Made by a program: the position numbers and the translations under genes. A DNA stretch of 64,000 nt, from the NCBI GenBank assembly GCA_963665115.1, contig OY762007.1, positions 5,536,001 through 5,600,000 of the forward strand, written 5' to 3'. Positions 1-64,000 of the stretch are shown here, one piece after another. The stretch's first letter is position 1. Each line of letters begins with the position of its first letter. This stretch comes from an uncultured Rivularia sp. GTDB taxonomy: Bacteria > Cyanobacteriota > Cyanobacteriia > Cyanobacteriales > Nostocaceae. The notes under the pieces are model-generated. The model did not search any database and had not been told where the DNA came from. It saw only the letters and a list, made by a program, of their open reading frames with translations.

Positions 1-73
1 AATATTTATGCAATTACGAAATACTCGAAGAATAACTCACCTTAAAAATAGGAAAAGTTTGTCTAGAAAAAGA

Positions 74-992
74 CTATTTACTCAAAGAACTGGCTGGTGA
101 CTTTGCTGGCTTAGGAGTATTAGATGTAGCTTTAACAGTGAAAGGAATACCTTTGTCAACCTGAGTTCGACCCAAGTTAGCATTGATATCTAAAACATAG
201 TTACCTGGAGGTAATTTTCTGCGTATTTCTTGCAATAACTGACGATTCGTATTTGGTAAAACTGGTGGTGTTTCTATCCTTCCAACTTCAACGACATCTG
301 TAGGTCTTTTTTTCTTAGAAGTTTCCAGAGCTAATAATTCCAGTTGCTTTAGCTCCTGGATATTTTGCAGCTTTCCAAATAGCATATTGCCCTTTTATGC
401 GTACATGAGCGTTACCTTGATTGGAAACATTAAATACAGCATTAATGGCATTAGGCTTAGTATCAACAGTTACTGAATTAACCTTGCCGACTCTTTTGAT
501 TTCTCCGGCATAGGCATAGACTACAACACCCATACGTGCTTTAGTCTTAACTGCTTTCGAGCTACTGCCAGAAGGAATCTCTTCAAAATAAATCACAGCA
601 CGGTGTTCGCCAGGAGTGGGTTTTGTTTTAGGGCGAATAGCGAAACGTACAGTTTGAGTACCCTTTGCTGGAATTGTAAATTTAGAAGGAGTAAACAGAA
701 TCCATCTATCTAAAGATTCCTCGGTAGATGGTATATCTTTAAGTTTATTATTTTCATCCATCCTCCAATTTTTGACAAAAGCCCTAATTTGTACTGGTTT
801 GTTAGCAAAATTAGTTAATTTGATTGTATTAGAGCGTCCTTTTCTAGAATTAATATCTATTTCCATTCGGGGCGGGCTAATAGCCATTTCTATTGCTTTA
901 ACAGTTGGTATTTCCCAAGCTAATAATCCTATTAAACTTAAAGCTATGGCTTTTGCTGTTTTCTGTAACATAATAAATTTTTGTTTCCTCAC
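74..992 (-). CDS. PapD/Csu-type fimbrial (pilus assembly) chaperone, split by an apparent frameshift near 315-325
   Basis: ORF 315..992 has a signal peptide, ISPPRMEI, FTPSKFTIPAKGTQTVRF, GEHRAVIYFEE and NQGNAHVR chaperone motifs. ORF 74..385 supplies the C-terminal Ig-like domain (PVLPNTNR...LPPGNYVL). Confidence 0.75.
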
Positions 993-1043
993 ACAACAAA
1001 CACAAAATATCGGAAATCAGAAAATTAACAGAAAATCAAAGTA

Positions 1044-1592
1044 TTACTGACACTGATTGCCATTGACCGATACACAAACATCAATATTTCCTCGATATGT
1101 ACCCGGTACCAATTTTTCCAATTCCCTGAATACCAAGCTAATTCCACCTGAAATTACAGTAGTATTATCAGAACATTTTTCTATTTGTTTAATATCTAAA
1201 ACTCGTAGTTCAACTCTATTTTCTTGGAAAGGATTTCTCTGTTGGTTACTAGATTGTAATGTATATTTTACGTTGTTAATATTAATAGGCAAATCGGAAT
1301 CATTAACCCTCATTTGCCAATATCTCGGCTCGTCTATAGGAATGCTGCTATCTTTAAAGGGTACATTATCACTTTTTAAATTAGTGTCTTCACCACCAAT
1401 TCCAACTTGTTCTGCATCTGTATCAATAATATCTGTTACCCCTAATTTTTGAGTATCTCCGATATAAGATAACTGATAAATATTTACATTACAGGCATTA
1501 GAGTTTGATTGTGCAAAGACTTTTGGTTGTGGTGTTAATGAGAATGCTACGACTATTGTCAAGTAGCATTTAAGAATCTTTCGCCAGTTCAT
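1044..1592 (-). CDS. Secreted pilin-like subunit (putative)
   Basis: Signal peptide, paired Cys and a C-terminal PGTYRGNIDVCV beta-strand typical of Csu/spore-coat-U pilins. It lies next to the chaperone. Confidence 0.5.
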   Translation of the reverse strand: MNWRKILKCYLTIVVAFSLTPQPKVFAQSNSNACNVNIYQLSYIGDTQKLGVTDIIDTDAEQVGIGGEDTNLKSDNVPFKDSSIPIDEPRYWQMRVNDSDLPININNVKYTLQSSNQQRNPFQENRVELRVLDIKQIEKCSDNTTVISGGISLVFRELEKLVPGTYRGNIDVCVSVNGNQCQ

Positions 1593-1868
1593 TGTTCAAA
1601 AAAACGATTTTTTACTAAGTTAAGGAATAAATGAATATGAACTATTAGCCTTTATTTGCTTTATAAAACTATGATTTTATGTCATCAGTTATAACTATTT
1701 TAAAAAACAAAGGGTATATTTGTTTTTTTTAATAATTATTAGTTAAATGTTTTTGATAACTAACGACATAAATTAAGCTAATTTTTGCAAATGTTAGGAT
1801 TTTTTCTGCAAAGAAGAGACTGGAAGCAGGCATTCGCCTGCACCAGAAATTTAAAAACCAAATCGGAA

Positions 1869-2474
1869 TTATGGATTCACAACTCGGATGGTAATTTCAC
1901 CGCCAGTATATGTTGTAGCAGAGCCAGCACTAGGGTTTGAGAAAGTGAAATCAAAGGCTGCCGATCCTTCTCTATACTGAACATTATTGGCATTTTGCTT
2001 TTGTTCCTCTGTTCCTTTTGTTACTTGAGTAATAGTAACTGTATCTGTTGATGGTGTTCCGCCACCGAAGCTACCGCCACCACCTGTAGCACCATTTGAA
2101 TCTTGCAAAGTATTTTGGCTTGCTACAATCTCAACATTTGCCCCTGTATTACCCCAAAGTTGATACAAACGAGGAACTATTTTTTGAACAGTACCATTAC
2201 CTGATTGACCATCAGGCGCATCTGTTGACAAAGTACCAGTTCCTGCTTTTTCATCATAAATGTTGCCTTGCTGCTGCTCTACAGAACCTGTTCCCTGTAA
2301 ATCTTGTTGGCTAACTACAAACTTTAGACCCTCGTATGTACGTAGGAAAACTTGTGGAGTTACTTCAATTTCCACTGGTAAAACAGCAGTTTGTGCGCGT
2401 GCTGGTGCAGCGAAGATAGCGCTACCAACTACTGCTGCACTTGCAGCCAAAAGACCCAAAACTTTCTTATTCAT
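1869..2474 (-). CDS. Secreted major pilin-like protein (putative)
   Basis: The likely start is MNKKVLGLLAASAAVVG (ATG at 2474), with an ARA-Q signal cleavage site. It is T/G/Q-rich, ends in TYTGGEITIRVVNP, and is the first gene of the chaperone cluster. Confidence 0.5.
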   Translation of the reverse strand: MNKKVLGLLAASAAVVGSAIFAAPARAQTAVLPVEIEVTPQVFLRTYEGLKFVVSQQDLQGTGSVEQQQGNIYDEKAGTGTLSTDAPDGQSGNGTVQKIVPRLYQLWGNTGANVEIVASQNTLQDSNGATGGGGSFGGGTPSTDTVTITQVTKGTEEQKQNANNVQYREGSAAFDFTFSNPSAGSATTYTGGEITIRVVNP

Positions 2475-3560
2475 GTAAATTCTCTCTGTGGTTTTAGTAA
2501 GGTAAATGTTGTTTGTTTGATAAACTCTCTTTTTCTGACTTATCCAAATCAATTTGCTAAAGGGATGAAAAATTAAACCTGGAGAATCAAGTTATTAGAA
2601 TAAAAATACGCACACCTGGATTTATGGAGCCAATATTCCGGTACAGTACATTTTATACAAGGTTTATAAAAACCATAACTTTGACTTCATGCTTTGATAA
2701 AGCGGTTTGATAGAGATTCCCTGGTAAGCCGGAGAGTAACGAAAAAAACGAAATTTGATTATGAAGACAATCAAGTTAATTAAAATATCAGATTTTTTTC
2801 AGCATCACCCCCTTTAACGATCAAATAAAAAACTTTTATGTTTCATCTCGTTTACGTAAGCAATTAACAATGAAGCGACAATTCGTAAACGAGATTATCG
2901 AAATACTTTTAATAAAAGTTTTATCTAATAAAACTACTTATTAATTGCTTTAATGAGGCTTCATTTATAACATCGCTTCTATTATTGATAGGGAACTTAC
3001 AGAAGTTTGGAAAGTTGCTTTATACTAACCGAGTCAATAGTTAACCGTCTACATAATGGCAAATAAGGAAAGTATGTCTCGCAATATATACAATATATAG
3101 AACATACTTTTTGCTGAGTACGAAGATGACAAAAATATTGCCAGAACAATTTATAGTTTACTTACTCTTCTATAAACGCAGTTTCCTAAACTCCCACACT
3201 CTTTTTGTTTTGCTATCAATCAATAAAGTTGTTGAAACTTGATATCAAGTTACCAATTTTTATGAATAGAAGCTTTAACTAATTTTGTTGATTGCTTGTT
3301 AACTGCTTTACATCAAGAATGTAACCTCTACTCCTAAAATACAACTTCAGTAAGAATATGGAATTACGTGGAATTGAAGTAAAATTTTTATCCGAGATAA
3401 CACTGATAGGAAGAAGGGGAAGAAGGGGCAGAGGGGGAAGATGGGGGAGATCGGGGAGAGGGGGAGATGAGGGATAGTAGTAACTAAATAGCGAGCAAGA
3501 TGCATGTCCTTGCGGACGCGCTACGCTAACGCACTACTTACTGTTCACTGTTCACTGACT

Positions 3561-4952
3561 ATGTTTCAAGCTACTCGTCGCCGTCTTGCGATTTGGTATA
3601 CTGCTGTAACGGCTGTGTTATTGCTGCTGTTTGCTAGTGGAGTTTACTTGTATGTACGGAACACTTTGATTGAACGGATTGACGATACGTTAAATCATGT
3701 GGTGGAAGTTGTTGAGCGATCGCTAGTTATTGAAGGGGTTAACTCGAATAATGGTCTATTCAAACTTAATTTAGAAGCGAGTTTCCGTGATAATGCGGAT
3801 ACAACAGAAGATGACCGTATAGATTTGGAATGGTTTAGCCCTACTGGTAAGTTACTTTGGTCAACTTTATCTGAACCGTTAAATATTCCCATTTATTCTA
3901 ATCGTATGGGTGAAACTGTTCGGGTGATGAGAGGGGAAAATGTAGATGGGCTTTCTGAGCCGATGCTGTTGCGACAAGTTACTGAAAGAGTAGAAGCTGG
4001 ACGACAAGTTTTGGGATATCTGCGGGTAAGCCATCCTTGGTTTGAAGTGACAAAACCTAGCCGTCAATTAATTGTGGATTTGGGTTTGGGTATTGGCTTG
4101 ATGTTAGTTTCTGTGGCAACTAGCGGGTGGTTTCTTGCGGGATTAGCAATGCAACCTGTAAGAGAGTCTTATCAACGTCTCAAGCAGTTTACCGCAGATG
4201 CTTCTCACGAACTTAGAAGTCCGATCGCATTAATTCAAACTAACGTACAGGTTGCTTTGGATGAGTTGGAAGTAACGCAAACACAAGGGATTTATGTAGA
4301 GCATTATCAACAACAGTTAAAGTTAGTAGAACGATTAACTCAACGTCTTGGTAAGTTAGTCAATGATTTGCTGTTTCTAGCTCGTCAGGATAGCGGAATT
4401 ACCAGCTATGAGTTTTCTTCTTGCCCTATTGACGCTTTGCTAATGGAAGTAGTTGAAGAACAACAACTGCTTGCTGCTGAAAAAAAGATTGCTCTATGCT
4501 TACATTTAATTGATTCTCCAGAAACCGAAACTAATCCGGAATTGCTTGAAGATTGGTTTACCTTGATGGGTAATTGGGAGCAATTAGCACGTTTATTTAC
4601 TAATTTAATTAGCAATGCTTTACGCTACACCCAGGAAAACGGCAGAGTGGAAGTTGAATTGTCGCGTTTGGAAATTGTAAATCGCTCGGTACTGCAAGTG
4701 AAGGTTAAAGATAACGGTATTGGTATTCCATCTGAAGCTTTACCGCGTTTATTTGACCGTTTTTACCGAGTAGATCCAGCACGCAGCCATACATCGGGAA
4801 ATACTTTGACCAAAAATACTCACGGTTCGGGTTTGGGACTACCTATATCTAAGGCAATTCTGGAAAACCATCAAGGACAAGTGCAATTTGAAAGCGTTCT
4901 TGAAAAAGGTACAACAGTGACTGTCACTTTGCCAATTATTCCTGAGTATTAA
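3561..4952 (+). CDS. Membrane sensor histidine kinase (HisKA + HATPase_c), ManS/Hik27-like
   Basis: Two TM segments, H-box FTADASHELRSP, N-box NLISNALRY, DNGIGI, FDRFYR and GSGLGL. The likely start is MFQATRRR at 3561. Confidence 0.9.
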   Translation: MFQATRRRLAIWYTAVTAVLLLLFASGVYLYVRNTLIERIDDTLNHVVEVVERSLVIEGVNSNNGLFKLNLEASFRDNADTTEDDRIDLEWFSPTGKLLWSTLSEPLNIPIYSNRMGETVRVMRGENVDGLSEPMLLRQVTERVEAGRQVLGYLRVSHPWFEVTKPSRQLIVDLGLGIGLMLVSVATSGWFLAGLAMQPVRESYQRLKQFTADASHELRSPIALIQTNVQVALDELEVTQTQGIYVEHYQQQLKLVERLTQRLGKLVNDLLFLARQDSGITSYEFSSCPIDALLMEVVEEQQLLAAEKKIALCLHLIDSPETETNPELLEDWFTLMGNWEQLARLFTNLISNALRYTQENGRVEVELSRLEIVNRSVLQVKVKDNGIGIPSEALPRLFDRFYRVDPARSHTSGNTLTKNTHGSGLGLPISKAILENHQGQVQFESVLEKGTTVTVTLPIIPEY

Positions 4953-5273
4953 TTCTGAGTGCTAAAAATGTTTCGAGTGACGGATACAACTTGCTTCTAG
5001 TGGCAGATGCAGATGAGTAACTGTACCTATTAATGTGGTTGATAAAGCTTGAAGAATAAAATCAATTAGTACGTGACTAACTGTTTAAAATCAAAAGATG
5101 ACGGCTAACTAGCAGATGGGATAAATTTGTCCTAACTGCTTTTTAATGTCAAAGATTAACTTTTGCTTATTTAAAACATTTTTTGTAGAAATGCTACAAT
5201 TTTTTAGTTTTACTTTTGATGACAATAACTTCAGCTAAATATACATAAAAAATAAAGCTTTCAGGAGGGTTAA

Positions 5274-6122
5274 ATGCCTATTAATTTAAGAGAAGATGTT
5301 GCCTTTATTATACTCAAAAAAATTAAAGACAGCGGCTCGGGAATGCATGAAATTGGCTTCACCGAAACTGACTTTACTGGTCGAGGATTAACAAAAAGTG
5401 ACTTCATGGGTCATTTGGATTACTTAAATCAAAAACAGTACATCCAAGCTAAATTTTCAGGTAATGCATATGCAAACCAGGAAGATGTTCCCGATCTAGT
5501 AAACTCAGACGAAGTTGATGTTAGAGTTGCAAATACTTTGGGTGCTGAAGATGGCCCTCTTCCACATTTAATTAAATTTGAAGAGGCAAAATTAACCGAT
5601 AAAGGGCAAAAGTTACTTGAAAGAATGGAGAAAAACCCTCCCGAAGCTTTAGATAAAGGTCCTGCAAGTCCAATCGCTACGAAAGATATGCCTTTCTTAG
5701 AAAAGGTAATGCTTAAAGGTAGTTTAAACGATATTTTTGATGCTAGAGATATCAGTGAAGTAGTATTCCGCACCATGCGCGATATGATGACTACCGAAGC
5801 ATCCGAACGGGTTTCTAAAGAATTGCACCAACCAGCAGAACCCACTAAAGATAAGGCTTTGCAAAACGAAATTGCCGATTTATGGAAAGATACTAACCCC
5901 ATAGTCGCTTTCTTAAGTAAAGTTCGTCCACCCCTCAAAATAGATTCTGACACTTTCTTATTCCGCATTCGTCAAGAGGGTGGCTTACAAAAAGGTGTAA
6001 ATGAAAAAATGGTAGTAAAATCCGTCTTTTCTGCCACTAAAGACGAATTATCCAACGAAAGAGTGAAGGAAATTGAAGGCTTTTTACCAGATGCAATTCT
6101 TAAATTGTGGCAAGAGGCTTAA
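5274..6122 (+). CDS. DUF2267 domain protein with an N-terminal winged-helix-like region
   Basis: The C-terminal DARDISEVVFRTMRD...VVKSVFSATKDEL...FLPDAILKLWQEA resembles cyanobacterial DUF2267. An RBS (GGAGG) lies upstream. Confidence 0.6.
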   Translation: MPINLREDVAFIILKKIKDSGSGMHEIGFTETDFTGRGLTKSDFMGHLDYLNQKQYIQAKFSGNAYANQEDVPDLVNSDEVDVRVANTLGAEDGPLPHLIKFEEAKLTDKGQKLLERMEKNPPEALDKGPASPIATKDMPFLEKVMLKGSLNDIFDARDISEVVFRTMRDMMTTEASERVSKELHQPAEPTKDKALQNEIADLWKDTNPIVAFLSKVRPPLKIDSDTFLFRIRQEGGLQKGVNEKMVVKSVFSATKDELSNERVKEIEGFLPDAILKLWQEA

Positions 6123-6625
6123 TTTTAGGGAGTAGGGAGCAGGAGTTAGGAGTTAATATTAATTCCTAGCTCTTTTTTTTTGTTTTATAGTCGTTTTAAA
6201 CTAAAAAACAGGTGGTAATGTCCTTATTGTGGTTAAGAGTTAGGAGTTGGAAATTGGGAATTACAGAATAAATTTTTTAAGGTTTAAAGTCCCCGGATTT
6301 ATCCGTAGATTATGGCAAGCATGAAGCCCCTTAATTTTATTTATGGGGAATTGATTACGAATTACGAATTACGCTCACTCCCTTCCCGTTCTATAATTAC
6401 CTTTCTCTCGCTATCTCTTTCCTCTGCGTCTAGTAAGATTTTTTTATAGGCGATCTTTTACGGGAAAGGAGTTAGGAGTTAAGAATTGAGTAAAGAGTAG
6501 TAAGTAGCAAGTAAATCTTCTCGTTCTTATTCTCGGCTCCTCAACCATCTATTTCCTAATCGTTACTCGCTACTCATTACTTACTACTCGCTACTTTAAG
6601 AATCCCCAATCCTCAATCCCCTCCG

Positions 6626-7717
6626 TCAGCTTTTTTTCATCATCTGAGTAACTCTATCGCGCAGTAGCAACTCCTTTCTACTATCTTCGAGGGTTCTTGC
6701 TAAAGTAATTGCTCTTTCATAAAAATTACGTGCTGTGGAATATTTACCAAGCTTTTCGTATAGTTGAGCGTAGGATTCAAAGGATTTTAGTTGTTCGCGC
6801 GAGTTTTGTAAGTACGAAGCGATCGCCAACCGTTTTTCTAATAAGTCGATTGCACGATTATACCGACCTACCGAACTATGAGCAGCTACTAACCCGTCAA
6901 TCGCTCGTAGTTGATTGGGATTATCTCGTGCTGTTTTAGCAAGTCTTAATGCCGTTCCATAGGTACCGATTCTGTCTTGATAAGTACCAATTGCTTCGTA
7001 GGCTTCACCTAGATTATTTAAGGTATTTGCTTCACCTATAGGATTACCAACTTTTCGTCGATAATTAAGAGCGTTTTTGTAGAGCTTAACTGCTTTGTTA
7101 TAATCTCCTACCCTTGCTGCGGCTAATCCCAAATTACTTAAGGATATTCCGTAACCTTCAGTACTGTTGAGGTTTTGAGCGATTGTTAATGCTTGCTCAA
7201 AAGTTTGGGAAGCGGTTTGAAATTCGCCTTTTTGTAGCAGCAAAGTTCCGATGTTATTCAGCGCAAAAATCTGACTTTGAAAGTCTTTCGTGTCGCGAGC
7301 GATCGCCAAACGTCTGCGAATTGCGTCCGAAGCTTTTTTATACTGCTGTAGCTCAATGTAACTTTTGCCTAAAAACTCGTAAGTTAAACCAAGTGCATTT
7401 AGATCGCCAATTGAGTGGTAAATTTCTCTTGCTTGCAATAAGGAGTTAACTGCTTTGTGAGGATTTCCTTCGATATTTTGTCTTTCACCTAAACGCAGCA
7501 AAGTATCTGCTTCGTCCCTTGATTGAACTAATACTTTTTGATCTATTCGGGGATAATGTAGTTGTTCGGTAATATCAGTAGCAGTGGCAGCTATAGGACT
7601 TAATAATAAGGAAAATAGTAAAAAACCAAAAGCCTTGTTAAGTTTGTTGGGGAATTGCTTCCGGGCACTATAGGATGATTGAAATTTTGCTGCTGCTAGT
7701 AGATTCCATTGTTTCAT
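6626..7717 (-). CDS. Tetratricopeptide repeat protein, probably secreted
   Basis: Repeated ALNNIG / SLSNLG / TLNNLG TPR motifs and a hydrophobic N-terminal segment. Confidence 0.85.
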   Translation of the reverse strand: MKQWNLLAAAKFQSSYSARKQFPNKLNKAFGFLLFSLLLSPIAATATDITEQLHYPRIDQKVLVQSRDEADTLLRLGERQNIEGNPHKAVNSLLQAREIYHSIGDLNALGLTYEFLGKSYIELQQYKKASDAIRRRLAIARDTKDFQSQIFALNNIGTLLLQKGEFQTASQTFEQALTIAQNLNSTEGYGISLSNLGLAAARVGDYNKAVKLYKNALNYRRKVGNPIGEANTLNNLGEAYEAIGTYQDRIGTYGTALRLAKTARDNPNQLRAIDGLVAAHSSVGRYNRAIDLLEKRLAIASYLQNSREQLKSFESYAQLYEKLGKYSTARNFYERAITLARTLEDSRKELLLRDRVTQMMKKS

Positions 7718-7806
7718 ATAAATTTACCGTAAAAATTTAGTTTTAAGTAAAAGCATTTACAAAAAAGAAATATTCTACCAGCATATATTCGTATATAACA
7801 GTAATT

Positions 7807-8445
7807 TTACGCAGATACTGGTTGAAGGAAATTTTCACCCAAGTATATGGAACGGATGTCTGCTGGTAGTTTTTCTTCTAGCATACGATAACCTTGTTGG
7901 AGAAAATTTGCTACTTCGTTTGGAGAAATACCTTCTCCTTCGGCTTGTAAATAAGCTGCAATTCTCGTTTCACTCCAGTGGAAAGTTTGAGCCATTAAGA
8001 CTATCAATCTCAACATAGGTGGTAATTGGTCTAAAGACTGTTCTACATAGCACCATAGAGGCGGAGAAGTGGTTTTCAGGGAATAATGAATACTTTCGGT
8101 AGGTGGCAGTTCTGTTTCATTGATACAGTAAGCCGTCATATTAATCAGCCAGTTTTGTAAAGTCATAGCTGGTGCCTGTGGTTCTGTACTTTCTAAGTTA
8201 ACTCCACCGACTTGGTAGTAAATATGTTTCCAAGTCATGGCGAACAAATAATCGGCTTGTACTGGCGATCGCGCTGAATGCATAATCAAGGTGTAGACAA
8301 TGGGACTATATCGGCAAAATATCGCCGTAAAGTATCTTCCAGCGTCTGGGTGCTGTCCAAACAAGTTGATGAGTTCTTGGTCGCTTTTATGGAACAGTGA
8401 CTTGACTAGAGGATGGTTGGATTCTGGAAAATGAGGAATTTGCAC
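7807..8445 (-). CDS. Sigma-70 family (ECF-like) sigma-factor-related protein
   Basis: Region-2-like FTAIFCRYSPIVY...LQNWL and region-4-like LDQLPPMLRLIV...SETRIAAYL segments. Confidence 0.65.
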   Translation of the reverse strand: MQIPHFPESNHPLVKSLFHKSDQELINLFGQHPDAGRYFTAIFCRYSPIVYTLIMHSARSPVQADYLFAMTWKHIYYQVGGVNLESTEPQAPAMTLQNWLINMTAYCINETELPPTESIHYSLKTTSPPLWCYVEQSLDQLPPMLRLIVLMAQTFHWSETRIAAYLQAEGEGISPNEVANFLQQGYRMLEEKLPADIRSIYLGENFLQPVSA

Positions 8446-8865
8446 GGTCTTTTTTAATCTATGTTGCTAGAATTATCTGAGGGATGTATATTTTTCGTTA
8501 ATCGCATAATATCTTGGTGTTGATGTATTTAGCACGAACATTTAGATTAAAAGTTTTCATACATACTTAAGTACCATTTTTAATGTTGGTCTTATTTAAC
8601 TGTCTCGGATCGGGTTTTCGATTGAAATTGAATATTTTAGATTAAACTTCTACTTATGGTTGAGCATGAGGATAATCCAAAATCATCAAATCATGCAATT
8701 AATAATCCAAAATCTGACGCAAGAAAATTTGCCGGAACATTTACACTGCTAACTGGCTCAATCCGCAAAGTCTCCGCACAAAAACATCCGTTATTAACAT
8801 CCAAAATCTAAAATAGATTTAAACTTTGTCAAAAACAGCTTTCTTATATATTTACTGATTTATTC

Positions 8866-9450
8866 ATGGTTACACCAGTTAACGCGATCGCTTACCTATT
8901 TACTCCAAATACTTTAGGCTCTTTTCTGCCGTTGGATAGTTTGTTCTCCACGCAGGGCATAATGGTGATGCTTCTAGCAGCTTATGCTGGAGCTATGTGG
9001 ATGTTCCTTTCCAGCGCTCCAAAAGTACATACCGTTATGGTCTCCGATTTAGAGGTAGCCCGAGATTTATATGAAGGGCTATTAGATTTACCCGCAGCAG
9101 AAGTACCTTTGCACTATTATTACAATTACGAACAAACAATTGGTGCAACGGGAATCGATCCGATGTATTTGGGTAGCAGCCCCACCTATCCCAGCAGGAT
9201 GTCAAATGCTACTGAAGGGCTTTGGTATCAACTTAAGAAAAATACTCAGCTACACGTAATTACTGGAGCTAGTTTGGGCAACAAAAACCAGCAGCGTCAC
9301 GTATGCTTCGATCGTGATTGTTTAGAAATGGTTTTATTGCGAGTTGAAACACGAGGCTTAAAATTTAAAATTCGTAATCGTAAGCCACTGAATTTTTTGG
9401 TGAAAGATTACGACGGACGAGTTGTTGAAATGGCAGAAGTTGCAAATTAA
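8866..9450 (+). CDS. Glyoxalase/VOC-fold protein with an N-terminal TM helix
   Basis: HTVMVSDLEVARDLYEGLL, QLHVI, HVCF and FLVKDYDGRVVEM match the VOC pattern. Confidence 0.75.
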   Translation: MVTPVNAIAYLFTPNTLGSFLPLDSLFSTQGIMVMLLAAYAGAMWMFLSSAPKVHTVMVSDLEVARDLYEGLLDLPAAEVPLHYYYNYEQTIGATGIDPMYLGSSPTYPSRMSNATEGLWYQLKKNTQLHVITGASLGNKNQQRHVCFDRDCLEMVLLRVETRGLKFKIRNRKPLNFLVKDYDGRVVEMAEVAN

Positions 9451-9452
9451 GT

Positions 9453-9479
9453 GTAGAGACGTAGCAGTGCTACGTCTCT
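9453..9479. repeat. GTAG-type REP-like palindrome (may also act as a terminator)
   Basis: gtagagacgtagcagtgctacgtctct forms a hairpin right after the VOC gene. A related copy lies at about 13398-13428. Confidence 0.6.
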
Positions 9480-9590
9480 TATTAAGTTAAGAGTTAGGAG
9501 TAACTAAGGTTAAAGGTTAAAGGTTAAAGGTTAAATTTCTCCTTGTCCCCTTGTCACCCCATCTCCCCATCTCCCTACTCCCTTTATTAG

Positions 9591-10064
9591 TCACTCCTGC
9601 TTATAAATTCTTTCCAATCTCTCTACCAATTGTTCTGCCAAATCTAATAAATCAACAGTATCGCTATCATCGCTAAAACTGCGATTAATTTTTGCAAAAC
9701 TCGCACTTTCTACTAATACGGTTTTGATTGCAAATACTCGATTTTGCAATTCAGAAAGTCTCAGACAATCTTCTAATTGAGCCGCAATTTCTGAGAGTGA
9801 TTTACCTTGTAACTGCTTTCTTGCACTTACAGCAACCCAATCATCACTTTCTAAAAAAGTTGTTACCGATTCGACAAAATTAGTTTGCCTATTTTCATCT
9901 TCATCCCACTTTTCTAACCAATCTCCATCTACATCTTCAGCATACAAATAAGCTGCTTCTAGTCCGTATCTAACTATGTCATTTTGTAATTTTTGAGCTG
10001 CTTCTACAGATTCTATAACCTTATCTAATCTCTTTTGACAGTCTATTGACATTTCTTTTACCAT
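9591..10064 (-). CDS. Hypothetical acidic helical protein
   Basis: 157-aa ORF directly downstream of 10130..10825 on the same strand. Confidence 0.65.
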   Translation of the reverse strand: MVKEMSIDCQKRLDKVIESVEAAQKLQNDIVRYGLEAAYLYAEDVDGDWLEKWDEDENRQTNFVESVTTFLESDDWVAVSARKQLQGKSLSEIAAQLEDCLRLSELQNRVFAIKTVLVESASFAKINRSFSDDSDTVDLLDLAEQLVERLERIYKQE

Positions 10065-10129
10065 TTATGACTCGAATTATTAAGAGATATTGCCGATGCT
10101 CTAATTAGCTAAAAACCAAAAACTAAAGA

Positions 10130-10825
10130 CTAAAAACTAAATGTTAAATAAATACCTGTTTCTAGATTATTACTGTTGTACAGCGTCACGTTAACTATTC
10201 GGTCTACAAAATCTGTTATACCAGGATTGTAGCTTAATAGTAATCCTTTATCTATCTTCCAAAAACGTAATGTGGATTCCCAATTGTTAAATTTATCTTG
10301 AAAAAATTCTTCACTTAAGCTAGTAAGTTGAACGCAAAGAGGTGTATCGTATTTACTACTTACGATTATGTCTGTAGCCATTGAAAAGTCGGCGATATAT
10401 CTTTTTACGACAGTACCTCCACGGCGTTGAATACTATCGACAACGGATGCAATTAAATCGGCATCTTCTCCGGAAAATTCGCCAGACATTAATTTTTGTC
10501 TCCAAATATAAAATTTAGAGTCATTTTCGCTCAACCATTTAGGAAACAAGTAGCTGTACCAGAATTTCAAACTAGGTTTAAGGGCATCAAAAGCTATTTG
10601 TTGTTCTTCATAGCTTGGTAAAGATTTAATCTGAAGCCAAACTTCAGCGTCTCTAATTACTTGTTCTAAAAATAAGATGACAAATTTTTTTGCGGTTAAT
10701 GAACCAGGTTTTAAGTCTTTTACCCAACGGTTTATTTCATCTAATCTTCTTGCTAAATTTGGGTCTACTGTAGATGCTTCCCTTATAAGATATTTTAGCC
10801 TATTTTTAATATCTTTCGCTTGCAA
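10130..10825 (-). CDS. Hypothetical protein, possibly with a C-terminal PD-(D/E)XK-like fold
   Basis: 231-aa ORF. ATDIIVS...PLCVQLT resembles the restriction-endonuclease-like D...Q/ExK core. Confidence 0.55.
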   Translation of the reverse strand: MQAKDIKNRLKYLIREASTVDPNLARRLDEINRWVKDLKPGSLTAKKFVILFLEQVIRDAEVWLQIKSLPSYEEQQIAFDALKPSLKFWYSYLFPKWLSENDSKFYIWRQKLMSGEFSGEDADLIASVVDSIQRRGGTVVKRYIADFSMATDIIVSSKYDTPLCVQLTSLSEEFFQDKFNNWESTLRFWKIDKGLLLSYNPGITDFVDRIVNVTLYNSNNLETGIYLTFSF

Positions 10826-10951
10826 AAAATGATATCCCTCGCATCCTAACGGCTCTATTTAGATCGCCAACCGATTTTTGATTCCACAGTATATATATAA
10901 ATTAAAAAGGGTGCGTTAGGCAACAGCATAACGCACCTAAAAGTGTAATTG

Positions 10952-12479
<1,528 letters not shown>

Positions 12480-12589
12480 GGTTTACGAACTTACGAACAG
12501 CAAGATTTAATTATAGTTCTCAGCAGAATTGTACATTCATTTGTTGAATTCATAACTCCAGCAAAGACTTCGACTAGAGCATTATCCCC

Positions 12590-12761
12590 CGTTCCCAGAC
12601 TCCGGCTCTCTCTCGTTCCCAGACTCCGGCTGGGAATGCCTCTAAGAAGGCTCTGCCTTCTTTGGCTTCTTATCTTTTGAAAAAATAATAATTGTATGAA
12701 GTTTGTATCTTAACTCTCATTCCCAGACTCTAGCTGGGAATCTTAATAAGAAAACTCTGCC
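12590..12761. repeat. REP-like hairpin repeats upstream of a RAYT transposase
   Basis: Three copies of (g/a)ttcccagactc(cg/ta)gct. Two are complete hairpins ttcccag...ctgggaa followed by ...ctctgcc. Confidence 0.7.
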
Positions 12762-12787
12762 ATAAGTATCGTAATTGAAATCGCTAT

Positions 12788-13258
12788 ATGGCACGTTCGC
12801 GCTATAAATTTTTAGAAAAGCAGCCTCACTTCCTAACCTGTACGGTTGTGAATTGGCTACCGATATTTTCCCAACCGGAATTAGCACAGATAATTATATC
12901 ATCATTAGATTTCCTGCAAAATCATCAGCGTTTAAGCTTGCATGGCTACGTAATTATGGAAAACCATCTTCACCTAATCGCTTCAGCGGAAAATTTGTCC
13001 AAAGAAATTGCAGCTTTCAAATCATTTACTGCTCGTTCGATAATTGATTATTTAGAAGAAATGATATTTCCTTTGGTGCGTAAACCTGCTTCTACAGAAA
13101 TAATCTTAAATTTAGAAAAATTAAGCCAAGAAAATGAAGAAAGCTCAGATAGAAATAACTCAGATAGGGAAAGAGTGGCGAAAGAATCAGTTTCTACAGA
13201 CGATGGAAAGGATGAAGCGATTGAAGGAAATGTCTTACCCTTTGATAAAAGGCAGTGA
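12788..13258 (+). mobile_element. Truncated REP-associated tyrosine transposase (RAYT / Y1_Tnp, IS200/IS605 superfamily) fused to an unrelated acidic tail
   Basis: HFLTCTVVNWLPIF, GYVIMENHLHLI (HUH motif) and FKSFTAR. The homology stops near 13060, and the catalytic Y..NP helix is absent. Confidence 0.8.
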
Positions 13259-13347
13259 AATTAAAAAGAATTCTGCTGTTTCTACAAAAACTATATTTAA
13301 GATTTTGCAAAAGTAGATAGGTAATCATGGTGTAGAAAAGTGCTTAA

Positions 13348-13376
13348 AAACCCGGTTTCTTAAAGAAACCGGGTTT
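13348..13376. terminator. Perfect inverted repeat, probable bidirectional terminator or palindromic repeat
   Basis: aaacccggtttct-taa-agaaaccgggttt lies between convergent genes. Confidence 0.55.
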
Positions 13377-13443
13377 CTGAATTCTTCAACTCTAACTGTA
13401 CAGACGTAGCACTGCGCCCCGTCTCTACATAACTAACCACTAA

Positions 13444-14412
13444 CTATTCTCGTTTAATTTGATTAATTTCTCGCTGTAATTCTTCTATTTGTTGTTGTAA
13501 TTTATCAATTTCTTCGTTTTGACTTTGACTGTCTTTCGGTTTGACTTCAACTGCACTCTTGTCAGCTTCTTTCTGATAATTTCCTTGTTTAATTTCTCCA
13601 TATTCTTGAGATACAGCCCATTTTCTTAGAAAAGATACTCTTTCGACTGCAAAGGGATGACTGAGCATTACCCCTTGAGCGCCGTTATACATTAAAAATT
13701 TATACACTTGATTGAGTCCATCTTCGTCAAGTGCTTGATAATTTTCCGACTGACGAATAAATTCTTGTAAACTACATTCATTAGCATATTTATTGCTACC
13801 GCCGGAAATTTTCATCATCGAAGACATAACTGTTGTCAAGTCATCTGTAACCAATAATGCGGCTCTATCTGCTGTTAACTCGGCTTTGCGTCGCCATTCA
13901 AAAAAAGCATAAATCAAACCGCTGCTAACTATGTTACCAATCCCAAAAGTTAGTTCCCCGACAATAGAGGCAGCATTCATCGCCCACATCGCCATTTGAA
14001 TTAAAATAGTATGACCACACTTAATATGTCCTAGCTCGTGGGCTAACACAGACCTAATTTCGGCTTCGTTGAGTAAATCCAAAATTCCCGTGTTGATGAC
14101 GATGTAAGGATGCTCCTGTCCCAAAGCATAACTATTTGCCTTCGCGTTTTGCTCGACAAACAGTTTGGGTTCTGGATAAATATCCAAATCTCGCACGCAT
14201 TCCCGAAATATCTGATAAATAGTTGAATATTGTCGCGGCCCAACTTCAATGGTATTACCCATTAAATAAACTAATTGTGGACGTTCGTAGACAAATTCTA
14301 CAAATTTACGGGCAACAAAATCAAACCCTGGTAAACCTCTTAGGGCTTCTTCGGCTTGACGATCTAGGGGATGTCTAAAAGCCTCGCCCGAAATTCCTTT
14401 ATAAGTTGGCAT
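13444..14412 (-). CDS. M48 family zinc metallopeptidase (HtpX/Ste24-like)
   Basis: VLAHELGH (HEXXH), RKAELTADRA, SHP motif and a C-terminal coiled coil. Confidence 0.9.
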   Translation of the reverse strand: MPTYKGISGEAFRHPLDRQAEEALRGLPGFDFVARKFVEFVYERPQLVYLMGNTIEVGPRQYSTIYQIFRECVRDLDIYPEPKLFVEQNAKANSYALGQEHPYIVINTGILDLLNEAEIRSVLAHELGHIKCGHTILIQMAMWAMNAASIVGELTFGIGNIVSSGLIYAFFEWRRKAELTADRAALLVTDDLTTVMSSMMKISGGSNKYANECSLQEFIRQSENYQALDEDGLNQVYKFLMYNGAQGVMLSHPFAVERVSFLRKWAVSQEYGEIKQGNYQKEADKSAVEVKPKDSQSQNEEIDKLQQQIEELQREINQIKRE

Positions 14413-14660
14413 AATTGCAGAGTAATTAGCTATTTATTAGCAATTGGATTGGATGGTGTATCTGTGCCGCGCTACGTTACATAATTTGTAATTGTCGATT
14501 AACCTGTATTTAAAAAGTGTTTAATCGTCTGTAGTGTAACAATTCGGTACTAAATGCTGCCGCCCTAAAACTAACAAAATAATATAAATGTAAGTCAGAA
14601 CTGTTTAAAATTCCGGGGTTAAAGAATTAACTTTCATATTTAACTAAAAACTTACTATGT

Positions 14661-16235
14661 ATGGGATTATTGCGCGTGATTGAAGCAGAAGTTCATTTAT
14701 CACTACATAACTTCCTGCGATCGCAGGCAGGTTTTCCTTCTTGGCCGCATCATTTGACGATGGCGCGGTTGGTAGCACGAGCCTTGAGGGTGGGACGTAG
14801 CGCCTTAATTCAAGTGGGAGCGGCTTGTGGTTATCAAGGACAGTATCGTACTAGTTTTGTGGCTTCGGCTTTAATGTGGCATGGGGCTGTAATTATTGTG
14901 GCAAATCAAGCAGTACAGCAACGTTTGTTACAAGTGGAAATTCCCAGACTGCAAAAGTGGTTAAAAGTCAATAAATCCATAATAGTTGCCGATACTTTTC
15001 CGTCTGCTGATTTCGAGGGCATTCTCATGGTGTCTCCCCAAGCTTGGTTAGAAGCGCAGTTGAGTTCTACCTCAAAGTTCCCTCCAAATATTCCTACAAT
15101 TATTGACGGTGTAGATGATTTAGAAGATTGGATACGCAAACAGCTAACTGTTAGTATTGATTCTTATGATTGGGAACAGTTAATGTTGGCTTGCCCTGCG
15201 TTTGCTGAAGAAATTCGCACTTGCCGGGTGCAGTTAACGCATGAAATCTTTCAACATCCCGCGAATCCCTATGAATGTTACTTAATATCGGAACCAGAAG
15301 AAGAAATTTTATGCCGGACTTATTCCAGTCTAGATTTAAATAGCCTTCCCGAATCTTGGAAAAAGTTTTGGCAATTATTTAGAACCAGACATGAAACTTT
15401 TTCCCCTGCCAAATCTTCGACTTCTCCTGCTTTACTTTGGGCTACTGTTAATCGCCGTCAAGGTTTATTTTCTCTACATTGCGCCCCAATTGAATTAGCA
15501 AAAATTCTCTCGCCGATTTGGCAGCGACAACCCGTTGTGTTAATTGGTTCTGCTTTAGAACCAGATACTGAAGCTACATTGTTTCGTCAACGTTTGGGAT
15601 TGGGCGATTTGACTTGCTTAAAGTTTTCTTCGGATAATCAAACTCAAGCCATTCAACTTTACATACCCAATAAACTACCTTTACCTAATACTCCGGAATT
15701 TAAACCCGTTTTTATTCATCAAGTTCGTCAGATGGTATGTTTGAGTGCAACATCACCTGGTTTAACCGTAATTTTAGTAGGAGACGTACCTTTAAAGGCT
15801 CAGCTAGGAGCAATTTTGGCTTCTGAATTTGGTTCGCGAGTACAGGTAGATAAGACTTGTTTGGATGAAAATGGTATTTTAGTCTGCGGCTGGGAATTTT
15901 GGCGCGAAAATCAACGAGTTTTACCATCGCCGCAAATGTTAATTATTTCTACTTTACCCCTACCGTCTTTAGAAGATCCATTGGTTGCTGGTAGAGTTGC
16001 TCATTACAAGCATTCCCATCAAGATTGGTTCCGCTTATATTTATTGCCTACAGCACTAAATGAATTACAGCGAGCTGTAGCCCCAGCCAGGGATTCAAGT
16101 AGCGTAGTGGCTATACTTGATAGTCGAGTAATTTACCGCAGCTACGGCGCTCAAGTTCTAGCAGCCCTAAGCCCTCTTTCACGGATAAATTATTTAGATC
16201 CAAGTTTGTTTTCTACGTCTGAAGAAGAATCTTGA
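14661..16235 (+). CDS. DinG-family helicase C-terminal domain protein (cyanobacterial, probably catalytically degenerate)
   Basis: C-terminal LIISTLPLPSLEDP, LQRAVAP and VAILDSRV...YG match Helicase_C_2. The Walker A and DEAH motifs are degenerate. The start may be GTG at 14676. Confidence 0.75.
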   Translation: MGLLRVIEAEVHLSLHNFLRSQAGFPSWPHHLTMARLVARALRVGRSALIQVGAACGYQGQYRTSFVASALMWHGAVIIVANQAVQQRLLQVEIPRLQKWLKVNKSIIVADTFPSADFEGILMVSPQAWLEAQLSSTSKFPPNIPTIIDGVDDLEDWIRKQLTVSIDSYDWEQLMLACPAFAEEIRTCRVQLTHEIFQHPANPYECYLISEPEEEILCRTYSSLDLNSLPESWKKFWQLFRTRHETFSPAKSSTSPALLWATVNRRQGLFSLHCAPIELAKILSPIWQRQPVVLIGSALEPDTEATLFRQRLGLGDLTCLKFSSDNQTQAIQLYIPNKLPLPNTPEFKPVFIHQVRQMVCLSATSPGLTVILVGDVPLKAQLGAILASEFGSRVQVDKTCLDENGILVCGWEFWRENQRVLPSPQMLIISTLPLPSLEDPLVAGRVAHYKHSHQDWFRLYLLPTALNELQRAVAPARDSSSVVAILDSRVIYRSYGAQVLAALSPLSRINYLDPSLFSTSEEES

Positions 16236-16412
16236 ATCAATTTTCAATTACCAATTATCAGTAAGAAAAATTGCCCTCTTATAAGGGCTTGTAACAATTA
16301 TTTACTGTTATGAAAGCACAATCGTCTTTTTGCCCTACTCCCTCTTATACCGATTATTAATTGTATGAGCTTACCGCGCCGAGCTACGCTAACATTGATA
16401 ATTGTTAATTGA

Positions 16413-16619
16413 TTAATAAGCTAGGGTTTCTAAAGTTTCCCTCAAATATCGCTGTACTTGCTCATCTAACATTATTTGTCCAAAAGCATCGTCAGATTGC
16501 ATTCGTTCCATCTGCCAACGTTGAAAACCAGAACTAATGGCGATCGCCTGCTTCAAATTATTCCAAATGTCAGTATCGCCTTTTAAGTTGCCATCGCTTT
16601 TGACTGTGAAACTATTCAT
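16413..16619 (-). CDS. Small conserved cyanobacterial hypothetical protein
   Basis: IWNNLKQAIAISSGFQRW...YLRETLETLAY, a pattern recalled from cyanobacterial small proteins. Confidence 0.7.
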   Translation of the reverse strand: MNSFTVKSDGNLKGDTDIWNNLKQAIAISSGFQRWQMERMQSDDAFGQIMLDEQVQRYLRETLETLAY

Positions 16620-17141
16620 AATGACTTAATCCTCTATTTAACTTTTATTTAGCTTTTTTAATTCGTGCAGAATATATTTTGATTTATTTACGTTTATTTG
16701 CTGATGTTCTGAACTATACTTCAATATATTCGCTATACCGTCTCTTAATGTCAAATAACAAATTTGTTATCTTGATATTTTAAAGTTATGTTTATCTGCA
16801 CTACAGGAAAAGTAGGCAGAAATTAAATTCCGGTTTGATCCCATACTTTTTCAAAGTAGTGCTTCGCTTGCGGACATTTCTGTTGTCCTTGTTACTAAAA
16901 CAAATATTTTTTCCATAAATTTTACGGTCTTTTTCCCTACTCCCTACTCGCTGATAACCAATCTTTTTAAACCACATACCTAATAAAAAATATGTAGAGA
17001 TCGAAACAAAGTCTAAAATCTCTACATATCTTAATTTGGATAAATTTGTACTGGCGTAAGGACTTTTATAGGCTAAGGCAACGGGGGGTAATAAATACCT
17101 ACGTTGCCTAGCTCGACTGTTATGACACCGTTGTCTACTCA

Positions 17142-20100
17142 CTATCTTGCCATTGCAAGAGTGCGACGTTTAGTCACCATTTGATAACCTTCAATCACAT
17201 CACCATCTTCCCAACTATTGAATTTATCAACGCCAATACCACATTCATAACCGGAGTTAACTTCGCGCACGTCTTCTTTCATCCGCTTGAGCGAATCAAG
17301 GGCACCTTCAAATACTGTGTTGTTACCACGACGTACTCTTACTTTACAGTTACGAAGCAGCTTGCCAGATTGAATGTAGCAACCAGCAACAGCGCCGCCG
17401 CCCACTTTGAAGACTGCACGTACTTCTGCTTGTCCTAAATGTTCTTCGACTAATTCTGGCTCCAGCAAACCTTCCAATGCATCTTGGATGTCTTCTAAGA
17501 GTTTGTAGATGATGTTGTATTCTCGTACATCTACACCAGCTTCATCTGCTGCTTGTCTTGCACCACTAGCAAATGTGGTATTAAAGCCGATAATTACGGC
17601 ACCACTGGCTGCTGCAAGGTCAATATCTGTTTGGGTAATCTCTCCCGGAGCAGATAGCAACATCCGAATGTGTATTTCGTTTTGCGGAATTTGTTTGAGC
17701 GAACCCAAAATAGCTTCCACCGAACCCTGTACGTCTGCTTTCAAGATTAAGTTGAGTTCTTTTAACTCGCCTTCTTGTGCTTGTGCTGAAATACTTGTCA
17801 AAGTTACGCGGCCCTCCCTGCATTAAGCGGGATTGACGTATTACCTCGGCTCGTTCGTTGGCAAGTAACCGTGCTTCTTTCTCGTTCGTGAAGACTTCAA
17901 AATCATCTCCTGCAAACGGTACGTCATTTAAGCCCAATACCTCTACAGCAAAAGATGGACTCGCAATGTCTACCCGATCGCCTCTGTCATCAACCATTGC
18001 TCTGACTTTTCCGAAGACGGAACCAGCTACTAAGATATCTCCTACACGTAAGGTACCGTTCTGAATCAACAAGGTTGCAACTGCGCCTTTTGCTTTATCC
18101 AAATGAGCTTCGATGACGGTTCCTTTCGCCGAACGCTCTGGGTTGGCTTGGAGGTCTTCAACTTCCGAAACCAGCACAATCATCTCTAAAAGCGTATCTA
18201 GATTTTCTCCTTTAATGGCGCTGACGGGAACCATAATTGTGTCGCCACCCCATTCTTCTGATGTCAAACCATATTGAATTAGTTCTTGTTTGACTCTATC
18301 TGGCTGTGCGGCTTCTTTGTCAATTTTGTTGATTGCGACAATGATCGGCACTTCCGCAGCTTGAGCGTGCTTAATTGCTTCAATTGTCTGAGGACGAACG
18401 CCGTCATCTGCTGCCACTACCAATATGGCAATGTCAGTTACCCGCGCTCCTCTAGCCCGCATTGCGGTGAATGCTTCGTGGCCGGGAGTATCTAAGAAGA
18501 CAATCTGCTGTTCTTTACCCTCATGTTCTATATCTACGTGGTAAGCGCCGATATGCTGAGTAATACCTCCTGCTTCTCCGGAAGCAACCTTACTTTTACG
18601 AATCGAGTCGAGTAAAGTTGTTTTACCGTGGTCTACGTGACCCATTATGGTTACTACAGGTGGACGAATAAGATTTCCCGTATCTTCCAAGTCGAACATT
18701 TCCGTAACTTTACGGGCTTCTGCTACTGGCTCTGGAGTATCAGTTAATACTTCTAATTCTTCAGCCACCATGAGGACTGTTGAAGTATCAAGACTTTGGG
18801 TAATACTAACCGCAATACCCTTCATGAACAAGATTTTAACAATTTCCGTATCTGGCATTGCCAAAGCGTCTGCCAATTCTTGTACGGTCATTGGACCGCT
18901 AACGGTGATGATCTCAGGCCGCTGACGTTTCGGTTCTGTTTCTGTATTGTTATTGTTGTTGCCGCCGCCACCACCGCGCCGACGATTTTGGTCGCGAGAA
19001 CCGGATTTTTTGATTTTGCTTGGTGCAGCAGGTGTTGGTGCTGCTGTTGGCTTGGAACTTTTCGGTTTGGGAGGACGAACTATAGCATTGCTAACTGCTG
19101 CTTTAATCGTATCGCCTGCTTCGTCATCGTCAAGTAGGTCTACCTCAAAATCGTCTTCAGCAGCCATTGGCTTGAGACGCTTATTCTTCGGAGCCTTAGC
19201 TGCTTTAGCTGCTTCCTTGGCTTCGTCAATAGCCTCTTCTTGCTTGGAGCGCTTTTTCTGACCTCTAGGTAAGCGAGGTGGGGTTGGACGCTTGAGTTCA
19301 ACCACTTCATCAACAACATCATCATCTTGATTCTCATCAACATCAGTTGAATCCCCGCCGCCAGCTGCGGGTTTTGCCGGTCGGGAAGGTGGTCTAAGTG
19401 GTGTTGATACGCTTGGGGGCGCTGATGAATCTTGACGTGCTTGCTTCCTCGGACGACCAACATCTGAAGGGCTTCCACCAGGTGAAGCTTTTTTCGGCTT
19501 TTGCGGTTTTTCTGTTTTCGATACTGGTGGGGCCGTCGTCGGACGCGCCGTTTTCGAGACTGGTGCGTCTGCCGATACGTTTGCTGGTACGTTTGATTGT
19601 TCAACTTGACCCGCAGGCTTACGACCTTGCGGTTTTGATTGAGAGCGATCGCGCTTGAGGACTGGTTTTACGACAGCGCGATTATCTAAACCGGAATTTG
19701 GCTTTGCTGCCGCAGGTCTAGCTGGCGGCGCAGTTAATTCGGGTGCGTTTGGTCTTTCCGGTTTGGATTTTGGAACTAGTTTTTCTTGTTTGCTCAAAGC
19801 TGTTTTATTTGATTCTGAGGAGGGGGTGGATACTGAATCATCCGTATTTACAACGGATTCAGAGTTATTTAGAGAGCGCGAGGGCTGCGAAGGGGAGATG
19901 GGTGCAGTTGGTGCCACTGTTTCTATCGGCGAGACTGAAGAATTATTTGATTGGGAAAGCACACCATCGGTAGATGCACTGTGTTGATTTTCTAAATCAT
20001 TTTGTGGTGGCTTCAAAGTAGAGTCAGCAATATTGGAATTTTTCGATGGCTTTGGTTTGCTACGAATTTCCAATATTTGTGGTTTCCTGGGTGCAGAAAC

Positions 20101-20319
20101 ACCATTGCCAGAACCCTTACTATTTGTACCATGTTTGGACAACCCCAAAGCCGTTATTTTTTCGGCTTGCGAGCGAATACGTTCTGCATCTGATTCTGTA
20201 ATAGTACTACTATGACTTTTTACCGCGATATTGAGCTGATCGCAAATTGCTAATAGCTCTTTATTTTCCAAATTCAATTCCTTTGATAATTCGTAAATTC
20301 TCACTTTGCCGTTGTTCAT
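17142..20319 (-). CDS. infB: Translation initiation factor IF-2, with an apparent +1 frameshift near 17810-17818
   Basis: [12 protein letters not shown]-terminus, [32 protein letters not shown] and [11 protein letters not shown]. It lies downstream of nusA/ylxR. Confidence 0.97.
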
Positions 20320-20801
20320 CCACTCTTCCCCTATAATTTACAGTTTTAACGGATGGTTGCCAGCTGTTGCGACATCTCCATCCTTTGTTTACTGTGTAAT
20401 GGTTGCCATTTTCAATTTGAAAAGGTTCCTCCGCTCGAAAGGAAAGAGAGATGCGATTGTTAGGAAGCTGGCAACTCCAAGCCTGTCGCCATATTGGTTA
20501 ACGCTTAAATGCGCCAAAAAGGGCTTTAGCAAGTGCCAATATTTAATTTTTTGTTTTGCCGATGTTTTTGTTGGGTTTAACACATGAAAGCCTACAATGA
20601 CTAAGTTTTGCAAGTGCCCCCCTAGCTGAAAAGAGCCATGTGTCAATATTCGTTTATAATGCCAGCCAAAACACAAACCTGACTAAAAGACGATGTTACA
20701 ACCATGTTTAGCCGGATATAGCCGCCCGACTGTAATCGCTTGTTTGCCGAAAGTACCTCCTAATAAGACAGCAGGATAAGTGAAAAAGCTATTGTAGGGT
20801 A

Positions 20802-21053
20802 TTATTCTTGAGATAATCGCTGCCACAATGTGGTGTACAGTGTTTCTGGCACTGATGCACGTAATCCCCGTCCTAACTTATTTTTTTTTTGAGCAAGACT
20901 AAGGCAACTCTCGCTCGGACAAATATAGGCTGAACGCCCCATACCCCGATCTAATTGTACCTTTCCTGAAGGAAAGACGCGGACAATCCGCCAAAACTCA
21001 TCTTTTAAACTGACTTTTCGGCAACTAATACAACGCCTCCAATTTGGTTTCAT
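20802..21053 (-). CDS. ylxR: YlxR/RnpM (DUF448) family protein
   Basis: RRCISCRK and GRSAYICP motifs, located between nusA and infB. Confidence 0.9.
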   Translation of the reverse strand: MKPNWRRCISCRKVSLKDEFWRIVRVFPSGKVQLDRGMGRSAYICPSESCLSLAQKKNKLGRGLRASVPETLYTTLWQRLSQE

Positions 21054-21097
21054 TTTAACTAACTATTTAGTTTCAACTATTAATTCGTAAATTACTA

Positions 21098-22483
21098 CTA
21101 ATAAATTGATTGATTCTCGGACTCAAATTCCTCCTGAATTTCCTCATATGAAGTTTTTGGTAATGCTGAATTAACTTGTTGATTCTGAGAATCTAACTTA
21201 TCGGATTGTAATCTCTCGGCATCAAGTTTTTCTAATTCTTCAAGTTTTTCTAATTCTTCAAGTTCTTCTGATTCGTTAAGTTCTACTGCGTGTTGCGCCC
21301 TTGCTGCGGCAAATTTTGTATCTTCTGCTTCAAAATCGTACTTCGCTTTATCTTTGATATCTATTTTCCAGCCTGTAAGTCTAGCAGCTAAACGAACGTT
21401 TTGCCCTTCTTTACCGATGGCTAAACTTAATTGGTCTTCAGCTACAAGTACGTGAGTTTGTCTGGTTTCTGGGTCCATAAGACGAACATCGTCTACTCGG
21501 GCGGGACTCAAAGCGTTGGCAATATAGGTTGCTGGATCTGGGGACCAGCGAATCACGTCAATTTTTTCACCGCGCAATTCATTTACTACTACTTGAATTC
21601 TAGAACCTCGCGCTCCAATACAGGCACCAACTGGGTCTACATCCCTGTCTAAGGTATCTACAGCTATTTTTGTTCTTGGCCCAACGTAAGAAGATGGAGG
21701 GTTGGCTTCACGAGCAACGGCAACAATTCGTACAACTTCATCTTCGATTTCCGGTACTTCGTTGGCGAACAGGTACACAACTAAACCGGCATCAGCCCTA
21801 GAAACCAGCAATTGTGGTCCTCGTTGTTGACCCCGCGAGACTTTTTTCAGATACACTCGGAAAGTTGCACCAATACGGTAATTGTCGTTAGGCAGCTGTT
21901 CGCGTTTGGGTAATTCCGCTTCTACTTCCGGCTGACCAAAACCGCTATTTACGGCCATAATTACCGATTGTCTTTCAAAGCGTAGCACTCTTGCTTGCAG
22001 TACTGTTGCTTCTAAATCTTGGAACTCTTCCTGAATTAATTGTCGCTGCTGATCCCGTAGTTTCTGCGATAGCACTTGCTTGGTTTGCATCGCTGCCATG
22101 CGACCAAATTCTTTTTTGTCGGGAGTTACATCTACAACTACTTCTTGTCCCACCAGTTGCCCTGCATCATCGCCAAATTCTTCTACTTCTTTAATAACGT
22201 CTTTAAGCGCAATTTGATGGTCGGTATTTGTGACTTCTTCAACTATAGTTTTAGTCGAAACAACGCGAAATCCTTCATCTTCAATATCAAGTTCTACTTC
22301 AAAGTTTTCAAAGTAATCTTCATCAAATTGTTTGCGGTCTAAATTTTGAGCGCGACGATAACGTTCGTAGCCTTTAAGTAGTGCTTCTCTGATTGCCGAT
22401 TGCACTGCCAGACGCGGTAAATTTCGCTCTCGACTTATACTTTCAATTAATTCTTTTAATCCAAGTAATTTAAGCATTGACAT
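21098..22483 (-). CDS. nusA: Transcription termination/antitermination factor NusA
   Basis: [12 protein letters not shown]1 and KH domains, [14 protein letters not shown] and [23 protein letters not shown]. Confidence 0.97.
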
Positions 22484-22702
22484 AAGCTATCTCCTTTAAA
22501 AATCGCAACAGATAACATCCTATTTAAAGACGAAAAATAAGCGGTGCGCGAAACCACACGGCTGATTGCTAGAAAGTAACGGTCAATTGTTTATTAATTG
22601 AACAATGAAACGATTACCATTAATACGAAGGCCCTCTTAGCAAAAAACCGCTCTTCTTCACCAAGCGTAAAAAGCAGTCCTAATTAGAATTAGTCTCCCT
22701 AT

Positions 22703-23167
22703 TTAATCGCGTTCTTCGTCTAATAGCACGCTAATAATATTTGAACGCTTAATTTCGATTACACGACCCTTTTTATTCAAGTAAACGCTTTTTTCATCCC
22801 GGCGAACTAGTTTACCATTCAGCTCAGAGTGTCCTTGATGGGGTGAAGAAGTACAAACCTTAATCGGGAATCCTTTAAAACTATTGAATTCCCGATCAGT
22901 CTGCAATTGCTGGGAAATACCGGGACTAGACACTTCCAATACATAGGCATCCGGAATAATTGACGCTGCATCCAAACTTGCTTCTAAATTACGGCTCATG
23001 CGCTCGCAATCATTCAAACTAGTATCCTGAAGAGGATTACGGATGTCTACTCGCAATATTGGTGGACTTTGATTAGTGTGAAAAACCACTTTCACGACCT
23101 CTAGTTCAAGGTCTTCTGCTACTGGTGCTGCTAAGTCAAGGATTTCCGGAACTAAAGGATGAGTCAT
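22703..23167 (-). CDS. rimP: Ribosome maturation factor RimP
   Basis: DCERMSR and YVLEVSSPGI motifs. First gene of the nusA operon. Confidence 0.95.
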   Translation of the reverse strand: MTHPLVPEILDLAAPVAEDLELEVVKVVFHTNQSPPILRVDIRNPLQDTSLNDCERMSRNLEASLDAASIIPDAYVLEVSSPGISQQLQTDREFNSFKGFPIKVCTSSPHQGHSELNGKLVRRDEKSVYLNKKGRVIEIKRSNIISVLLDEERD

Positions 23168-23180
23168 GTGGCAATTCCAA

Positions 23181-23206
23181 CAAAAAAAGTGGGCTATAAC
23201 CCACTC
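23181..23206 (-). promoter_or_regulatory. rimP leader terminator-like hairpin
   Basis: On the minus strand AGTGGGTTATAGCCCACT is followed by TTTTTTG, about 15 nt before the rimP start. Confidence 0.65.
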
Positions 23207-23316
23207 CCTGCGATAAGTATATCTTCCAAGAAGTCTTACAACGAACCGTAAGAAAGTTCGTCCTTAATCTGAGTTTAGCGCATTTTTTCAAAATGCTTGC
23301 AGCAAAAAATGGACAA

Positions 23317-24777
23317 TTACTTGTTTCTAGTTTGATTCAGATAAGCTTTCCCAGGTTGACTTGTATCTGCTAATAAGGGAACAGAGACTCCTAAATGTAG
23401 ATTTCTAGTTTGTTGGAGAATTTGCTCTACCTCTTCTTCGGAAAGCTGTTGAACGTAATTAATTTTAATTTCTTCTAAGAAGTCGATTAATAAGCTTTGT
23501 ATCTGTGAAAGCACTTGCTTTTTTTGGATTTCCGAAGTCAAAGATTCAGAGAAGCGTTTTACTAATTCACCCGAAAGTTTAGCAGAAACTGGGTCTTCTG
23601 TTGCCGATACTACAGCATGGTAGAGATTTGTGGCAATTTGAGTTGCTAATTGTTCGCTTAACTGACTTTGCATTTGTCCTAACCCTGGTAGGTTGCTCAA
23701 ATTGCGATAGATGGGAGACTGATTAAATGCGCTATCTATATTGTGTTGCAAAAGAGTAATTATTTGCGGTTGGACTTTTGGTAACACTTCGCGAATAATT
23801 GTTTGTACGAAAATTCCTGCTAAGGCTTCTATTTCATCAACGTTATTTATGTCTATATAAGGACGTAATGTTTGACTTTGTTGCAGCCAGCTAGTTAAGT
23901 TTCCTTGTTTAATTGAATTTTGAGTTTTATTTATAACCCGTATGACGACAATTTGAGTTATTTCTTCAGCAAAATTGGCTACAATACCTTTCTGAGCTTG
24001 CTGTCTTATACCTTGTAAATTTAATAACTCAGCTTTATCTAAACGAACTAACACAGGTACGATTCGCAACCAACGCCAAAAGGGTAGGATTAAGAATACA
24101 TCGTACCAACGCCAAAGAATACAATCTAACCAGCTAAATCCAGCGTTATGCCTTTTTATATAGAAACTACGCGCTAACAATTCAAGTAAAAATAAAATTA
24201 CAAATGGTAAATCGATTATCCAGAATTTATCTATAAATTCCCCATTTTCGCCAATTTGTCGATAGTAATTAGTTGCGATTAAGGGTTTAATTTTTTGATT
24301 AAAAAAGTTGAGTTCTCTATCTATACCTTGTTGCAGTAAATAATCAGTACTCCAGAAAGTAGAAAAAGCCCGCTTTGAAGATTCATAAGAGAGGCGATCG
24401 CGCATCCGATTTTTGATTTTTTCTAAGGTGCCGCTTTTTGAAGCTCCTGCAAATGGATTATTTTCAATCGTTTCTACGCTCAAATCGCGTAATTCTTGAA
24501 GCTTACTTGCCGCCATAGCCGAATTTAATTCTGTTTCGCCGATTTGCTGCTCGAATTCTTCTACAGTTCTCAAATAATTTTCAGTTTCTCGATGAGGCTC
24601 AATTCCTTTGATAGGGTCATATATTTCTTGGATTTGAGGCAAACTACGTAAATAAAAATCACGCCATCCAATGTAACTTAAATTAAATAATACTAATCCT
24701 AAATTTACCGTAGCAGTAAGCGCGATTAATCTTTCAAACCAAAGATTTCGCTTTTTCGTAAGTTTTCTACTTTTCAT
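23317..24777 (-). CDS. Conserved cyanobacterial membrane protein (hypothetical)
   Basis: 486-aa ORF with TM segments, a WRWYDVFLILPFWRWLR motif and a long helical C-terminus. Confidence 0.75.
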   Translation of the reverse strand: MKSRKLTKKRNLWFERLIALTATVNLGLVLFNLSYIGWRDFYLRSLPQIQEIYDPIKGIEPHRETENYLRTVEEFEQQIGETELNSAMAASKLQELRDLSVETIENNPFAGASKSGTLEKIKNRMRDRLSYESSKRAFSTFWSTDYLLQQGIDRELNFFNQKIKPLIATNYYRQIGENGEFIDKFWIIDLPFVILFLLELLARSFYIKRHNAGFSWLDCILWRWYDVFLILPFWRWLRIVPVLVRLDKAELLNLQGIRQQAQKGIVANFAEEITQIVVIRVINKTQNSIKQGNLTSWLQQSQTLRPYIDINNVDEIEALAGIFVQTIIREVLPKVQPQIITLLQHNIDSAFNQSPIYRNLSNLPGLGQMQSQLSEQLATQIATNLYHAVVSATEDPVSAKLSGELVKRFSESLTSEIQKKQVLSQIQSLLIDFLEEIKINYVQQLSEEEVEQILQQTRNLHLGVSVPLLADTSQPGKAYLNQTRNK

Positions 24778-25140
24778 ATTTATTCAGTATCAATACATAC
24801 AACAGAGAATCAACAAGGTATTATATTTAATAGTTGCAAGTGATTGCAAAACGTTTGTTACAAGGGAAAATAATTGTTTTAAGTATTATTTGTATCACTT
24901 AACAAATTTACATAATCCCAAAATATTTAACTATTTGTACAAGCTTTTAAAGATACATCTATAGGAAGATGACAAAAATATTTATTGTTACTTATTTAAA
25001 ATAATTACAGAAAGTTTAAATTGATGAAAAAATGATTAATAATTAAATAAAAAAAATTGATAAAAATAGCATAAATAAACTTAAAATGCAGCTGTACGGC
25101 TGAAAATGCTGCCGAATTTTAATGACTCGGAGTTTTAATC

Positions 25141-25932
25141 ATGTGGTGTGAGTTTAGTAATAAGAACATTAGTGTAGCGGTTGCCTGCCTCATTGTAAGT
25201 AGTACCGCAGTTTCAAGTACGGTTTTTGCTGCTCGTCAGCGCAATTATACTCCACGAGAATTTCGTTCTGTCTTGTACGGATTGGGGTATAACGTCGAAG
25301 TCTCAGAAGGTCCTCTGACAGACGCTCAAACCAGAAAAGCAATTCGCGAATTTCAGCGGGGATACAAAATAGGAGTTGATGGTATAGCAGGGCCAAACAC
25401 TCAAAATTTGGCTGCCGAAATTGTTAAAAGTCTCAAGTACAACTTGAACTTAGTCGCGAATCCCGATCCTAAGTTAATTATCAATCAGTTTTATGGGCCA
25501 AGAACGCAAGAAGTAGTTAAGAAATATCAGGAAGAATTAGAAGTCGAACAAAGTGGAATCGCCGATTTAGCTTTGCGGCAAAGACTTAATCAACAAGCGA
25601 AGGAGAACCCACAGCCAACACCAGAGCCAACACCACAACCAACGCCAGAACCAACACCAATCGCAACCCCATCACCAACGCCATCACCAACGGCGACACC
25701 AGAAGTTACACCAACACCTGTAATTCCAGAACCAACACCAACACCAACGGCGACACCAGAAGTAACGCCAATTCCAGAAGTAACACCAATTCCAGAACCA
25801 ACACCATCACCAACGGCGACACCAGAAGTTACCCCAACACCTGTAATTCCAGAACCAAGTCCAACACCTACCGAATCACCTGAAGATGAAGAAGAGGCAA
25901 CACCAACTCCTACTCCTACGGAATCACCGTAA
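25141..25932 (+). CDS. Secreted peptidoglycan-binding domain protein with a Pro/Thr-rich tail
   Basis: Signal peptide, [24 protein letters not shown] (PG_binding_1), a second copy, then (PT/PE)n repeats. Confidence 0.85.
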
Positions 25933-26077
25933 AGGGAGTAGGGAGTAGGGAGTAGGGAGTAGGGAGTAGGGAGTAGGGAGTAGGGAGTAGGGAGTAGGGA
26001 GTAGGGAGTAGGAAATTTTCTACCCCCTCTACCTATTCCCAATGCCCAATGCCCAATGCCCAATGCCCAATGCCCAA
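25933..26077. repeat. STRR heptamer arrays, (AGGGAGT)x11 and (CCCAATG)n
   Basis: Perfect tandem heptamers between convergent genes. Confidence 0.9.
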
Positions 26078-26088
26078 TCCCCATCTTT

Positions 26089-26976
26089 CTAACCGTTCGG
26101 CTCTTCCATTGGTCTACCCTTGGGAACCGGAAGGAGCGGACGACGGTCATCATAAGGCATTGGGATGTACTGCACTGAAGGTCTTCCACCTTGCGGTTGC
26201 GGGTACAGCTCCATCAGGTCGTAGACTATTCGGGGCAGTCCGGCAGTGACGGGCAGCCCCATTTCTGTTGCTTCTTCTACGGTTATTGGGTAATCGTGGG
26301 TAACTTGTCCGGTTGTTAAAGCTTGGATAATGTTTTCAATATTTTCTGGTTTTACTTTTTGTTTGGGGATGCAATCTTGAAGTAAAGTCCTGACAAAACG
26401 CTGTACTTGATTCATGGCTTTGCGCGACAAGTCAGCCATTATCAAGGTTTGGTCGTCAACTTCACCGATAGGCTTATCTTCAACAACTTTGATAATACTT
26501 GCAGCAGGGTAATTTCCAAGTTGGGGATCGACAGGGCCGAGAACCGCATTTTCATCCATAACTATCTCATCTGCTGCAAGGGCAAGCATTGTACCGCCAC
26601 TCATCGCATAATGCGGTACAAAAACAGTTACTTTGGCTTGATGCCGAATTAATGCTCTAGCAATTTGTTCGGTTGCTAAAACCAAACCACCTGGAGTATG
26701 CAGAATTAGATCGATAGGAACATCTGATGGGGTTAAACGAATTGCCCGAAGAATTTTCTCAGAATCTTCGATGGTGATGTAGCGCGAAATTGGTACACCT
26801 AAAAAACTGATAGACTCTTGACGGTGAATCAGTAGAATTGTTCTACTTTTACGTTTTTGTTGAAATTCATCAATACTGCGGAAGCGACGATACTCCATTT
26901 TACGCTTCTGCCAAATCGGCTGTATGGAAGAAAGCAGTAGAAAAATCCACAATAGATCGAAAATACGAAAATCCAT
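26089..26976 (-). CDS. SDH family ClpP/crotonase-fold serine protease
   Basis: IDLILHTPGG, YAMSGGTMLALAADEI, LGPVDPQ and THDYPI motifs. Confidence 0.88.
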   Translation of the reverse strand: MDFRIFDLLWIFLLLSSIQPIWQKRKMEYRRFRSIDEFQQKRKSRTILLIHRQESISFLGVPISRYITIEDSEKILRAIRLTPSDVPIDLILHTPGGLVLATEQIARALIRHQAKVTVFVPHYAMSGGTMLALAADEIVMDENAVLGPVDPQLGNYPAASIIKVVEDKPIGEVDDQTLIMADLSRKAMNQVQRFVRTLLQDCIPKQKVKPENIENIIQALTTGQVTHDYPITVEEATEMGLPVTAGLPRIVYDLMELYPQPQGGRPSVQYIPMPYDDRRPLLPVPKGRPMEEPNG

Positions 26977-27108
26977 AAGACGAACTGTTTAAATTTAACG
27001 GTTTCGTCATTCATTCTTGCAATTTTTGGTACATTGAATGTCTATCTGGAGAGACAGTTATCACTGAGCAGTTACCAATTACCAATTACCAATTACCTCT
27101 CTTCCTAA

Positions 27109-28902
27109 CTACTGCTGTTGCCAAATCTTAATAGTGCCGTCATCGCTACCGCTAACTAAAGTCTCCCCATTGGGACTTATGGCGATCGAGCGAACATAAT
27201 TGGAATGACCTCTCAAAGTACAGATTTCGTTACCCGTACTCAGTTGCCAAATTTTGATTGTGTTGTCCCAACTACCGCTAACTAAAAATTCTCTATTTGG
27301 ACTCAGTTTCACCGTCCAAACTGCATCATCGTGACCTTTCAAAGTACGAATTTCTCTACCCGTACTTATTTGCCACAGTTTAATCGTGTTATCAGAACTA
27401 CCGCTGGCTAAGATTGTCCCATCTCGGCTGTAAGTTAAAGAATTAACAAATAAAGAATGACCTTTCAAAGTACGAATTTCGCTACCCGTACTTGCTCGCC
27501 ATATTTTAATCGTATAGTCAGCACTGGCACTAGCTAAAAAATGCCCATCTGGACTCCATGCGACCGAGGAAACTGAATCGGAATGTCCTATAAAATTGCT
27601 AACCTCTTTACTGTCTATTACCTGCCAGAGTTTGATTTTAGAATCAACGCTACTGCTTGCTAGTATTTGATCGTTGGGATTAAAAGCAAGAGAATTTACG
27701 CAGCTATTATGACCTTTTAAATGGCTAATTTGTTTACCAGTACTTACAGACCATAATTTGATAGTTTCATCCCAACTACCACTAGCAAGAATCTCTCCAT
27801 CATGGCTGAAAGCGAGGGTGTCAACTATACCTGAATGACCGGAAAACCAGCGCCCAAGCAGACGCAGCAGTTTTCCACTTTGGAGTTCCCATAATTTGAT
27901 AGTTTTGTCGCTGCTACCGCTAGCAATAATTTTACCGTCGGGACTGATGGTTACTGAATGAACCATACTGGTGTGTCCTTCGAGGGTGCGAATGCATTTC
28001 CAACTATGAGGAAGTGAGGATTTCGGAAGGGGTGTAATAATTTGCGTTGGGGGTACTATTGCTAAATTTCTGCTCTCACCAACAGGCTTTTCGAGTAATT
28101 GCAACCACTCTTGGACGGATTGGGGACGATAATTAGCATTTAGTGCCATTCCGCGCATTATTGCTTGATTTGTTCTATCACCGATTTGAGGATTTAAATC
28201 TTGTGGTGGTTTGAGTAAAGTGTGCTGATTTCTGTTCTCGGCACTTGTAGGAGTAACTCCTGTAAGTAAAGTGTATAAGGTGGCTGCTAAGGCATAAACA
28301 TCAATAAATTCTCCCCGTGGTGCTTCAATTTGGTATTGTTCTGGTGGGGCAAAACCGGGAGTATGATAAATTGTATGTTTTTGCACCTCATTAGGAATAA
28401 ATTCTCTGGCTATACCAAAGTCAATTAATACAGCTTCTGTTTTATTTTGGCGGATAATAATATTACTGGGCTTGATGTCTCGATGCAGCAAACCTCGACG
28501 ATGAATCACTTTTAAAGCATCACCAATTTGCTGAATGTATTGCAGTGCTTCAGCCTCAGATAATATGCCCATCCGCCGTAAATGTTTACTTAAATCTGCA
28601 CCTTCGATGTACTCCATTGCAATACAAGGCAGATTTTCTTCTTCAAAAATAGTTTTTATCTTGACTATATGTGGATGAAGACATACAGATAATCTTACCG
28701 CTTCATCGCGAAAGTCTTGTCGTATTTTATCTAGGTATGGTTTCCAAGCGGGATTTTCAAGAATATGTTCTCGAAGCGTTTTGATAACTCGGAGTTCGCT
28801 ACGTTGGTTTTTTGCAAGATAGGTAACGCCTATTCCACCTTCACCGAGTTTCTTTTCAATGATGTAGCGTCCAGATAAGCTTTGCCCCCTCTGCCAAGCC
28901 AT
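27109..28902 (-). CDS. Ser/Thr protein kinase with C-terminal WD40 repeats
   Basis: GEGGIG, VIK, HRDIKPSN, DFG and APPE motifs, followed by seven GH...SGSxDxTIKxW repeats. Confidence 0.95.
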   Translation of the reverse strand: MAWQRGQSLSGRYIIEKKLGEGGIGVTYLAKNQRSELRVIKTLREHILENPAWKPYLDKIRQDFRDEAVRLSVCLHPHIVKIKTIFEEENLPCIAMEYIEGADLSKHLRRMGILSEAEALQYIQQIGDALKVIHRRGLLHRDIKPSNIIIRQNKTEAVLIDFGIAREFIPNEVQKHTIYHTPGFAPPEQYQIEAPRGEFIDVYALAATLYTLLTGVTPTSAENRNQHTLLKPPQDLNPQIGDRTNQAIMRGMALNANYRPQSVQEWLQLLEKPVGESRNLAIVPPTQIITPLPKSSLPHSWKCIRTLEGHTSMVHSVTISPDGKIIASGSSDKTIKLWELQSGKLLRLLGRWFSGHSGIVDTLAFSHDGEILASGSWDETIKLWSVSTGKQISHLKGHNSCVNSLAFNPNDQILASSSVDSKIKLWQVIDSKEVSNFIGHSDSVSSVAWSPDGHFLASASADYTIKIWRASTGSEIRTLKGHSLFVNSLTYSRDGTILASGSSDNTIKLWQISTGREIRTLKGHDDAVWTVKLSPNREFLVSGSWDNTIKIWQLSTGNEICTLRGHSNYVRSIAISPNGETLVSGSDDGTIKIWQQQ

Positions 28903-29279
28903 TAGTGAAAATTGTAAAGTTGCTGGTATTTATTTTTGCACAAATTCTATGTTTGGGTAAGAAGATTTCATGAGGATGAAGTAAACTACCTACACTAAAA
29001 TCAAAAAATAAAGATAGAGTAAATTTTGCCCGAATAGGGTTGTGGTATTTACGGATTATTGATTGAATTAGCGCATACCATACGTAACTTACAATTCAAA
29101 AGCAAAAAATATTTTGCAGCTAAAACATCGTTATCAAGTTAATAGATAACTTGTTTTTCGATCTTTCTTTATTTTTGGAAAGAATGCAGTTTAAGTGTCT
29201 AGATTGATTACTTGCAGTTGACTTTAGATAAAAGCAAGTTCATATAAATTAATGAAAAGTATAAGGAGTTAATAAGCAG

Positions 29280-29924
29280 ATGAAAAATAAATACAAATAT
29301 TTATCAGGATTAGCTGTAGCTACAATTTTCTTCGGAATAATTAATCCAGTACAAGCAGCTACCTTATTTAGCACAAACTTGAATTCAAGTTTAGTCCCAG
29401 ATGTAGAGTCTAGTGCTACAGGGAATGCGGTATTTCTCTTAAATGATGCTGAAGATAAACTAGAGTACGAAATTGAAATTATGGGAGGTATAGCTGATTT
29501 AGGAGACGAAAACTCGGGCAATAAAGTCACTAAAGTCCATCTTCATGTAATCGAAGGTGATGAATTTAGAAATGGTGAAATATTCGATGATGGCAAACAC
29601 GTTTTTAATGTATATACTCCCGATGATAATGACTTACAAATAATTCAAGATGACGGAAAAGTGACCTTTAAAGGTATATGGGATGCAAACGATTTTGTTC
29701 CTGAAAATCCCGGACTACTTGATAATAGAACTTTAACAAGTCAATTAGGTAATTTATTTGCTGGTAATCTATTTGTAAATATTCACACCGCAAACAATCC
29801 TAGTTCCGAAATTAGAGGGATAATTAAGCAAGTGCCGGAACACAATGGTTCTTTAGGCTTCCTGATGGCAGGTTGCACTTATCTATTATGGAATCAGAAG
29901 AAATTAAAGAAAACTGAAAACTGA
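29280..29924 (+). CDS. CHRD domain protein with a PEP-CTERM-like sorting signal
   Basis: Signal peptide, SSATGNA, HLH and NLFVNIHTANNPSSEIRG. It ends with VPE, a hydrophobic segment and a basic tail. Confidence 0.85.
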   Translation: MKNKYKYLSGLAVATIFFGIINPVQAATLFSTNLNSSLVPDVESSATGNAVFLLNDAEDKLEYEIEIMGGIADLGDENSGNKVTKVHLHVIEGDEFRNGEIFDDGKHVFNVYTPDDNDLQIIQDDGKVTFKGIWDANDFVPENPGLLDNRTLTSQLGNLFAGNLFVNIHTANNPSSEIRGIIKQVPEHNGSLGFLMAGCTYLLWNQKKLKKTEN

Positions 29925-29960
29925 TTCGATCGCAGAGAATAAATTCAATAAGTAACAAGA

Positions 29961-29990
29961 TAATGCTCATAAATTAATTTATGAGCATTA
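29961..29990. terminator. 30-bp perfect palindrome downstream of the CHRD gene
   Basis: taatgctcataaatt|aatttatgagcatta. Confidence 0.45.
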
Positions 29991-30240
29991 GAACCTTTAT
30001 ATTTTTAATTTTGTAGTCCGTTAGGGTTAACTCGAAGGGTGCAGAGCGGCGTGTCTGTAAAGATATGCATCTCATCCAAAATACCTTAACATAGCGGTTT
30101 GAATTGAGTCAGACGGCATCTTGATCTATTCTAAATTTTATATTTTTTTAAAATTTTGCGGTTGTTCAAAAGGCTATATTAATTATGAAGTTAATGTTAC
30201 TCATTACTTAAAATTATTGTTTAAAGTTTAAGATTTTTAT

Positions 30241-31180
30241 ATGCAAACAAGACCTTTTACATTTATGCTAAAAAATTTACAAATAAAACAAAAATTTACA
30301 TTTTTACTGCTAATTATTTTGCTTGTGGGGATTAGTATCAGCGGATTAGCTTTATCTTTCGTACTTGGGCAAAATGCTAAACGTGAAGTTGAGAATACAG
30401 CTTTAATTTTAATGGAAACGATGAGTTCGGTTCGTAATTATACTAGTACCCAAGTAAATCCAGAATTGCAAGAGAAATTAGAAACAAATTTTTTACCCCA
30501 AAGCGTACCTGCTTATTCGGCTAGAGAAGTATTTGAAAACCTACGAAGCAAAGGAGAATATAAAGATTTTTTCTATAAAGAAGCTACGCTAAATCCGACT
30601 AATCTTCGAGATAAAGCTGACACTTTTGAAACAAAAATCGTTGAGCGTTTCAAGAATGAAAAAAAAACAGAATTGAGCGGTTTTCGTTCGCTTCCTGGTG
30701 GAGATATTTTCTATATTGCTCGTCCGCTAGCAGTAACAAAAGAAAGTTGCTTGGTGTGTCATAGCACAGTTGATGTTGCACCTAAGAGTATGATACAGCG
30801 TTATGGTACTGCTCATGGATTTGGATGGAAGTTAAATGAAATAATCGGCGCTCAAATCATTTCAGTCCCCAGCAGATAGAGTCATTCAAAAAGCTCATAA
30901 ATCATCTGTTGTAATCATCGGTATTGTATCTATTGTTTTTGTGCTTGCCATTGTATTCGTGAATATGTTCTTGAATAGACAAGTTGTACGTCCGCTGAAA
31001 CGGATTACCCGTATGGCTGAAGAAGTTAGTACGGGACATATGGAAGTCGATTTTGACCAGGTATCTAATGACGAAATCGGTAATCTTGCCAGAGCCTTTA
31101 AAAGAATGAAACTAAGTTTAGAAATGGCTATGAAGAGACTTAAAAATAATGGTGGTAGTAATAAGAATACAACAGAATAA
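30241..31180 (+). CDS. DUF3365/Tll0287-like c-type heme sensor domain with TM and HAMP, apparent +1 frameshift at 30867-30870
   Basis: YKEATLNPTNLRDKAD, the CLVCH heme motif and GFGWK. Removing one C gives VPADRVIQKAH, a TM helix, then the HAMP segment (RPLKRITRMAEEVSTG...DEIGNLARAF). Confidence 0.85.
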
Positions 31181-31334
31181 CGATCAAATAATTTATATCT
31201 AATTGACTCTACATAAATATTACGGCGAACAAAACTAATGGTTATTCCGTACTTGCTATACTGATTAAATAGTCGTAAAAAGGCAGTAGATAGTAGAGAA
31301 AAGTATTTCAGCAATTTTAGCTAAAAATTTAGCA

Positions 31335-31449
31335 TACTAGTAGCGCTGCGCGGAAGTAAAAAGTAAGAAGTAAAAAGTAAAAAGTCTTATAGGATAAATA
31401 TTTCAGTCGTTAACAATGGGTGCTTTATTTCCGCCGTGCTGTACTAGTA
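31335..31449. mobile_element. MITE-like element with imperfect terminal inverted repeats and CTAG at both ends
   Basis: The left end tactagtagcgctgcgcggaagtaaa matches the reverse complement of the right end, tactagtacagcacggcggaaataaa. The interior contains AAAAGTA heptamers. Confidence 0.55.
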
Positions 31450-31481
31450 GTCCCTTTCATTTATTTTGATGAGTTTTATAT

Positions 31482-31544
31482 TTCGTAGTGCGAGCCGGAA
31501 AGCTCGCTAGTTGTAACGAGGGAGCGAGACGCTCCCACTACGAA
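31482..31544. repeat. Inverted pair of GTAG-type REP-like hairpins
   Basis: ttcgtagtgcgagc...gctcccactacgaa. Confidence 0.65.
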
Positions 31545-31710
31545 TAATCTATCCAGCAAAACTAATAGGACAAACGTTAGGTAATGAAGAACAAAATTAC
31601 TTGAAAAAAATAAATAGTAAGATGCTGATAATTAATAATCTGAGTTTTTCAACCTATAAACTCTTATAAATCAGAGATGAAAGTTATATATTGAATAATT
31701 ATCAATAATT

Positions 31711-32948
31711 TTAAGAAAAGATCCGCCGTGTAAACTCAATCGCCGTTTGAGAATCAGGGATTTCACTTGCTAATAGTTCTACTAATTGATGGGGAGTTAT
31801 TCGAGGATTTTTTGCTAGTATATCTTCTATAATAAAATTTGCCATTGGACCAATATAGTAAGCTAATTGTTGATGACAATTTTCTATAAAGGAACAGCTT
31901 AGCAGGTTTAACTGTTCTTGATTATCGATGTTTTCCCGATTATTAATTGAGCTAATTACTGTTGGTTGGACTTGGTTATTAGAGGGGGGTATTGTAGGAG
32001 TTAGCTTCGAGTCAGGAAAAACTAATGTTGCAGGTGTTAGAAAAGTCTCTGGGGATGATGAAAATGCTTGCGATTCAACTAGCTGTTCGAGTTGTGTCAA
32101 AACTTCTTTAGTTGTTTGGAATCGTGCTTTAGGGGTATCTGCCAACATTTTATCGAGTATCCCCGCAAAAGCATCGCTAACATTAGCATATATTCGCCAG
32201 TTCCAATCGAGTGAATATCTGTCTATCAAGCAAGTTGGGCTTTTAGCAGTAAGCAATACTAAAGCCGTTACTCCTAATGCATAAATATCACTGGAAGGAG
32301 AACACAAACCCAAACTAATTTGTTCTCGGGGAGCATATCCTACTTTTCCGACAAGAGACATATTACCAGCAAATTCTGTTTGATTAAGATTGGTCACTTC
32401 GTTGAGTTGAGCTATTTGCTTTCCTACACCAAAATCAATCAGCACGGGTAAATCTCCGTTTTCAGGCAACATTATATTATCAGGAGAAATATCTCGATGA
32501 ATTACTTGATGTTGATGAACGTATTCCAAGACTGGTAATAAGTTTTTCAACCAAAATATTACTTCATTTTCTGAAAATTTTTTTCCTTGGTGTTGCCGTT
32601 CTTGTAATAACCTTGAATAGGTTTTACCATTTACATATTCTTGCACTAGAAATAACCGGCCTTCTCCTTCAAAACAAGCTAAAAAGCGTGGTATTTGAGG
32701 ATGTTCTAATTTGTGAAGAATTTTTGCTTCTCTTTTGAACAAATCGCGACATTTTTCTAGTCCATTGCTACCAGTACCGAAGGGAGCAAATTCTTTTAAG
32801 ACGCAAGGTTCATTAAAACGACGGGTATCATGTGCCAAGTAAGTCCGTCCAAGTCCCCCTTGTCCCCTAACATCATTTGAATAATATACCGGCTATCAAC
32901 TAAAGTCCCAGAAACTATTTCTGGTTTGGTCATAGGGGGCACAGACAT
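31711..32948 (-). CDS. Ser/Thr protein kinase, with an apparent frameshift at 32864-32867
   Basis: The upstream frame MSVPPMTKPEIVSGTLVDSRYII joins GQGGLGRTYLA. It contains CVLKEF, HRDISPDN, DFG and YAPRE, and a C-terminal helical LAYYIGPMA domain. Confidence 0.9.
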
Positions 32949-33305
32949 TTACTTTCCACTCCTAAAAGTTGCTCTATCTATTGATTTATTAGTTATGAAG
33001 TCCGATTTTATGCAGATAAATTCCCCACACCACATTTTTTCATAGAAAAAGGGATTTTGAAGGAAGATTATTTTTCAGCTTCTCATTTTTTCGGTTCCAT
33101 CTCGTAACTTAGGACAAATTTAATTTTTAATTCGCTTCCAATTATTTAATGATTTCAATCAATAATAATTAAGTATAATTGAGAACCTAGAAAACTCAGT
33201 TAAATTCAGGTTTAAATTTTTTGAAGTTTGATTGGATTTGTTGACCATCTCAATTATCTATCACTATAAATTTGAGATGTTTAGCTAAAACTTAATAAAA
33301 GTTAA

Positions 33306-34193
33306 TTAATCAGTTTGGTTTGTGTTCTTAGAGGTCTTTGGCAGTAAAACAGCGGGTGTTTCCTTAACCCGTACCTCTAAAGGTTTAACTTTTTTGATTA
33401 GCTGAATAAATTGCTTGTATTGAGGAACTTTGATACTAGGAATATAACCAGCATCTGCTGTCATATCTGCTGAAGCTTCACTCATAAATTGCCGGATTTG
33501 TTTTTCGCGATTTCGTTCCACAGTCGGTGATAGCAGTACTAATCCTGGCGGAATCCAACGACTGGTATGTATAATTCTGAACTTTGTTCCGCGAAGCTGC
33601 CGCCGATAAACTTCAAAGTTCTTTTCAGATAAAGCACCAGCATCAACGCTACCTTCTTTTAGCCATTGGAGTACTGTTTTAGGAGTGGGAGCAAAACGGA
33701 TTTCACCCAGAGTTAAACCGTAAAGGTCGTACAAAGGAACATAATAGCCAGCAGCAGAACCTATTTGACCTAAAGCAAGAGTTTTATTCGCTAAATCTGG
33801 TATTTTTTTAATTGGACTATCGTCTCGGACTATCAGTAACGATCGCTGTCTGCTACTGACTTCACCCATTGAAAATAAAGGTTCGTAAAGTTGTTTATCA
33901 ATGGCGATCGCCGCTAAACCTGGGGGTGCAAAAACAATATCCCATTGCTTGCGTCGAATTTGGTCGATAGCTTGTAGTTCGTTATAAGCCGGTTCTAATT
34001 CTACAATTGACTTTGTTTGTAATGCTATATAGTTTTTAAAGCGCTCGTATTTATCGAGTGAAATATCTTCTTCTCCATAGCTGACTACACCTATATTCAC
34101 TTTTTCTGGGAGTATATTCGAGGATTCGCATCCTCCATATAAAAGTGTAAATAATATTAAAAATCCAAATCGCACAAAACCACGTGCAAACAT
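33306..34193 (-). CDS. PhnD/phosphonate-type substrate-binding lipoprotein
   Basis: Lipobox-like YGGC, RSLLIVRDDSPIKKIPDLANKTLALG and SAAGYYVPLYDL. Confidence 0.8.
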   Translation of the reverse strand: MFARGFVRFGFLILFTLLYGGCESSNILPEKVNIGVVSYGEEDISLDKYERFKNYIALQTKSIVELEPAYNELQAIDQIRRKQWDIVFAPPGLAAIAIDKQLYEPLFSMGEVSSRQRSLLIVRDDSPIKKIPDLANKTLALGQIGSAAGYYVPLYDLYGLTLGEIRFAPTPKTVLQWLKEGSVDAGALSEKNFEVYRRQLRGTKFRIIHTSRWIPPGLVLLSPTVERNREKQIRQFMSEASADMTADAGYIPSIKVPQYKQFIQLIKKVKPLEVRVKETPAVLLPKTSKNTNQTD

Positions 34194-34594
34194 ACTTTTT
34201 TCTAAATTTGATTAAATAGCTGCATATTTAATTATCGAGATTCACAAATATATTCAGAACTTAATGTTTCATAATATATACGTATTGTTTCAAAATACCT
34301 ATTGACTAATATAGGCGATATCTGCTTTTTTTAAGTAAATAGATATAAATAATTACAAAATTTGTTCAAAATCAGACAATTATAGTCTCGTGCCTCTATG
34401 GAAAAAATTTTTTTGAGATGTAGCTATTTTAGCTATCTTCAAAGAATAAAATTTTGCATCTAAGTCTTATCCCTACTGCCCACTGCCTACTCCCTCGTCA
34501 TAATTACAATTTTCAATGCCGACTTACTTATCTATGAATGTCTAATTTCAACTTAAGTTAATAATTCATCTTTAATCTAAAATCCAAAATCCAA

Positions 34595-37026
34595 ATGACT
34601 CATAGCTTTGACAAACCAACGCTTGTAAGTCCCGAACCTTATTTAGAATTAAATAATCAAGGTCAAATTTTACGGCTTTATCTGAAGGAAGATGAGCATC
34701 GCTTGGGGGACGCGGACGTGAGTGGGCAGATTTAGATGTTCCTATCGGTTGGGAAGTCGTTTCTAGAAAGCAAGCTGTTTTAAAAAAAGAAGGTAGTGTT
34801 TATCGGCTTTTTGATGGCGATCGCACTAAAGCTAGCCGCAACGGTATTTTGATTAATGGCATCCGAATTGATGCAGCAGGCTGCTTGTTAAAGGATGGAT
34901 TGCAACTTCAAATCGGACAATCGGTTCAGAACCAGATTCAGTTAACTTACTGTCACCCAACTGACATTCCGATGGCTATACCCAGCAATCGGCGTTTGGT
35001 TTTCAAAGGTTTGAAGCAATCCCCTATCCAGTTAGGACGTGCTGCTAACAGCAAGGATTACTCGTCAATGCAGTTGGATGCTCCTACTGTATCCCGCATC
35101 CACGCAACTCTTTTACCGGATGGGCAAGGTGGTTATTTTCTTCAAGATTCCAGCAGTAACGGAACTTTTGTTAACGGCGAAAGAATTTCTAAACGTGCCA
35201 AATTAAGCGATGGCAGCAAAATTCAAATCGGTCCGTTTTCTCTACTTTATACAAAAGAATGTTTAGAATTATTAAATAATGGCAGCCAAGTTCGTCTTGA
35301 CGTTCAGCAGTTACGACGAATTGTCAAAGTAAAAGGCGGCGCTCAAAAAGCTATCCTTGATGATGTTTCTTTGGTAATTGAAACTGGGCAGTTAGTGGCT
35401 TTAGTGGGTGGAAGCGGTGCTGGTAAGTCCACTTTGATGAAATCTTTATTGGGAATTGCTCCGGTGACATCGGGTTCGGTATATCTCAACGGAGATAATT
35501 TACGCAAAAATTGGGCTGTTTATCGCTCTCAAATTGGTTACGTACCTCAAGATGACATCGTACATCCAGATTTACGTGTAGAAGAAGTTTTAGCTTATGC
35601 CTGTAAATTAAGACTTCCCCCCGATACAGATGTGCAAGCAGTAGTAGAAAGAACCCTCGACCAAATCAAATTAACTCACGTCAGAACCAATTTTATTAGC
35701 AACCTTAGTGGGGGACAGCGCAAGCGAGTAAGTATTGGTGTCGAATTACTCGCCGACCCCAAATTATTCTTTCTTGACGAACCTACGTCTGGACTCGATC
35801 CCGGCTTGGATAAAGAGATGATGCGGTTATTGCGGGAGTTAGCAGACCAGGGAAGAACGGTAATATTAGTTACTCACGCTACCGCAAATATTGAAGTTTG
35901 CGACAGAATTACCTTTATGGGTAGAGGTGGTAAATTATGTTACTACGGACCTCCAGGTGATGCGCTAAATTACTTTGAAATGCCGTCGAACGAACTAAAA
36001 TACTTTTCCGATATTTACATTAAATTAGACCAGGGTGGAAGTCCTAAAGAAGTAGTAGAAACAGTAGAATATTGGTCGCAAAGATATCAAAATTCATCAT
36101 ACTTTGAAAAATACGTTGGGAATTTGCTCAAACCGGGGAAAGATACCAAAAAGAAACCCGACGATAAAATTCATACCGGCATATCCCCATTCAAACAGTT
36201 AATATTACTGAGCCAGAGATATTTTCAATTAGTGGCTAGGGATAGCGCCAGTTGGATATTTGCCTTGATATCCGGGCCAATTGCGATCGCATTAACGGCT
36301 TGGATATTAAGAAACGAAACTCCTCTAGGTAAGTTAGATCAATTAGAAATCACTCAACCTCCTTTAGCACTCAAAGTATTATTTATCTTTGCCTGTATTG
36401 GTATTTGGGTAGGACTTTCGAGTTCGGTAAGGGAAATTGTCAAGGAATCTGCTATTTATGCCAGAGAAAGGCTGATTAATTTAGGTTTGCTACCTTATTT
36501 AGCTTCAAAAGTGCTGATTCGTTCCGGTTTAACCTTTTTACAAACTTTATTGATTGTAATAACCGTTGTAATTGGTTTTGAATCGCCAGAATATAATCTC
36601 ATGCCTTGGTCTGTAGGCTTAGGAATCACAACTTTTTTAACATTGCTGGCAAGCGTTAGTCTTAGCTTAATGATTTCCGCAGCAGTCAAGAACGAAAACG
36701 AAGCCAACAGCATACTCCCCTTAATCATGATTCCTCAGATAATTCTTTCCGGGGTGCTATTTGAATTGGAAGGATTATCGGGAAAACTCGGCTGGTTAAC
36801 TATTAGCAGATGGTCGATGGGTGCTTACGGTGCCTTAGTTAACGTTAACGAAATGGTTCCAGCAGCCACTCCAGGGGCACCTTCATTAGACGATATTTTC
36901 GCCGCATCTTCAGTGTATGACGCAACTTTAGATAATTTGGGATTGAATTGGGGAATTCTCAGTTTGCATACGTTAGTTTATTTAACTATCGCGTTAGTGT
37001 TACTCAAGCGGAAAGATATTGTATAG
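34595..37026 (+). CDS. Double-FHA ABC transporter (ABCG-like ATPase + permease), with an apparent frameshift at 34705-34709
   Basis: FHA motifs (LGR, VSRKQA, SRNG; LGR, VSRIHA, SSNGTFVNG), GGSGAGKST, LSGGQRKR, FLDEPTSGLD and ABC2 membrane helices. The true start is ATG at 34595. Confidence 0.9.
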
Positions 37027-37027
37027 A

Positions 37028-37329
37028 AAATTGGGAATGGGTAATTAGGGATTGGGGATTGGGAATAGTTAGGAGTAGGGAGTAGGGAGTTAGGAGTAGC
37101 AAGTAGCAAGTAGCAAGTAGCAAGTAGCAAGTAGCAAGTAAATCACTTTTTTATTATTGTCATAAATGTAGGTACTTCTGCCCGTCTATTTTTACTCGCG
37201 ACTCCTAACTCCCTACTTGTTACTCACTACTCACTACTCACTACTCACTACTCACTACTCACTACTCACTACTCACTACTCACTACTCACTACTCACTAC
37301 TCACTACTCACTACTCACTACTCACTACT
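37028..37329. repeat. STRR heptamer arrays (GGGGATT, GGGAGTA, TAGCAAG, and about 15 copies of CACTACT)
   Basis: Tandem heptamers are directly visible. Confidence 0.9.
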
Positions 37330-37479
37330 TTAATAATGTCCCCTTGTCCGCGCATCTCCACATCACTATATAACTAGAGATAAGAGGTGAGCCTACCTTA
37401 AACTAGAGTATGAGAGTGTAATGGTTGACTCTTATACTAAATCATGGTAGAAAATATTCTTTTTTTGGAGTAGATAAAA

Positions 37480-37671
37480 ATGGGTGGAATTATTGGTGGT
37501 TTGCTAATTGTGGCTTACGTAGGCGGAGTTTGGAAGTTTTGGACTGGATTTAGAAGAACTAATTTCAGCAACAGCTTAACAAATCGTCTTGCTTTATCAT
37601 TGTTATGGCCAGCTTGCTTTGTTGGGAGTAAATCCTATCGTAGAAATTTTACAAAAGCCCTCAAAGGTTAG
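37480..37671 (+). CDS. Small membrane protein (conserved cyanobacterial hypothetical)
   Basis: RBS GGAG and the sequence YVGGVWKFWTGFRRTNF...LLWP...YRRNF. Confidence 0.7.
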   Translation: MGGIIGGLLIVAYVGGVWKFWTGFRRTNFSNSLTNRLALSLLWPACFVGSKSYRRNFTKALKG

Positions 37672-37789
37672 CAATTATTTTGATGTTTCTACAAAATATA
37701 TGAGGAAACAAACAAAATTGTCAGAAGAATAAAATCTCTGGCAATCTTTTTTATCAAAACATATTGTAGTGGGAGCATCTTGCTCCCTA

Positions 37790-37940
37790 TTTCCCAATTA
37801 CCAATTCTCAATTACCAACTCTCAATTACCAATTACCAATTACCAATTACCAATTATCAATGCCCAATTATCAATGCCCAATTATCAATGCTCAATTCCC
37901 AATGCCCAATTATCAATGCCCAATTATCAATGCCCAATTT
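37790..37940. repeat. Mixed STRR heptamer array (AATTACC / CAATGCC / CAATTAT)
   Basis: Tandem heptamers directly after the stop codon of 37941..39113. Confidence 0.85.
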
Positions 37941-39113
37941 TTATTTCTTCCGCCTTCTTTTAATAACTTGCTCGCGTACTTGTTGATTTAATAAGTAACC
38001 AAAACCAGCTTTTTCTAAACGATGAACAAATTCATCATAATTATTTCCTAAAGCTTTCGCAGTCGCATCAATATTCCAATTATATTCGGCCAATTTACTA
38101 AGTAAGTAAACTCGCTTGGTTTGTGCGTTAGATAAACGGAAAGTTTTTAAATATTCTAATTCTCCATTCTCCCTAACAATCGCTTCTCCAATATGATTTT
38201 CTTCTTTAAGCTGTATATCGGTAATAAAACGCTGTAATCTAAATGGCCCGACATTGTAAACAATTTTAGATTGCAATTGACGATTTAGAATTCCTTCAGC
38301 CATGAAACCTTGAAAAGATGCCCAATCCGTTCGCATTTTTTCGATAGCTAATCTTAAATTTGCTAAATTATCAATCTCCGATTCATTTACTGATACATCC
38401 ATAGGAAAAGTTGTATCGTACAGCAAACCGTATTGATAAATTAATTCACCATAAAAATCTTCTAATAAACTCCTATGTAGCAAACGATAATCTTCTGGAG
38501 TGGGAACTACAAAAGCCGATGCTAAAGCTTCCGCGACAAAAATTAAAACTCCAACTTGTTTGGGATAAATTTCAAATACCCTTAAAGCATCTTCCAATCT
38601 AGCAATATAACGTCCTCCTACAGCAGTTTCGTAACGACAACCTAATCCATGTGAAAGAGCATACTTAGAATATTCGCTCCAAGCAATATCGGGGCCAGAA
38701 AAAAACATGGAAAGAAAACCTTCCATTGCCAAATGTAGCGGTAAGAATCTTAATTGATGATTTGACTCTCGTTTTCTCATACGATGCATTAAACGCACGC
38801 TAGCACAACCGGAATCAAGTCTTTTACCGTCAGATTTTGATTTCTGCATTTGTCCCCCGAAAGCAGCTAACGGGCTACCATCATCAGTCCAAGACATCAC
38901 TAACCCGTGGGGAACGTAGGAATAAGAATTAATATCTTTTTCTAAAGAAACAACAGTTAAATCTTCATCATAAGAACGTTTCATTAAACGTAAATCGCTG
39001 CGTACATTACGTCTGAGCAACGGCACAATTCGCACTGCACCGCGCACTTGAGAAGGAGCGATTTCTAATCCTTTTAAAGATATATCTGTTAGTAAATTCT
39101 TTTTTTGTGCCAC
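37941..39113 (-). CDS. ARPP-2-like domain protein with a C-terminal Fis-type helix-turn-helix
   Basis: The N-terminal LKGLEIAPSQVRGAVRIVPL...DLRL and YVPHGLV, LRFLPLHLAMEGFL recall ARPP-2 proteins (from memory, unverified). LAEYNWNIDATAKALG...HRLEKAG fits HTH_8. Confidence 0.6.
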   Translation of the reverse strand: MAQKKNLLTDISLKGLEIAPSQVRGAVRIVPLLRRNVRSDLRLMKRSYDEDLTVVSLEKDINSYSYVPHGLVMSWTDDGSPLAAFGGQMQKSKSDGKRLDSGCASVRLMHRMRKRESNHQLRFLPLHLAMEGFLSMFFSGPDIAWSEYSKYALSHGLGCRYETAVGGRYIARLEDALRVFEIYPKQVGVLIFVAEALASAFVVPTPEDYRLLHRSLLEDFYGELIYQYGLLYDTTFPMDVSVNESEIDNLANLRLAIEKMRTDWASFQGFMAEGILNRQLQSKIVYNVGPFRLQRFITDIQLKEENHIGEAIVRENGELEYLKTFRLSNAQTKRVYLLSKLAEYNWNIDATAKALGNNYDEFVHRLEKAGFGYLLNQQVREQVIKRRRKK

Positions 39114-39147
39114 TTTTAATCAATTATCAATGAACAATTATCAATTA

Positions 39148-39525
39148 TCAGTTGTTGTGGTTTATTCTTGTCTTTTTTAGAATTGAAAAAAGTAATCTTG
39201 CAATTTCGTCTGCATCTTTATAAATACTTTGAAAAGCTTTGTCAGTAATATAATCTGTATCTTTGAGAAGACAAAGCCAATACTTGGTTTCGAGACACTC
39301 TTTATACGCTATGGATAATTTAGCGGAAAAATCGGCTGTATAAATAGCTCCGTTTGCTTCTGAAACATTAGCTCCAATAGATGTTCCGCTCCTCATCAGT
39401 TGTTTTGATAAAATATATTCTTTCTTTTTTTCGGTGAGATATTTATAAGCATTAACGGTTCTAATAGCGAACTTATAAGACTTATCATAAAGAACATTAT
39501 TACTAAAATAATATTGCTGACTCAT
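39148..39525 (-). CDS. Four helix bundle protein (23S rRNA-IVP / Avd-like family)
   Basis: DKSYKFAIR, LSKQLMRSGTSIGANVSEA and FSAKLSIAYKECLETKYWL. Confidence 0.9.
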   Translation of the reverse strand: MSQQYYFSNNVLYDKSYKFAIRTVNAYKYLTEKKKEYILSKQLMRSGTSIGANVSEANGAIYTADFSAKLSIAYKECLETKYWLCLLKDTDYITDKAFQSIYKDADEIARLLFSILKKTRINHNN

Positions 39526-39640
39526 ATATATATATATTAAAAATTACACAGTATTCCTTACTCCTTAATAACCTAAAACTATTAATATTTTATCGACCAC
39601 CATTAAACATTCACCGACAATTGATAATAGCTGATTTATG

Positions 39641-41092
39641 TTAACTACTTCTTGATAATTGATAATTGTTAATTGATAATTGATAACTGACTCTATTTGA
39701 TAAATATTCTTCCAACTCCGATAAAGAAGCAGAGCCATTTGCAAACTGAGCAAAACCCAACATTGTTGGTAAATCTTCAGCATCTCGCAATCCGACGGTG
39801 GGAATGTCGGGACATAATGAGCGCACGGAAAAGTCGTCGGAGTTGAAAACTGGATTGCAGTGAACTATTGAGGTACGGTTATTTATATCTAAACGCTTCC
39901 TAAAAATGCTTAATACCTGCGCTGCTCCGCAAGGTGGGTCATTTTCGCAACCATCGGATACAATCACTACTAAGTCTGCGCCCCATTCTAATGCATCTAA
40001 TAAAGGTGTTGCTAAGTCGGATTGTCCGCGAGGACTTACTTGCAATGGATCTGCTGGAGGTAGCGTCCAAAAATCTTGATATTCTTTAGCTGCGGTTTTT
40101 AACAAATAGTGAGTAGCTAAAGCGACACCCAATGGACGACGGCGCTTTTCGGAAGAACCATAACTGGAGTAGCTGCAATCTAAAACTGCTGCGACTCGCT
40201 GTAATTTCATTGGTGCTTTTCTCAATATTTTTTGAGCAGATTTTTCTAGAGCTTGATTGAGAATATCCCGTTTTTGTTTTCGAGTGTTCGCGGGTAAGGA
40301 AAGTATATATAGTGCTAATTTAGTTAAAGGTAGTCGAGCTAAATCTAAATCAATGTTGATTTTGGCGCTACAAGCCGCATTTTGAAACCGTAATTTTTCG
40401 TTCAAAGTCATCCTTTCTTGGATGCGGGTTAAGAAAACTTCGCGTTTAATTTTATGCTTTGCTGCTAAACCTTCAGCAACGGTAAATGGCAATTGATATA
40501 CAGCTTCAGCGCTAAAATGAGCTTGACGAAAGTTTTCAAATAATTCTGTTTGATATGCTTTTTGTTTCCAGTTCCGAAACAGAAAATTACTTAATTCTCC
40601 TTGAAGTTTCAAGTGTGCGTGAGTAACTATTGCCCGTACTTTAGAACGATATTTCACCGCATCAAAATCAATATTGCGGCGATAATTCAGATAATCGCGG
40701 GCGATCGCCCGACTGCGACGGTTGTTGATTTTTCGTTGTCTCAACTGCTGCAATACTCCCCAAGCCCGCTGGGTTGGTAGTTGTTGCAATGCCGAAGCAA
40801 TCAACGCGCCTTCTTCTTGCCGATGTTGTGCAGATGTATTTTTTCCCGTAGCCAATAAGTTTAAAATTATCTGTACTTGATTAAAATGATTAATTCCTGC
40901 TGCCAAAGTCCGAGCATAGAGCAAGCGGTAATTACCTAAAATATATTCATGCAGAAAATTAATTGAAACCTTCTGTCCGTAAGCATCATCATAAAATTCC
41001 CTCTGCCCCGTACAGGACAAACAAGCATTAATAAACATAACCAAATCTTCCCGCGCAACAACTTCGGCACGGTTATTTAACGCAGTATTCAT
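39641..41092 (-). CDS. Ro60/TROVE-like helical domain plus vWA (MIDAS) protein
   Basis: Basic helical N-terminal region of about 295 aa. The C-terminal VAAVLDCSYS (DxSxS), RGQSDLATPL and VVIVSDGCEN parallel Ro60 DVSASM / GGTDCSLPM / IVFTDNET. Confidence 0.65.
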   Translation of the reverse strand: MNTALNNRAEVVAREDLVMFINACLSCTGQREFYDDAYGQKVSINFLHEYILGNYRLLYARTLAAGINHFNQVQIILNLLATGKNTSAQHRQEEGALIASALQQLPTQRAWGVLQQLRQRKINNRRSRAIARDYLNYRRNIDFDAVKYRSKVRAIVTHAHLKLQGELSNFLFRNWKQKAYQTELFENFRQAHFSAEAVYQLPFTVAEGLAAKHKIKREVFLTRIQERMTLNEKLRFQNAACSAKINIDLDLARLPLTKLALYILSLPANTRKQKRDILNQALEKSAQKILRKAPMKLQRVAAVLDCSYSSYGSSEKRRRPLGVALATHYLLKTAAKEYQDFWTLPPADPLQVSPRGQSDLATPLLDALEWGADLVVIVSDGCENDPPCGAAQVLSIFRKRLDINNRTSIVHCNPVFNSDDFSVRSLCPDIPTVGLRDAEDLPTMLGFAQFANGSASLSELEEYLSNRVSYQLSINNYQLSRSS

Positions 41093-41093
41093 A

Positions 41094-41292
41094 GGGAGTA
41101 GAAAGTAGGGAGTTAGGAGTAGGGAGTTAGGAGTTGGGAGTAGTGAGTAGAAAGTAGTGAGTTGGGAGTAGTGAGTTAGGAGTTGGGAGTAATAAGTAGT
41201 GAGTTAGGAGTAGGGAGTTAGGAGTAGGGAGTAATAAGTAGGGAGTAGAAAGTAGGGAGTTAGGAGTAGGGAGTAGAAAGTAGTGAGTAGAA
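41094..41292. repeat. Degenerate STRR array (GGGAGTA / GGAGTTA / GTGAGTA)
   Basis: About 200 bp of tandem heptamers between the candidate RNA and the vWA gene start. Confidence 0.85.
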
Positions 41293-41330
41293 ACTACATA
41301 ATTAATCCAAAATCTAAAATTGAAGAGGGG

Positions 41331-41420
41331 GATGCTGTTCGGGGAAAGGCGGCACGACTGGCTATGACCATTTGTAAGTGGGATTCGGAAGTCGCACCAT
41401 AGTCCCCCCGCGAACAGCAA
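41331..41420 (-). ncRNA. Candidate structured ncRNA, Y-RNA/YrlA-like or a cis-leader of the Ro60-like operon
   Basis: GC-rich island. On the minus strand UGCUGUUCG-C-GGGGGG pairs with UUUCCC-CGAACAGCA (bulged C). The inner stem is GGUGCGACU/AGUCGUGCC, and the loop holds the T-loop-like UUCCGAAUCCC. Confidence 0.6.
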
Positions 41421-41468
41421 GACTGATAATAATTTGTAATTATTTGTAATGATTAATTATTAAGTTTA

Positions 41469-41831
41469 TTAAGCGTGGCAGAATTCACAATTAAACAGTT
41501 TCTGCAATAAATATTCAGTATATTCCTCAAGCTCAGTTACGAATACACCCGTTTCGCTTTCCGCTTCTGATGTTACCCAAATACCTTTTAAAACAACTTC
41601 AACCGACTCGGCATCACAACGGCAGAACTCTACTATATTTTCGCTGTTGATTTTATTTAGTTCACTAATGAAAAACGATGCTGGTACTAAAATAGAGGCC
41701 GTACTAGATTCAATATTAATACTGACAGTACTCCGTATACTTATAAGTACTCTGGTATTTATCCAGTCTTCTAAGGATTGTTTTAAGCAATCTAAGCTTA
41801 TCTTATCGTCGGTATAAGTAAGTTTTAACAT
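41469..41831 (-). CDS. Alr0857 family protein
   Basis: MLKLTYT...LEDWI..RV, ESSTASILVP and VEVVLKGIW...GVFVT. Confidence 0.75.
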   Translation of the reverse strand: MLKLTYTDDKISLDCLKQSLEDWINTRVLISIRSTVSINIESSTASILVPASFFISELNKINSENIVEFCRCDAESVEVVLKGIWVTSEAESETGVFVTELEEYTEYLLQKLFNCEFCHA

Positions 41832-42578
41832 GGAAAATTTTCTACATCATCGGTGAAATCATTAAAAAAACAGAAAGTAATCAAATATTGATTTGTTTAT
41901 CTGTTAAATACACTATATGCCGTGGTAATTCCCTCAAGCTAATAAAAATTAAAATATTCGGGAAGCTAGTAGCATAGCTAGCTGTAGACCTGGGGGAAGC
42001 TGTTTAACCTGGGGGAATCCCTTAAGTTTCGATAAAATGTACCTCTCGATGATGTATTATTAATAATCTGGAAAAGTAAATCAAAAAAATATTAAGTTTC
42101 AATTCATCTTATGCTTAAAACATTAAATCTATTACTAAGGATAGATAGATTCATTTTTCTTTTTTGAGGAAAATAAGTTTATGTTTGCTTCGAGTCAATG
42201 CTTGTATTACAGGTGTATCTCGTTGATAGCAGCAAAAAGATTTATCAGACGGAATATTTATGCTAAAAATATCAACTGCTTAATAGGGTGATATTTCGGA
42301 TACTATTTTTATAATTTCCAAGCTAGACTCGGATAGAAATTAATACTTGGGTTGAACCAACAGTACTGTTGGTTATAGATATTTTTTAACTAGTACCCTT
42401 GTCCAAAAATGGGTTGACAGTTGTTTCTTCTACTTTTCCTTTTGTGGAAAGGTAATACAATCAACCCGTTATGTTAATTAGTTCCCATTTGTAACCATTT
42501 CTTGAAACAAGCTACAAGCGCTTCAGATAGCATTTTTGAAGCGTATTTGAACATCAATTAAATTTCTTCGGAGGAAAA

Positions 42579-42833
42579 ATGCTTCAGGGTAATAATGGTG
42601 AAACTCTTTCTATTTACGAATGGTTATCTAGAGCAGGATTTAAAAATTCCGATGTCTTTAGAATGGAGCCGGAATTAATTCGCCATCTTCACAGACAGTG
42701 GTTTGTATATCGCGAAATTGTGCAAACTTTTATGTCAGAAAATGACTGTTCCGATCCCAGCGAAATTGAAATTAACCATCCCTATCGCACACCTCAAGTA
42801 CCTCAAGCTGCTTCTTACTCTCAGATGGCTTAA
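42579..42833 (+). CDS. Hypothetical protein
   Basis: 84-aa ORF with a strong RBS (GGAGG) and a downstream hairpin. Confidence 0.65.
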   Translation: MLQGNNGETLSIYEWLSRAGFKNSDVFRMEPELIRHLHRQWFVYREIVQTFMSENDCSDPSEIEINHPYRTPQVPQAASYSQMA

Positions 42834-42857
42834 ATTGATCCCCATTGCACCTCGATG

Positions 42858-42900
42858 AGAAACCGGATTTCTGCAAATGGCTAAACGAAATCCGGTTTCT
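42858..42900. terminator. Inverted repeat between convergent genes
   Basis: agaaaccggatttc...gaaatccggtttct. Confidence 0.55.
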
Positions 42901-42980
42901 TTATGCTTATTGAGAATGATGCAAGGTGTGGTACTACAAACAATTGTTTAAGAGGATGTTTTTAAAGTATAATTATATAC

Positions 42981-43347
42981 CTACTGATTTTTTTGCCAAA
43001 GTTGCTGAATAAACTGATGAAGTTGCTGCTTGGCTGCTTGAAATAATTCTGGTTTTGGTTTCTTTAACTAAAATCTGTGTGTATAGCTCAATTACTTCTG
43101 TATCTAAAGCCGGTTGAAACAAGTTTATTGCCCAGAGTAAATCGGAAGTAGAGCGCAAATCGCTTACTTGCCGCGCTTCACTTTCTTGAATAACAAGTAG
43201 TAAAGGACGCACCCAGCATAAATTACGTTCGACTACTACCTGAATCACTTCTGCATATAGTCTGCTGTCGCCATATTCGAGAAAGACTATTTGTCCGGCT
43301 TGAAAATTTAATTTGATCTCCATGTTTCGGGGGTTATGTGGCGACAA
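42981..43347 (-). CDS. Conserved cyanobacterial hypothetical protein, with an apparent +1 frameshift near 43060
   Basis: RLYAEVIQ, CWVRPLLL and DLLW...FQPALDTEVI. Removing one A gives EPKPELFQAAKQQLHQFIQQLWQKNQ* ending at 42981. Confidence 0.7.
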
Positions 43348-43597
43348 TAATTATTTACTGTACTTCGATCCATTTTCATCTATTTTCACAGCCTTAGTCC
43401 AGTTGGTTGAGAAAAAATAGTAATTTGTGCAACTGAAACTAAACTCAAAAAGTATGCTAGTAGTCTCATCATGATTACTAATCAATTGAGCGGATAAAAC
43501 TTTAGTCAAATTCGAGCATCGCAATTAGATGCGATACAATATTTTAAATAAGTGTTAAGTAAAGTGTAGTAAACAAAAGAGAAGAAGCGTACTAACC

Positions 43598-43879
43598 GTG
43601 TCAGTCGAAACCATACAGAAACCCTCAACAATCCGTAAGCACGCGCCTCGGTACCGTGTTTTGCTCCATAATGATGATAATAACCCGATGGAGTATGTGG
43701 TGCAGACACTGATCGCCACAGTGCCGAGCCTCAGCCAACCCCAGGCTGTCAGCATCATGATGGAAGCCCATACGAATGGATTAGCTTTAGTTATTACTTG
43801 CGCTCAAGAACACGCGGAGTTTTATAGCGAGACTCTAAAAGATCGTGGGTTAAGCAGCACAATTGAGCCGGAAGACTAA
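43598..43879 (+). CDS. clpS: ATP-dependent Clp protease adaptor ClpS
   Basis: YRVLLHNDDNNPMEYVV, IMMEAHTNG and EHAEFY. Confidence 0.95.
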   Translation: MSVETIQKPSTIRKHAPRYRVLLHNDDNNPMEYVVQTLIATVPSLSQPQAVSIMMEAHTNGLALVITCAQEHAEFYSETLKDRGLSSTIEPED

Positions 43880-44000
43880 CGTTAAACAAAAAAGAAACTG
43901 TTTATACTTAGTTGTCGTCCGTTTTCAAAGCATGGTAAAGAAACAGCAGATAATATAAGTTTATTTACTGCTGTCCAATTGCCAATACAAACGACTTGGT

Positions 44001-44837
44001 ATGAAAATTAATTTATTTCGTTTATCTCAGCGCCCTGCCCCTATAAGGTTGGGCTGCTTTATTTTAAGTTTGTTGTTGCCGTGGTTGCCTTATGCTGCGG
44101 CGATTTACATTATGGTTAAGGATGAAAATACCCGCACTATTTTAACGATGGGTATTTTAGCAGTTGAGTTTTTATTTTTACTACCTTGGTGGAGTAAATA
44201 TATTCATCAGCAAACTCCAGCATTCCGCCATTATGGTTTAGAGTTTACCCGGAAAAACGGAGTCGAGTTGCTGCGAGGTGTGGCAATTGGGCTAATTAGT
44301 GTTTTATTATTATTCGCCGTGCAAGGAATATTGGGTTGGTTGGTTTGGCAGCAACCCACTTTTTCGATGTTGCAATTGGTTTTGGAAGGTTTGCTTACTG
44401 GTTTGGGTGTAGCTTTCGCTGAAGAATTATTCTTTCGGGGGTTTATATATGATGAATTGCAGCGAGATTATAATTCTAAAGCAGTAGTTTGGGCAACTGC
44501 GATTATTTTTGCCGTACTGCACTTTATTAAGCCGCTGCCAGTAATTATAAGTACGTCGCCGCAATTTTTAGGGTTGTTACTTTTAGGTTTGGCTTGCGTC
44601 TGGGCTAAACGTAGTTGCAGGGGGCGCTTAGGCTTATCCATCGGACTTCATGGGGGTTTAGTCTGGGGTAATTACATTATTGAAGTAGGAAAATTAATTA
44701 AATATTCTGGCACGGTTCCCCAATGGGTTACTGGTGTAAATAATAATCCTTTAGCTGGGGTAATGGGTTTATTAAGTTTACTATTGTTAGCTTTGTGGAT
44801 GCGTCAAAAGCAGTTAACAGTTAGCAGTAAACAGTAA
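44001..44837 (+). CDS. CPBP (Abi/CAAX) family intramembrane metalloprotease
   Basis: EELFFRG, FAVLH and IGLHGG motifs in a multi-TM protein. Confidence 0.9.
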   Translation: MKINLFRLSQRPAPIRLGCFILSLLLPWLPYAAAIYIMVKDENTRTILTMGILAVEFLFLLPWWSKYIHQQTPAFRHYGLEFTRKNGVELLRGVAIGLISVLLLFAVQGILGWLVWQQPTFSMLQLVLEGLLTGLGVAFAEELFFRGFIYDELQRDYNSKAVVWATAIIFAVLHFIKPLPVIISTSPQFLGLLLLGLACVWAKRSCRGRLGLSIGLHGGLVWGNYIIEVGKLIKYSGTVPQWVTGVNNNPLAGVMGLLSLLLLALWMRQKQLTVSSKQ

Positions 44838-44880
44838 CCAATTATCAATTATCAATTATCAATTATCAGTTAGCTTGGAA

Positions 44881-46039
44881 TTATTCATTCAAAGGTAGGC
44901 TAATATAACCCCATTTTTCGCCAACTTTAACCCAGGCTTTTCCTATTTTTGGATAAGTGGTATTTGTTTGGTATGACAATATTTCACCGGCATGATCGAA
45001 TCGTGGCGAGATTACCATTTGACCTTTTTTATTGATATAGCCCCATTTATCCTCAATATTTACTTTTGCTAACCCTTGAGAAAATTTACCCACGTCTCCA
45101 AATTGTGGCTTGATAACAAGCTTACCTTTCTTATTGATATAGCCATATTTTCCATTTATCCATACTGGTGCAAGCCCGTTAGAAAAATTACTGGCTTCTA
45201 AAAAAGATGGCTCGATCTCAAATTTACCTTTGCTATTTATATATCCCCATTTGCTATCCTGACTTGCTAATGCCAATCCTTCAGAAAAATTCCACGCTCG
45301 CTCAAATTGTGGTGCGATCGCCAGTTTACCTTTGCTATTTATATAACCCCATTTCCCAGCAATTCTAACTGGGGGCCATATTTTCATTAAAGGAGGCAGC
45401 TTTGTCAAATTGAGGTTTTATGACTAAATTTCCACTTGTATCGATATAGCCCCATTTTTCGCCTACTTTCACGGGTGCAAGCATTACTTTATTCGCAACT
45501 TTGCTTTGCTTATCTGTTGTAAAAGACATGGCATCATCAAATTGAGGTTGGATAACAAATTTACCAGTTTTGTTTATGTAACCCCATTTATCACCTGATT
45601 TAACAAGTGCAATTCCTTGAGTAAATTCCCGCGCTGAATCAAACTTTGCTTGAATGGCTAACGAACCATTTTTATTGATATATCCCCATTTATCACCTAT
45701 ATCTACCCATGCTAATCCTTCGGAAAATTCTCCAGCACCATCAAATACTGGCGGGATAACTACTTTTCCAGCATTGTTAATATATCCCTTACGATAACCA
45801 ATATATACTGAAGCAAATCCTTCAGAAAACTCGCTTACTGATGTAAATTTTGGCTGAATTGTAAAAGTATAATTGTTATTTTTACTACTTCTTAAACGCT
45901 TTGAAATTGAACTGCTATCCTTAGAATTAGAAAAAGCTGGTGCTGAGGATATCAAGCAGGGAAGAGTAACAAGTAAAGCAGAAATCACTGCCAATCGCTT
46001 GCAAGCAAATGAGAAAGCGGCTTTGGATGATATATCCAT
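44881..46039 (-). CDS. WG-repeat (beta-propeller-like) secreted protein, with an apparent +1 frameshift at 45371-45375
   Basis: Repeated FSEGLA.V....KWGYIN..G..VI.PQF units span both ORFs. Confidence 0.88.
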
Positions 46040-46213
46040 ATAATTGTGTCGATTTTTATAGATTTTAATACTGGTACGAACCAGTTAGTTAAAGGTTAAT
46101 AAATTTTTATACTTTAAAATAAAATTACTTACCCTGGTTTGATCACGTTTAAGTTTGGTTAAATGTTCCTTCTTCAGTTACCAAGTACCAGTCATCAATA
46201 CTTGTAATACAAA

Positions 46214-46293
46214 GTTCGTAGTAGTGCTTTAGCACCTCCGATAAGAGGCGCTGTTAGCGGAGCGTGCCCGGAGGGCATAGCGCTACTACGAAC
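46214..46293. repeat. GTAG-type REP-like composite inverted repeat
   Basis: gttcgtagtagtgc...cgctactacgaac with internal hairpins. Confidence 0.6.
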
Positions 46294-46335
46294 CTTAATT
46301 GTATGTAGTATTAGACACAACTATTTATTTTGGAT

Positions 46336-46977
46336 TTATTTAACAACCTTTTGAACTATAGTTCCGACTAAACAAGCTTTATCGAAATTTACGCCGTCTA
46401 AATTCGCATCTTGTAATTCCGCGCACAATAAATTTGCACCTGTAAAATTCGCACCTGCTAAATTAGCTTTGCGTAAGTCGGCTTCTTCTAAGTTGGCTTC
46501 GCTTAATAATGCACCTTGTAAATCTGCACGACTCAAGTCTGCACCTTTAAGGTTTGCACCTGTAAAATTGGCACCGCGTAAATCGGCACCGCGTAAGTCA
46601 ACCCCTTGCAAATCAACGTTAATTAAGTTACTACCACTTAAGAAAGCACCTGCGAAAGAAACTTCGCTAAGTATGGCACCCATAAAGTTAGCGCCGCGTA
46701 AATTGCTACCTCGTACATCCGCGCCGGTTAAATCTGCTTGCATCAAGTTAGCTCCCATCAAGTTGGCTCGCAAGTCAGTTTGTTGGAGGTTTGCGCCCAT
46801 AAAATTCGCTCCTTCTAAATGAGCGCCTTCAAATTTGGAATGAGCAAAATTTGTACCTACCAGAGTTGCACCAGCTAAATTTGCTCTACTTAAGTCAACT
46901 TTAGATAATTCTTCGTCTTCTAAATTAGCTCCGGCTAGCTGCTTCAATTCACCGGATTTAATGGCTTCAATATTCAT
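46336..46977 (-). CDS. Pentapeptide repeat protein
   Basis: Continuous A(D/N)LxG pentapeptides. Confidence 0.95.
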   Translation of the reverse strand: MNIEAIKSGELKQLAGANLEDEELSKVDLSRANLAGATLVGTNFAHSKFEGAHLEGANFMGANLQQTDLRANLMGANLMQADLTGADVRGSNLRGANFMGAILSEVSFAGAFLSGSNLINVDLQGVDLRGADLRGANFTGANLKGADLSRADLQGALLSEANLEEADLRKANLAGANFTGANLLCAELQDANLDGVNFDKACLVGTIVQKVVK

Positions 46978-47101
46978 ATATATCTTTATTACATTAATAA
47001 TAATTTATAAATTTAAAACAACTAGACGCAAAGAGACAACTCTATTATCGCTCCTTACGTCCATGCTTCAAATTATCCATTGAGAATCCAAGCAAAACAA
47101 A

Positions 47102-48496
47102 TTATTTAAAGTAACTTCTTATTACACTTGGCTCGCTTATTCCTCCTTGATTGCTATCAACCAACCACACTCCAGCGCTCAACTTAGGTGAAATTACGGG
47201 TAATTCAAGCCCTTGATGAAAACCCATAACTAATAAAGTCAAGGTTTCTATTAGTTTAGGATCGAAACGACTTGATTGTTGTTGAGTGCATTCTTCTAAA
47301 GCTTGAGTAAATGTTTCTTCCTTAGTTAATCCCGAAGAGAACTTTTGACTTACTCTGAATTGGAAATCTGCCACTAAAGCCAAAATTCTGGACTCTAAAG
47401 GAATGTCGTCTCCTCCTAATCCTGTTGGCTCCCCAGTACCATCCCACCATTCCGATTGATGGGTAATAATTTGTGCTACAGCTCGCAATCTTGGCATAGT
47501 ACGTAACACCTGCGTGCCCGGTACTAAGGCACAAGTCAAAGCACAACTGGGTGCGTCTTCTTTGTAAGTTGTAGATGTTCCAGGAGTCAAAACGCTTTCG
47601 GCATTTTGCAGGGGATGTATGCGATGTAGAAAACCCGCAAGCCGCAATCGTTTCATTTGCCACGCAGGCAAATCTAAAAGCTGCCCCATTGTTTCGGATA
47701 ATGCTACAACTTCTGTTGCTGCCATTGGGTTGGTAACATCGGCAGCATCAAGAAGTTGTGCCATCCGTAAAAATGCTTGAATTTCATTAGAAAATAAGTT
47801 TCTATCTAAAATTCTCTGACGATTACCAGCAGGAACAGAAATATTAGTTTGTTCGGTTTGCAAATAGTCTACAACTTTGGAAACTACAGTTGCTAATTCT
47901 TCTGATGTGGCAACAGTTGGGTTAATTTCCCGTTCGTATTCCTGTAGCTTCTTCGCAAGTTCGGGATTATAACTTTCAATATGATTAATCGCTATTCTTG
48001 CGGTTTCCTTAACTAAATCCGGCTCAAACGTCCACAAACCATAAAATTTGCGCTCTAAATCCGATTGTGGCTGTCCCGATGAACCATAATCTTCTTCAGA
48101 TAGCTCTTGACAAATCACCATTGCCGTGTAGTTAGGCGATAAAATAATTAAATGCCATTCTTCAGCAACAGCATCTTCTGGTTCTATAGACACCAAGTCT
48201 ACATTAGGTAGGTTGCTGGTAGGATGTTCGAGCCATGCACTATCGGCAGCTGCCATAATCGAAATTAGAGAAGAACACTTCGCAATATCTGCATAACGAT
48301 TAGCTTCTTCTAAATACCACTTTCCTTGCTGAAAAGCAGTGATAACTAAAGGTTTACTGTCGTCGTCTAATATATGGTCTTCTAAAGCGTGGCAAAGAGC
48401 CACCAAAGTATTTTTATAGTAAACGCCGTATCTGATCGGTCTTTTACTATCTTGATGGGCTTCTTGCAGCTTTTGGAGTATTGAGCCTTCTAACAT
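47102..48496 (-). CDS. DICT sensory domain plus a degenerate HD-GYP domain
   Basis: KNTLVALCHALED, AFQ and EWHLII (DICT). EWWDGTGEPTGLGGDDIPLESRIL and RFDPKL (HD-GYP-like). Confidence 0.85.
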   Translation of the reverse strand: MLEGSILQKLQEAHQDSKRPIRYGVYYKNTLVALCHALEDHILDDDSKPLVITAFQQGKWYLEEANRYADIAKCSSLISIMAAADSAWLEHPTSNLPNVDLVSIEPEDAVAEEWHLIILSPNYTAMVICQELSEEDYGSSGQPQSDLERKFYGLWTFEPDLVKETARIAINHIESYNPELAKKLQEYEREINPTVATSEELATVVSKVVDYLQTEQTNISVPAGNRQRILDRNLFSNEIQAFLRMAQLLDAADVTNPMAATEVVALSETMGQLLDLPAWQMKRLRLAGFLHRIHPLQNAESVLTPGTSTTYKEDAPSCALTCALVPGTQVLRTMPRLRAVAQIITHQSEWWDGTGEPTGLGGDDIPLESRILALVADFQFRVSQKFSSGLTKEETFTQALEECTQQQSSRFDPKLIETLTLLVMGFHQGLELPVISPKLSAGVWLVDSNQGGISEPSVIRSYFK

Positions 48497-48747
48497 TGGG
48501 TTTTATTAATTTTATTAAACTAATCTCAAATGCATTGCGAGCAATTCTAACACCGCTACAGGTATAAAGGGATTTATCTATGGTAATAATTAATTATTCT
48601 CGAAAACTCCCGAAAATATACTGTTAGGGCTAAGTAATTACTTTGAGTCCGAATCTTTCCTAGTGTTTTTCTCCTTTAACTCATTGACTTGTTGCTGCTC
48701 CCCTAATTTATTTATAGTAGGGTGAACTCTGCCACCCTACTGATAAC

Positions 48748-50320
48748 TTATGATACACCAGCAAGTTGCTTTGGTTTTGTTTGAATTGGTGCGGAAAGTG
48801 CTTCTTCTAATGGGGCACAGCCAAGTTTTTCTTCTAGGATTTTCATGACTTCGCGTCCGAAATCATTGGGGTTTTGTCGTGTGGCTTGCAAACAGACTTC
48901 ACCAAAAAATGAACCCAAAGGTTCGGGATTCCATAATAATTTTCTAGCATTCCACGGAGCTAAAAGCATCGGATTGTAACCTTTGTTGAGAATACCTTCT
49001 TTAAAAGCGTATTCTTCTAAATGGGTGTGGGGTTGCAATCCAATAAAGAAAATTGCTGGTTCAACTTTATCTACGCCGAAAATTCGTTCTAATTCGCGAT
49101 GGTAAGCGATTGTTTGGCGAATTGTCTCGGTACGTTCGTCTATTACATTAAAAGAATAGTTAACCGAAACTAAATCGTTGAATCCAGCAGCTTTTAAATC
49201 GCGGCAGTTTTCTAAAACGGTTCGCAGATTGTAACCCATCCGCATTTTACGCACTAATTCCTGAGAGCCACTGGTAATACCGATTTCAAAATAATTCATT
49301 CCGGTTTTTACCATCAAATCGCATAGCTTCGGAGTCAGGTTATCGGCGCGGATATATGCCGCCCAATTAATATCCGTCATTCCCGAATCAACGATTTTTT
49401 CCAATAATTCCACAGCATCATCCATGAATTTTCGTGCTGGGATAAATTGAGCATCGGTAAACCAAAATTTACGAATTCCTCTATCGTAAAGTTGTCGCAT
49501 TTCCGCAACTACTTCATCAGCCGGATTAATCCGTACCTGCTTACCTTCCACCACCGTGTAAACGCAGTAGCAGCAATTGTGAGGACAACCGCGCTTAGTT
49601 TGTACGCCAATATAAAAATCTTGTTCTTGAAGATAATAGTTAAACTCAGACCAAATACTTTGTATATAGTCGTAATTACAAGCGCTTTTCTCAATGGGAG
49701 TAGGTTGTTCGTGAATCAGGCGATCGCGCGGTTGAGTTTCTCCTACCACATAACAGCGTTCGTCCCTAAATTCTTTGCCGCTTAACAGCTTTTCTAATAA
49801 GCTTTCCCCTTCACCAACGGAAACAATCGAACCTTTGGGTAAGCTGTTGTTCAACTGCTCGTAATAAACGCTAACCGCACCACCACCAACAATAACCCGG
49901 ACATCTTTATTGTATTTACGAGCGCGGTTTAATCCACGTTTAATCAATGCCGAATTTCGCCAAAGTTCTGTATAAAAGCCTTTGAGCATTTGCACGCCAC
50001 CTAAAGCTCCGTGCATTTTCACAAAAGGATTTTTGGCGTAGAAAATTTCAAAAGAATACTGTAAAGGATTCCCACCTCTTCCGCCAACTGGAGCAAAAAT
50101 ATGAATATCGCGCCAAGAATAAATTAATAGCGTCGGCTTAAATTCATCAATACAGGCATCCAGAGCAGATTTATAGTCTAAAGGTGGTACCGTTTCCCAA
50201 ATCAAAAATCCGCTGTTCGACATTCTCGAACAATTTATGGACGTGATCTGCAAGGTATACTACCCCAATGGGAAAAATCGGATTACAAGGAAGGCGAACG
50301 TAGAGAATTTTGTTTTCCAT
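48748..50320 (-). CDS. B12-binding radical SAM protein (cyanobacterial photosystem II high-light acclimation type), with an apparent +1 frameshift at 50193-50195
   Basis: The true N-terminus MENKILYVRLPCNPIFPIGVVYLADH starts at 50320. It contains VGGGA, VGEGE and QTKRGCPHNCCYC (CxxxCxxC). Confidence 0.88.
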
Positions 50321-50978
50321 AGTTAACTGTTTCAACTTCTATATTGCGGCTATCAAAAAAACAGAGCTAATATTTGCTTTAAAACTAGATATTTAGATTA
50401 ATTTTCGTCCTTAATGACAATCGTACCTGAGTTTTCACTCAATTTTGAATAAATGAGATTGTCGCTTAAAACGCTTTTTGACAGGTAAAAACTCCTATAA
50501 GAGCCAGATTAAACAATTATCTTCATCGAAAAGTTTTATGAAAATCAACTTCATATACCTTTACGATAACATCCACTTCCTTTCTCAAACCCATTTGTTT
50601 TGCGATCGGGAGCAGAGGAAGCTGGGGAGGCTGGGGAGGCTGGGGAGGTAATTAATTTTATTTCTTATATTTCTTATATATATTATTCTTCCCCTGTTCC
50701 CTCCGCTCTCTTCAACTGCCAATTGTTATCTAGTTACTATTTGTTGAGAACTAAAGTCTGATATTATGGGAAACTAAATTATTACCAGTATAAAAATGCA
50801 GCAAGATTCAGTAAATATTCTAGAGTTTTGTTAGCAGGTTAATTGAAAAATATTGTTCGGGCAGTAAAACTTATTTCCTATTGTCTTTTTGCTAAAAAAT
50901 ATCGTTGGCATTAAGTTTACTGATACCAAGGGTGCAGTGTAGAAGTTAAATTACGTACATAACCTTTGGCTGATTGTT

Positions 50979-51602
50979 ATGCAGAAGCGTTTGACAACAA
51001 AACAAGTTTCCCAAATTGTCGCAGAAGTTGAACGTTTGTCTCAACGACGACAATCTGAAATTGAAGTGGAAGAGTTACAGCAGATTTTACAGGAGTTGAA
51101 TTTACCTGAAGATTTGCTCGATGAAGCGGTAATGCAGGTTTATCGCAAGCAAGCTGTAGATAAGCAGAAGAAGCGCAATCGTTTGATAATTGGCGGTGTA
51201 ATGGCTGTGGTGGTAAGTGCGATCGCGGCGGCATTTTTTATGCAACAGCAGCAGCAGCAAGCACTTGAACGTATTAATGTTTACGATAGTCGAGTTGGTT
51301 TTAGACGTAATGATTCTGGGAGCGTAGAAGAAATCAACCGTCAAAATACTCCGGAAATATTTTACAATGTTACTCTTCAAGATGTTCCGATCGGAGAACA
51401 GGTAAAATTAGGCTGTAATTGGGTAGATCCTAACCGTGAAATAGCTCATCAAAATAATTGGAAAACTAAAACTGTTAGTAAGGAAGTTTGGAATACCCAT
51501 TGCCGCTACAAATTCAAGAAGAATGTTGCTACTGGTAATTGGATTGTACAAATGACTTTGGATGATGAAGTTATTAGTAGCAATAAGTTTGTTGTTAAGT
51601 AA
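50979..51602 (+). CDS. DUF3859-like membrane-anchored protein
   Basis: N-terminal helical IVAEVERLSQR...LQELNLP, one TM helix, and a C-terminal Ig-like LGCNWVDP...GNWIVQM...FVVK. Confidence 0.6.
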   Translation: MQKRLTTKQVSQIVAEVERLSQRRQSEIEVEELQQILQELNLPEDLLDEAVMQVYRKQAVDKQKKRNRLIIGGVMAVVVSAIAAAFFMQQQQQQALERINVYDSRVGFRRNDSGSVEEINRQNTPEIFYNVTLQDVPIGEQVKLGCNWVDPNREIAHQNNWKTKTVSKEVWNTHCRYKFKKNVATGNWIVQMTLDDEVISSNKFVVK

Positions 51603-51680
51603 TTTGGGAATGGGTAATTGGTAAAATAATTTTAGTTCGTAGTAAGGGCTTTAGCCCTCTAAAATACTGATAATTGATAA

Positions 51681-53420
51681 TTGAAAGAAATAGTAGGTTA
51701 TTGGGGTTGCGGTAATTTATCTGAATCGGAAGCTCTTTTGAATAGGGTATTTAGTAAAGCATCTGATAAGAAAGGGTTGCAAAAGATTAACTATGAAAAT
51801 GACGATTGCTTTGGAGTTTTAGCTGGATGGATTGCAAAGAAAACTTCTATCAATGGCGAAGGAATTGTTAAAAATAAAAATTTTTGTCAGGTTTCGCTTT
51901 CTGCTGCTGGAATTCCAGAGTTGGCAGATGCCACAATTAAGTTTGAAAATAAGCGTTTAATTTTAAGTCGAGATAGAATAGGGCGCGTACCTTTATATTG
52001 GTTTCGGCAAGAGCAGATAATTTGGTTTGCAACGCGAATTCAGTTGTTATTACCTGTTTTAGATTCTCCACAAGTCAGTATTTCAGGTTTTTACGGCTAT
52101 AACTGTTTTTCTTACGTACCTACTCCTTTAACTCCCATCGAAAATGTTTTCACTGTACCCGCAGGATGTGAAATCGTTTGGGAAATTAATAAAAGTCATA
52201 AAATCCAAAACGATCAAATTCAAAATCATCAGTGGAAAGAAGCTAATAATTTAATTCGAGATGAAAAAACGGCGATATCGCAACTACAAGGTTTATTAAA
52301 AGATGCAATCCACCATCAACTTAGTAATTTACCTTCTGCGGAAGTAGGAGTATTTCTTTCTGGAGGGTTAGATTCTTCTGTCGTTGCGGCTTTGTTGGTG
52401 CAAGCTGGAATAAAAGTAAGAGCCTACGCTTTAGATTTTGGCGAATATGGAATTTCTGAATTACCTTTCGCTGAAACTGTCGCCGCACATTTGCAGATTC
52501 CTTTGGTAAAAGTTGACGCAACACCGAAACGCATTAAATCAGCAATTCGCGCTACCGTCAAAGCTTTAGATTTACCTTTTGGAGATGGCGTGACGGTACC
52601 TATATATTTACTGTGCGAAGCTGCATCAAAAGAAACTTCAGTAATTTTCAACGGTGAAGGGGGAGATCAATTATTTGCTGGATGGACAAATAAACCTTTA
52701 ATTGCTGCTGGTATTTATAATTCCGATGATTTTAATCAACAATACTTGAGAACCTTTCATCGACTTTATGGTTACGAAGCACAATCTTTGCAATCAAAAG
52801 TATTTAGTCAAATTGAAAACATTAATCCAGAAGATTGGATTGCATCGGCATTAAATCCAGAATTTACCGACAATATTTTAGCGAGATTGCGGCGTGCAAG
52901 CTTGATGCTCAAAGGCGCACAAAACATTCATCCCAGAGCTACTAATTTAGGAAAAGCCTTTAATTTGAGAGTGCGATCGCCTTTTTGCGATTTAGCATTA
53001 GCCGAATGGAGTTTGGCACTTTCGGGAGAACTTTGTTTGCAGGGAAATACTGAAAAATATATCCTCAAACGTGCGGTTGAATCATGGCTACCTTCGGAAA
53101 TTGTGTGGCGAGAAAAACGCGGTATGGGAGTACCTTTAAATAATTGGTGTTTGGGTGAATTATGGGGAGAAGTTAGCAAAAGATTGAATACAGGTATTTT
53201 GAAATCTGAAGGGTTTTATCAAGAAGATATTATTCGGAAAATTCTCGCGGGTGAAATCGGCGGGCAAATTCGTCAGCGTCGCATCGGTGAAGTTTTGTGG
53301 TTGCTATTGATGTGGGAAGTGTGGAGAGTTGAAGTTTTAGGGGAGAAAGCTGAGGGGAAAGTTTTTGATTATCAGTTGTTGGGATTGAGGGTTTTGCAGA
53401 AGTTTGGGCATAGGGGATAG
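51681..53420 (+). CDS. Asparagine-synthetase-like amide ligase (AsnB fold, lacking the N-terminal Cys)
   Basis: LSRDRIGRVPLYW, the PP-loop FLSGGLDSS, NGEGGDQLFAG, RSPF and EKYILK...REKRGM. Confidence 0.85.
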   Translation: MKEIVGYWGCGNLSESEALLNRVFSKASDKKGLQKINYENDDCFGVLAGWIAKKTSINGEGIVKNKNFCQVSLSAAGIPELADATIKFENKRLILSRDRIGRVPLYWFRQEQIIWFATRIQLLLPVLDSPQVSISGFYGYNCFSYVPTPLTPIENVFTVPAGCEIVWEINKSHKIQNDQIQNHQWKEANNLIRDEKTAISQLQGLLKDAIHHQLSNLPSAEVGVFLSGGLDSSVVAALLVQAGIKVRAYALDFGEYGISELPFAETVAAHLQIPLVKVDATPKRIKSAIRATVKALDLPFGDGVTVPIYLLCEAASKETSVIFNGEGGDQLFAGWTNKPLIAAGIYNSDDFNQQYLRTFHRLYGYEAQSLQSKVFSQIENINPEDWIASALNPEFTDNILARLRRASLMLKGAQNIHPRATNLGKAFNLRVRSPFCDLALAEWSLALSGELCLQGNTEKYILKRAVESWLPSEIVWREKRGMGVPLNNWCLGELWGEVSKRLNTGILKSEGFYQEDIIRKILAGEIGGQIRQRRIGEVLWLLLMWEVWRVEVLGEKAEGKVFDYQLLGLRVLQKFGHRG

Positions 53421-53685
53421 GGGATGGGGGATTGGGAATAGAATAGGAATTTCTCTAATAATTATTTGGCACTTGCAAAAATCTCTCAACTCTTGCGAAA
53501 TAGGTTTCCCTGCCTTAATTTCAAATACTATGGTGCGTTACGGCTTCGGATACATATTGGTTTTTCTTTTATAAATTTAGTGCCGTAACACACCCTACAA
53601 ATTAATTAATAAAAGTAAAATTTGACACCTTGTTAGGATAAAATTTCCTCGTGAATAACTAACTTCATCGCGAGGTTAAATTTCA

Positions 53686-54930
53686 ATGCCCAATGCCCAA
53701 TGCCCAATTCCCCATAGCCTAGCAACAGAAATCCTCTCAATTTATGATTCCCCTTTATACGTTTATCAAGGCGATATCTTACGTCAGACAATTGCTCGCA
53801 TAACTAAATCAATTCCTTATCCCCATACAAAATTTCACTTTGCTAACGTTACTAATGGCAATATTTCATTGCTGCAAATCTTCAAAAATTGCGGTTGGGG
53901 AATTCATGCGAATACACCAGGTGATGTTTATTTAGCGTTAAAAGCTGGTTTTGCTGCTGAAAATATTATTTATAGCGGTAGCAATCTGAATGCTGAGGAA
54001 ATGACTCAGCTATTAAATTGGGGAATTACAGCTTTTAATTTAGATAGCGTTGCTCAATTGCAGGTATTTTGCGACGTTTATCAATCGGAAAATAATGATA
54101 TTAGTAGTGCGAGCATCTTGCTCGCTAGAGATTTGATTGCTCGCACTACGAAAAAAATAAAATTAGGATTGCGTTTAAATCTACCTGAAATCACCGGAAA
54201 TAGTCGTATTGGTGTACGCCCAAATGAATTTATAGAAGCTGTAGAAGTTGCGAAAAAGGCAAAATTAGAAATTAGCGGTTTACATTTTTATCGAGGTACG
54301 GGTACTAATGCCACAAAAGCTTTTACACAAGTAATTCATCAAGTTATCGAAACTGCGAAATTATTACCAGATTGGCAATATTTAGATTTTGGTGGTGGTT
54401 TTGGATATCCCTATCATCATGATGGAGTTGCTTTTAATTGGGAAAGTTTTGGTATAGAAATAACGAATTTATTATTAAAACTGGATAAAAAAATTGATTT
54501 AATTATCGAACCTGGAAGGGCTGCAATTGCTGGTTGTGCGGCTCTTCTGGCTCAAGTTGTTTCTATTAAATGGCAGCAAGATAAACAAATTATCGGCGTT
54601 AATACTACCGTTGCTAATTTATCAGTACCATCTGTACATGGAGGCTACCGCGAAATTATCAGTTGGAAAACGGGAAAATCATATCTTACAGATGTTTGTG
54701 GCAACACTACTTATTCCCGCGATTATTTAGGAAAAAACTGTCAGCTTCCGAAGTTAGAAATTGGAGATATCATAGCTATTTTAGATGTTGGTGCTTATGG
54801 CTATGCGATGTCTTCCCATTTTTTACATCGCCCCCGCCCTGCGGAAGTTTTATTAGAAAATAATAACCATAACTTAATCCGCCGCAGAGAAGATTATGAT
54901 ATTTTATTACACAATCAAATAATTATTTAA
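53686..54930 (+). CDS. Diaminopimelate-decarboxylase-like (PLP fold type III) protein
   Basis: SPLYVY, IIYSG, NLDS, LRLN, SRIG, LHFY, DFGGGFG, IEPGRA and GAYGYAMSSHFLHRPRPAEV. Confidence 0.8.
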   Translation: MPNAQCPIPHSLATEILSIYDSPLYVYQGDILRQTIARITKSIPYPHTKFHFANVTNGNISLLQIFKNCGWGIHANTPGDVYLALKAGFAAENIIYSGSNLNAEEMTQLLNWGITAFNLDSVAQLQVFCDVYQSENNDISSASILLARDLIARTTKKIKLGLRLNLPEITGNSRIGVRPNEFIEAVEVAKKAKLEISGLHFYRGTGTNATKAFTQVIHQVIETAKLLPDWQYLDFGGGFGYPYHHDGVAFNWESFGIEITNLLLKLDKKIDLIIEPGRAAIAGCAALLAQVVSIKWQQDKQIIGVNTTVANLSVPSVHGGYREIISWKTGKSYLTDVCGNTTYSRDYLGKNCQLPKLEIGDIIAILDVGAYGYAMSSHFLHRPRPAEVLLENNNHNLIRRREDYDILLHNQIII

Positions 54931-54953
54931 ATATTAAGTATAAGGAGAAATTA

Positions 54954-56258
54954 ATGAAATGCGTTAATTGTGGAGTTGAGAATAATTTAAAAGAAAGAAC
55001 TGCTAACCAAGGAAGGTGTAAAAATTGCAATCACACTTTTGCTTTTGAACCAACAAGCATCGATATTAAATATAAATTTACCGATCCGTTTTTTCAAAAA
55101 ATAATTTCAGATATTTCTGCTAATAATACCTTATATTTTACTCCTAAACAGTTTTTTTACGCTCTAGAAAGACGTATAAGTAAGAAAAATAATCAAATGA
55201 ATGGGTGGAAAGGATGTGGATTCTTTCTTATTTTTCCTGTAACTGTAATATTTACTGCTGGTATTTCATTGATTGTGGGATTAGTCATAATATTTATTAA
55301 TTCATATTCACAGAGTAAATCTCAAGAAAATAAACGAAATGTACGTAAAGGCAACGCTAAGTTTCTTCAAATCGGTGGCATTATAATTTTAATAGTAGGT
55401 ATTTTATGTTCGCTTTCAATTAGTTCATTCCCTTTGTTTCTCATCAGCGTTATTTTCGGTATGACATCTATTTATTTAGGTACTATACAGATAAAGCGTT
55501 TAGCAGATGCGGCAGAAACTTTTATAATTAATCAAGATTTATTTCAAAATTGGATAAATCGCTGGCAACAAATTAACGGCACAATTACAAGTATGTTGCC
55601 TTCACCGCGTCAACGAATTACACCAGCTAACATCAATCCCGATATTACTGCATATAGTTTCGATCGAGTTGTTGTTTGCGACAGTGCGGAAGTAGCTCAA
55701 CTATTAATAGCCAATAATTTCCACTTTGAAAATAACTGTGCTGTTTTAAGTATTACCGGATATCCAGAAGATATTTTTAGTACGGTTATGGAAATGTTAA
55801 GACGCAATGCCGATTTAAAAGTCTACGCTTTACATGATGCTTCTCCACGAGGTGTAAATTTAGTAAGTCACCTCCGCACCAGCCCCAATTGGTTTTTAAA
55901 TACCGACGTTACTATTTACGATTTAGGATTATTACCGCGTCAATTTATCAAAAAATACAAGGCATTTGTACAACAAAAAGAAGAATATGCCGCAGATGCG
56001 AGAAATTTATCAATTGATGTCAAACGAGATTTAACCGCAGCAGAAATCGAGTGGTTAGAGTCAGGTAAATTTATAGAATTAGAATCTTACACCCCCAAAA
56101 GATTATTAAGAGTAGTAACTCAAGGTATTGGTAAAAGTCGCCAACCGGATAGTCTTCAACCAGATATTGGTGGTACTACTTTTATTGGTGGTTACGATGA
56201 TTATGACAATGATAGCGATAGCGGTATTACAATTTTTGCTGTTGATAGCTTCGGGTGA
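54954..56258 (+). CDS. Zinc-ribbon plus transmembrane plus Toprim-like domain protein
   Basis: CVNC...CKNC, a hydrophobic TM region, then VVVCDS, ITGYP, YALHDASPRG and IELES, resembling the Topo VIA/Spo11-type Toprim. Confidence 0.55.
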   Translation: MKCVNCGVENNLKERTANQGRCKNCNHTFAFEPTSIDIKYKFTDPFFQKIISDISANNTLYFTPKQFFYALERRISKKNNQMNGWKGCGFFLIFPVTVIFTAGISLIVGLVIIFINSYSQSKSQENKRNVRKGNAKFLQIGGIIILIVGILCSLSISSFPLFLISVIFGMTSIYLGTIQIKRLADAAETFIINQDLFQNWINRWQQINGTITSMLPSPRQRITPANINPDITAYSFDRVVVCDSAEVAQLLIANNFHFENNCAVLSITGYPEDIFSTVMEMLRRNADLKVYALHDASPRGVNLVSHLRTSPNWFLNTDVTIYDLGLLPRQFIKKYKAFVQQKEEYAADARNLSIDVKRDLTAAEIEWLESGKFIELESYTPKRLLRVVTQGIGKSRQPDSLQPDIGGTTFIGGYDDYDNDSDSGITIFAVDSFG

Positions 56259-56309
56259 ATCAGTGAGCAGTGAGCAGTTATCAGTTAAATAACACTATAA
56301 ATATTATTC

Positions 56310-56393
56310 GTGAAGTGTATAAAATGCGGTACTCAAAATAATTATATTGTTTTGGGTAAATCAGTTTTAGATTTTGGATTAAGAATTAGTTAA
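56310..56393 (+). pseudogene. 5-prime remnant of a paralog of the 54954..56258 gene
   Basis: GTG-start MKCIKCGTQNN matches MKCVNCGVENN, then the similarity is lost and a stop follows. Confidence 0.5.
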
Positions 56394-56491
56394 GAGTTAT
56401 GAGTTAAAAAATATTTGTAGTGGGAGCATCTTGCTCCCTGCTAATTCACAATATTTTCTCTCCTCTCTCCCCCCTCTTCCCCCTCTCCCCC

Positions 56492-58219
56492 TCACTTCTT
56501 CTGCACCTGCAACCAAATTTCCAAACTCACTAACAGCCACAACTTAACCCCATAACGTTGCCACGCATCGCCGCGATAATTCAACCACTGTTTAATCAAA
56601 TCTTGATTTAAGAATGGTGCTATTTGTGCATTTTTATTCAATAACAAACTTTTAGCTCGACGCTGCCAAAGCTGTTTAAACCAATACTGTACAGGTACCA
56701 TCATTCCACTTTTTGGACGTTCAATTATTTCTCTTGGTAATACATTCAAAACAGCTTGTTTTAATACCGCTTTTTCTTGCGCCCCTGCTAATTTATACTG
56801 CGGTGGTATCTGCATCGCCATCTCTACTACTCTTCTATCAAATAATGGCGATCGCCCTTCCAAATCATTCGCAGTTGTCATGTTGTTAACTTTTGTTAAA
56901 ATATGGTCTGCTCCTTTAAATTTGATGTTGATTGTCATTAACCGATTCAGATAGTTTTCTTCTCGATACAAATAATCGGCGAATACAAAGTCTTTTTCTT
57001 TTACTTTTGTCAAAACATCTTGTTTAAGAAGTTGGGGTAAATAAGAAGAACATTTTTTAAATGAGTTGATGTAATTTGTTACTATATTTTCTTCAGTATT
57101 TTTAATCCCGCTGTAAAGCCTATTTAATAACATAGGCTGATTTTTTGGTCCGCCGAAACATGGGTCCCCTCCTTCTCCATTCAGGATTACACCTGCATTT
57201 TCTCGCGCTATCTTTCCTAATAAATAATTGGGCACTGTCAAAGGATCGCCGATGGGGTCGTCTAAATAGGACATTGTTAGCGGTAGCTTATCCCACATAT
57301 CATCGGGGGTAATTTCTAGGACATGATGTTGAGTTTTACAGTGCTGCGCTACTAAACCAGAAAACTCCAACTCATTCGGACAGTTTTCACCAAAATGAAT
57401 TGAGTAAGTGTGTACCGGGTGACTATGAAACTTCGCAGCAAGCGCCGTTATACAGCTTGAATCCAAACCTCCAGATAAATAAACACCCACGGGTTCATCC
57501 ACTGGTAAATATTCTTGTACAACTCGATCTAAAAGCTGTCTTAACTGCTTTCCATGCCAAATTAAGCTTTCCTCTGCATTCTGAATATTTTCTCGTGCTT
57601 CCCAAAACAGTTTTTTGTTAATGCAATTTATTTCTCCAGATGATTCCATTTGCAAAACCATCCCCACAGATAATTCACGCACATTTTCCCACAGCGTTTG
57701 CTCTCCGGGTACGAAAGCACAACAAAGATAATCTCGTAATGCGACTAAATTTAACTGTTGGGAATGAAAAGGTAAAAGCGTCGCTAAACGAGGCGCAACA
57801 ACGCAAAATTTGCCGGAATTAGTGTAATAAAGAGTACGACAGCCAACGCCATCTCGAACTAAATATAACTGCTTTTCTTTGTTATCCCAAACACATAGCG
57901 AGAACATTCCTTCTAACAAATTGAGACATTCTTCGCCTTTAATTTCCCAAAGATGCGCTACTATTTCAATATCCGTATATTTTTTATTTAACTGTAATAA
58001 TTGCAGCAAATGAAAGCGGTTGCTTAACCAGATATCTCCAATTACAATAAAACGACTATTATGACTTTTCGCAGGTTGAGTTTTGACTACAAAAAAGTCT
58101 TCACTTTTGTAAGTAACATCGTAATTGCTAGCATCTACCCGTCCTAAAACTACATACCAATTCGGTACAACGTTGATATCGGGGATTTGTCTTTTATTCC
58201 ATGAAGTGGGTAGTTTCAT
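56492..58219 (-). CDS. Asparagine-synthetase-like amide ligase (AsnB fold, lacking the N-terminal Cys)
   Basis: LEGMFSL, VRDGVGCRTLYY, YLSGGLDSS, LNGEGGDPCFGG, EGRSPLFD and EKAVLK...RPKSGM. Confidence 0.88.
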   Translation of the reverse strand: MKLPTSWNKRQIPDINVVPNWYVVLGRVDASNYDVTYKSEDFFVVKTQPAKSHNSRFIVIGDIWLSNRFHLLQLLQLNKKYTDIEIVAHLWEIKGEECLNLLEGMFSLCVWDNKEKQLYLVRDGVGCRTLYYTNSGKFCVVAPRLATLLPFHSQQLNLVALRDYLCCAFVPGEQTLWENVRELSVGMVLQMESSGEINCINKKLFWEARENIQNAEESLIWHGKQLRQLLDRVVQEYLPVDEPVGVYLSGGLDSSCITALAAKFHSHPVHTYSIHFGENCPNELEFSGLVAQHCKTQHHVLEITPDDMWDKLPLTMSYLDDPIGDPLTVPNYLLGKIARENAGVILNGEGGDPCFGGPKNQPMLLNRLYSGIKNTEENIVTNYINSFKKCSSYLPQLLKQDVLTKVKEKDFVFADYLYREENYLNRLMTINIKFKGADHILTKVNNMTTANDLEGRSPLFDRRVVEMAMQIPPQYKLAGAQEKAVLKQAVLNVLPREIIERPKSGMMVPVQYWFKQLWQRRAKSLLLNKNAQIAPFLNQDLIKQWLNYRGDAWQRYGVKLWLLVSLEIWLQVQKK

Positions 58220-58311
58220 AAAGATTTAAAACCATTGATTAAGAATTGAAAATAAAGCATCTAATAAGTTGCACTTGATGAATAGATCGGTTTAATCTAA
58301 AGTCCAAAATC

Positions 58312-58404
58312 CGTCTTGGAAAGTTTTGGGGACGGAAACCGACACCAGAAGTTTGCTCAACGGGGGAAACCCCCGCACGCAACTTCTCTTACCAAACTTT
58401 CCGC
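58312..58404. repeat. Nested palindromic dispersed repeat
   Basis: ggaaagttttgg/ccaaactttcc encloses agaagtttgc/gcaacttct, which encloses cgggggaaacccccg. Confidence 0.55.
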
Positions 58405-58586
58405 GAAATCCAAAATCGTTTGACATCGGCTATGGATGGAAATAGTATATTTTGATGCGAATTCAGGGATAATAGATAAATAAATTACATTTTGAATATT
58501 ACAGTCGAATCTGTAATTTTAAACACATTATCTTAGAGATAGAAATACTTCAATATAATTACTGAACTTTAAAATGACTAAGTATA

Positions 58587-59147
58587 ATGATTGCGATTTA
58601 TCCTGGAAGTTTTGACCCCATCACCCTGGGACATCTTGATATTATTGAACGTGGTAGTCAATTATTTTCACAAGTTATTGTTGCTGTATTACGTAATCCC
58701 AACAAGACTCCATTGTTCACGGTGCAACAACGTTTAGAACAAATACGTCAATCTACCACACATCTAGATAATGTAGAAATAGATGCCTTTGAGGGTTTAA
58801 CCGTCGAATATGCCGTCCAAAGCAAAGCGAAAGTTTTGCTAAGGGGTTTAAGGGCAATTTCGGACTTTGAAGTTGAACTGCAAATGGCACACACCAATAA
58901 AACTCTTTCCACCGAAATAGAAACTGTTTTTTTAGCAACGTCAAACGAATATAGTTTTTTAAGTAGTAGTGTGGTAAAAGAGATTGCAAGGTTTGGTGGT
59001 TCTATTAATCATCTTGTTCCCCCTCACGTTGCTTTGGATACATATAAATGCTTCACCCACAACCAAACGGTATCGAACCCAATCAAAACGGACAAAACGG
59101 AAGTCATCCACCCTCTCAACCGTTTCCCCAACAGTCGGGAAGCGTAG
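58587..59147 (+). CDS. coaD: Phosphopantetheine adenylyltransferase
   Basis: [28 protein letters not shown] and [12 protein letters not shown]. Confidence 0.97.
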
Positions 59148-59735
59148 ATATTCAGCAGGAGCTTAACCGTTTAGAAGAAATAATTCTTACCAGTTTTCGC
59201 ATCCCTTTGACGCGAAAGACTTTGGTAGATGAAGAAAAATTACTCGAACAGCTTGATTTTATCCGCTTATCTCTACCTGAAGCTTTCCAAGAAGCAATCA
59301 TAACTATTCAGCAAAAGGAAGAAATTCTTTTAGAAGCCGAAACTTACGGGCAGCAAATGGTAGAAGCAGCACAAGCGAAGAGAGCGCAAGTGTTGAACGA
59401 AAGCGATATTATCAGACAAGCCGAGCAACAAACCGAACAATTGAGCCGACAAGTACAGCAAGAGTGCGAGCAAATGATGCAAGAAACTCTTGATGAAATC
59501 GAGCGTAAACGACGTGCTTGTCAGCAAGAAATTGAAGAAATGCGCCGTCTGGCGATGGAAGAAGCCGAACAAATTGCTCAAGGTGCAGATCAATATGCCG
59601 ATAATGTTTTAGAACATATGGAGCAAGAAACTGAACGAATCTTTAAAGATTATTCGCAACGGTAGACAGCAGCTTTATGGAGAGCCGCAGCCACCCCAGC
59701 GCGTTTATCCTGGCAAAATGGTTAAAAAGAAGTAA
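59048..59735 (+). CDS. DivIVA-like coiled-coil protein (Cdv3-like), with an apparent +1 frameshift at 59628-59630
   Basis: LNRLEEIIL...[13 protein letters not shown] and [10 protein letters not shown]. Removing one A gives [16 protein letters not shown]...KKK* ending at 59735. It sits at the usual position after coaD. Confidence 0.75.
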
Positions 59736-59775
59736 AACAAGTAGAGGTGTTTCGATCGAAATACAATATTTACGA

Positions 59776-60102
59776 ATGTTTTATGTAGCGCAAGTAAATT
59801 TTGGGATAGATATTGCTGCATTAATAGGATTATTTCAGATAATTTTAGGCTTAGTTTATTTAATATATACAATAGTCAAATTGTTGCGGACGCGAAACAT
59901 TTGGAGTAATTTAATTACAGCTTTTTATATTATTCAATTGCTTATTGTACCAACTTTTTTATTTTTTTCTGGTTGCGTTTTAATACTTCAAGGTTGGCGA
60001 TTAGACCCTATTCTACAGTTTCAGCAGTTTATATTGTTTCTTTTAATTGTTTTCTTGATAATTAAAGAAATGGTAATTAATACAGTTGGGAGAAATAGAT
60101 AG
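59776..60102 (+). CDS. Ycf66 N-terminal-domain family membrane protein
   Basis: AQVNFG and the GWRLDPILQFQQF signature. The likely start is ATG at 59776. Confidence 0.75.
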   Translation: MFYVAQVNFGIDIAALIGLFQIILGLVYLIYTIVKLLRTRNIWSNLITAFYIIQLLIVPTFLFFSGCVLILQGWRLDPILQFQQFILFLLIVFLIIKEMVINTVGRNR

Positions 60103-60163
60103 TTTTAAACTAATTACCTGTAAAACTTGAGCCTGGGATTGCATAAATAAATAGATTTATCTT

Positions 60164-60606
60164 TTATAAAAATTCTACGTGTCCTATCATTTCTTCGGGT
60201 ATAAGCACCTCATAAATCAATCTTAAAGAATCAATAATTTCTCCAATTGAACGAGTGCCTTTTTTGCAAAAAGCGATACCGGGATGATTATTGTCAGCAT
60301 TAGATATTATCAGAAAATCAGTATCTTGAGTAAAAATTACCCTTTGTGTTTTCCGAACAAATTCGAGCTGAGCTTCATCTGATTTTCCTTGTAACCCTAC
60401 TTCTTTGTTATAGTTACATCAATTCCGTAACGTCGTAAACCAAGTGCAACTGCCGGATCTACATTTTCATCTAAGTGTAAGTGGATTCGCTCATTCACTT
60501 CTCCTAGACCTCAATTTTTCTTGAAGTTTTGACGGATAATTCCGCTTTAATTCTTCAATATACTCCAATTCTTGCATCATTAAACTATCAATTTCTTCTA
60601 TATTTT
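60164..60606 (-). pseudogene. DUF5615 PIN-like toxin (frameshifted) preceded by the C-terminal remnant of a DUF433-type antitoxin
   Basis: From GTG at 60498: MNERIHLHLDENVDPAVALGLRRYGIDV, a frameshift near 60405, then GLQGKSDEAQL...RVIFTQDTDF...HPGI...VEFL*. The upstream NIEEID...YPSKLQEKL fragment has an in-frame stop just before it. Confidence 0.65.
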
Positions 60607-60791
60607 AAAATGAATCTACTTAAAAGCATTATTGTCCAAGTTTTGAGGGTTTGCGCGAATCTCCGTTTAACAAACAAAACTAAAAATTTATAAGAAAGTA
60701 CTTACAAATTAAACTTTTTAGCCCACGCAGGTGGGCTTTGTAAATGTAGCGATACCCTTCGAGGGTATTGCTATTAATTGACGAAATTTTC

Positions 60792-62138
60792 CTAAAGCGT
60801 ATAGGTGAAATCTTCCACTAACATACCTGGAACCTTACTACCGCCAAGCTGACGATTTTCATAAGTTCCGACTTCGGGAATAAATTCATGTTTATCAGTA
60901 AAATCTATTAAATTATCACCCCAAAAGCTGTATAAACTATCATCAAAACGCAAGTCTTCTATCGGTGCTACAATTTCACCATCAGCAACCCAGAAGCAAG
61001 CATAACGAGTCATTCCCGTGATTCTTCCAGAAGGGCGATCGCTCCAATTTAAATAATGCAAATTTGATACATATAGCCCTGTTCCTAAAGTTGATAAAAT
61101 TGAATCAGATGCCAAGCTTCCTCGACTGACTTCTGGGGAACGTAAAGACTCATCACTACCTGCACCATTTGCAAATTTGTCATATTCTTTAGCGCTACGG
61201 GAATTAATTAAAGTATTTAATAAAGCACCTTTTTCGATGATTTTTAACTGCAAAGGTGCAATTTCTCCCCAATCATTAAAACGCGGTACCGAACCAGCGT
61301 AAAAATTTTCTTGCAAGCTAAACTTTGGAGAAAGTTTCTTTTCTTTATTAGCTAGCATTACTAAAGCACTGTTTCCTTGTTGGATATCAGCTTCGCTCAA
61401 ACCCCCCCAAGAAAGCATTGTTAATAATTCTGCAACAGCAGCAGGAGCAAAATAAGTTCTGTAATGTCCTCGCGGTATTTGTTTAGAAGGACGAGAAAGT
61501 AACTCTAATTGCTGTTTAGCGCTCGCAATTTTATCTATATAAGTTTGATTATTCCAATCATTTCCAGCAAAAAAGCCTTTCACAGCTTGTCCAGAATCGG
61601 TAAAAATTGAATAGTCCAGGGCAAAAGTATCGCTACTAAACCAATGTTTATTACCACTCGAATCAGCATAACCCTGACTGATAATACCCCCGGCATAAAA
61701 TCCGGTAAAATCTAATTCTGTAACAGCTTCTAAAATAGTTTTAGCAACATCTTCATCAGCCAACAATTTACCCGAATGAACTTCCCGAGTAATTTCATCT
61801 CCTGATGGTAAAACAAGATATGTATCTTCGGGCAATGATGGCAATTCTGCTCGTAACTCCTGCAAAGAATTATAGGCTTGCTGGCAATCAACTTCCCAAT
61901 TACCGCTAACAGGAAAAACGCGAAAACCATCACGTTGATTTTCCATCAAAGTCAATTCAAGCCAGCCATCTGCAACAATACCAGTTTGTCGTACCTTGGC
62001 GCGATTAAACCGAGTAAACTGACTGCGTTCTCGATTAAGTTTAAAACTAAATTCTTCCCCCGGTTTCTTTTGATCTAACAAATACTCAAGCAATCGGTTA
62101 AAGCTGACTTCAAAAGCAGATATATCTTCGTTTTTCAT
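60792..62138 (-). CDS. TldD/PmbA family protein (TldE-like subunit)
   Basis: FTRFNRAKVRQ, YFAPAAV, IIEKG.L and ITGMTRYACFWV. It has no HExxxH and is paired with the TldD gene. Confidence 0.88.
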   Translation of the reverse strand: MKNEDISAFEVSFNRLLEYLLDQKKPGEEFSFKLNRERSQFTRFNRAKVRQTGIVADGWLELTLMENQRDGFRVFPVSGNWEVDCQQAYNSLQELRAELPSLPEDTYLVLPSGDEITREVHSGKLLADEDVAKTILEAVTELDFTGFYAGGIISQGYADSSGNKHWFSSDTFALDYSIFTDSGQAVKGFFAGNDWNNQTYIDKIASAKQQLELLSRPSKQIPRGHYRTYFAPAAVAELLTMLSWGGLSEADIQQGNSALVMLANKEKKLSPKFSLQENFYAGSVPRFNDWGEIAPLQLKIIEKGALLNTLINSRSAKEYDKFANGAGSDESLRSPEVSRGSLASDSILSTLGTGLYVSNLHYLNWSDRPSGRITGMTRYACFWVADGEIVAPIEDLRFDDSLYSFWGDNLIDFTDKHEFIPEVGTYENRQLGGSKVPGMLVEDFTYTL

Positions 62139-62160
62139 AAACGTATGTCAATTGAATTTT

Positions 62161-62250
62161 AGATTGGTAATTGGTAATTGGTAATTGGTAATTGGGGATT
62201 GGGCATTGGAGATTGGGAGTAGGAGTAAGTAGTGAGTAGTGAGTAGTAAG
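62161..62250. repeat. STRR heptamer array (TTGGTAA / TTGGGCA / GTGAGTA)
   Basis: Tandem heptamers between the tldD-like and tldE-like genes. Confidence 0.8.
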
Positions 62251-62348
62251 TTAAATACTTTTATTGGATTATTTTCACAGGGCAGCTTAACTATTTCTTA
62301 CTCTTTACTCGCGACTCTTTACTCACTACTTTAAGAATCTCCCTCTTC

Positions 62349-63785
62349 TCATCCTCCTCCGAAGACTTCCACATTTGTAAATAAACAAACGGGGGAGCCA
62401 TGTCCGACAGAAATTGCTTGGTTAGGTTCTCCTTTACCGCAGTAAGCAGTACCGTACATTTGCCAAGTGGATTTATTGCCTACTTCGGTCAAACTTTGCC
62501 AAAATTCTGGGGTAGTAGCTCGATAATTTGGGTTACGCAGAGTTTTTGTGAGCTTACCATCTTCAATCAATTTTGCGTACTCGCAACCAAATTGAAATTT
62601 ATATCGACGGTCATCTATTGACCAAGAACAGTTGGATTCCATGTAAACGCCGTGTTGTATACCAGCGATAATTTCTTCAAAACTGGCTTCACCAGGTTCC
62701 AAATTCAAGTTTGCCATGCGATCGATTGGCGGTCGATTCCAAGAGCAAGCGCGAGCGCAAGCAACACCATCAACGCCGCTTCTAGCTTGACTTTCCAGAC
62801 TTCCCAAACCTCGCTGCAATACACCTTCTTTAATTACATATTCTCGCGTTGCCACAGCACCAGTGTCATCAAAGCCATAGCTAGCAAATTCACCTTTGAC
62901 AGTGGGATCGAAAGTAATATTCATTTTCTCAGAGCCGTACCCCAAACTGCCAAAATCATCCGTCTTGACAAAACTACCGCCAGCATAGTTTCGTTCATCG
63001 CCCAAAATTCGGTCAATTTCCAAAGGATGTCCGACACTTTCATGAATTTGTAGCATCATTTGATCTGGTGCTAAAACCAAATTAGTGCGAGTGTTTGGGC
63101 ATTCTTGGGCAGTCAAAAGTTCTATAGCTTGCTCGCCAATTTGTCGCACGCGATGCCACAAACCCTCTTCCTTAAAATCCAAAACCCCTTGATAGCAATG
63201 TGCCGACCAACCATTATTAGTGCGTTGCTGGACAATTAAACCATCTTGTGCAGTAGCTCCGAAATGAGTGCTAAATAACAAGAATTTTTGATAAATTTCC
63301 GAACCATTACTGCTAACAAACCAAGTATTCTTATCAGTAGTCGTAGCGCTAGCTGTAGTCTGAACAATTTTGTCATCAACTTTTAACGTTTTACAGACGC
63401 GCACAAGCAAATCGTTAATTTCTCGCGAATTCAAACCATCCAGATTTTCCACCGACGGCGAAATAAATTCACCCACAACTTTCGGACGTTCGCTCCGAAT
63501 CTGAAATGGATGTATCCACCATTCGCTAGCAGCAACTGCCTGTTTATACGCAACTTCCGCAGCAGCCTGTAGAGAATCCAATTCCAGAGAATTAGTCGCT
63601 CCATAGCCAAGACAGCCATTAACCAGAACCTCTACCATTGCTCCCACAGTAGAAGACTTACCATTGCTTTGGGGTAAACCATCCCGGAAAAAACGATTTG
63701 ACGAAGTTTCTTCTACCGCCCTAATACCAATCCAGTCAGCAGAAACATCTATACTATCGATCGCTTTTTTTAGTTCAGACCACAT
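62349..63785 (-). CDS. tldD: TldD family metalloprotease
   Basis: LQIHESVGHPLEIDR (HExxxH), YGFDDTG, PIDRMANL and CGKGEPNQ...GHGSP. Confidence 0.88.
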   Translation of the reverse strand: MWSELKKAIDSIDVSADWIGIRAVEETSSNRFFRDGLPQSNGKSSTVGAMVEVLVNGCLGYGATNSLELDSLQAAAEVAYKQAVAASEWWIHPFQIRSERPKVVGEFISPSVENLDGLNSREINDLLVRVCKTLKVDDKIVQTTASATTTDKNTWFVSSNGSEIYQKFLLFSTHFGATAQDGLIVQQRTNNGWSAHCYQGVLDFKEEGLWHRVRQIGEQAIELLTAQECPNTRTNLVLAPDQMMLQIHESVGHPLEIDRILGDERNYAGGSFVKTDDFGSLGYGSEKMNITFDPTVKGEFASYGFDDTGAVATREYVIKEGVLQRGLGSLESQARSGVDGVACARACSWNRPPIDRMANLNLEPGEASFEEIIAGIQHGVYMESNCSWSIDDRRYKFQFGCEYAKLIEDGKLTKTLRNPNYRATTPEFWQSLTEVGNKSTWQMYGTAYCGKGEPNQAISVGHGSPVCLFTNVEVFGGG

Positions 63786-63890
63786 AAAACAAAAGTTAAG
63801 TGTAAGGAATAGGGGAGACTATATTATTTACTACAAAACGTCAATTTTTGCAGCTATGATTTATTAAGTTTTTTCTTTATTTAAAAAAAA

Positions 63891-64000
63891 TGGGGATTGG
63901 GGATTGGGGATTGGGCATTGGGGATTGGGCATTGGGAGTAGAAATAACTTTTAACTCCTGCCTTCTAATTCTTAACCTTTAAGCTTTAACCTTTAACCTT
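63891..64000. repeat. STRR heptamer arrays (GGGGATT / GGGCATT, TTAACCT)
   Basis: Tandem heptamers at the window end. Confidence 0.8.

Follow-up and report, generated by a model that had tools for sequence, protein, structure and literature searches.

The question raised by this locus is what kind of element lies upstream of a gene for a vWA protein in the stretch of Rivularia DNA analysed here, whose full 64,000 nucleotides are referred to as the window. A reading made from the letters alone had pointed to an unannotated structured RNA on the minus strand, either a new Y-like RNA or a cis-regulatory leader. The RNA is real, conserved, structured and small, and it is absent from the RNA family catalogue; its coordinates and those of the neighbouring features are collected in Table 1.

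Table 1. Features at the RNA locus, in window coordinates
Feature	Position	Strand	Remarks
alr0857-family gene	41469..41831	-	upstream neighbour, Nostocales only
Possible -10 hexamer	41426..41431	-	precedes the stem by 7 nt; weak in this AT-rich DNA, enriched by position across the family
Structured RNA, uncatalogued family	41333..41419	-	about 87 nt; ends taken from the closing stem
P1a, 5' arm	41411..41419	-	pairs with 41333-41341; variable sequence, strong covariation, invariant G-C pair at the end
GGGACU core, nearly invariant (P1b and internal loop), with the G run and the bulged pyrimidine at 41410	41401..41410	-	from column counts; candidate Ro-binding site
P2, 5' arm	41390..41398	-	pairs with 41351-41359
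Unpaired UCCGAA	41384..41389	-	from column counts; resembles the CGAA Ro-contact motif described in PMC4201824 and PMC12135203
P3, apical hairpin (CCA/UGG)	41368..41381	-	3 bp and 8-nt loop here; usually 4 bp and a 7-nt anticodon-type loop in relatives
7-base tandem repeat array	41092..41292		separates the RNA from the start codon of the Ro-like gene; a local array with no relation to the RNA
Divergent Ro60/Rsr-fold protein, 483 aa	39641..41092	-	predicted fold: helical ring and vWA domain with MIDAS
Four-helix-bundle gene	39148..39525	-	local passenger, inserted between the Ro-like and ARPP-2 genes
ARPP-2 protein (PF22549) with C-terminal Fis/NtrC-like HTH	37941..39113	-	predicted partner of the Ro-like protein

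Fold and conserved core of the RNA

On the minus strand the element folds into a long hairpin (-36.3 kcal/mol, z -3.47; none of 200 shuffles equalled it), the fold of the plus strand being weaker (z -1.96). Both of the 9-bp stems proposed by the sequence-only reading, an outer and an inner one, are present as P1a and P2, and the claimed GC-rich island is also there, with 56% GC over the model match and a contrast that blurs in 200-base windows. The possibility of a dispersed repeat, which would have spoken against that reading, was excluded by the presence of just one copy in the 8.7-Mb host genome. No Rfam row reached gathering anywhere in the window, the element itself giving only sub-threshold chance rows, and ARAGORN found no tRNA or tmRNA. 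A 97-aa open reading frame across the element extends into the array of 7-base tandem repeats. The nearest relatives belong to Rivularia/Calothrix. Short tandem repeats are also found at 37793-37939, 39119-39150 and 39652-39690, one of these arrays overlapping the C-terminus of the Ro-like gene.

Covariation was analysed on 147 RNA copies, which were reduced to 103 at 93% identity and, after removal of a copy with eight G, to 102 sequences aligned from sequence alone. RNAalifold returned 21 pairs, 19 of them with compensatory changes. Over a 26-pair structure 90.6% of the cells are paired, as against 76.3% in shuffles, none of 500 of which scored as high, and 36-47% in slid controls; changes on both sides were seen in 21 of the 26 pairs, and parsimony counted about 98 compensatory events compared to about 6 in slid controls. 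All four helices show compensatory changes. In a home-made, R-scape-like, tree-aware test seven pairs passed, five in P1 and two in the apical hairpin, and no significant pair fell outside the structure among the 102 sequences. P1a, with 95.7% of its cells paired and both-side changes in seven of eight pairs, holds five passing pairs; P2 is paired in 88.6% of cells and shows about 23 compensatory events on the tree, with no pair passing the strict test. The paired columns of the 102 homologs hold 280 G-U cells as opposed to 48 A-C cells, which fixes the RNA strand and bears out the minus-strand assignment that had been made from the G-U wobbles of the window copy.

Between the two stems the sequence-only reading had placed a single bulged C and a GGGGGG/UUUCCC helix, each of which stands in part. 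The unpaired C is found at 41410, a position at which 69 of the 102 sequences have C, 32 have U and one has A. The G run is present in the window copy but is private to it, since 136 of the 147 copies have three G and longer runs occur only in the window (six) and in one close relative (eight); what the family conserves is a GGGA/UCCC helix, after which comes an unpaired, near-invariant CU. The run of six G at 41404-41409, compared with three in relatives, could stem from slippage in this lineage or from a homopolymer assembly error. Column counts outline an invariant face made of G-(C/U bulge)-GGRAC-U, of U-U/A-CCG after P2 and of the CCC strand. Within it CCG is invariant (102/102), CCGAA occurs in 70 and UCCGA in 72 sequences, and the motif lies further inside the molecule than the terminal-stem bulge. 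Judged by eye, UUCCG might instead pair with the 5' core, an alternative that was dropped because the compensatory changes favour P1b.

The apical part of the earlier model did not survive comparison with the homologs. The flanks of the proposed tRNA T-loop-like motif, which would have to form a T-stem, are paired in 8.5% of cells, and UUCRA is found in two of 102 sequences; all three pairs of the proposed GGU-CAUA-GCC hairpin are kept in 21 of 102, the apical hairpin that covaries being P3. The loop of this hairpin measures 7 nt in 64 of the 102 sequences, and these 64 have C in 55 and U in 61 cases, three variable bases of which the middle one is biased to U (51/64), a purine in 56 and A or C in 63. 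A loop of the form Y-U-N-N-N-R-(A/C) occurs in 54 of 102 RNA copies, versus 45 of 56 anticodon loops of host tRNAs and 3.5-4.6% of background hairpins, in a comparison for which the pattern (Y32-U33-N-N-N-R37-A/C38) was defined after seeing the data and in which the RNA family represents one origin. With respect to a tRNA anticodon arm the stem is usually 4 bp and not 5, the loop of the window copy has 8 nt and there is no fixed anticodon. The tRNA-like part of the molecule, if any, would be a tip resembling an anticodon loop.

Distribution of the RNA and the proteins encoded downstream

The epidemiology of the RNA was addressed through 140 loci that carry the Ro-like gene, 36 of them drawn from genome contigs, 24 from a phylum-wide search and 80 from metagenomes, with some genomes counted twice. 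A full-length RNA lies upstream on the same strand in 133 of them, detected by profile or pattern in 130 (three of these by eye) and by the covariance model in three. The other seven loci comprise two with a partial RNA at a contig end and five without RNA, which have at most 386 upstream bases. The conservation and covariation upstream of homologs that the earlier reading had asked about were both found, and the GC content of the loci spans 22% to 74%. A covariance-model search of 157 of 400 genomes (all 24 that bear the gene and 133 of the 376 that do not) recovered the RNA in 24/24 genomes with the gene, adjacent to it in 23 and on a separate small contig in one, and in 0/133 genomes without it; it is the negatives that carry the weight here, because the training set included many of the positives or sequences near them, and filtering was strict. 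Named carriers of the Ro-like family belong to the Nostocales (Anabaena/Trichormus) and the Myxococcota (Myxococcus), together with a Planctomycetota MAG, and metagenome loci that bear the RNA match myxobacterial proteins at 79-90% identity. Thirteen loci carry two or three RNA copies, and two subtypes are maintained side by side across genomes. Such a tandem pair, of a CCGAA and a CCGUU type, is kept across Nostocales genomes (loci L040, L041, L043, L045, L083, L087-L089 and L163).

Weaker resemblances extend to viruses. The 14 best weak matches (best E 1.6e-4) come from 11 viral loci and one plasmid locus; all of them precede distant viral Ro-like genes on the sense strand, tRNA genes often surround them, and the GGGACU core is also retained in distant viral modules. 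In viral contigs L065, L067, L069 and L071-L075 the Ro-like genes are preceded by one or more weak look-alikes of the core, lying amid tRNA genes, and L065 has an ARPP-2-like gene downstream as well. The RNA model gave no match upstream of an Alkaliphilus plasmid homolog, nor around the ordinary Rsr gene and a second Ro-like/ARPP-1 pair of the host genome.

The downstream vWA protein is predicted to adopt the full-length ring fold of Ro60/Rsr. Its sequence matches nothing in Pfam (TROVE included), NCBIfam or the PDB, in contrast to the ordinary Rsr encoded elsewhere in the host genome, which does match TROVE. The AlphaFold2 model (pLDDT 81.5, pTM 0.80) was compared by Foldseek, where the matches listed at E<0.001 are all Ro60, Rsr or phage TROVE proteins of 11-15% identity, and by VIA-align, whose top three are a phage Ro60 (Z 15.9), Xenopus Ro60 (Z 15.4) and Deinococcus Rsr (Z 12.6), over about 405 residues at an rmsd of about 5 A. 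Sequence searches against the PDB were empty, and the Ro-like identity came to light through fold search only. ESM Atlas groups the protein with clusters automatically named TROVE in Cyanobacteriota and Actinomycetota, and UniRef already calls some homologs "TROVE domain-containing". Among 52 distant members, whose quick tree is poorly resolved, the MIDAS residues D305, S309 and D380 are present in 52/52 and S307 in 51/52, K147-Y148 is invariant, H160 is kept in 50, and an NNRRxR patch with H158/H160 is almost invariant. When the alignment is chained via the ordinary Rsr of the host, H160 falls on H187 and K147-Y148 on K170-Y171 of Xenopus Ro60, through a weak profile alignment (probability 0.9%, E 0.065); H187 is a Y RNA contact according to PMC4030889.

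ARPP-2 follows the Ro-like gene in 82 of 92 loci checked, and none of the other neighbours recurs among 126 flanking ORFs of the GC-rich loci, RtcB, PNPase or a nuclease included. The RNA, the Ro-like protein and ARPP-2 are a self-contained module, for which PADLOC returned no match. In the ARPP-2 model (pLDDT 83) the body has no clear fold match and the HTH alone scores, its C-terminal tail giving a weak but low-rmsd match to Fis/NtrC HTH domains (Z 5.0, 1.1-1.9 A, about 45 residues); the protein also matches ARPP-1 weakly. ARPP-2 is predicted to dock on the vWA domain of the Ro-like protein, its helix 240-264 lying on residues 357-401 with a complex score of 0.66 compared to 0.00 for the best of three controls, a mark that 116 of 157 solved pairs and 2 of 215 mismatched ones attained in a calibration that is only rough for the alignments used here. 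The contacts agree in at least 75%, and the partner pLDDT is 72-73.

Relation to known Y RNAs

The Y-like class proposed by the sequence-only reading is well supported, because the predicted structure of the vWA protein matches Ro60/Rsr and because the RNA and the gene co-occur strictly. With the Y RNAs of Ro60/Rsr as described in PMC4201824 and PMC4030889 (vertebrate Y RNA, Yrn1/Yrn2 of D. radiodurans and the hairpin-type YrlB) the RNA shares a length of about 80-130 nt, a long stem pairing the two ends, interrupted by a bulged pyrimidine and leading to a large internal loop, and an adjoining Ro60-fold gene on the same strand (by predicted fold in our case), often with more than one copy. It differs from them in the flanks of the bulge, which are not those of the GGUCCGA-like 5' strand of Y RNA, and in having no Rfam match. 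GNCGAA, the defined bacterial Ro-binding motif, occurs in 0/102 sequences, the CGAA of this family lying in the middle of the molecule and away from the 5' end. The protein differs as well: it is only 11-15% identical to solved Ro60s, it escapes Pfam, and its fixed third partner is ARPP-2 where the known systems have rtcB.

A resemblance to YrlA (RF02553; PMC4201824; bioRxiv 10.1101/312249) is confined to the Y-type stem and a possible tRNA-like part. As these sources describe it, YrlA mimics the D/T elbow, lacks an anticodon loop and carries GNCGAAN0-1G near its 5' end, a motif found in none of the 102 copies; our RNA lacks both the D and the T arm and shows at most an anticodon-type loop. 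The analogy to YrlA by way of a T-loop is not supported, there being no T-stem, no D arm and no YrlA match. In the Rfam comparison that had been proposed as a check no YrlA row appeared at the RNA up to E 10 at three loci, while the region before the ordinary Rsr of the host, serving as an internal control, gave a separate weak YrlA match of 23.7 bits, below gathering. This match (L168:3757-3884) lies immediately before the ordinary Rsr and shows clear motifs of both the T and the D arm; at about 3890-3960 of the same locus, the mis-extended start of the ORF covers another T-arm-like stretch. The RNA likely works like a Y RNA without being YrlA, and is a candidate for membership of the Y RNAs in the broad sense.

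The best structural match of the Ro-like protein is the Ro60 of Thermus phage phiLo (Z 15.9; PMC12135203), whose upstream RNAs Yrl1/Yrl2 are described as having a stem-bulge-stem form, the large bulge containing CGAA; the likeness to our RNA is one of description. The two proteins are 11-12% identical, and the module reported here differs in being chromosomal in several bacterial phyla and in including ARPP-2. The third gene falls in the ARPP-2 family (PF22549), related to the ARPP proteins of PMC9503650, which links ARPP genes to ARG, HIRAN, WYL and deacetylase genes and whose main text does not contain the terms "TROVE", "Y RNA" or "ncRNA". Term searches of two supplements, PMC8421152 and PMC4734099, gave no matches. 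The full-text literature yielded no account of the RNA or of the trio, motif-discovery and preprint supplements lying outside the scope of the search; Burroughs and Aravind 2016 may mention the protein family. Surveys of Y RNAs began from TROVE-annotated proteins (PMC4201824) and would therefore have skipped a Ro60 branch missed by Pfam together with its RNA.

Transcription and the weighing of possible roles

Transcription was examined by mapping raw RNA-seq reads from two studies on the two-copy relative L163. The reads have a single orientation, which is the sense strand in usual stranded libraries, and run from the upstream gene through RNA copy 1 at a depth of about 165-250 in three runs of one study and about 20-26 in one run of the other; depth then drops more than tenfold, to 3-15, just past copy 1, with repeat-derived reads confounding positions 1162-1208. 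Copy 1 is thus covered as the 3' part of the transcript of the upstream gene, and coverage of copy 2 is low. Because small RNAs are lost from ordinary mRNA libraries, the L163 reads show transcription only: the transcript sought by the earlier reading is seen as sense reads, but in these mRNA-type libraries there is no pile of starts at the RNA 5' end that would mark a discrete species. No full promoter was found ahead of the RNA in the window, the -10-like hexamer listed in Table 1 being enriched just before the stem in the family (21 of 37 GC-rich loci versus 1-4 in control windows). A U-rich tail is absent in 90 of the 102 sequences and seen in 12. PMC4201824 describes Y RNAs of mycobacteria and Deinococcus that likewise arise by cleavage of precursors upstream of rsr.

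Our preferred reading is that the RNA is probably the Y-type partner of the divergent Ro60-like protein, in a particle with ARPP-2. The RNA would head a module whose other two parts are the protein of predicted Ro60 ring fold and ARPP-2, would be transcribed together with the operon or from its own promoter at the 5' end, and would then persist as a stable unit, through release or protection. Bound by the ring at its invariant face (the bulged pyrimidine, the GGGAC internal loop and UCCGA), it would leave the apical loop exposed. The main rival, which may coexist with a Y-type partner, is a cis-regulatory leader whose structure stays in the mRNA and is bound by the Ro-like protein or by ARPP-2 for feedback on the operon through attenuation, processing or translation. 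The constant position of the RNA upstream and on the same strand as the Ro-like gene, the enriched hexamer just before the stem, the start codon that often lies within about 30 nt of the stem and the fall in depth past copy 1 in L163 are all what such a leader would predict. We nonetheless consider it unlikely, as no alternative fold or expression platform covaries, the RNA-to-start-codon distance ranges from about 70 to 1324 nt and at times takes in another gene, tandem subtypes and copies in viral tRNA arrays occur, and the 5' and 3' ends are paired as in stable RNAs.

A tether of the RYPER type, in which a Y-like RNA links a Ro paralog to PNPase or another exonuclease for the decay of structured RNA, with ARPP-2 as a co-regulator and the loop as a protein handle only, is improbable. 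It would fit the known role of Yrn1, YrlA and phage Yrl1/2 (PMC4201824, PMC12135203), and an effector could bind in the large internal loop; against this, the effector end is minimal, consisting of one 4-bp hairpin, and ARPP-2, tightly linked as it is, is predicted to dock directly on the ring. An element acting at the level of DNA, such as an operator for the ARPP-2 HTH, or a terminator-like repeat has hardly any probability left. The Fis-like HTH of ARPP-2 and the drop in read depth after the element would agree with it, but the excess of G-U over A-C cells and the long-range covariation point to a single-stranded RNA, and most copies are without a U tract.

If the RNA is the Y-type partner that we favour, the module offers a new Ro60 effector, ARPP-2 on the vWA face as predicted, and a new RNA design; as the family is found in Anabaena/Trichormus and Myxococcus, a role of bacterial Ro60-Y RNA particles beyond PNPase tethering becomes directly testable. 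The most speculative proposal, which we put forward tentatively, is that the apical loop mimics a tRNA anticodon loop and acts as a decoy or sensor for tRNA-attacking enzymes, signalling, when translation is under stress, to ARPP-2 and its DNA-binding tail. More doubtful is its extension to a hidden second branch of Ro60 and Y RNA in cyanobacteria, myxobacteria and others, in which a minimal Y RNA would present a bare anticodon loop, serving as a tripwire, on a Ro ring joined by the DNA-binding ARPP-2. Were the tripwire to exist, attack on tRNA would lead to a transcriptional or enzymatic response, through a ribonucleoprotein damage sensor free of RtcR.

In PMC10272220 alr0857 is placed in the TrcR regulon of translation stress together with rtcB, and its supplement gives, in the absence of TrcR, increases of 3.7-fold for alr2130, 2.1-fold for alr2131 and 1.7-fold (not significant) for alr2132, genes of 369, 1461 and 1179 nt, the last tagged as DNA-binding. 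From gene order and length we infer that alr2130-alr2132 correspond to this module, alr2131 having 486 aa as family member P0046 does. A direct TrcR site before the upstream gene was not supported, because one of 38 loci has a site within one mismatch and the window holds two exact sites where 1.7 are expected.

The host genome also encodes a second Pfam-silent Ro-like/vWA protein (465 aa) with ARPP-1 (L167:275-8922; G000:C1:4070000-4079000, minus strand), in an operon-like run with an HNH protein, an alr0857-like protein, an L7/L12 paralog, a protein listed as unknown, an EF-Ts paralog, an OB-fold RNA ligase and an AAA ATPase. This operon looks like a translation-repair locus, and the RNA ligase and the EF-Ts and L7/L12 paralogs beside the second Ro-like/ARPP-1 pair make the wider family point to RNA repair.
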